Below, one piece after another: positions 1 through 32,000 of a stretch of DNA of 32,000 nucleotides. The notes beneath the pieces are model-generated. The model was not told the origin of the DNA and did not search any database. It saw only the letters and a list, made by a program, of their open reading frames with translations. Where the stretch lies: positions 1 through 32,000 of the forward strand of contig CAYHAA010000015.1 in assembly GCA_964354495.1 (NCBI GenBank), written 5' to 3'. The position numbers were made by a program, and so were the translations under genes. Source of the DNA: an uncultured archaeon. GTDB taxonomy: Archaea; Asgardarchaeota; Thorarchaeia; Thorarchaeales; Thorarchaeaceae. Within the stretch, counting starts at the first letter, position 1; every line of letters starts with the position of its first letter.

Positions 1-508
1 CGAAGAGCTGGTTTTACCGCGGCGGCTGGCACCAGCCTTGCCCTCTCCTTTCTAGCGGTCCGTCTTGCGGATCCGCCACAGATGGAGTTATCCCCCATCA
101 CTCGGCTTAGCCCACTCGCGCTTTCGCGCATTGGTGAGGTCTCGTAACTGCTGCGCCCCGTGGGGCTAGGGCCCTTGTCTCAGTGCCCTTCTCCGGGCCA
201 CGACTTACATCGCCCGTTCGGGTCATAACCTAAGTGGGCAGTTACCCCACTTACAAGTATGATCCGGTGCCGCCCCGTCCTGCGGCGGAGTGTCCCACAT
301 ACCTGGAACATCCTTTTCAGAGCAACATCATTTCCAGAACAATGCTCCTAGGACGGATTGACGCCAGTTTCCCGGCGTTGTCCGCCTCCACAGGGTAGGT
401 TAGCGACACTACTGAGCCGTTCGCGACGGACTCGGATGCGAGCCCGTTCCACTTGCATGTCTTATCCCCAAGCCGATAGCAGTGTCCTCTAGCAGGATCA
501 ACTAGAGT
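1..508 (-). rRNA. rrs: 16S rRNA, 5' part (runs off the window at position 1)
   Basis: Reverse complement begins ACTCTAGTTGATCCTGCTAGAGG (archaeal 5' end at ~508). It contains ACGGGGCGCAGCAG and GTGCCAGCCGCCGCGGTAA, and the helices show compensatory changes. Confidence 0.97.
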
Positions 509-810
509 TGGTCCTAATATTGTACATGTTAGCAAGGAATGACTGGAGTAGTACTCAGTCACTTTGTACAACATTTTTACACACAGAACTTAATTCGCTT
601 GATAAAGTACAGGCTTAACGGGGTTAGCAGAGATGGCTTACCCTTGTTATACCTGCACACTGTTGAGCCTTTCTTAGACCTGAGGGAATTCTGCCACATG
701 TGTGCCAGTCTATCTCACGTCCGCATCTTGTCATCGCATCTGGAAATCACGAGCCATCATAGCTTGGCATTCGCCGACAGCATCCGGCCTGACACCGTAT
801 GATGCGAAAG
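509..810 (-). other. Structured pre-16S leader (5' external transcribed spacer)
   Basis: Lies between the putative promoter and the 16S 5' end. Inverted repeats TTGTACA..TGTACAA enclose TGACT..AGTCA (~520-581), and AGGCTTAAC..GTTGAGCCT spans ~611-670. The processing-stem partner is outside the window. Confidence 0.6.
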
Positions 811-833
811 CAGACTTCATCGCGAGGAATCCT

Positions 834-848
834 AATAAAAAGCTTTCC
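834..848 (-). promoter_or_regulatory. Putative rRNA promoter (BRE + TATA)
   Basis: Minus strand reads GGAAAGC-TTTTTATT, a purine-rich BRE followed by a TATA-like box pointing at the 16S gene. Confidence 0.5.
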
Positions 849-1032
849 AAGGGGCCGCTAGAAAGGCGATTATGAGTCCACAGAAATGCCCCCGCGATTC
901 CATTCATGAGTCATTCGGTAGATAGTTCCGATCAAGATTGGCTCTCAGTATCTTTCACCTGCGGAGGCGCGAAACTTCATAACATACTCCATCCGTTGAC
1001 AGACCCAGTAAAAGAAACCGGAGAGAGCCCAG

Positions 1033-3642
1033 ATGGCAGATTTTCACGAGTATCTTGAGTCATTGATGAGAGATGGTATCCAAGAAGCGGAAAACACGCT
1101 AATGACTGAGAGAGAGGGATTCACCTTTCCCACAGCAAAGCCTCAGTGGGCACCTCCAAGGCATTATAATATACTGCATCTGAAACTGAAATGGAAGATG
1201 GATCCAGAGAATGAGCATGTTGACGCAGTCTCTTCAATCCGTATAGAGAGTATTGTTCCAGAACTGAAGAGAGCCTTTCTACATGCAAGCGAATTGATGA
1301 TTGAGAGAATCACTGACAAAGAGGGCAACTCTCTGAGGTTTGAGATGATGCCAGACGAACAGGCAATGTCTGTTGACTTGGTGAGGACTCTGAACGAGAG
1401 AGAAACTGAAGAGCTGACCTTTGCCTACTCCATAGACCATCCCCGAACTGGACTGTACTTCACTAACCGAAGCCCCGAATTTCCAGACATTGAGACCAGT
1501 GTCTGGACACAGATGCAGGATGATTATGCACGGTATTGTGTTCCTGTCTATGACAACCCGAGTCACAAGTTCCCCGTTGAAGCAGTTGTCACCGTTCCAA
1601 AGGGCTTCTTTGCAATGAGCAATGGTTACTTGAAAGACCGGACAGAGAACAGTGATGGAACGGAAACATTCCATTGGGTGCAAGAAAAGCCCATCCCCGC
1701 CTATCTAATGACGGTAGCAGCCTCAGAGTATGTGGAATACAAGGAAAGTCTCAACGGTCTCGAAGTAAGCTACTATGTCCACAAGAGGTGGGACAGGGAA
1801 ACAGTCTATCGATCCTTTGGCAAGACTCCTGAGATGATTAGATTCTTTGAGTCGAAATTGGGAGTCAAGTACCCATGGGCAAAATACGCGCAGGTGACTG
1901 CTGCCAATTTTGTCATTGGAGGAATGGAGAATGTCAGCGCAACCACGCAGACCGACGCCACGCTCCATGATGAGAAGACACATAACGACTTTGACTCAGA
2001 GGGCCTTGTGGCACATGAACTGGCACATATGTGGGGCGGAGACCTTGTCACATGCAGAACATGGTCACATGGATGGCTCAATGAGGGGTGGGGAACTCAG
2101 ATGCAGAATGAGTGGAAACGCCATGACAAGGGCGAAGAGGAGTATCTCTATGATCAATACGGGAAACAGCAGTCCTATTTTGACGAGGACAAGAATAGAT
2201 ACCGTCGACCAATAGTGAAGAATGAGTGGGAACGAGGCTCAGACGTCTTTGATGCCCATCTCTACCCAGGAGCAGCATGGAGATACTACATGCTGAAGCA
2301 TCTCGTGGGGGAGGACCGCTGGTGGAAGATTCTAGGCGAGTGGTTGACCCGGTTTTCTTACAGGTCAGCCTACACACATGACCTAGAGAGCCTGTTCACG
2401 GAGATGACAGGTGAAGATTTCGGTTGGTTCTTCGAGCAGTGGTTATACAAGGCAGGATACCCGGAGTGCAAGATCAAGGTCACCCATGATGAAACGCTCG
2501 GCCACGCACATGTGACTGTTGAGCAGACTCAGAGTAGCGATGATGGGATGACACCAGAGGTGTTCCGATTCCCACTCACGGTAGAGCTTGTAGATGAGAA
2601 AGGAGCACGGGTCCGCTATACCATGCAGGTCAATGATCGAGTGCATGGTTTCTATTACCCAGTTCGAAGCAAGCCAGCGCAGATAATCATTGATCCTGAT
2701 TATGCAACTCTGATGGACTGGAATATTGAGAAACCCGAACCCATGTGGATTGAACAGCTGCAGCACGGGGCAAATACTATCCAGAAAATCAAGGCTGCAC
2801 AGGCATTGGAGAAGAAGGCCACTCCAAAGGCTGTCGAAGCTCTGGGAAAGGCGCTCGTAAGCGAGAAGTTCTGGGGAACACAGGTCGAGATTGCCAGAGT
2901 CCTTGGCTCGCTGAAGTCGGAGCCGGCTCTAGAATGGCTTCTCAAGGCAACCACCCTAAAGAACACAAAGGCAAGAACTGCTGTCGCCAGAGCTCTTGGT
3001 CAGTTCTATAAGAATGACAAGGCAGTAGCTGCTCTCAGAAAACTCTTGGGAGATACGGAGAGCTACTTTGTGGTGGCAGCTGCTGCAACATCCATTGGCA
3101 AGACGCAACATGATGAGGCATTTACCATCCTGGCAAAATTCCTGAAGAAATGTCCTCCGAGCTGGCACGATATCATCGAGACAGGCTGTTTGGAGGGGAT
3201 TGCAGCAACGGAGAAAGAGGAGGCCATTGACATTGCTAGGAAGTACCTCGAACTGGGCAACAGCGATTGGACTCGCCGTGCTGTTCCTAGTATGCTTGCC
3301 GGTCTTGGAAAGCGCTTCAAGAAGGAGCATCCTGAGATACGCTCAATCCTTGAGAGTCATATCCTTGACAAATCCTACAGAGTACGGAGCATGACAATCT
3401 CTGCAATTACTGACTACGAGGATGCATCTCTCATACCTGCGCTGTCACGGCTTGCTGAGCAGGCTGCCGAGAGTGGAATCGTTCGTAGATGCAGGGTTGC
3501 TGTTAGAAACCTGGGCAAGAAGAAGGAGCCAGAAGAGATTGATTCTCTGAAAAAGAGTATAGAAGAACTGGAGAAGCAAAACAGGGACCTCAAAGACCGA
3601 TTAGATAAGATAGAAACTATGCTAGAGAAGAAAGTGGGATGA
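1033..3642 (+). CDS. pepN: M1 family aminopeptidase with C-terminal HEAT-like repeats and coiled-coil tail
   Basis: GGMEN exopeptidase motif, HELAH-x18-E zinc motif (HELAH...WLNEG), Tyr in HLYPGAA, HEAT-like C-terminal repeats, heptad tail. Confidence 0.92.
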   Translation: MADFHEYLESLMRDGIQEAENTLMTEREGFTFPTAKPQWAPPRHYNILHLKLKWKMDPENEHVDAVSSIRIESIVPELKRAFLHASELMIERITDKEGNSLRFEMMPDEQAMSVDLVRTLNERETEELTFAYSIDHPRTGLYFTNRSPEFPDIETSVWTQMQDDYARYCVPVYDNPSHKFPVEAVVTVPKGFFAMSNGYLKDRTENSDGTETFHWVQEKPIPAYLMTVAASEYVEYKESLNGLEVSYYVHKRWDRETVYRSFGKTPEMIRFFESKLGVKYPWAKYAQVTAANFVIGGMENVSATTQTDATLHDEKTHNDFDSEGLVAHELAHMWGGDLVTCRTWSHGWLNEGWGTQMQNEWKRHDKGEEEYLYDQYGKQQSYFDEDKNRYRRPIVKNEWERGSDVFDAHLYPGAAWRYYMLKHLVGEDRWWKILGEWLTRFSYRSAYTHDLESLFTEMTGEDFGWFFEQWLYKAGYPECKIKVTHDETLGHAHVTVEQTQSSDDGMTPEVFRFPLTVELVDEKGARVRYTMQVNDRVHGFYYPVRSKPAQIIIDPDYATLMDWNIEKPEPMWIEQLQHGANTIQKIKAAQALEKKATPKAVEALGKALVSEKFWGTQVEIARVLGSLKSEPALEWLLKATTLKNTKARTAVARALGQFYKNDKAVAALRKLLGDTESYFVVAAAATSIGKTQHDEAFTILAKFLKKCPPSWHDIIETGCLEGIAATEKEEAIDIARKYLELGNSDWTRRAVPSMLAGLGKRFKKEHPEIRSILESHILDKSYRVRSMTISAITDYEDASLIPALSRLAEQAAESGIVRRCRVAVRNLGKKKEPEEIDSLKKSIEELEKQNRDLKDRLDKIETMLEKKVG

Positions 3643-3656
3643 AACAAGAGGCGATG

Positions 3657-3682
3657 GAAGGGCGGAGTTTCCCCCGCCTTTC
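3657..3682. terminator. GC-rich hairpin after pepN (possibly bidirectional)
   Basis: GAAGGGCGGAG-TTTC-CCCCGCCTTTC. On the minus strand the loop is a GAAA tetraloop. Confidence 0.55.
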
Positions 3683-3738
3683 AAAGCAGAAACAGTGTTT
3701 ACCTGTCTGCTCATCTTGCAGTTGTCGGTAGTCTTCCA

Positions 3739-3810
3739 TCATGTGTTGGGCCCTGAGAGTTCGGCCATATGTGCGACCACGGATGCAAGTGTCTTCTTGC
3801 TATACTCCAT
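3739..3810 (-). CDS. Putative 23-aa micro-ORF (MEYSKKTLASVVAHMAELSGPNT)
   Basis: ATG at 3810 lies ~30 nt downstream of a minus-strand TTTATATC box (3840-3847), and two hairpins follow. No homology recognised. Confidence 0.33.
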   Translation of the reverse strand: MEYSKKTLASVVAHMAELSGPNT

Positions 3811-3866
3811 GATTTGCACGTCAGATATAGTGCATTTTTGATATAAAGGCGCGATGAACGATACCA

Positions 3867-3883
3867 CTAGATGATTCATCTAG
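3867..3883. promoter_or_regulatory. Perfect palindrome, putative operator (partial second copy at 3949-3960)
   Basis: CTAGATGA-T-TCATCTAG. TAGATGATTCAT recurs at 3949-3960, ~25 nt downstream of a TTATAT box (3922-3927). Confidence 0.6.
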
Positions 3884-4009
3884 AAGAAGTATCCGCACTA
3901 AGGACTGCTTGAAACGGTGGATTATATCACCGATTTAGAGAAAAGCCATAGATGATTCATTCACCAGTAATAAGACCAAAGCTGACAAGAAAAGGACAGG
4001 CGTCACCTC

Positions 4010-4627
4010 ATGCAAGCAGAGCTCGGAATCATCAGACTAGATTTGCTCTTTGAAGCAGTCAGCGGAATAATCGCCTTGATGGTGTCCTATTATGCCACAA
4101 AGGCGTACCGTCTGACCGGTGAGAAGAAACTCTCAGATCTTTCTACTGGATTCCTTGTTCTCTCTGCAGGCATGTTCGGGCGAGTGATTGGGACATGGTA
4201 TTTTCTTGTAAGAGAGCCAACTGATGTAATCTTCGGCATCGTCACAATAGCCTATGGCGTTTCCAGAGTAATGGCGTATGCCATCTTTGTAATCTCGACC
4301 AGACCAGCTCACAGAGAAACAGACAACCAGAACACAGCAAGTATCAGCATGCTGTTAATGGCAACCTTTCTAGTCGAACCGACTCTTGAGATAGTAGCAA
4401 TACTGGTTCTGGTCGTAGTCGTTCTCCAGGCCATCCTCAACTACTTGGCAACGCGAAGCAAGTTTGCACGTTATGTTCTAGGTGGATTCTTCCTCATCCT
4501 AATGAGTCACATCATGATGGCTCAAGTCGCTGCAGCTCCCAGCCTCTATCTGTTGAGTCAAGGAGCGCAACTTCTTGGCTTCTTGTCGCTGCTGGTCATG
4601 CTGTATCAGGCAGGCCGAAACGTATGA
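4010..4627 (+). CDS. Multi-pass membrane protein (~6-7 TM), possible sensor partner of the wHTH
   Basis: Successive hydrophobic segments. Its stop overlaps the next start (ATGA, 4624-4627). Confidence 0.8.
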   Translation: MQAELGIIRLDLLFEAVSGIIALMVSYYATKAYRLTGEKKLSDLSTGFLVLSAGMFGRVIGTWYFLVREPTDVIFGIVTIAYGVSRVMAYAIFVISTRPAHRETDNQNTASISMLLMATFLVEPTLEIVAILVLVVVVLQAILNYLATRSKFARYVLGGFFLILMSHIMMAQVAAAPSLYLLSQGAQLLGFLSLLVMLYQAGRNV

Positions 4628-4917
4628 GTAAGAAGCGACCCTATCGCTCAAAGATGCGCATCTTGGTAGACATGATGCGTGCTATTCAGAGTGAGGGGGA
4701 GGAAGGCACAGGCCCAACAAAGATACTCTACGCGGCAAATCTGTCCCATGACCGATTGACCCAATATCTGGAAGAACTGGTTGAGAAGGAACTCGTGCAA
4801 GAGGTGGGTCCTGATAGCAACAATCGGTCATATCTGCTGACAGAGAAGGGCAGAGAGTTCCTCAGGGAGTTCCTTAGAATGGAACGATTCTCTGAGGCAT
4901 TTGGAATCGAGATCTGA
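4624..4917 (+). CDS. Small winged helix-turn-helix transcription regulator (archaeal type)
   Basis: RSKMRILVDMM..GPTKILYAANLSHDRLTQYLEELVEKELV..YLLTEKGREFL is a typical archaeal wHTH pattern. Confidence 0.88.
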   Translation: MSKKRPYRSKMRILVDMMRAIQSEGEEGTGPTKILYAANLSHDRLTQYLEELVEKELVQEVGPDSNNRSYLLTEKGREFLREFLRMERFSEAFGIEI

Positions 4918-4969
4918 TTCACACAAGCAGACAATCTTTTAAGAAATCCATACGGAAAAGCATCTCAAT

Positions 4970-5076
4970 GGGCCGGTAGATCAGACCGGTAGATCGTCTG
5001 ATTCGCAAGCTCGCTGGTGTTAGCCACATGCCGACACTTCAGAAGGCCGCGCGTTCAAATCGCGCCCGGTCCACCA
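4970..5076 (+). tRNA. tRNA-Ala(CGC) with 30-nt intron at 37/38 (5008-5037), CCA encoded
   Basis: Acceptor GGGCCGG/CCGGTCC with G3:U70, D stem GATC/GATC, anticodon stem TCTGA/TCAGA, T arm GCGCG-TTCAAAT-CGCGC, TTTTAAG box upstream (~4937). Confidence 0.95.
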
Positions 5077-5084
5077 TCTCTAGA

Positions 5085-6281
5085 TTATGGTACCTCTTCT
5101 ATGTTCTTTTTCGTCTGTATGAACAGAAGCAAAATGAGCGCAAGGAATGTGAGGATGATTGAATACAGAAAGACGGCTTGAAGATTGAATTGAATCCAGA
5201 GATATCCGATGATTAGTCCTGCAGGAAACGCGGATATACCGGTTGCCATCTGGAATGCTCCAATGAGGCTCGCCCGGCGCTTCTCCTCCACGAGGTCAGC
5301 AACCAAGCTTGTCTGAACAGGATCGAGAGCACCATTCATCAACCCAAAGAAGACGAAGAGCGGCACCACAGTCACCATATCAATGGTGAACGAGTACGCC
5401 CAGGCTGCTGTCAGTATCAGGAAAAGGAAGGCGGCGATCAGTACAGGCTTTCGACCCACTCTATCTGAGATTCTGCCAAAGGGGTATGCTGTGGTAGCGT
5501 ATACAGCTGTGAACAGCAGATAGAGACCCGTTTGTTGAACGACTGTGTACCCAAAAGTGGCCGAATAGAGAATCAATAGGGAGTAGCTGAAAGTCGCAAG
5601 AGCAAAAAGAACAGAAGTCACCAGAAATATTTTGAGATTACGATCAATGCCACCGAAATCCACACCCTTGAAGATATCTTTTCCTCTTTTTTCTTTGATG
5701 AGTGCTAAAACCACAACAACGGAAGCGAAACCCGGAATGACAGCCAACAGGATAATTCCCGTATAGCCTAGATAGGCAAAGAGAAGGAGAGTGATAAGAG
5801 ACCCTAGAACTGCACCTGTGGTATCAAGTGCTCGAAGCACACCAAACGCGCGTCCCCGTTTCTTGTCGCCCGCATATGCTGCAACTATTGCATCACGTGG
5901 GGGCCCCCGCATTTTGCCTAGGCGGTCCAAAGACTTCCAGAAAAGTATCTGGAAAAACTGGTATCCAAAGGTAGCAAGAATGAATCCTATGCGTGCAACG
6001 GATGATAGGGCGTACCCCAGAGCGATGAATAGCTTCCGTTTGCCTGTTCTGTCTGAAGCATAGCCTGCGCCGAGCTTTGAGAGCGAAGTAACCATCAATG
6101 CCAGACCATCAATCATCTGTACAACACCGGGGTCTATGCCAAGCCGGGTGGTAAGAAAAGTCGGCCAGATGGGAGCAATCATATCAGATCCAGTATCATT
6201 AAGCAAAGAGGCGACTCCAAGCACATATGCCGGATTTCTCTCGGCCTCTACTTTGTCTGTGGGCCCTTCATCAATGGCCAT
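5085..6281 (-). CDS. MFS transporter
   Basis: Motif A in both halves (GYASDRTGKRK; GRISDRVGRK) and ~12 TM segments. Confidence 0.92.
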   Translation of the reverse strand: MAIDEGPTDKVEAERNPAYVLGVASLLNDTGSDMIAPIWPTFLTTRLGIDPGVVQMIDGLALMVTSLSKLGAGYASDRTGKRKLFIALGYALSSVARIGFILATFGYQFFQILFWKSLDRLGKMRGPPRDAIVAAYAGDKKRGRAFGVLRALDTTGAVLGSLITLLLFAYLGYTGIILLAVIPGFASVVVVLALIKEKRGKDIFKGVDFGGIDRNLKIFLVTSVLFALATFSYSLLILYSATFGYTVVQQTGLYLLFTAVYATTAYPFGRISDRVGRKPVLIAAFLFLILTAAWAYSFTIDMVTVVPLFVFFGLMNGALDPVQTSLVADLVEEKRRASLIGAFQMATGISAFPAGLIIGYLWIQFNLQAVFLYSIILTFLALILLLFIQTKKNIEEVP

Positions 6282-6588
6282 CTTGAATCACCAGAATCAA
6301 CAGACACTTGCGATGACTTGTCTTAATTTGTCTGCTTTGCCATGAATTCATATAGAACCAATTTAACGATTGTGAAACATGCTCTTAATATGGCCGACGT
6401 CTTATGACGAGGATGAGAGAGTGACAGAGGCACATACTCCGATCATGAAGATTGCAGTCGAAATGGGGCCTGCAACCAAGAGAGCTACGGATTCCGTTCT
6501 TTGCCATCTTCAAGGGCAAAAAGAGTAGAGTATTGCCACGCCTAAATGCTTTTTCAGGACTATGCAAGAGAGAGGTCAGGTGTACTGA

Positions 6589-7023
6589 ATGAGTGAAGAG
6601 CCGATACTCTTTCCCGTGAGCCTTGTCTGGACTGGTGGAAGGACTGGCAAGTTATCAGTAGAGGGAAAAGCAGTCATAGGAACTGGTACCTCATCGAGCA
6701 ATCCGGAGGAGGCGAAATATCATTCTCCAGAGGATCTCTTTGTAGCCTCAGCAACAGTCTGCTACATGAATGGTTTTGTCAATTTCACAAGGAAAATGCG
6801 TATTGAGTTCAAGACATTCATATGTGATGCTATCGGGACACTAGAGAAGGTCGGCCGCAGTTTTGAAATAACCAAAATTGAGATGAGGGCTAGAGTTCAG
6901 ATTGAATCCGAGGACATCCGTGATAAGATTGGTCGAGCACTCGAACTAGCGGATAAGTATTGTTTTGTTGGAAACAGCATGAAGTGCCAAATCTCACATG
7001 ATGTTGAGATTGTTGTTCTCTAG
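6589..7023 (+). CDS. OsmC/Ohr family protein, copy 1
   Basis: SPEDLFVASATVCY ... KYCFVGNSMK (both Cys present). AGGTG RBS 6 nt before the ATG. Confidence 0.88.
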   Translation: MSEEPILFPVSLVWTGGRTGKLSVEGKAVIGTGTSSSNPEEAKYHSPEDLFVASATVCYMNGFVNFTRKMRIEFKTFICDAIGTLEKVGRSFEITKIEMRARVQIESEDIRDKIGRALELADKYCFVGNSMKCQISHDVEIVVL

Positions 7024-7085
7024 TCGCTGCGAGAACCAAATCCTTTTTTCATAGAGATAAATGGGCAGACACTACGGTGAAAGAG

Positions 7086-7520
7086 ATGAGTGAAGAGTCA
7101 CACGAGTATCTTGTGAAGATTGATTGGACACACGGTAGAGTTGGAAACCTGACTGTGAAAGGAAAACCCAAGATTCAAATCTCAGCACCTCCTGAATTTG
7201 ACGGGCCTGAAGGAGTCATCAGTCCAGAGGATCTCTTTGTAGCAGCTGCCACCTCGTGTTTCATGACGACCTTCATCACGTTCACAAAGAAGCTGCACAT
7301 TGAGTTCAAATCATTCACCTGCAAAGGACTTGGAACACTGGAGAGGGTGGAGAAGGGCTTTCAGTTCACCAAGCTTCTTCTGAGAGCAAAGGTGACGGTC
7401 GACACTGAAGACCTCATACCGAAGGCAGAGCGAGCGTTGGATCTCGCAGGGAAGTATTGTCTTGTATCCAATAGCATGAAGTGTCCGACTGAGCATGTGA
7501 ATGAAGTGACAGCAGGATAG
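7086..7520 (+). CDS. OsmC/Ohr family protein, copy 2 (ATG 7086 preferred; ORF opens at 7077)
   Basis: APPEFDG..SPEDLFVAAATSCF ... KYCLVSNSMK. GGTGA RBS upstream of the ATG. Confidence 0.9.
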   Translation: MSEESHEYLVKIDWTHGRVGNLTVKGKPKIQISAPPEFDGPEGVISPEDLFVAAATSCFMTTFITFTKKLHIEFKSFTCKGLGTLERVEKGFQFTKLLLRAKVTVDTEDLIPKAERALDLAGKYCLVSNSMKCPTEHVNEVTAG

Positions 7521-7541
7521 GGTCAAGTAGAGCTGACCCTA

Positions 7542-10013
7542 TCATGCCTTGTTATCTGTCGGGGGAAGAATGTAGATTGAACCTTCCACCTCAAGAAGCT
7601 TGACTTCCACAAACTTGGCGTCGTTGGGCTGTCCAAAGCTGATTTTCTCAATGCCATGCATTGCCTGAAGGTCCTTTGCCCACGGTTGGAGATTCTCTGA
7701 GATATATGCCTCAGGGAGTCCCTGTCTCAGCGAGATTCCAGATTCACGCTTGAATTTCCAGAATGCTTGGTTTGTCTGAAGCAACAGCTCTGTGTGTTTC
7801 GTCAGATCTGACTCCCAGTCCTTACGCACTGAGGGATAGCTCTGTCTGTGAACTCCGCTCTCATCGTAGAGCTCCCTGTAGATTCGATCAGTGATGTAGG
7901 GAGTGACTGGAGCCAGTGCTCGGGTTACAGTCTTCAATACCTCATGTAAAGTGAACCACGCAGATTTCTGTTCATCTTCTGAAAAGGTCCCATCCGTATT
8001 GAATGCGCGTCCCTTGATCATCTCCATGACATGGTCTGCGAAGAAGTTCCAAGTGAACCCTCGAACTTCTGTTGCGGGCTTGTGAAAGTCAAGAAGGTCA
8101 CACTCAGGCACTATTCGCTCCACGACCTTGTTCAGTTCTGCAAGAATCCATTGATCCACACATGTAAGTTTCTTGAAAGCTATCTCTTTGGGAATTGGAA
8201 ACATCGAGATGAAACGAGCGATATTCCAGAGCTTGGTCATATACTTCGATACTCCAGCCAAGCGCTCCTCAGAGAAACGAACATCGCTGCCGAGTCCAGC
8301 CTCAAGAACTCCAAACATACGCATCGCATCGGCACCATACTTCTCAACGAAGGGCATTGGAGGTGGTGAGTTGCCTTTGGACTTGCTCATTGTTTCACCG
8401 TTTTCATCTACTACGTGACCAGAGACCCATGCTTCCTTGAAGGCGGCTTTCCCTGTCAGCTGCAGAGTTCGGAGAAGAGAGTAATAAAGCCAAGTCCGCA
8501 CAATGTCCTTTCCCTGTGGACGAAGTACATTTCCAAAGGCCTTCTTGAAAAGTTTTTCATTATGCATGAATCCTATTACTTGGAGACCCGTGGTAGACGA
8601 GTCCATCCATGTGTCAAAAGTACGTTCCTCTCCTCTGAATCCCTCTTCCACACCACACTTGGGGCACTTAGAGAAGGGAGGATTCTCTCGCCATGGCTGG
8701 TAATACTTGGGTTCTCCAGTGAACTCCGGAAGAACAGCTGCGCCACATGAGTTGCAGTACCAGATCGGAATTTCAGTGCCATAGTATCTGCGTCTGCTGA
8801 CCGGCCAGTCTACAGTGACTCTGTTGAGCCAATCGATGAGAATCTGTCTGTGAAATGCTGGGAAGAAGGTCATCTCTTTGGCAATCTTCAGCAATTCCTC
8901 GACGAACTCCACCTGTTTCACGTAATACTCGTTCATAGCGATGAACTCGATAGGAGTACCGCTGCGCCAGCAGAGGGGCATTCTCTGCATTGTCTGTTCC
9001 TGTCGGACAAGCAGTTTCTTCTTCTTCAGTTCAGCCAGAATTGCCTTCCTGGCGTCAGCTATGGACATGCCCGCATATTTCCCAGCAGCCTCAGTCATTG
9101 AACCCTCGGGTGTGATGGCGGTAATTGGAGTGAGCGCATGGTCTCTGAAGGCCATCACATCTGCCTGATCACCATAACTACAGACCATTAGAGCTCCTGA
9201 GCCGAACTCCATCTGAGCTGTCGAGCTCACTATGATGGGTACTTCAAGGTCGAAGATTGGAACCTTCACTCTCTTTCCATGATAGGCAGAATATCGTGTG
9301 TCATCAGGATGAACAAACACTGCACCGCATGCACAGAGTAGCTCAGGTCTCGTTGTAGCAATTTCAATCGGGTCAAGTCCTTCCACCTGAAAGAGCAGAT
9401 AATTCAGAATGGTCTGACGTTCAGAATACTCCACTTCAGCATCTGCGATAGTCGTACCACAGTCAAGACACCAATTGTTTGGACGTACATCGGAATACAC
9501 AAGGCCCTTGTTCCAAATCTCAATGAACGTGGCCTGAGTCACAGCCCTGAATCGTGGGCTATCGGTGCGATAACTGCCCCTATCCTCATACGTGTTGAAG
9601 GCAATCCCAAGTCTCTTGAAGGCACGAATAGCTATCTTTTCATCATCATCTAGCCGTTTCTTGCACAGGTGGAGAAACTCATCACGGGGTGTCTTGTGCA
9701 TACTGATACCGAGGTCCTTCTCGACTCGGATCTCTACCGGCAGACCATTACGGTCAATTCCAAGTGGAAAATTGACCTCGAACCCCTGCATTCGTCTGTA
9801 GCGTGCAATAGCGTCAATCTGTGTATAGTGCGTGACCTGCCCTACGTGCATAGGGCCTGAGAGATAGGGAGGGGGAGTATCAACCGTGTAGATCTTCTTC
9901 CCTGAGTCCATATTGAACTCGTATGTATCTTCCTTTGCCCAAGTCTCCAGCAGTTCAGCCTCTGATTCAGGTATCCACCGTTTGGACTTGATTTTGGGTT
10001 CTAAGTTCGACAA
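7542..10013 (-). CDS. valS: Valyl-tRNA synthetase, archaeal type (probable TTG start at 10013; ORF track extends to 10229)
   Basis: DTPPPY..HVGQ (HIGH), GLPVE, TTRPELL, DWPVSRRRYYG, DTWMDSS, TMSKSKGN (KMSKS). GGAGA precedes the TTG. Confidence 0.93.
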   Translation of the reverse strand: MSNLEPKIKSKRWIPESEAELLETWAKEDTYEFNMDSGKKIYTVDTPPPYLSGPMHVGQVTHYTQIDAIARYRRMQGFEVNFPLGIDRNGLPVEIRVEKDLGISMHKTPRDEFLHLCKKRLDDDEKIAIRAFKRLGIAFNTYEDRGSYRTDSPRFRAVTQATFIEIWNKGLVYSDVRPNNWCLDCGTTIADAEVEYSERQTILNYLLFQVEGLDPIEIATTRPELLCACGAVFVHPDDTRYSAYHGKRVKVPIFDLEVPIIVSSTAQMEFGSGALMVCSYGDQADVMAFRDHALTPITAITPEGSMTEAAGKYAGMSIADARKAILAELKKKKLLVRQEQTMQRMPLCWRSGTPIEFIAMNEYYVKQVEFVEELLKIAKEMTFFPAFHRQILIDWLNRVTVDWPVSRRRYYGTEIPIWYCNSCGAAVLPEFTGEPKYYQPWRENPPFSKCPKCGVEEGFRGEERTFDTWMDSSTTGLQVIGFMHNEKLFKKAFGNVLRPQGKDIVRTWLYYSLLRTLQLTGKAAFKEAWVSGHVVDENGETMSKSKGNSPPPMPFVEKYGADAMRMFGVLEAGLGSDVRFSEERLAGVSKYMTKLWNIARFISMFPIPKEIAFKKLTCVDQWILAELNKVVERIVPECDLLDFHKPATEVRGFTWNFFADHVMEMIKGRAFNTDGTFSEDEQKSAWFTLHEVLKTVTRALAPVTPYITDRIYRELYDESGVHRQSYPSVRKDWESDLTKHTELLLQTNQAFWKFKRESGISLRQGLPEAYISENLQPWAKDLQAMHGIEKISFGQPNDAKFVEVKLLEVEGSIYILPPTDNKA

Positions 10014-10250
10014 AAGGTTCAATCTCCTTGATGTCAACAAGGGTCGGCTCTCGCCGCTTAGACTCGCTGAGGTTATTCCACCTAAAAGGGCTTTGGTCAG
10101 TTCTATTTGCCTATGTGGCCTGCATGACATTGCAGCGACTCTGGGAGAAAAACGGTGGTGTTCGAAAATTCGGCGAACTGGTGCATTCAAGAAAGCTTCT
10201 TTAATGGTCAGAAGGAAGACTATCCACAAGGCGTACTAAGAGGACTTGCC

Positions 10251-10952
10251 ATGAGAGCAGTGCTAAAACTTGGAGGGTCTCTCCTCTATGACAAAGACGG
10301 CAATGTAATCGTCGATAGAGTGAAGGACTATGCCAATATCATCAAGTCCTTGGTGAAAGAGGGCCATTCTATTGTTATCGTGGTCGGTGGTGGCAAGCCA
10401 GCGCGAACGTTCATAGATGCAGCTCGGTCTCTCGGAGCGACCGAGGCTCAGTGTGACTGGCTTGGGATTAAACTAGCTAGAAACAATGCAGAGCTGTTAT
10501 GCGCTGCCCTTGGCAATATTGCGTATCCGACGATAGTGGAAACCCTTGACGAACTTGAAGTCGCTGTCAACCTGAGTAAGGTTGTGTTAATGGGAGGCCT
10601 GATACCAGCACAGTCCACCAACGCAGTCGCAGCAGTAGCAGCCGAAACTGTTCGAGCGGAGATTCTGTTTAATGCAACCAATATCGATGGGGTCTATGAC
10701 AGAGATCCTAAGAAGACCGGCGCCATGAAACTGGAGTCTGTCACCATTGACAAGTTGCGGAAGATACTCGAAGCCGGAGGTACAAAAGCTGGGGAGTACA
10801 AGCTGTTCGATCCGGTCGCCATTAGGGTTGTTGAGCGATCAAAGATACCTACAATCATTTTCGATGGGACAGATGCAAGCAATTTCTCACGAGCATTTCG
10901 TGGAGAAAAGATTGGTACCCGAGTTGTATTTGATAATGCAAAACAGAGGTAA
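10251..10952 (+). CDS. pyrH: UMP kinase (start ATG 10251)
   Basis: VLKLGGS, VVGGG..AR, CDWLGI, PAQSTNAVAA, ATNIDGVYDRDP, FDPVA. Confidence 0.93.
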   Translation: MRAVLKLGGSLLYDKDGNVIVDRVKDYANIIKSLVKEGHSIVIVVGGGKPARTFIDAARSLGATEAQCDWLGIKLARNNAELLCAALGNIAYPTIVETLDELEVAVNLSKVVLMGGLIPAQSTNAVAAVAAETVRAEILFNATNIDGVYDRDPKKTGAMKLESVTIDKLRKILEAGGTKAGEYKLFDPVAIRVVERSKIPTIIFDGTDASNFSRAFRGEKIGTRVVFDNAKQR

Positions 10953-10958
10953 AATGAC

Positions 10959-11249
10959 TTGAAGAAGTTACTTGAGAAAGTTTTCGCATCCCGAGCTCAG
11001 ACACGTGTGGTCCAGCATTTCTTGGACCGCCCAAAGGATTTCTTCAACCTCAGTAGAGTTGCAAAGGAAACAGGTCTGGCACATTCTACCATACATCGTG
11101 TGATGCAGCCTCTGGTTGATATGGGCATCGTCAAGGAGATCAAGGTCGGGCAGCAGATACGCCTGTTCATCCTAGAGACCGAGGACCCCAAGTCCAAGAT
11201 TATCTCCGAGTTCTATGATACAATCAGGCCACACCTCGAAGGCCCCTGA
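10959..11249 (+). CDS. Stand-alone winged-HTH protein
   Basis: FNLSRVAKETGLAHSTIHRVMQPLVDMGIV followed by a wing. Confidence 0.82.
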   Translation: MKKLLEKVFASRAQTRVVQHFLDRPKDFFNLSRVAKETGLAHSTIHRVMQPLVDMGIVKEIKVGQQIRLFILETEDPKSKIISEFYDTIRPHLEGP

Positions 11250-11544
11250 ATTTCTACGGAAATGACTATATACCATAGATAATTCAGTTCTGCCTACATG
11301 GGTCGAGGTGGTCATTCAGCCGCTAAGTCTGGATTGTAGGTATCTTTGATCGTTCAACAACTCTTATACGACTAAGTGCTTGATAGGCTATTTGAGCGGA
11401 TAGTTAGGATGGAGGTCAATGATGTCTAACGATGGTCTGGTATTGAGAAACTAGACAAAAGACGATAATGATTACAAGTTCTATCCCTTCTAACTATCCA
11501 ATATAAACAGCACTAAGACACGAAGTACTCTAGGTGACTTGTAG

Positions 11545-12081
11545 ATGAGTTCCTCGGAACGTGCCCATTGGAAATTCCAACTAAGTCCAACTGAAGTGAT
11601 TCTGCTATTGCTATTCGTGATGTTATTCATACCCACATTTGGCACCCTTCGTAACTTGGAGAATTCACTCGCATATTCCATCGATTCACTGACGTGGCGA
11701 CTTCTTTTCTATCGTGATGGTTCTATCTCCTTTAGATTGGATATTGCCTTGTTCTACCTTCAAGATCATATGTTGAAGTACCTTCTAGTCTTTCAGTTCT
11801 ATAGATACAATAGACATGCTACAACTAGGAAACGAGTCTTATTACTTGCAGTGCTCAGTGAACTTCAGATGATCCTGGTGATTGATTTACCCAAGACCAT
11901 TGCAGTAATTCAAGGAGCGAATATTTGGACCAACTTCATTTGGTATATTCCGATTCCTATCGTTTTGATTGTCTCTATCTTCCTGTTGAGATTTGTACCA
12001 CGTCCAGAGTCTGAACCAATGTGGATCGATAAGGAAGAAGAGAAACCATGGTGGGTAACGAAGCAATATCAAAGCCAATAG
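11545..12081 (+). CDS. Hypothetical membrane protein (~3-4 TM), low GC
   Basis: Hydrophobic segments and a Pro/acidic/Trp tail (PRPESEPMW..KPWW). Confidence 0.72.
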   Translation: MSSSERAHWKFQLSPTEVILLLLFVMLFIPTFGTLRNLENSLAYSIDSLTWRLLFYRDGSISFRLDIALFYLQDHMLKYLLVFQFYRYNRHATTRKRVLLLAVLSELQMILVIDLPKTIAVIQGANIWTNFIWYIPIPIVLIVSIFLLRFVPRPESEPMWIDKEEEKPWWVTKQYQSQ

Positions 12082-12230
12082 GTCAGGGGTGTAGGTACCA
12101 AGGTTCGCCGAGGTATTCAGCCCACCAGTGCTAATGTCCGAGGCGTGCAGACTGAGTGTGTGTTCATGTAGTACCTAGAGTTGTCTAGGGGTTTTGTAGA
12201 AGTACTTCCATCCTTTGTTGCCTTTTTTGC

Positions 12231-12359
12231 ATGTATAATTCACTCCTAAATGAAAACAAATCGACAAGAAACATGGTTGAGAATAGTAGAACTGCAGTTC
12301 ATGAGCTAGGACACGCACCCTCTCACAGTGATTCCATCGTCGCTGTCTGTCCAAAATGA
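12231..12359 (+). pseudogene. Possible remnant of a zinc metallopeptidase (HEXXH)
   Basis: 42-codon frame MYNSLLNENKSTRNMVENSRTAVHELGHAPSHSDSIVAVCPK contains TAVHELGHA. It is too short to be a functional enzyme. Confidence 0.3.
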
Positions 12360-12390
12360 CTATATACTGATTGGATTTCTGGGAGTCCAA

Positions 12391-12542
12391 GCCGAGATAG
12401 CCAAGCCCGGTTAAAGGCGGTGGGCTCAAGATCGTTCAAGCTGCCGGCTTGACTCCGAAGAGATATCCACTCTCGTAGGGGTTCATGGGTTCGCAGAAGT
12501 CGATTTCCGCCTTCTGGCCTAAGAATCCCATTCTCGGCACCA
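12391..12542 (+). tRNA. tRNA-Leu(CAA) with two introns: 37/38 (12431-12464, 34 nt) and T-loop 56/57 (12493-12522, 30 nt); CCA encoded
   Basis: Acceptor GCCGAGA/TCTCGGC+A+CCA, D arm GCC..GGC, anticodon stem GTGGG/TCCAC with loop CT-CAA-G|A, Leu-type variable arm, T stem ATGGG/CCCAT with loop TTC|GAAT. Both introns fold into BHB-like motifs. TATATAC lies 30 nt upstream. Confidence 0.92.
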
Positions 12543-12706
12543 TTCCTTCTTCAAGAACACTAAAGGTAGGCGGATTGCATATTATTCCAAATATTGAACC
12601 CCCCTGCAATGCAGTAAGGTATACACTAAACAACACTGATTAAGGCGAGAAACTAGAGCAGGTCAGTTGTGCCATCGCGAATAAAACAACTAATCGATGA
12701 TCTGAA

Positions 12707-13618
12707 GTGTTACTCAAACATGAAGAATTCTTGCAAGCATTTGAGTTTGTCAAGAACAATGCAAGAGAACTGGATAGGAAACTGATTGAATCTCAATTTG
12801 AAAACGAATCAGAGAAGGAAGTACGTAAGGCCTTAGTGAAGTACCAGAATCCAGATGGAGGATTTGGTAATGCAATAGAACCCGATTTTCGACTCAAAGC
12901 ATCTTCTCCAATGGCAACATCAGTAGGACTACAGTACTGCACTCAAATCGAATTAGACTCTGCTGACCCAATCATTGAATCGGCGATGAGGTATCTTGTA
13001 TCTACATATCAATCAGATGGCGGATATTGGCCTCCTACATTTACGAATGTAAATGAAGAGCCACATGCACCTTGGTGGCATGTAGAGAGCATCATTTCGC
13101 CATCAGAGGCAAGATGGCCGAATCCAAATGCAGAGCTTGTGGGCTACATGAACAAGTATGCGATACATGTTCCGAAGGACGTTCTAATCGCTGTAAATCG
13201 GCGTGCCCTTCTCAATCTTGAGAGTTCGACATATATTGAAGGTCTGATTTACGATATCGTATGTTGGAATCGTGCATATTCACACCTTCCTGATGCCTTG
13301 AGAAGGAAGGCTACTGATAAGATTGAAAGAACTCTTCGAAAGATTATGCCAACGATTGAACAAGTATTACGAGAGGTCCGGGTCTTTGTGATAGCTCCAG
13401 ATCCTCGATCACTCTTGTATCGACTTTACCCCGACAGAGTAACTGGGCTAATCGCCTCCCAGATACAGAAACAATCCGATGATGGGGGTTGGTGGCCAAC
13501 ATGGGAGTGGGGTCAATACATGGATAGCTGGTCACTTGCAAAAAAGGAATGGGCAGGAAAGATAACTGTCGAGTGCCTGATATCTCTCAAGCAATACAAT
13601 CTCATTGAAATGATGTGA
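12707..13618 (+). CDS. Prenyltransferase/squalene-cyclase-repeat (alpha/alpha toroid) family hypothetical protein
   Basis: QW-like repeats YQNPDGGFG..EPD, YQSDGGYW, QSDDGGWWPTW. Confidence 0.72.
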   Translation: MLLKHEEFLQAFEFVKNNARELDRKLIESQFENESEKEVRKALVKYQNPDGGFGNAIEPDFRLKASSPMATSVGLQYCTQIELDSADPIIESAMRYLVSTYQSDGGYWPPTFTNVNEEPHAPWWHVESIISPSEARWPNPNAELVGYMNKYAIHVPKDVLIAVNRRALLNLESSTYIEGLIYDIVCWNRAYSHLPDALRRKATDKIERTLRKIMPTIEQVLREVRVFVIAPDPRSLLYRLYPDRVTGLIASQIQKQSDDGGWWPTWEWGQYMDSWSLAKKEWAGKITVECLISLKQYNLIEMM

Positions 13619-13808
13619 TAGAGGCGGCAGTATAAGAACTATGATAGATACCGTCGATCATTGAACACGAGTCACTGAATCCGACCAATCTCTCTTGATT
13701 CTCTATCTTCCCTAAGATTGATATCATAAGAACAATACCAAACAAAGATCTGCAGCTATCTATCATCTTCCAGCAAGAGTCTAAAAACATCATAAACATG
13801 GATTCGTA

Positions 13809-14837
13809 GTGAATGTTAGGAGAAACAAGCGAATGAATGTTAAGTCAGATAAGACTCCTGAGATGACTAATGTTGTCAGTGATGACTTCATAGTTAGCGC
13901 GACCAAACTTGTCTCCAAGACTGCGAATCTGTACTCTGCCAAGATAGGAGTCTATGTACTGATGATAGGACTGTTTCAGTTTCTCTTCGGTCTGGTTGCA
14001 GATCTCCTCTTTTTTTCCTCACCTCCTTTCATTCGTCCATTCTACACTGCTACAATGGGCACGGATCTATTCTCTTTTCTTACTGCCTCTCTGAATTTGA
14101 TTGGGTTCTCCAACAGCCTGATTATTTGGAATCTGGCCTTCTACTCAATAGGGGCAGTTGTCTTCGCTATCTTTCGTGGAGGAGTAGTAAAATACACTCT
14201 TGATATCTATAGGAATACGTCCAAGGATGGCGCAAGAAGGAGTCTGTTTTTCGCGGGAAATCGGGCAGGTACGCTCATTGCCATACAGCTAATTATCGGT
14301 TCTTTAATTCTCTTGATAGAATCTCCGGTTCTATTGGCACTAATCGATGGGAGAATACTGCTATACCCAATAAGACCATATTCATACCTAAATGCAATCA
14401 TCAATTATCTCCCGCTGTTATTGATTTGTCTATCAGGAGTCGTTTATGTTTCTGTCCGTTTTGCCCCGGCTGCTGCAGTGGCTGTTTCAGAAGACTTGAA
14501 CACTACAGATTCTCTGAGAAGAGCTTGGAAATTGACTAGCGGTGAATCAATACATACTCTCAAGGGGATTTTCCTGTTAATGGTAATACTAGGTTCATTG
14601 ACTGGACTTCTGTCCTTCCTTGCATTAATGTTGCTTGCTGGATTCACGGTTTGGATGACCTTACTTCCAGCAGCAATTAATCAGCTGTTTCTCAGTCCTA
14701 TTTTCTGTGTTTTTGAGGCCGCATTATACATGAATTTGCTGGCTCGCAAGCAATCCAAAGCTAAAGAGTGGTGGAACCAACCTGCTGGAGGCATGAATGA
14801 AAGAGATAGCAGCGGCAGTACATATGATACAAGATAG
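13809..14837 (+). CDS. Hypothetical multi-pass membrane protein
   Basis: ~6 TM segments with the pattern ..SLRRAWKLTSG.., typical of uncharacterised integral membrane families. The start is uncertain (GTG 13809 or a later ATG). Confidence 0.72.
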   Translation: MNVRRNKRMNVKSDKTPEMTNVVSDDFIVSATKLVSKTANLYSAKIGVYVLMIGLFQFLFGLVADLLFFSSPPFIRPFYTATMGTDLFSFLTASLNLIGFSNSLIIWNLAFYSIGAVVFAIFRGGVVKYTLDIYRNTSKDGARRSLFFAGNRAGTLIAIQLIIGSLILLIESPVLLALIDGRILLYPIRPYSYLNAIINYLPLLLICLSGVVYVSVRFAPAAAVAVSEDLNTTDSLRRAWKLTSGESIHTLKGIFLLMVILGSLTGLLSFLALMLLAGFTVWMTLLPAAINQLFLSPIFCVFEAALYMNLLARKQSKAKEWWNQPAGGMNERDSSGSTYDTR

Positions 14838-15078
14838 GATTGAGTGGTTTCTTCATATTATGGTCTGATAGAGAAAGTGGCGGTTTCTCACATTAGAAGC
14901 CATCAGTCTTGCCGGTGGAGTCCTCTTCAAGGGGAGGCGGCACACTATGTATCGCCTCTACGGAAGCAGAAACTCATACATTGATGTGGTCTACTCGGTC
15001 AAGGCAACCGACACAGAGGACAATGTCTACTCCAGAGAAATCAGTAGCTTGTCCTCGGCACCATCGTACCTCTGATTC

Positions 15079-16797
15079 CTACTTCCTGATGGTGCTCATC
15101 ATCTTCTTCAGGGGATAGGTATTGATGACATCGTCTTTTGTCAGCCAGCCACGCCGTGCTTGGTAGACTCCGAATTGCATATGGTCGAGTTCTGTTGTCC
15201 AGTGAGCGTCTGTATTGATCGCTATTCGCAGGCCCATCTTGGTTGCAGTCCGCAAATTGCTGGCATTGAGATCGAGACGCTCTGGGTGTGCATTCAACTC
15301 CATCACGACATTGTTTTTCTTAGCCGACTCAAATACTGCCTCAAGGTCAATCTCAAACTCTGACCTCTTCAGAAGCAGGCGGCCAGTTGGGTGACCGAGG
15401 ATATGCACGTATTTGCTCTCAAGAGCTCGGCAGACCCGTTCAGTCATGGTCTTCCTGTCATCCTTCATTCTACTGTGGATTGATACTGTGACAATATCGA
15501 GCTGAGACAGGACCTCATCCTTGATGTCCAATGAACCATCAGACAATATATCCACCTCTGCACCCTTGAGAATCTTCATCCTCCACCGACCAGAGGCATT
15601 CAGTTCATCAATCTCATCAATGCGCCTCAACAATCGTGCCTCATCCATTCCATTGGCAATCGTGAGGCTCTGAGTGTGGTCTGATACGCAATAGTATTCG
15701 TACCTCTTTGCTTGGGCCGCATCCAGCATCTCCTCAATGGTATTCTTTCCATCAGACTGATCGGTGTGGCTGTGAAGGTCGCCACGTATATCCTTCAACT
15801 CGATGAGCGTGGGTAGAGTCCCGTTCTGAGCTGCTTCTATCTCACCCCAATCTTCTCTGAGCTCTGGTGGGATTGTGTCCATTCCAAAGCTGCGGTATAT
15901 GCCAGACTCGTCTTTTCCAGCAATCTTCTCTTCGCCTCTAAAGAGACCGTACTCGTTGAGTCTGAGCCCCTTCTTCTGTGCAATGGCACGTAGTTTCACA
16001 TTGTGGTCGATACTGCCAGTGAAGTACTGAAGACCAGCACCAAAGCTGTCAGCGGGCAGCACTCGGAGGTCCACCTGAACTCCACCTGAGAGCCGTACTG
16101 AGGATTTGGTCTCACCATGGGCAGAGATACTTGACACCTCCTTAAGGGATACAAATGTGTCCATCACGAGCTTTGGTTCAGTCGCTTCGACAAGAATGTC
16201 AACGTCACCAATTGTTTCCCTTCTCCTACGCATGGAACCTGCAATGACGAGCTGGCGAACTACAGGCAACCTGCGAAGTTGTTCCTCCACGTCACTAGCG
16301 ATTGACAGGGCATCAGCTAGAAGGGTCCTGCTCAGACCACCTCGCGCGACTTGAATCCCCTCAATAATCTGTTTCTGTGTCTTGGCTCCAAGACCAGGCA
16401 GCTGTGATAGCTTGTTCTCGTTGGCAGCCCTCTCAAGTGAGTCCAGATCAGTGACTCCTAGCCTCTCATAGACCAACTTGATTGTCTTGATGCCAACGCC
16501 GGGAACAGCATCGAGCTCCATGATTCTTATTGGAACACGTGTTCTCAATTCGTCAAGAACCGCAACATGCCCAGATTCGAGATAGCTTGTGATGACTTCA
16601 GCAAGACCCTTACCAACACCCGTAATACTGGTGAGCTCTCGACGTTCAGCCATTACAGCAACATCTTCACCAAGGGCTGCAATAGACCTGACAGCTCGTT
16701 GGTATGCCTTGACCTTGAAGGGTTCCTTTCCCTCGAACTCTAGGAGCAGGCCTATCTCCTTCAAGACTCGTGCAACCTCAGCGTTTTTTGTCAACAA
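15079..16797 (-). CDS. polX: DNA polymerase X / PHP 3'-5' exonuclease
   Basis: HhH motifs (GVGKG, GVGIKT, GLGAKT), GSMRR..GDVDIL, QVDLRV, YFTGS, and PHP motifs DLHSHT, SDH, NTDAH. Confidence 0.95.
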   Translation of the reverse strand: MLTKNAEVARVLKEIGLLLEFEGKEPFKVKAYQRAVRSIAALGEDVAVMAERRELTSITGVGKGLAEVITSYLESGHVAVLDELRTRVPIRIMELDAVPGVGIKTIKLVYERLGVTDLDSLERAANENKLSQLPGLGAKTQKQIIEGIQVARGGLSRTLLADALSIASDVEEQLRRLPVVRQLVIAGSMRRRRETIGDVDILVEATEPKLVMDTFVSLKEVSSISAHGETKSSVRLSGGVQVDLRVLPADSFGAGLQYFTGSIDHNVKLRAIAQKKGLRLNEYGLFRGEEKIAGKDESGIYRSFGMDTIPPELREDWGEIEAAQNGTLPTLIELKDIRGDLHSHTDQSDGKNTIEEMLDAAQAKRYEYYCVSDHTQSLTIANGMDEARLLRRIDEIDELNASGRWRMKILKGAEVDILSDGSLDIKDEVLSQLDIVTVSIHSRMKDDRKTMTERVCRALESKYVHILGHPTGRLLLKRSEFEIDLEAVFESAKKNNVVMELNAHPERLDLNASNLRTATKMGLRIAINTDAHWTTELDHMQFGVYQARRGWLTKDDVINTYPLKKMMSTIRK

Positions 16798-16807
16798 TCA
16801 CTTCCTC

Positions 16808-17821
16808 CTATTTGTCTCTGAATGGGTCAATCGACCGTACTGCATCTCTGACAGCTAGTACGTTTTCAGGCGGCGTATCGACAGTGATTACGCAGCCTGG
16901 AGCCACAATGAGGTGTTCAAACCCGGCCTCATCCACTGCATTCAAGACCTGCTTCTTGGCCTCATCGGGCGTCCCAGTCCTCAATACTCCGTTATGGTCG
17001 ATACCTCCCAGCACAGTCCTACGGGACCTCTTCTTGCCTTCTCTGAGTGACAGGGAAGAAGTCTGGTCCTCCCAGTTGGTGCCAACAACCCCAGGAGTTC
17101 GAGCAATCCTGTCGAATCGTATCTCTTCTTTTTGCTCTCTCGTGTGAAGATGTATGATAATGAACTTGGCCTTGCTACGCAGCTTAGAGACCATCCTCAG
17201 ATGATAAGGATAGACGAGAGTATTGTAGTGTTCATCTGAAATCGATGAGAGAGTCGAGTGTTGGGTGGCAATGAACAATCCATCAGCACCTGATTCAAGC
17301 GTGGCTCGTGCAAAATCAATCATCACGTCACAGATTAAATCAAGAGCGCTCTTCAAAATGACAGGAGCCTCATCTGCATACTTGACTAGATTATGGCCGC
17401 ATAGCCTGTCAGCCACCATGGGAGGGTCGAAGATGGTAGCCATAGTAGGAACTCTCCCGTGGGCATACCTCTGAATCAGTTCTACTGCCCGAACTTGGTT
17501 GCCGAATTCGCCGGCATTCACATCAACTGGTTCAAGGACCTCCCAGCCGGTTGAGTCTCTTATGGGATAGGAGGTCAAGGTTGTGGACCCAGTGATGGCA
17601 CCATCATATTCGGCAGTGCATCCAAAGTCAATGCATGGATAGTGACCAAAGAAGGATATCTTGAGGAGGTCATGGTCTAGCTTTCTATGAAACTCAATCT
17701 CCGCATTTGCCAGTCCCTCAGGGGTACGATCCAGGTCAGGATGATGCTTCCACAGGGAGACTGGTATCTTCTCCCCTAGGTTTCCAAGTAACGTTTCCTG
17801 TATTAGCTCATACTTTGACAT
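16808..17821 (-). CDS. Uroporphyrinogen decarboxylase (URO-D/MtaA-CmuA) superfamily protein; substrate unknown
   Basis: PVSLWKHHP, ATIFDP, GADGLFIATQ, IHLH, VLGGID, IVAPGC. Probable start is ATG 17821. Confidence 0.82.
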   Translation of the reverse strand: MSKYELIQETLLGNLGEKIPVSLWKHHPDLDRTPEGLANAEIEFHRKLDHDLLKISFFGHYPCIDFGCTAEYDGAITGSTTLTSYPIRDSTGWEVLEPVDVNAGEFGNQVRAVELIQRYAHGRVPTMATIFDPPMVADRLCGHNLVKYADEAPVILKSALDLICDVMIDFARATLESGADGLFIATQHSTLSSISDEHYNTLVYPYHLRMVSKLRSKAKFIIIHLHTREQKEEIRFDRIARTPGVVGTNWEDQTSSLSLREGKKRSRRTVLGGIDHNGVLRTGTPDEAKKQVLNAVDEAGFEHLIVAPGCVITVDTPPENVLAVRDAVRSIDPFRDK

Positions 17822-17939
17822 AGCACATCTCCACTTCCCATCCATGATAATGAGGCTTTCGAAGAGTGACATGCCATCACACATAAGTAGACTTCATGCT
17901 GGAGAGAGACAGCACCTATTTGCATGCGGTGGACACCAA

Positions 17940-19124
17940 GTGACTGAACACACTGCCCTCTATAGTCCAGAGAAACTCCTAGCTCTGGATGGTATTGATG
18001 AGCTTGAGAGAATGAAGGCAGCAATCAATCCCTTCTGGAATAGAGCACGCCTTGATGTCACGTGGAGTCTTCCAATGATGGCTGGAATGACCGGGAGTTC
18101 GAACATCTCGCTCCAGCAGATGAGGGAGGCAACAAGAGAGGAGTTGCTGACCTTCCACGATCCGTCCTACTTGGAAACACTTGATCTCTTTGGGAACATG
18201 GGATCAGCATTCTCTGCTCGATTTGGTCTAGATACTGATGATTGCCCCATCTTTCCGGGGGTTCACAAATATGCACGTCTACCAGTGGGAGGAGTGATTG
18301 ATGCCACAATAGGTGTTGCCAAGGGGAAATTCAGGAATGCGATGTCGTTTGTTGGCGGTTTTCATCATGCCATGAAGAGCCAAGCAGCTGGATTCTGCTA
18401 CCTCAACGACACAGTAGTCGCCATAAAGAGATACAAAGAGCTGAATCCTGGCAAGAAGGTCCTGTATCTCGACACGGATGTTCATCACGGTGATGGTACG
18501 CAGGAAGCATTCTATGCCGACCCTGATGTCCTCACCATATCACTTCATGAGAGCAGTATGGGGTTCTTCCCGGGAACCGGAAGATCAGACGAGATAGGAA
18601 TAGGCGAGGGAAGAGGCTACTCCGTCAATGTACCCCTTCCACCACTGACCGATGATGTTGAATACTGGAGAGCCTTCGAAGACGTCGTTGTCCCAATCTG
18701 GCGGGCCTACAAACCGGACCTTGTATTCTGGGACGTCGGAGCGGATGCACACATTGGCGATCCCTTAGCAGACCTAATGCTTACCTTTGATACGTACCAA
18801 CGTTTGACTATGACTGTCAGACAGCTTGTGCACGAGGGAGAAAGAAAGCTTGTTGCTGTCGGAGGTGGAGGCTACAACCCTGTGACAGCAGCGAAGGTAT
18901 GGACAATCGTGCTTGCAGGTCTTGCAGAGATGGCGCTACCACCAGTATTGCCAGACAAATGGCTAGAGCTGATCAAGAAGTACGGTCTCAAGACGGGGCG
19001 AGAGGGGTGGACTGACAGGCCAAGTAGGATAGACGAAGAGCACTATCCCAAGGTCAAGCGCGCAGTTGATGATGCCATCAATAAGGTGAAGGAACTCATT
19101 TTCCCTGTGTTCGGACTAGAGTGA
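17940..19124 (+). CDS. Zn-dependent histone deacetylase family (AcuC-like) deacylase; probable GTG start at 17940
   Basis: GGFHHA, GFCYLND, DTDVHHGDG, SLHE..FFPGTG, GADAHIGDPL and GGGGY are all intact. GGTGG RBS precedes the GTG. Confidence 0.92.
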   Translation: MTEHTALYSPEKLLALDGIDELERMKAAINPFWNRARLDVTWSLPMMAGMTGSSNISLQQMREATREELLTFHDPSYLETLDLFGNMGSAFSARFGLDTDDCPIFPGVHKYARLPVGGVIDATIGVAKGKFRNAMSFVGGFHHAMKSQAAGFCYLNDTVVAIKRYKELNPGKKVLYLDTDVHHGDGTQEAFYADPDVLTISLHESSMGFFPGTGRSDEIGIGEGRGYSVNVPLPPLTDDVEYWRAFEDVVVPIWRAYKPDLVFWDVGADAHIGDPLADLMLTFDTYQRLTMTVRQLVHEGERKLVAVGGGGYNPVTAAKVWTIVLAGLAEMALPPVLPDKWLELIKKYGLKTGREGWTDRPSRIDEEHYPKVKRAVDDAINKVKELIFPVFGLE

Positions 19125-19134
19125 CCATCAGTAC

Positions 19135-19785
19135 CTATACTCTCTTAGACCCCAGAAGACACCGGTGGTCAGTACTGTCAATAAAGACCTCAAGTATCTC
19201 AAAACTGCTGAACACTTCGCGCAGTTCGTTCTCTGTGAAGTAGTGATGAGGTATGCCACTCTCGGGGCCGCACATAGGAATGTAGGTTCCATCCTCGACT
19301 TGACGAAGCTGCCAGTCCTCCTCAGGATTCTCTGGCTTCGGGCCTAGAGTGGGAACAGTGATGAAGACGAAAGCGCCGGGCTTCAGAACACGCTCGATTT
19401 CAGAGACTGTGAAGACAATGTCCTTGAGCAGATTGTGATGAATCACCTGTATCGAAATCAGAGCATCAAACGATTCATCCGGGTAAGGAAATGGCTGCTC
19501 CATCAGATGCTCTCTTAGACTCGCAGAGAGACCCTCCTCATCCAACCTCCTATTGGACAGTGCAAGAGCATGTGAGGAAGAATCTATGCCATCCATCTGA
19601 AAGCCCAGTCTTGATAGATACACAAGATGTCGACCAGTGCCGCAACCTAGATCAAGGACTCTCTTGACCCCATGGCCCCTGAAGAGAACGGCAAGCCTTG
19701 ACATTTCTGGATGAGGATCAAGAAAGAAGTACCCATGTTCTCTGAAGATTTTATCCCAGGTGGGCATAGTACTGGGAGTTGCCAT
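19135..19785 (-). CDS. Class I SAM-dependent methyltransferase
   Basis: VLDLGCGTGRH, GID, FDALIS..VIHH, RVLKPG. Confidence 0.9.
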   Translation of the reverse strand: MATPSTMPTWDKIFREHGYFFLDPHPEMSRLAVLFRGHGVKRVLDLGCGTGRHLVYLSRLGFQMDGIDSSSHALALSNRRLDEEGLSASLREHLMEQPFPYPDESFDALISIQVIHHNLLKDIVFTVSEIERVLKPGAFVFITVPTLGPKPENPEEDWQLRQVEDGTYIPMCGPESGIPHHYFTENELREVFSSFEILEVFIDSTDHRCLLGSKRV

Positions 19786-19836
19786 TCTATGATCTATGTG
19801 AATGCTATCAAGTATCGGGGTAAATAAAAGACCGGA

Positions 19837-21588
19837 GTGGCTACATCGGATTCACAAATCTCAGGAGCTCTCTCATCGATGGCAATCAGAAGGAGATACA
19901 TTGTACTGATTCTTGGTCTTATGCTGATAACAGCAGGAGTCAGCATGGCAGCATATACCCAGAGCGGCCATGGAACTGTGAGTGTCACTGAAGTCAATTT
20001 TCAAGCTGTGGACGGCTCTATGATTCATAGCACACTGCAACGTCCGACATATGCTACCAGCACTGACCCCCTGCCAGGTGTAGTCGTCATTCATGGGTCA
20101 TTGCAGAACAAGGAGTGGCTGATGGCGTTTGGTATTGAGCTCGCACGACGGGGATTTGTTGTGCTCACGATTGATGCTAACGGTCATGGCAACTCAGACC
20201 CAGGGACGGGAAGTGGAGCTGCAGCACTAGACTATATTGCTTCACGGGACTATGTCGATAACACACAGATTGGATTGATTGGCCACAGCATGGGAGGCGG
20301 TATCGCGTGGACTGCCATAGCAGGCTCAAGTGTGTACGTGCGTGCATTGGTTCTTGTTGGATCAGGCTTCAGTTCAGCAGCAGCTTACATACCAAATACG
20401 CTTGTAGCAGCCGGTAGCTTTGACTCACTCTCGAGCTATCCTAGCAACTACACTAAACTTGACCCATACTTCAATGTGACTGGGGTTGTACCTGGTATCA
20501 CATATGGTGACTTCGCAAATAATACAGCAAGGAGAGCTATTTTCCCTCCGACCAATCACCTCTTTGAAACCATAGACCCCACCATCGTGAGCGCGAGTGT
20601 TGACTGGATGAGGATGAGCCTAAAGGGAGGCGTTGAAGACGAACACTGGGTAGACAGTTCGAATCTTCTGTTTTCAGCGTGGTTGATCGGTGGCCTATTC
20701 GGACTGCTTGGTGCCATACTCACAATCTTCCCTCTGCTGGCAATACTACTGAGCCTGCCACTTTTCTCGGACCTGCGTAGAACTCCACCTCAGGAGAAAG
20801 CACAGAGCACAGGATCCATTCTGGCATATGGGACACTTTACGGCGCAATCGGGGTTGCAACATTCTTTCCTTTCTTGATTCTTGGAACATTGCTACAATT
20901 CGTGATTCCCTTCCCACAATACAATGGACTGCCAGTGATGTCATGGATGTTGGGGAGCGGGCTGATTGCAGCTGGGGCACTTAAATTGCTGCTAAGACGC
21001 CGAAGCAATCCACAGCTCAGCCTTCGCAAATTGGTATCAGTAGGGACTGAGAGAGGCCTTCCGGATATCGTCAGACTTGTCCTCTTGACAGCTATCGTCT
21101 TTGTCTGGCTATACGCCCTGACCTTGATGGTCGATCTCGGTTTCGCATTGGACCTGAGATGTTTCCTGCCCGGGCTTCATGACCTCACATTGCTGCAGGC
21201 GATTCTAGTACCCCTATACTTTGTTGTATTTCTTGTGTACTCCGTCGTAGAGGGAACTTGGTTCACGAGCATCATGTTGCCAAAGAGTACGGGGAGCTGG
21301 ACAAGAGTGCAGCTCGAATGGTCCGCAACGGCAGTCTTCATCAAGTGCATTCCATATCTCGCTCTGATCGGCATCGAGTTTCTTGGTGGTCTGATTGCGG
21401 GTGCGCCGGTCATTCCAGGTATGATTGGGTATTCATGGTTGTTCTTCTATGCCTTTACACCATGGTTTGCAATATGCACGCTAATCACTATGTTCGCATA
21501 TCGTGTGACAGGAAATAGATGGCTTGGCGCGATGGTCAATGCAATGATATGTGCATGGCTATTGGCGTCAATACTATCATTCAGGTGA
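19837..21588 (+). CDS. Alpha/beta hydrolase with N-terminal TM and C-terminal multi-TM domain
   Basis: VIHG, GHGNS, nucleophile elbow GHSMGG, candidate Asp (GSFDS) and His (TNHLFE), and many TM helices after residue ~280. Confidence 0.85.
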   Translation: MATSDSQISGALSSMAIRRRYIVLILGLMLITAGVSMAAYTQSGHGTVSVTEVNFQAVDGSMIHSTLQRPTYATSTDPLPGVVVIHGSLQNKEWLMAFGIELARRGFVVLTIDANGHGNSDPGTGSGAAALDYIASRDYVDNTQIGLIGHSMGGGIAWTAIAGSSVYVRALVLVGSGFSSAAAYIPNTLVAAGSFDSLSSYPSNYTKLDPYFNVTGVVPGITYGDFANNTARRAIFPPTNHLFETIDPTIVSASVDWMRMSLKGGVEDEHWVDSSNLLFSAWLIGGLFGLLGAILTIFPLLAILLSLPLFSDLRRTPPQEKAQSTGSILAYGTLYGAIGVATFFPFLILGTLLQFVIPFPQYNGLPVMSWMLGSGLIAAGALKLLLRRRSNPQLSLRKLVSVGTERGLPDIVRLVLLTAIVFVWLYALTLMVDLGFALDLRCFLPGLHDLTLLQAILVPLYFVVFLVYSVVEGTWFTSIMLPKSTGSWTRVQLEWSATAVFIKCIPYLALIGIEFLGGLIAGAPVIPGMIGYSWLFFYAFTPWFAICTLITMFAYRVTGNRWLGAMVNAMICAWLLASILSFR

Positions 21589-21601
21589 TAGACTAGGATG
21601 G

Positions 21602-21634
21602 ATAGCACCGGGCTGAGCCGAGCCCGCTGCCTAT
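21602..21634. terminator. Hairpin between convergent genes
   Basis: CGGGCT-GAGCCG-AGCCCG core, extended by ATAG/CTAT. Confidence 0.45.
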
Positions 21635-21647
21635 TTCCCTACAGGGT

Positions 21648-22547
21648 TCACTTCTTGGGATGAGTGAACAACCACTCAAGTAATCCTGTGCCAGTGGCGC
21701 CTAGCTCCTTGCACTCATGGACTGCCATCCCCTCGTAGAGCTCAGTAGAGCCACTCGGGAACTCTCGAGCGAATCGCACGAAGCTCTTGGGGCTGATCAG
21801 ATGGGACTTGAGATTGTAGGCGGTATCATCCGTTCCTATGATCCGGGTCTTTGCTCCAATGGGTATTCCAGACTCCTTGTGGGTCTCTGTCACCAGTTTC
21901 ACACTCTTGATAGGAACGTGACCATCGACATTGCTGATTCCGCCAGAGGGATGCTCTTCACCCTTGACCACATCACGTCTAAGCCCTATTGACATATCAT
22001 CAAACTGTGCATGCAGAGCAAACCAGCTCTCAATGTGCCAGTCTCGAGACCCCCAGCTCTTGTCACGCTCGCCGAGCCCCTGTATCGTTACAACATTCCC
22101 ATCTGAGAACTTGACCGTACCATGGGGCGCACCAGATTGCTCGAAATGACCAGCCCAGGATGTCCCACTTCCGCTGCCAAAATCATACGGCGGATATCGA
22201 GCAGGCCAGATGATGTCTGCCTTGAAACTCTTGCCTCTGTAGATAATCCTCCACTCCTCCATCGGTTTGACCAAGTCGTACGATAGTACGCCGTCTGTCA
22301 ACGACTCTGAAGAGTCATTAGAGAACGAGCCGAGTGGTTCACTAAAATGGACCTCACGCTCATCATCATAGAAGAGTGCAAACACGAACTCACGCTTGTT
22401 GGTGTTCGGAAGAAGGCCGATTGTAGAAAAACCGGATATCCGTGCATCAAGATCGACCCAGTTGAAGTAGTAGCTCTCACGCCAATCAGAGCGTTCATCT
22501 GCCTCATGGGCATATTCATCGCTCGATGTAAGGCGGTGTCTTCTCAA
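21648..22547 (-). CDS. Hypothetical beta-rich protein, tocopherol-cyclase/AttH/CrtC-like lipocalin fold (DUF7064/7065-like)
   Basis: WRESYYFNW, GHFEQSG..GTV, GLGERDKSWG.RDW. The family call is from recall. Confidence 0.6.
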   Translation of the reverse strand: MRRHRLTSSDEYAHEADERSDWRESYYFNWVDLDARISGFSTIGLLPNTNKREFVFALFYDDEREVHFSEPLGSFSNDSSESLTDGVLSYDLVKPMEEWRIIYRGKSFKADIIWPARYPPYDFGSGSGTSWAGHFEQSGAPHGTVKFSDGNVVTIQGLGERDKSWGSRDWHIESWFALHAQFDDMSIGLRRDVVKGEEHPSGGISNVDGHVPIKSVKLVTETHKESGIPIGAKTRIIGTDDTAYNLKSHLISPKSFVRFAREFPSGSTELYEGMAVHECKELGATGTGLLEWLFTHPKK

Positions 22548-22559
22548 CTAGGTTCACTC

Positions 22560-23726
22560 CTATTCGGGAAGTAGATAGAGAGTTGGGTCTGACTCCATTT
22601 CATCATCAAATCGACCGAATCGCATGAAAGCTGGATCCGCATCATTATCCATGAAGAAAGGCACATGCTCGTCAATGACGGCTTGGGATAGCTTCCAATC
22701 TATCCTGTCAGTGATCCCGACTTGATTTGTATAGCGAGCATAACACCTCCAATATGCTTCAGCTCCGGCAATCATGAGCTTCTTCTTGTCCCATTCTGCG
22801 AACTTCAGGTATAGCTCTGTCTGAGCAGCATCAGCGGCCTCAGCATATGCTGGGAGCTCGTCCAAGCCCAGTGCCACAATCTTCGAGCCATGTTTTGTAT
22901 ATGCACATGCATTAGTGACCAGCTTGGAGTAGTCGCCTGGCTGAACGGTCACTGTACCGATGTCATTGAAGAAGGTTGTACAGTCACGCAGTGTCATGGC
23001 GATACCAAGCGATGCAGATGGGAGTTTTGACTCTGTGTCAGACCAAGGCAGCCATAGGGCTTCTTTTCCATCATGAAGATGAGTATACTCTGAGATGATG
23101 AGAACCTCATTATGCCCAACTGGGTAGGGACCATGATCGATGATCTTTGCGCGAGCCTCGCACTCGTCCATGAAGGCATAGAGATCAACTGCGCCAATGT
23201 GACGACGAATCTTTCGTACCTGTTCCTCAGTCACAGGTTCGAAACGGTCTTTCAGCCAGTTGATGCTGCCATCGCGAAGGGCAAGGTTCACCCCTCCTGA
23301 TGATGCGACCGTGGGTTTGCCTGTATTGAAGTAGTTGGTGCCTAGTCTGTACCACTGTTCAAGCATCCATTTCCACTGCTCCTGACGCTCATTGGATTCC
23401 TTGGATGATTCGCTTTCGTGCTTGTTGAAGATCACACCCATCCTTGCTAGGCTATAGTATAGCCAGAGATAGGTGATTGACAGTGCCTGAATCTCTGAGA
23501 GAAGCGTCTTGCTCTTCTTGGCAAGCGCCTCAGGGGTGATTCTCTTCCACACTTGGGTCATCACATCAAAGAGGCGTTCGTACGTCTGGTAGAAGCCTAA
23601 GCAGATATACTCGTTCACAGGAAAGAGCTTTGACTCCAGAAGGCCACGTTCAGCAAGAATATCAGAGAAGACTTGAGACAGGTGAGTTAGTTGTTGGTTA
23701 ATCACTCTAGTATCCAATGCATTCAT
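22560..23726 (-). CDS. Hypothetical 388-aa soluble protein
   Basis: Long ORF with normal composition, 12 nt from the next gene in the same direction. No recognisable motif. Confidence 0.8.
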   Translation of the reverse strand: MNALDTRVINQQLTHLSQVFSDILAERGLLESKLFPVNEYICLGFYQTYERLFDVMTQVWKRITPEALAKKSKTLLSEIQALSITYLWLYYSLARMGVIFNKHESESSKESNERQEQWKWMLEQWYRLGTNYFNTGKPTVASSGGVNLALRDGSINWLKDRFEPVTEEQVRKIRRHIGAVDLYAFMDECEARAKIIDHGPYPVGHNEVLIISEYTHLHDGKEALWLPWSDTESKLPSASLGIAMTLRDCTTFFNDIGTVTVQPGDYSKLVTNACAYTKHGSKIVALGLDELPAYAEAADAAQTELYLKFAEWDKKKLMIAGAEAYWRCYARYTNQVGITDRIDWKLSQAVIDEHVPFFMDNDADPAFMRFGRFDDEMESDPTLYLLPE

Positions 23727-23855
23727 CTCCAGATAGGGGGATGCTCATTGAAATGATAACGCAGTGACTGTCAGTATTAAGTTGTTCGAAACCATAAGCA
23801 GTCTTATAATACGGATATTCCTAGACAGAGAAAGCTCCCGGGTGGCCGATTCCTG

Positions 23856-24206
23856 TTGAAACGAGTTGGAAACGGACTTATCTCATTGAAACTGAGTGCA
23901 GAAGGTGAACTCAGGTACGTTACTACTGTCCAGGAAGTGGTCAAGCTCTTGAAAGAGGGCCCCGATGGAAAAATAGCACTCGTGGATGATGCAGGCACCA
24001 CATTCCTTGCACCAGTTCTCTCAAGATTAGCAGGCGTTGTGTGCAGGTCTGGGGCATTGGGCTCACACCTAGCTATTGTCACTCGTGAGTTCGAGATACC
24101 GGCATTGATGGGGGTAAAAATAGAGGACCCACAAGGACTCAATGGCAAACACGCTATGATCAAACCTGAGGAGGGTGTTTCAGGAGCCCTTTATGTAGGA
24201 GAATAG
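23856..24206 (+). CDS. Stand-alone PEP-utilizing enzyme mobile (phospho-His swivel) domain
   Basis: AGVVCRSGALGSHLAIVTREFEIPALMG matches the GG.TSH.AI.ARE.GIPA..G signature. Confidence 0.88.
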   Translation: MKRVGNGLISLKLSAEGELRYVTTVQEVVKLLKEGPDGKIALVDDAGTTFLAPVLSRLAGVVCRSGALGSHLAIVTREFEIPALMGVKIEDPQGLNGKHAMIKPEEGVSGALYVGE

Positions 24207-24222
24207 TTGAGGCGCATAACAT

Positions 24223-25209
24223 TTGGATAACAGCAAGATCCCTCTGATTCAATCTCTGGACAGCATTCGACCAGAGGACGTTGAAGCTCATGGTGGTAAG
24301 GCAACAAACCTTGCCCGTCTGCGTCGCGAGGGATTTTGTACACCAAGGGGGTTTTCAATCTCAAGTCACAACTTCGTCCAGATGAGAGATGGAATTCCAG
24401 ATGTGACCCGACTTCTTGATACAATCGAAACTGCGGATGACTTCGAAGAGGTGCTTCTTCTTGCAGAAAAGATCCAGACACTGGTGAGTCTTTCTCAGTT
24501 GGGGGAGAGTCTGAAGACTGAGATTAGAGAGGAACTCCAGCGCATGCAGGAGTCAAAGACTGGTTCTGAGGCAGGCTATGCGGTTCGTTCCTCAGCCACA
24601 ATCGAGGATCGTAGTGATATCTCATTTGCAGGTCAAGCAGAGACTCTTCTCTGCATCAGAAACTCTTCGGACATACTCGAGGCTGTGAAGCAAGTCTGGA
24701 AATCAGCATATTCTCCCAGCGCGGCAATGTATCTGAAGTCCAAGAGGATTCCGTTGAAGCAAGTCAAGATGGCTGTAGTAGTTCAAGAGATGATACCTGC
24801 TGTTGTTTCAGGGGTAATGTTCACAGCTAATGTGGTGAACAACAGCACAAATGAGATGTTGATCAATGCAATTTGGGGACTAGGAGAAACCCTTGTATCA
24901 GGGAAGGTTAACCCCGACACCTTCATTCTATCGAAGAAACCGCGACGTGTTTTACAGAAGGAGCTGGGAACGAAGAAGATCACTAGTGTTGCCTCAATTT
25001 CAGAGAGCAGCACCAGGACACACGATACGCCTAGAGAGAGATGTGAGAAATTCACTCTGGACAATCAATTAGTGCTGAAAGTGGCACAGTTAGGATTAGA
25101 GATAGAAAAGAAGATGGGAGCACCTCAAGACATCGAATGGTGCATCGGGCCCGATGGTGAGATTGTAATCCTTCAATCAAGACCGATAACTACTCTCAAT
25201 ATCCCCTGA
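24223..25209 (+). CDS. Stand-alone PEP synthase/PPDK N-terminal ATP-grasp domain
   Basis: GGKATNL, AVRSSATIED..SFAGQ, VVVQEMI..GVMFT, GLGETLVSG, QDIEW..ILQSRPIT. The protein ends immediately after this domain. Confidence 0.92.
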   Translation: MDNSKIPLIQSLDSIRPEDVEAHGGKATNLARLRREGFCTPRGFSISSHNFVQMRDGIPDVTRLLDTIETADDFEEVLLLAEKIQTLVSLSQLGESLKTEIREELQRMQESKTGSEAGYAVRSSATIEDRSDISFAGQAETLLCIRNSSDILEAVKQVWKSAYSPSAAMYLKSKRIPLKQVKMAVVVQEMIPAVVSGVMFTANVVNNSTNEMLINAIWGLGETLVSGKVNPDTFILSKKPRRVLQKELGTKKITSVASISESSTRTHDTPRERCEKFTLDNQLVLKVAQLGLEIEKKMGAPQDIEWCIGPDGEIVILQSRPITTLNIP

Positions 25210-25480
25210 TCGTCATTAGCGAGTCCCCGGGTTTCACAGTGATCGCCTTTTCTGGGCAGACCCCTACACATTTCATACATCCAGTGCATTCTGAGAGCCA
25301 AATCGCATCGATGCGCCAGATCTGAGGATTATGAGGGTCTGGATGGTTCTCCAATGTCGGATGCATGAGATACACTGCGGGGTCACAGACAAAGAGACAT
25401 TTTCTGCACTCGCGCGGGTCTGTGCTAGCTCCACTATGGCACTTAGAATAGTCAATCTTGATGCTCGTTCTCTTAACCAT
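25196..25480 (-). CDS. 2x[4Fe-4S] ferredoxin-like protein (start ATG 25480)
   Basis: IKIDYSKC-x10-CRKCLFVCDP and CTGCMKCVGVCP. Confidence 0.85.
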   Translation of the reverse strand: MVKRTSIKIDYSKCHSGASTDPRECRKCLFVCDPAVYLMHPTLENHPDPHNPQIWRIDAIWLSECTGCMKCVGVCPEKAITVKPGDSLMTIRGY

Positions 25481-25490
25481 TCGACATACC

Positions 25491-26366
25491 TCAATACTTC
25501 CCAGCCTGCCCTGGAACAGACTCTCTCGGAACCAAGCTGAGCGCATCATGCTTGCATGCGTGCCTGCAGACACCACATCCAAAACACCTGTCCAAGTCTA
25601 CAATGGTCCGTTTCACAGATGGAAGATATCTGAGCGCGTTGAACTGACACATCTTGACACATGACTGGCAGCCTTGGCATTTGTCAATATCAATGTTGAT
25701 GACGTACTCACCCTTATAGACAGTCCTCAGGTTGAAGTCATTTCTCAGTCTGAGACCTCCACACTCGGGACTCTCACAGGAACAGACTGCATTGATGTAG
25801 GGTACTGGTTGGAACCAGACTGTTGCAACATAGCCCTTTTCGTTCTGCTCCCGAAGAGCTTGAATTGCTTCTTCACGGTCGAGTTTATACTTCACGCCCT
25901 CAGGGATATACCGCGTATGTTTCTCAATTATCTCTGACAACTGACCGAAGTTGATACAGACCGCATCCTTCACGCCTCTCTGCATCCATCTGCAGACACA
26001 GTAGTTCTTGATGATGGGTTCAGCTGCAAGGTTCCCAAGGATATGTTGGGCGTCCTCAAGGGGGACGACCTGTCCGAAGTGACCATCGGCTCGCACTGGA
26101 TTTCTGTTCTTCTTCTCACTATGTATCTGCGCCTCGACAACCTTGCGAATGACTCGCCCTATGATTGGCATCTGCATCTTGTAGCCTAGGCCAATGGAGT
26201 TGAATCCCATGATCTTCCGAATGAAGAGGGTTTCCATATTCTTCCACTGTTCCTCTAGGTATTCACTCGCATTGTACTCATCAGCCAGTTCGTTCCGATA
26301 AAGCCGGGCATTGTTATACCACTTGCCGCCATCTCCGTGTTTGAAACACCATTGACACATTTTCAT
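25491..26366 (-). CDS. Fe-S protein with Cys-rich core and C-terminal 2x[4Fe-4S] domain
   Basis: CQWC, YCVCR..VC, VCSCESPECG, CQGCQSCVKMCQF, CFGCGVCRHACK. Probable ATG at 26366 (ORF opens at 26414). Confidence 0.85.
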   Translation of the reverse strand: MKMCQWCFKHGDGGKWYNNARLYRNELADEYNASEYLEEQWKNMETLFIRKIMGFNSIGLGYKMQMPIIGRVIRKVVEAQIHSEKKNRNPVRADGHFGQVVPLEDAQHILGNLAAEPIIKNYCVCRWMQRGVKDAVCINFGQLSEIIEKHTRYIPEGVKYKLDREEAIQALREQNEKGYVATVWFQPVPYINAVCSCESPECGGLRLRNDFNLRTVYKGEYVINIDIDKCQGCQSCVKMCQFNALRYLPSVKRTIVDLDRCFGCGVCRHACKHDALSLVPRESVPGQAGKY

Positions 26367-26610
26367 CGCCGTATTCAATTTAGTCTTCGGGAGAGGAGTA
26401 TATTCTGAATCCAACTGCGATATTTAAGACTCCCGCCAGAGGGAAAAGATACCAAATCATGGGGTAATCAGACCTGCTTCAACAGCTATGTCGGATTGCC
26501 CTTCGATTCTGCAAGAGTTTTGGCATCAGTGGACTGAGCTTCAGCATTAAGTCGCAACAAGCCTTTTCAAATGCCGTGGTATGTAGAGAGGTCTATAGAG
26601 GAGTGCCCAT

Positions 26611-28707
26611 ATGATCCAGCTTATCGGTGTCCTGACCACAGGCGGCGTCCCCATCAAGACCAGTAGTTCAATGGATGCAGACGGGGAAATGATACTTGGC
26701 CCGCTCATAGAGGCTGCAAAGGCGCTGAGTAATGTCATAGGGAGTGGAGAAGTCAGAAAGCTGGGTTTTAGAGAGAACACTTTGATTATGACCGAGTGCA
26801 ACAAGGGATACACGATTGTCGCACTTGTGAGCAAGGCGGAAGACTACATGGACAGCCTCCTCAGAGTGATAGCTGATGCAATCGATGACTCGGACCTGGC
26901 ACCAGCAGATGGACTAGTAGATGAAATCCACACGAGAACAATTGATCAGATTCTTCGCACCTACACACGAGATCACATCGAAACAGGATTCGCAGAAACT
27001 GTATACAGCGTCTGGAATCCCACATTGAAGGCTATGATGCAAGATAAGAAACTCTCTAGTGCTCTTCAGGACGTGGAGTCACTTCTCAGTAGGGCAGAAT
27101 CCATTGAGAAGTGGAATAATCTCAAGAAGAAAACGAGGGGATCTCTCGATGATGCACTTGAACTAGCCCTTCAGGGAGAGTTCGATAGAGCATGTGCTGT
27201 GGCGATGAGTCAGGAGGGGGCACTGGCCGGCGTCTTCTGTCTGAAGATGGGTGTATTGACGCATACCATGACTAAGGCAGTTTCACCTCCAATGGCCGAA
27301 CTGAAGAGAATTGCCGCGGCTCTTCCGCAGGACTATCCTTTCACCGATCTAGCCCGGACTCTGGTAGGCTTTACAGCCGGAAACCTCATTCCTGCTGATT
27401 ACTCTCGGGCATTCAGAGAGGCAGTCAAGCATTTTGAGTTCAAAAATGATAATGAACATCTTCTACTTGGTTTTCTGTTTCTTGATGTAAGAGTTGTGGA
27501 CTACCCGGAGTTCGCCACAAGAATACACGATATGTACCGAGAGAGGTCAGATGTGTTTTGTACATTCATTGAGACTATTGACGAACGGGGCAAGTTATTC
27601 AAGAAGCTCTACTCAATCACAAGCTATGATGGGTTTCGTGACGAATTAGGAGCATATAAGTCGAAGATTACAGGTATCCTTGGAAATATCAACTGGGTGC
27701 TTGATCCAGATCTGTTATGGGAGCTTAAGAAAGAGGGCAAGGGAATTGAGATTGGTGTCACAGCGTCTCTGAAGCTGCAGAATTACATCGCGATTCTTAC
27801 TGCCTTGACTGAATCCCCCGTGCTCACAATAGACGAGCGCAGAAAGATACTCGAGGAAGTCCTCATGTTGTACCGAGACTACTTCAGGAGCCTACTGACA
27901 ACCGAGATTCCCATCTTCAGCTACACATTAGACAGTGTATTCCAGAGTCTAGGTGTTGCCTACGCAGAGTACTACTTCTTGGCGACTGGCGATGCTCGCG
28001 AACAGCATCTGAATCAATCAATGGAGTTTCTCTCAGATATCTATCGTACCATAGACAGAGAGCGGCAGAAGTCACAGGTGCAGTTCTCGGTATTTGTAGT
28101 TGCGAATTCTCTTAGTCCAATCCTTACAAGAGCAGACATCCTATCTGAAGACGAGGCGCGTCTAATCTACATCGCCATGAGATCGCTTGACGTCAATACG
28201 ATTGACGCAGAACAGATAACAAAACCAGAGGCCTATGCCACAAGCCTCGGAAATGCAATAACTGCATTGACAGCGCTCGCTGCAAGGCTCCTTAAGCGCG
28301 ACGAGAGGATAGTAGTTCTCAAGAGATGCGTGGACGTCATATTGGACACCCAAGAGTGGTTTGTTTCCAGGGGCATAATCTGCAGGGACGACATAATGTC
28401 TGCTGGTTTTCATGCCACTCTGGTCACTGGGTCCTTGAAGGCAAAGGAGCTGGAAGGAGTAGTAGACAGGGTGATTGCACTCAACCGAATTGCAGTTCAA
28501 GATCCAACAAAATACGACTACGAGGTGGCCATGATGTCGAGTCCGTATGTAGAGATACTAATGGACGCGTGCAAGCGACTGAACAACAAGAAGTACCTTC
28601 AACTGGCGAGGCAAACATTCGATTTGGCATACAAAGCTTGGATCAAGTATGGTTTTCCGGAAAAAGCTGCGAATTTCAAGAGGAAGTATGGCGAAGTCTG
28701 GAGCTAG
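26611..28707 (+). CDS. 698-aa protein with N-terminal longin/roadblock-like domain and long alpha-helical region
   Basis: The first ~120 aa follow a beta-beta-alpha-beta-beta-beta-alpha pattern (IGVLTTGGVPI..ILGPLIEAAKALS..RKLGF.ENTLI..YTIVALVS..LLRVIADAI). The remainder looks helical. Confidence 0.75.
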   Translation: MIQLIGVLTTGGVPIKTSSSMDADGEMILGPLIEAAKALSNVIGSGEVRKLGFRENTLIMTECNKGYTIVALVSKAEDYMDSLLRVIADAIDDSDLAPADGLVDEIHTRTIDQILRTYTRDHIETGFAETVYSVWNPTLKAMMQDKKLSSALQDVESLLSRAESIEKWNNLKKKTRGSLDDALELALQGEFDRACAVAMSQEGALAGVFCLKMGVLTHTMTKAVSPPMAELKRIAAALPQDYPFTDLARTLVGFTAGNLIPADYSRAFREAVKHFEFKNDNEHLLLGFLFLDVRVVDYPEFATRIHDMYRERSDVFCTFIETIDERGKLFKKLYSITSYDGFRDELGAYKSKITGILGNINWVLDPDLLWELKKEGKGIEIGVTASLKLQNYIAILTALTESPVLTIDERRKILEEVLMLYRDYFRSLLTTEIPIFSYTLDSVFQSLGVAYAEYYFLATGDAREQHLNQSMEFLSDIYRTIDRERQKSQVQFSVFVVANSLSPILTRADILSEDEARLIYIAMRSLDVNTIDAEQITKPEAYATSLGNAITALTALAARLLKRDERIVVLKRCVDVILDTQEWFVSRGIICRDDIMSAGFHATLVTGSLKAKELEGVVDRVIALNRIAVQDPTKYDYEVAMMSSPYVEILMDACKRLNNKKYLQLARQTFDLAYKAWIKYGFPEKAANFKRKYGEVWS

Positions 28708-28850
28708 ACTGGATCAGTTCTATCGACCCCTGTCATATCATTTCTGTGATGGGCACGAAGTAGATTAGGCATGGTGATTATACAGTATCTCCTGTCGATA
28801 CGTCACGGTTCGGGACTCTGTCGCTATAATGAAGAGAGTAGGTGTAGACA

Positions 28851-30077
28851 ACGGGAAGAAAAAAGGATTACCGAGGATACAAGGCGTATCAGTTCCTCAC
28901 TCCGGGCAGTGATTACAAGGCTTTCAAATTGAGAGAGGCCATCAAGAGGGACTGGACGTACACCGTTGCCCTCTCGAAGGCAGAGGAAGAGCGAGTCGAG
29001 GGAATCCTCGAGAAGAACGTCGTAGTTGATCTCCATGAACACCCCACATTGATGGTTGAGAATGTGAGCCAGTCCATCGAGATGTGGAGAGAAGGCAGGG
29101 AATTCATGGCCTATGAAGCACTAAGTCAGTCACCGCTCGATGCGGTCTTCGACAATCTGATGGATGGCAGTGCTCAGATCACCTCAAAACAGGGTTGGAA
29201 GTGGACAGACATCATTCACGACTTGGGTCAGAGACTCTGTGACATCGGCCATCAGGAGTATGTCATTCACTGCAAGAGAGTAGAGGATATTGTTGGAGCA
29301 TATAAGAGAGGAAAACTTGCATGGGTCGCGGCACTAGAGTCTTCATCATCCATAGAGAATGAGGTTGACAGAATTGACATACTCTACGGCCTTGGCATTC
29401 GATCAATGGGATTGACCTATAGCGAATCGAATATGCTTGGCTCTGGTCTCAATGAGATGAATGATGGTGGACTCACAGACTTTGGGTATGACTGCGTGAT
29501 CCGAATGAACAAGTTGGGCATGCTCATCGACGTGAGTCATACAGGAGATCAGACTGCTCTTGATACAATTGAGTGGAGCAAAAAACCAATCATTATCTCC
29601 CATGCCGGTGCGCGTACACTCCTCCCGATCAAGCGTCTATTTCCCGATGAGGCTCTTCAGGCACTGGCAGAGAGAGAGGGAGTCATTGGGATTGAGGCAG
29701 CGCCCGGATATACTGCAACAAGAGATGACCCGATTCCTTCAATTGATACATATATGGCACATCTTGAGTACTGCGTAGAGTTGATGGGTGTAGATCATGT
29801 GGGCTGCGGACCAGACACTCTCTACGGAGACCATGTGGGCTTCTATCGGCTCGAAGATGACAGATTGAAGACTGCAGGCCTTGGTCATCATTCAAGGCCT
29901 GGAATGACTGGAGAGCCACCGGTAGATCAACTCCCGGATTATGTCAGAGGAATGGAGAACCCAACGGAAGCAATGAACAACGTCGCCAGATGGTTAGTGA
30001 GGAATGGCTACTCGGACAAAGAGATTGCCAAAATCATTGGAGGAAACGCTCTAAGGCTTCTCAAGGCCGTCTGGTAG
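28851..30077 (+). CDS. Membrane/renal dipeptidase family M19 (probable ACG start at 28851; ORF track starts at TTG 28929)
   Basis: VDLHEH, LTYSESN..G, GLTDFG, IDVSH, ISHAG, HVGCGPD, KIIGGNALR. The frame is open to an ACG placed 6 nt after AGGTG. Confidence 0.9.
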   Translation, partial: TGRKKDYRGYKAYQFLTPGSDYKAFKLREAIKRDWTYTVALSKAEEERVEGILEKNVVVDLHEHPTLMVENVSQSIEMWREGREFMAYEALSQSPLDAVFDNLMDGSAQITSKQGWKWTDIIHDLGQRLCDIGHQEYVIHCKRVEDIVGAYKRGKLAWVAALESSSSIENEVDRIDILYGLGIRSMGLTYSESNMLGSGLNEMNDGGLTDFGYDCVIRMNKLGMLIDVSHTGDQTALDTIEWSKKPIIISHAGARTLLPIKRLFPDEALQALAEREGVIGIEAAPGYTATRDDPIPSIDTYMAHLEYCVELMGVDHVGCGPDTLYGDHVGFYRLEDDRLKTAGLGHHSRPGMTGEPPVDQLPDYVRGMENPTEAMNNVARWLVRNGYSDKEIAKIIGGNALRLLKAVW

Positions 30078-30223
30078 CCCATAACTTGTCTGATGCAATA
30101 TTCGACATGGATTGCGAAATGGTGCGCATATCAAAGGGCTTCGTCCTTGAGGTCGCTCTGACTGAATCCGCTCGATAATCTAGCGTCGTTGTGACATGGT
30201 ATCACTCTGAAAAAGAAAGATTT

Positions 30224-30245
30224 GAGAGACCCTTGCAGGTCTCTC
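30224..30245 (-). terminator. Hairpin terminator for acs
   Basis: GAGAGACC-CTTGCA-GGTCTCTC followed on the minus strand by TCTTTCTTTTTC, 16 nt after the acs stop. Confidence 0.6.
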
Positions 30246-30261
30246 CTGAAATAGCTAACTG

Positions 30262-32000
30262 CTACTGACGCTCACTGACCAAGGTGTCGACGACTGATGG
30301 GTCTGCCAAAGTGGTAACATCACCAAGGTCGTCTATCTGGCCGGCAGCAATACGCTTCAGAATCCGGCGCATGATCTTACCGGAACGAGTCTTGGGTAGA
30401 GCATCTGCAAACTGTATCTTGGCCGGGGTTGCGATGGGACCCACGTCATTGCGAACATGGTTCTTGAGTTCCTGGCGGAGCGCATCAGTCTTCTCGACAC
30501 CCACCTTGAGGGTCACGAAGCAGTAGATGTCTTCTCCCTTGATCTCGTGCGGGAACCCAACGACTGCACACTCTGCAACAGCAGGATGCTTGACAAGTGA
30601 GGACTCGATCTCAGCAGTTCCAAGTCTATGACCGGACACCTTCAGAACATCGTCTAGACGGCCCATCACAAAGTAGTAGCCTTCCTTGTTGAATCGAGCA
30701 CCATCACCAGTGTAGTACATCGGCTTCTTGTCTTCTGGGTTTTTGAACTGGACCCAGTAGGTCTCGATGAATCGTTTGTGGTTGCCATAGACAGTCCTCA
30801 TGAGACCTGGCCACGGCTTCTTGAAGCAGAGATAGCCACCCTCGTTTGGACCTACAGGTACTCCGTCCTCTGCAACAATCATGGGCTCAAGACCAAAGTA
30901 GGGAAAAGTGGCCGAACCCGGGATTGTTGATGTTGCACCAGGTAGAGGAGTGAGAATCACACCACCGGTTTCAGTCTGCCAGTAGGTGTCGACAATCGGA
31001 CACTTCTCTTTGCCAACTACCCTATGATACCACATCCATGCCTCCGGATTGATTGGCTCACCAACGGTCCCGAGAAGTTTCAAGCTTGACAGATTGTGCT
31101 TCAGTACGGGACCATCACCGAATCTCATTAGTGCACGGATTGCAGTAGGAGCCGTGTAGAACTCGTTCACTTTCCAGTGTTCTACTTCATGCCAGAAACG
31201 ATCATTGTCAGGGTATGTAGGTACAGACTCATACATCAGAGTTGTCGCTCCAGCCGAGAGAGGGCCGTACAAGATGTACGAATGGCCTGTAATCCAGCCG
31301 ATGTCAGCAGTACACCAGTAGATATCTCCAGGGTGCCAGTCAAAGATATAGAGGAAGGACTGAGTTGTGTAGACCATGAATCCCCCAAGTGTGTGAAGCA
31401 CACCCTTTGGCTTGCCAGTAGAACCTGAAGTATAGAGGATGAACAGGGGATCCTCAGCCTTCATCCACTCGGTTACACACTTGTCATTGACCTTTGCGAG
31501 CTCTTCATGGTACCAGACATCTCTGCCCTTGACCCATGGAACGTCGATTCCTACTCTCTTGATGACAAGGACCTTCTCCACGACTGGAACAGATTCAAGT
31601 GCTTTGTCGGCACCTGCCTTCTGTGGAACAACCTTGCCACTGCGGTAGTAACCATCAGCTGTGACTAGGACCTTGCCTTGAGAATCTGAGATTCTATCCA
31701 CCAAGGAATCAGCACTGAAACCGCCAAAGACGACGCTGTGGACCGCGCCAATCCTCACACATGCAAGCATGATGATTCCGAGCTCAGGAATCATCGGGAG
31801 ATAGATCGTGATTCTGTCGCCCTTCTTGACTCCGAGGCTCTTCAGAATATTCGCGGCCTTGTTGACCTCGCTGAGGAGCTGTTTGTAGGTGAAAGTCCTT
31901 GACTCATCCAAAGGCTCGCCCTGCCAGATGAGTGCAATCTGATCGCCCTTGCCTGCTTTCACGTGCTTGTCAAGACAGTTGTAGGCCATGTTGGTCACAC
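30262..32000 (-). CDS. acs: AMP-forming acetyl-CoA synthetase (5' end outside window)
   Basis: [69 protein letters not shown]. Confidence 0.96.

Follow-up and report, generated by a model that had tools for sequence, protein, structure and literature searches.

Gene organization of the locus

The window analysed here is a 32,000-nt stretch of the Thorarchaeaceae contig CAYHAA010000015.1 (assembly GCA_964354495.1). A preliminary description, made from the sequence alone, had reported an intact stand-alone swivel and ATP-grasp gene pair, a divergently encoded 388-aa unknown and no PEP/pyruvate barrel in the window; all of these claims held in ORF and Pfam analyses, and the ORFs of note lie at exactly the coordinates given. 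On the forward strand, the gene for a stand-alone, 116-aa phospho-histidine swivel carrier domain (23856..24206; PF00391), which has a TTG start, is followed after 16 nt by that for a stand-alone, 328-aa ATP-grasp nucleotide-binding module (24223..25209; PF01326, PPDK_N), the two forming a tight operon. Divergent from this pair, on the reverse strand, lies the gene for the 388-aa orphan, termed X388 (22560..23726), which its context marks as a candidate acceptor-side module that would receive the phospho-His swivel. The gene for a 299-aa, β-rich DUF7065/DUF7064 (Rv3169-like) protein (21648..22547, reverse strand) starts 12 nt past the end of the X388 gene. Between the two operons is a 129-nt intergenic region (23727..23855), a putative promoter region, with an A/T-rich stretch, TTATAATA, ~45 nt and a GGGTGG ~11 nt ahead of the swivel start.

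Two Fe-S protein genes, Fer307 (25491..26366) and Fer128 (25196..25480), run on the reverse strand and converge on the ATP-grasp gene, such that the 3′ ends of Fer128 and the ATP-grasp gene overlap by 14 nt. Although the Fer307 ORF is open up to a TTG at 26414, translation probably begins at the ATG at 26366 or 26360. Fer128, 10 nt downstream of Fer307, encodes a small 2x[4Fe-4S] ferredoxin-like protein (Fer4_7 and Fer4_9 matches) of ~94 aa from an internal ATG, its ORF reaching 25582. A 583-aa α/β-hydrolase with Abhydrolase_1, Hydrolase_4 and PETase-like Pfam matches (19837..21588, forward strand) is possibly associated.

No match to the PF02896 PEP/pyruvate barrel was obtained anywhere in the window, and the sole such barrel of the 3.3-Mb genome is contained within a complete, 913-aa three-domain PPDK on another contig (C2). 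Hence there is no orphan barrel elsewhere in the genome that could complement the split pair, which would have refuted the preliminary description.

The swivel and ATP-grasp modules are intact

The domain identities of both modules are clear. The swivel matches the PEP-utilizers mobile domain PF00391 with 37.3 bits (cut-off 23.1), while the ATP-grasp protein matches PF01326 with 275 bits (cut-off 27), the alignment covering positions 4–312 of a 328-position profile. The latter protein also matches the N-terminal thirds of the NCBIfam PEP synthase and RPH models. The catalytic His of the swivel is intact: the Ser70-His71 pair occurs without exception in the 17 stand-alone and the 3 fused swivels compared, and alignments that include the fused forms (A4 and A6) show no variation at G66, S70, H71 or R77. 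The published loop bearing the catalytic His of small-molecule dikinases is Gly-rich and has the form T/S-x-x-G-G-x-x-x-H (PMC12167813). The loop found here, C-x-S-G-[AG]-x-G-S-H, carries an invariant Cys63 in place of the Thr/Ser of the published motif.

X388 is a conserved family without a recognizable relative

X388 matched no Pfam or NCBIfam model even at E ≤ 10, including the NCBIfam PpsA-type models (PRK08296), and a profile of the family retrieved no PDB chain sequence at E ≤ 1 from a set that includes RPH chains. Nor did it align with an RPH-architecture paralogue (hhalign probability 0.06%). The structure model of X388 is confident (pLDDT 88.8), and fold searches with it matched no solved structure and listed no RPH chain, an absence that is not an exclusion. 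The family is nonetheless well conserved, with 60–93% identity across phyla. Arg, His and Cys residues are invariant across 145 clusters, several of them at the predicted docking site of the swivel His71, and R27, R95, R192 and an H198-G-P-Y201 motif are conserved family-wide. X388 is thus likely to be a new acceptor-side module with no detected relation to the RPH substrate domain, with the caveat that acceptor binding is inferred from context alone.

X388 travels with the swivel and DUF7065 across archaeal phyla

To describe the gene neighborhoods of X388 we used 80 archaeal loci from at least six lineages, among them Asgard archaea, Bathyarchaeia, Methanomethylicia, Brockarchaeota and Thermoproteota. 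The genes found near X388 were DUF7065 (79/80 loci), the swivel (65/80), Fer307 (48/80) and the ATP-grasp gene (39/80). A stand-alone swivel accompanied X388 in 61 of the 74 loci whose upstream flank spans 1.5 kb or more, and of the 64 loci with adjacent swivel and X388 genes, 58 have them in divergent orientation. The gene order of the module differs between lineages. Because the arrangement recurs in these 80 loci from other archaea, it is not due to chance.

The conserved core is therefore composed of the swivel, X388 and DUF7065, and ATP-grasp adjacency is much less conserved; small ATP-grasp homologues adjoin the swivel gene in 35 of the 80 loci. In the three genomes checked from Bathyarchaeia, Methanomethylicia and Freyarchaeia there was no stand-alone PPDK_N gene, only full-length forms of 819–914 aa, and the swivel in those lineages must therefore be charged by something else. 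At one locus (L101) the swivel and ATP-grasp genes are kept together as a pair though unlinked from X388.

Gene fusions further link the swivel to X388. Three distant X388 relatives (P0181, P0198 and P0249) carry an N-terminal swivel in which the catalytic Ser-His is kept, and a single contig (L093) encodes three separate swivel-X388 pairs. Among distant relatives with 25–31% identity, two loci (L111 and L094) have the order swivel, X388, third gene, and another (L110) has the order X388, DUF7065, PTP-like phosphatase. Other relatives adjoin terpene-cyclase-like, enoyl-CoA hydratase and acyl-CoA ligase genes. The α/β-hydrolase gene is present in 29 of the 80 loci, all of Thor-, Hod- or Hermod-type; its synteny is kept only in Asgard lineages and could reflect lineage synteny alone. 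The X388 module is accessory, being encoded in 89 of 301 Asgard genomes and in 13 of 25 genomes of the window's own genus.

A predicted swivel-X388 complex with the catalytic His at its interface

Multimer prediction of the swivel-X388 complex gave an ipSAE of 0.74 (0.68, 0.74 and 0.77 in individual runs) as compared to 0.00 for the best control. In calibration, 58 of 80 solved complexes reached the ipSAE mark used, as did only 2 of 110 mismatched pairs. Agreement between the runs is 87% of contacts or better, with partner pLDDT values of at least 88, and as no similar complex has been solved, the score cannot derive from the memory of one. In the model, swivel residues 65–71 form the docking stretch, the predicted interface comprises R27, L34, C189 and R192 of X388 with S70 and H71 of the swivel, and His71 is placed against R27 and R192. 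The interface is control-validated, yet it represents model confidence rather than a measurement.

These data bear on the remaining claims of the preliminary description, whose interpretation is supported overall: all the in-silico checks that it suggested had a favorable outcome, with qualifications. Co-occurrence of the 388-aa family with the split modules held for the swivel and only in about half of the loci for an adjacent ATP-grasp gene. The proposal that the 388-aa protein is a third module acting in trans is supported by synteny, by the fusions and by the predicted complex, which has the catalytic His at its interface, and acceptor binding is still inferred. As the X388 model had no structural match in the searches, which covered RPH chains, X388 would be a new module and not a relative of the RPH domain. 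Finally, the suggestion that the lipocalin-like and Fe-S proteins may serve the same pathway is borne out in that their genes travel with the module; a role in a pathway is inferred.

The DUF7065/DUF7064 protein and the Fe-S pair

The 299-aa protein is a member of Pfam DUF7065 (PF23213, 45.2 bits, cut-off 27), with a PF23212 match of 19.1 bits that is below the cut-off of 24.7. To the Rv3169 subfamily it is related only distantly, with 42.8 bits against NF053593, far under the cut-off of 150. Its nearest language-model clusters (0.95–0.97) are headed by three DUF7064/DUF7065 clusters; lower-ranked ones carry the tocopherol-cyclase family, some having PF14249 together with DUF7064/DUF7065. Invariant residues include W22, E24, R161-D162 and R168, and 90% or more of the sequences have H134 and E136; the conserved motifs W-x-E-S-Y-Y-F and R-D-x-S-W-G-x-R may resemble those of CrtC. 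Kinship with tocopherol cyclase, CrtC or AttH-like proteins, for which the language-model neighbors are the sole support, is no more than a possibility. The window's own genome also encodes a 930-aa RPH-architecture kinase followed by a DUF7065 paralogue and then a histidine phosphatase, and the pairing of such a kinase with a DUF7065 paralogue is found in Thermoproteota loci as well.

Fer307 is composed of an N-terminal domain with eight invariant Cys residues (alignment A3) and a 2x[4Fe-4S] ferredoxin domain, its Fer4-family matches being confined to residues 238–297. Its structure model is weak (pLDDT 65.5) and does not resolve the N-terminal fold. The Fer307 homologues in the 48 loci noted above (E ≤ 1e-57) occur in three different arrangements, with Fer128 present in 47 of the 80 loci, and within the window's genus Fer307 and X388 are found in an identical set of 13 genomes out of 25. 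However, the Fer307 family is wider than X388 (162 versus 89 of 301 Asgard genomes) and has a paralogue in an unrelated context, and thus the link of the Fe-S pair to the module may be loose.

Proposed mechanism

Although there are no biochemical data, we lean toward the view that the locus encodes a multi-component small-molecule dikinase of the PEP-synthase/RPH type with a new acceptor module, accompanied by a DUF7065/DUF7064 enzyme and an Fe-S pair. The ATP-grasp protein would bind ATP and (pyro)phosphorylate His71 of the free swivel, the dikinase stoichiometry being inferred. The charged swivel would then dock on X388, which would pass the phosphoryl group to a small molecule bound in a pocket lined by R27, R95, R192 and H198-G-P-Y201; both this direction of transfer and the acceptor role of X388 are inferred. 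The co-transcribed DUF7065/DUF7064 protein may transform the phosphorylated intermediate, most plausibly by elimination, cyclization or rearrangement with the phosphate as activating or leaving group, and the Fe-S pair may add or take electrons in the same accessory pathway. The roles of these last proteins are likewise inferred. No ligand is known; a hydrophobic or isoprenoid alcohol is our leading guess for the substrate, and a weak lead.

A bolder reading, which we offer only tentatively, is that of a phosphorylation-driven carbocation pathway of anaerobic archaea that has not been described before. The three-part dikinase, with its new-fold acceptor module, would phosphorylate an alcohol of isoprenoid type, which might be tertiary. 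Ionization of the resulting phosphoester by the DUF7065/DUF7064 enzyme, taken as CrtC/tocopherol-cyclase-like, would yield an alkene or a cyclized product, and a redox step coupled to this would fall to the dedicated Cys-rich Fe-S protein and the ferredoxin. Were this so, the DUF7065/DUF7064 (Rv3169-like) family would gain its first function, that of kinase partners.

Alternative explanations

The uneven conservation of the ATP-grasp gene leaves room for a donor-side reading, in which the core of swivel, X388 and DUF7065 is independent of ATP-grasp and the phosphate enters at X388 from PEP or some other high-energy phosphorylated metabolite; where ATP-grasp is present, flow would be toward ATP synthesis, in the reverse, PPDK-like direction. 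This would be useful to energy-limited anaerobes, in some of which PPDK is known to work toward ATP formation. The reading draws on the three genomes that have the core without a stand-alone ATP-grasp gene and on the prevalence of the core triad (65–79 of 80 loci) relative to ATP-grasp (39). We consider it unlikely: the ATP-grasp and swivel genes of the window form a tight operon (16 nt apart), the pair is kept in L101 away from X388, characterized RPH/PpsAB-type enzymes all transfer from ATP to the acceptor (PMC12167813) and, to our knowledge, there is no candidate high-energy donor. It is similarly unlikely that X388 is a noncatalytic scaffold, regulator or chaperone of the swivel, with the acceptor site in the DUF7065/DUF7064 protein or elsewhere. 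X388 has no recognizable catalytic fold and DUF7065 is its nearly constant companion (79/80 loci), as such a role would have it. However, DUF7065 paralogues follow complete RPH-architecture kinases that already have an acceptor domain, making DUF7065 an unlikely acceptor site, and the invariant Arg, His and Cys residues of X388, several at the His71 docking site, and its cross-phylum identity, which is typical of an enzyme, also argue against it.

Less probable still is a resistance or detoxification kinase that, like rifampin phosphotransferase, inactivates an environmental antibiotic or xenobiotic. The RPH family includes antibiotic-inactivating enzymes (PMC4844700), the spread of X388 within its genus and phylum is patchy and accessory, and its high cross-phylum identity suggests lateral spread. 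By contrast, the near-constant DUF7065 and the Fe-S pair present at many loci suggest a pathway of several steps more than inactivation in a single one, and the terpene-cyclase-like, enoyl-CoA hydratase and acyl-CoA ligase neighbors of relatives fit metabolism. The idea that the swivel and ATP-grasp proteins are pieces of an ordinary PEP synthase/PPDK, decaying or complemented by the PPDK barrel, can be all but set aside. The best NCBIfam matches do include PEP synthase models, but the genome's only barrel belongs to a complete PPDK, dozens of genomes have kept the split genes, which are intact and in every case lie beside X388 or form a pair, and swivel-X388 fusions exist.

Comparison with known systems

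The dikinase reading that we prefer has a chemical parallel in Sterolibacterium, where a 25-hydroxysteroid kinase and a C-O lyase (PMC8449060) use ATP to activate an isoprenoid-type alcohol, with the phosphate leaving via the second enzyme. The analogy is one of concept only: the kinase is an unrelated ~40 kDa phosphotransferase, the lyase is unidentified, with no candidate near the kinase gene (PMC8449060), and the system is not linked to DUF7065, making it a chemistry lead and not a relative. PEP synthase and PPDK contain homologous ATP-grasp (PF01326) and swivel (PF00391) domains, but the module in the window lacks an associated PF02896 TIM barrel. RPH and the PRK06241 family have ATP-grasp and swivel modules in common with the locus, and presumably also the route of the phosphate from ATP via His to the acceptor; however, RPH is a single chain of ATP-grasp, RIF-binding and swivel domains, whereas here the ATP-grasp module, the swivel and X388 are separate proteins.

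The closest parallels are the two-component dikinases HpeHI, CreHI and PpsAB, in which a free ATP-grasp protein charges a swivel on another protein (PMC12167813). These systems likewise combine a ~40 kDa free ATP-grasp protein, a swivel on a different polypeptide, a non-pyruvate hydroxyl acceptor and no barrel (PMC12167813), and phosphorylation by their kinase is the first step of a longer pathway, whose subsequent enzymes use the phospho-intermediate, as proposed here. They differ in that their swivel is the C-terminal part of a ~70 kDa protein that also carries an RPH-type substrate-binding domain, while the swivel here is a free 116-aa protein; where fused, it precedes X388, which has no detectable sequence similarity to that RPH-type domain. 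Moreover, their partners are UbiD-type carboxylases, as opposed to DUF7065/DUF7064 and Fe-S proteins in anaerobic archaeal hosts. The split ATP-grasp and swivel proteins together with X388 thus appear to represent a new and widespread archaeal form of small-molecule dikinase.

Gene content of the locus

All of the open reading frames named in the preliminary description, which had read this locus from sequence alone as encoding a three-protein dikinase, were found. The two catalytic modules are encoded on the forward strand by genes separated by 16 nt. The first gene (23856–24206) encodes the 116-residue phospho-His carrier, or swivel, which matches PF00391 (PEP-utilising mobile domain) with 37.3 bits against a cut-off of 23.1. 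The second (24223–25209) encodes a 328-residue ATP-grasp protein that covers nearly the whole PF01326 PPDK_N profile (275 bits) and aligns to the N-terminal third of the NCBIfam PEP synthase and rifampin phosphotransferase (RPH) models. Divergent from this pair across 129 nt, on the reverse strand (22560–23726), is the gene for X388, a 388-residue orphan protein with no match in Pfam or NCBIfam, even at E ≤ 10. The gene for a 299-residue DUF7065/DUF7064 protein (21648–22547, reverse strand), identified by Pfam and NCBIfam as a distant Rv3169-family relative, follows 12 nt beyond X388. Two Fe-S protein genes converge on the ATP-grasp gene: Fer307, which contains an N-terminal domain with eight invariant cysteines and a 2x[4Fe-4S] domain (residues 238–297), and Fer128, a small ferredoxin-like protein. 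The convergent 3′ ends of the ATP-grasp and small ferredoxin genes share 14 nt (25196–25209).

Upstream neighbors of the module in the window encode a PolX-type DNA polymerase with a PHP domain (15079–16797), a URO-D-family protein (16808–17884), a histone-deacetylase-family protein (17844–19124) and a SAM methyltransferase (19135–19785); in Thor- and Hod-type loci, the latter two genes remain syntenic with the module. A 698-residue ORF (26611–28707) has no Pfam or NCBIfam match; homologs flank the module at the same position in 15 of 80 loci, each of which has the Thor-type gene order.

No PEP/pyruvate barrel is encoded in the window, as the preliminary description had stated, and the genome was checked for a barrel elsewhere that might complement the split pair, an outcome that would have refuted the proposal. 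This genome (3.3 Mb, 97.7% complete) contains a single PF02896 match, which lies within a complete 913-residue pyruvate phosphate dikinase on contig C2; thus, no orphan barrel is available for the pair. The genome also encodes one 930-residue protein of RPH architecture.

Distribution and neighborhood of the X388 family

Close X388 homologs (230, at 60–93% identity) are labeled Thorarchaeota, Hodarchaeota and Methanomethylicaceae in their sources, and all are "hypothetical". An exhaustive HMMER search resolved the family into 145 clusters at 50% identity, mostly of ~380 residues. The 80 loci, taken from species-representative genomes, span Thor-, Hermod-, Hod-, Jord-, Frey-, Atabey- and other Promethearchaeota, together with Bathyarchaeia, Methanomethylicia, Brockarchaeota and Thermoproteota. 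Among Asgard archaea X388 is an accessory gene: of 301 genomes searched, 89 carry it, and in the genus to which the window belongs it occurs in 13 of 25 genomes.

To count neighbors, all 80 loci were translated in six frames and the resulting ORFs were searched with the proteins of the window. A DUF7065 homolog is present in 79 loci, the lone exception being cut by a contig edge, and is immediately downstream of X388 in 72. The swivel gene is found in 65/80 loci. Upstream DNA extends for at least 1.5 kb in 74 loci, and in 61 of these the swivel gene adjoins X388; the two genes are divergently oriented in 58 loci and co-directional in 6. The ATP-grasp gene is present in 39/80 loci, as a small stand-alone gene in 35 and as part of a 910-residue RPH-architecture gene in 4. 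Fer307 and Fer128 accompany the module in 48/80 and 47/80 loci, respectively, in three different arrangements. In the Thor-type order, Fer307-Fer128 converges on ATP-grasp-swivel, which diverges from X388-DUF7065; in Bathyarchaeia, the swivel diverges from X388-DUF7065, on which Fer128-Fer307 converges; and in some Promethearchaeota X388-DUF7065-Fer307-Fer128 lie on a single strand. Jord- and Freyarchaeia show the order X388b-DUF7065-swivel-X388a (L076–L082), with two X388 paralogs per operon, a layout that suggests two acceptor modules on one shared carrier.

Distant relatives show the swivel and X388 joined in one chain. Three carry an N-terminal PF00391 domain (P0181, 575 residues; P0198, 516 residues; P0249, 777 residues), and all three fused forms retain the invariant Ser-His. 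One metagenomic contig (L093) contains three swivel-X388 units, one of them fused, with a DUF7065-like gene after the fused unit. No long fused forms (766–2185 residues) were found, which is weak evidence. Among loci with X388 relatives at 25–31% identity, L111 has the order swivel, X388 and a third gene, and L110 has X388, DUF7065 and a PTP-like phosphatase. In a JGI metagenome contig (L094:3968–9096), an X388-like gene (27% identity to X388) lies in an operon with the order squalene-hopene-cyclase-like gene, swivel, X388-like gene and a gene for a 317-residue protein with weak cis-prenyltransferase resemblance (E = 1e-4, below cut-off); a stand-alone ATP-grasp gene is divergent from this operon. 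This contig is the sole direct hint of an isoprenoid substrate.

X388 is predicted to dock on the swivel catalytic site

The AF2 model of X388 is confident (pLDDT 88.8, pTM 0.87, from a 26-sequence alignment) and predicts an N-terminal helical bundle, a central β-sheet and C-terminal helices. Comparison of the model with the PDB by Foldseek gave nothing usable (best E = 0.07), as did a shape search of the ESM Atlas (TM ≤ 0.30). The X388 profile matched no PDB chain sequence at E ≤ 1, RPH chains included, and X388 did not align to the RPH-architecture paralog of its own genome (hhalign probability 0.06%). Two candidates suggested by language-model searches, the CO2-hydration protein ChpXY (score 0.86) and terpene synthases (0.80–0.83), fell below 0.9 and were rejected, as fold searches gave neither any backing.

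Prediction of an X388–swivel complex gave an ipSAE of 0.74 (runs of 0.68, 0.74 and 0.77) versus 0.00 for the best control, with at least 87% contact agreement between runs and partner pLDDT of at least 88. In calibration, the mark was reached by 58 of 80 complexes with solved structures and by 2 of 110 mismatched pairs; these counts are only a rough guide here because custom alignments were used. The score is not the memory of a known complex, since no similar complex has been solved. In the predicted interface, swivel residues 65–71, including the catalytic pair Ser70 and His71, contact an X388 surface that includes R27, L34, C189 and R192. R27, L34 and R192 are among nine non-initiator positions conserved at ≥90% in the wide X388 alignment. 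The docking rests on model confidence, not on a measurement. X388 is tied to the swivel by three independent lines: synteny, fusion and predicted docking.

The DUF7065 and Fe-S partners

The nearest language-model clusters to the DUF7065 protein (0.95–0.97) include, as the closest, clusters carrying DUF7064 and DUF7065, and several further ones carry the tocopherol-cyclase family PF14249. Across both main-line members and paralogs, the invariant residues include W22, E24, R161-D162, R168 and E291, while H134 and E136 are conserved in ≥90% of sequences. DUF7065 paralogs also occur directly after complete RPH-architecture kinases that have their own acceptor domain. On contig C2 of the window's own genome (149051–153530; L096:6052–10531), the 930-residue kinase (PPDK_N at one end, swivel at the other) overlaps by 7 nt the gene for a 326-residue DUF7065/DUF7064 paralog, and a histidine-phosphatase-superfamily gene follows 48 nt later. 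This is a second, fused version of the window's theme in the same genome, and the same kinase–paralog pair is found in four Thermoproteota loci. DUF7065 proteins are thus recurrent partners of dikinase-type kinases, sometimes followed by a phosphatase. Because the paralogs follow kinases that already have an acceptor domain, DUF7065 is better explained as an enzyme on a phosphorylated intermediate than as an acceptor site; this activity is inferred and stands as a testable hypothesis. The phosphatase genes in two independent DUF7065 contexts are reminiscent of the Hpe pathway, whose logic is to phosphorylate, transform and then dephosphorylate (PMC12167813). The 25-phosphosteroid lyase was still unknown in a 2021 paper (PMC8449060), and the literature searched holds no published link between it and DUF7065, so it is kept as an analogy only. 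That literature contains no mention of DUF7065 or DUF7064, and its titles and abstracts give no function for Rv3169.

The tie to the Fe-S proteins may be looser. In the window's genus, Fer307 and X388 occur in an identical set of 13 genomes out of 25, a match that overstates the support because related genomes are not independent samples. The Fer307 family is the broader one (162/301 Asgard genomes, including families without X388). A paralog in the same genome (contig C2, 92219–93088; L109:8229–9092; E = 1e-107 to the Fer307 profile) has a thiolase and a pyridine-nucleotide-disulfide oxidoreductase as neighbors and no X388 in its vicinity; therefore, this Cys-rich family also works outside the module. 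An Fe-S redox step in the same pathway remains plausible as one possibility, and would not be exclusive to it. The AF2 model of Fer307 is weak (pLDDT 65.5); its match to solved structures is limited to the C-terminal ferredoxin domain, and none was obtained for the N-terminal Cys-rich domain.

Preferred and alternative readings of the module

These genes could lie together merely through inherited synteny. A functional module is favored because the association outlasts gene-order rearrangement between lineages. The α/β-hydrolase, methyltransferase and deacetylase-like neighbors recur in Asgard loci only and may, for this reason, be lineage synteny. A separate rival holds that the core works without the ATP-grasp protein, or in reverse. 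In its favor, the swivel-X388-DUF7065 core is present in the genomes examined from Bathyarchaeia, Methanomethylicia and Freyarchaeia, whose PPDK_N domains occur solely in full-length proteins of 819–914 residues and not as a stand-alone gene. Charging of the swivel in those lineages must therefore occur in trans, through PEP synthase or another donor. A Hermodarchaeal genome has X388 and the swivel-ATP-grasp pair on separate contigs, the two genes of the pair still being together (L101). We regard this rival as unlikely, without excluding it. Separately, the only PPDK_N-bearing gene of a complete Freyarchaeia chromosome (L099; G304:C1:1659517–1663503), of the PEP synthase type, is broken by an in-frame TAA into ORFs of ~146 and ~676 residues.

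We prefer the reading in which the locus would be a three-part dikinase with X388 as a new acceptor module. The evidence supports coupling of the parts and docking of the His on X388, the docking being predicted, whereas binding and phosphorylation of a small molecule by X388 are inferred, without biochemical or ligand data. An isoprenoid-type substrate is a weak lead, possible at most, resting on PF14249 in lower-ranked DUF7065 neighbor clusters, terpene-cyclase/prenyltransferase-like neighbors at one distant locus and weak language-model hits. In the literature, the sole paper joining phenylphosphate synthase, archaea and Bathyarchaeota was a general Gulf of Mexico metagenome survey. The computational checks that the preliminary description proposed favored it, with qualifications. 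Conservation of the X388 neighborhood is strong for the swivel and weaker for ATP-grasp; multimer prediction, made for the X388 and swivel pair, supported a complex with the catalytic His at the interface; and Foldseek of the predicted X388 gave no convincing solved match. Its suggestion that the Fe-S proteins may act in the same pathway held in part, as co-occurrence is seen and the link may be loose, and its "cyclase/lipocalin-like" impression of the DUF7065 protein is consistent with the PF14249 clusters, as a lead only, with no fold test.

Comparison with known dikinases

The mechanism class of His-swivel dikinases is already known. We found no description, in the libraries or literature searched, of the three-way ATP-grasp/swivel/acceptor split, of X388 as an acceptor family without a solved structural relative, of a fixed DUF7065/DUF7064 partner or Fe-S association of the swivel-X388 module, or of the module's wide archaeal spread. 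Genomes of Asgard, Bathyarchaeia and Methanomethylicia from anoxic sediments commonly encode the module, which hence probably marks an uncharacterized metabolic capability of these uncultured groups. The recurrent placement of DUF7065 after a kinase provides the first testable hypothesis for the DUF7065/DUF7064 (Rv3169-like) family and, as all components are small and soluble, direct in vitro testing is feasible.

His-swivel dikinases are not known to use acceptor modules beyond two kinds, the PEP/pyruvate barrel and the RPH-type substrate domain. The locus points to X388 as a third kind, an interpretation that we favor by a modest margin, the acceptor role being inferred. The nearest counterparts described so far are HpeHI, CreHI and PpsAB, two-component small-molecule dikinases whose free ATP-grasp protein loads a swivel that shares its chain with an RPH-type substrate domain; a phenolic hydroxyl is then phosphorylated by this swivel (PMC12167813). 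Whereas swivel and substrate domain are fused in those systems, ATP-grasp, swivel and candidate acceptor are three separate proteins at this locus, and its acceptor family, which has no detectable relation to the RPH domain, takes the order swivel-X388 when fused.
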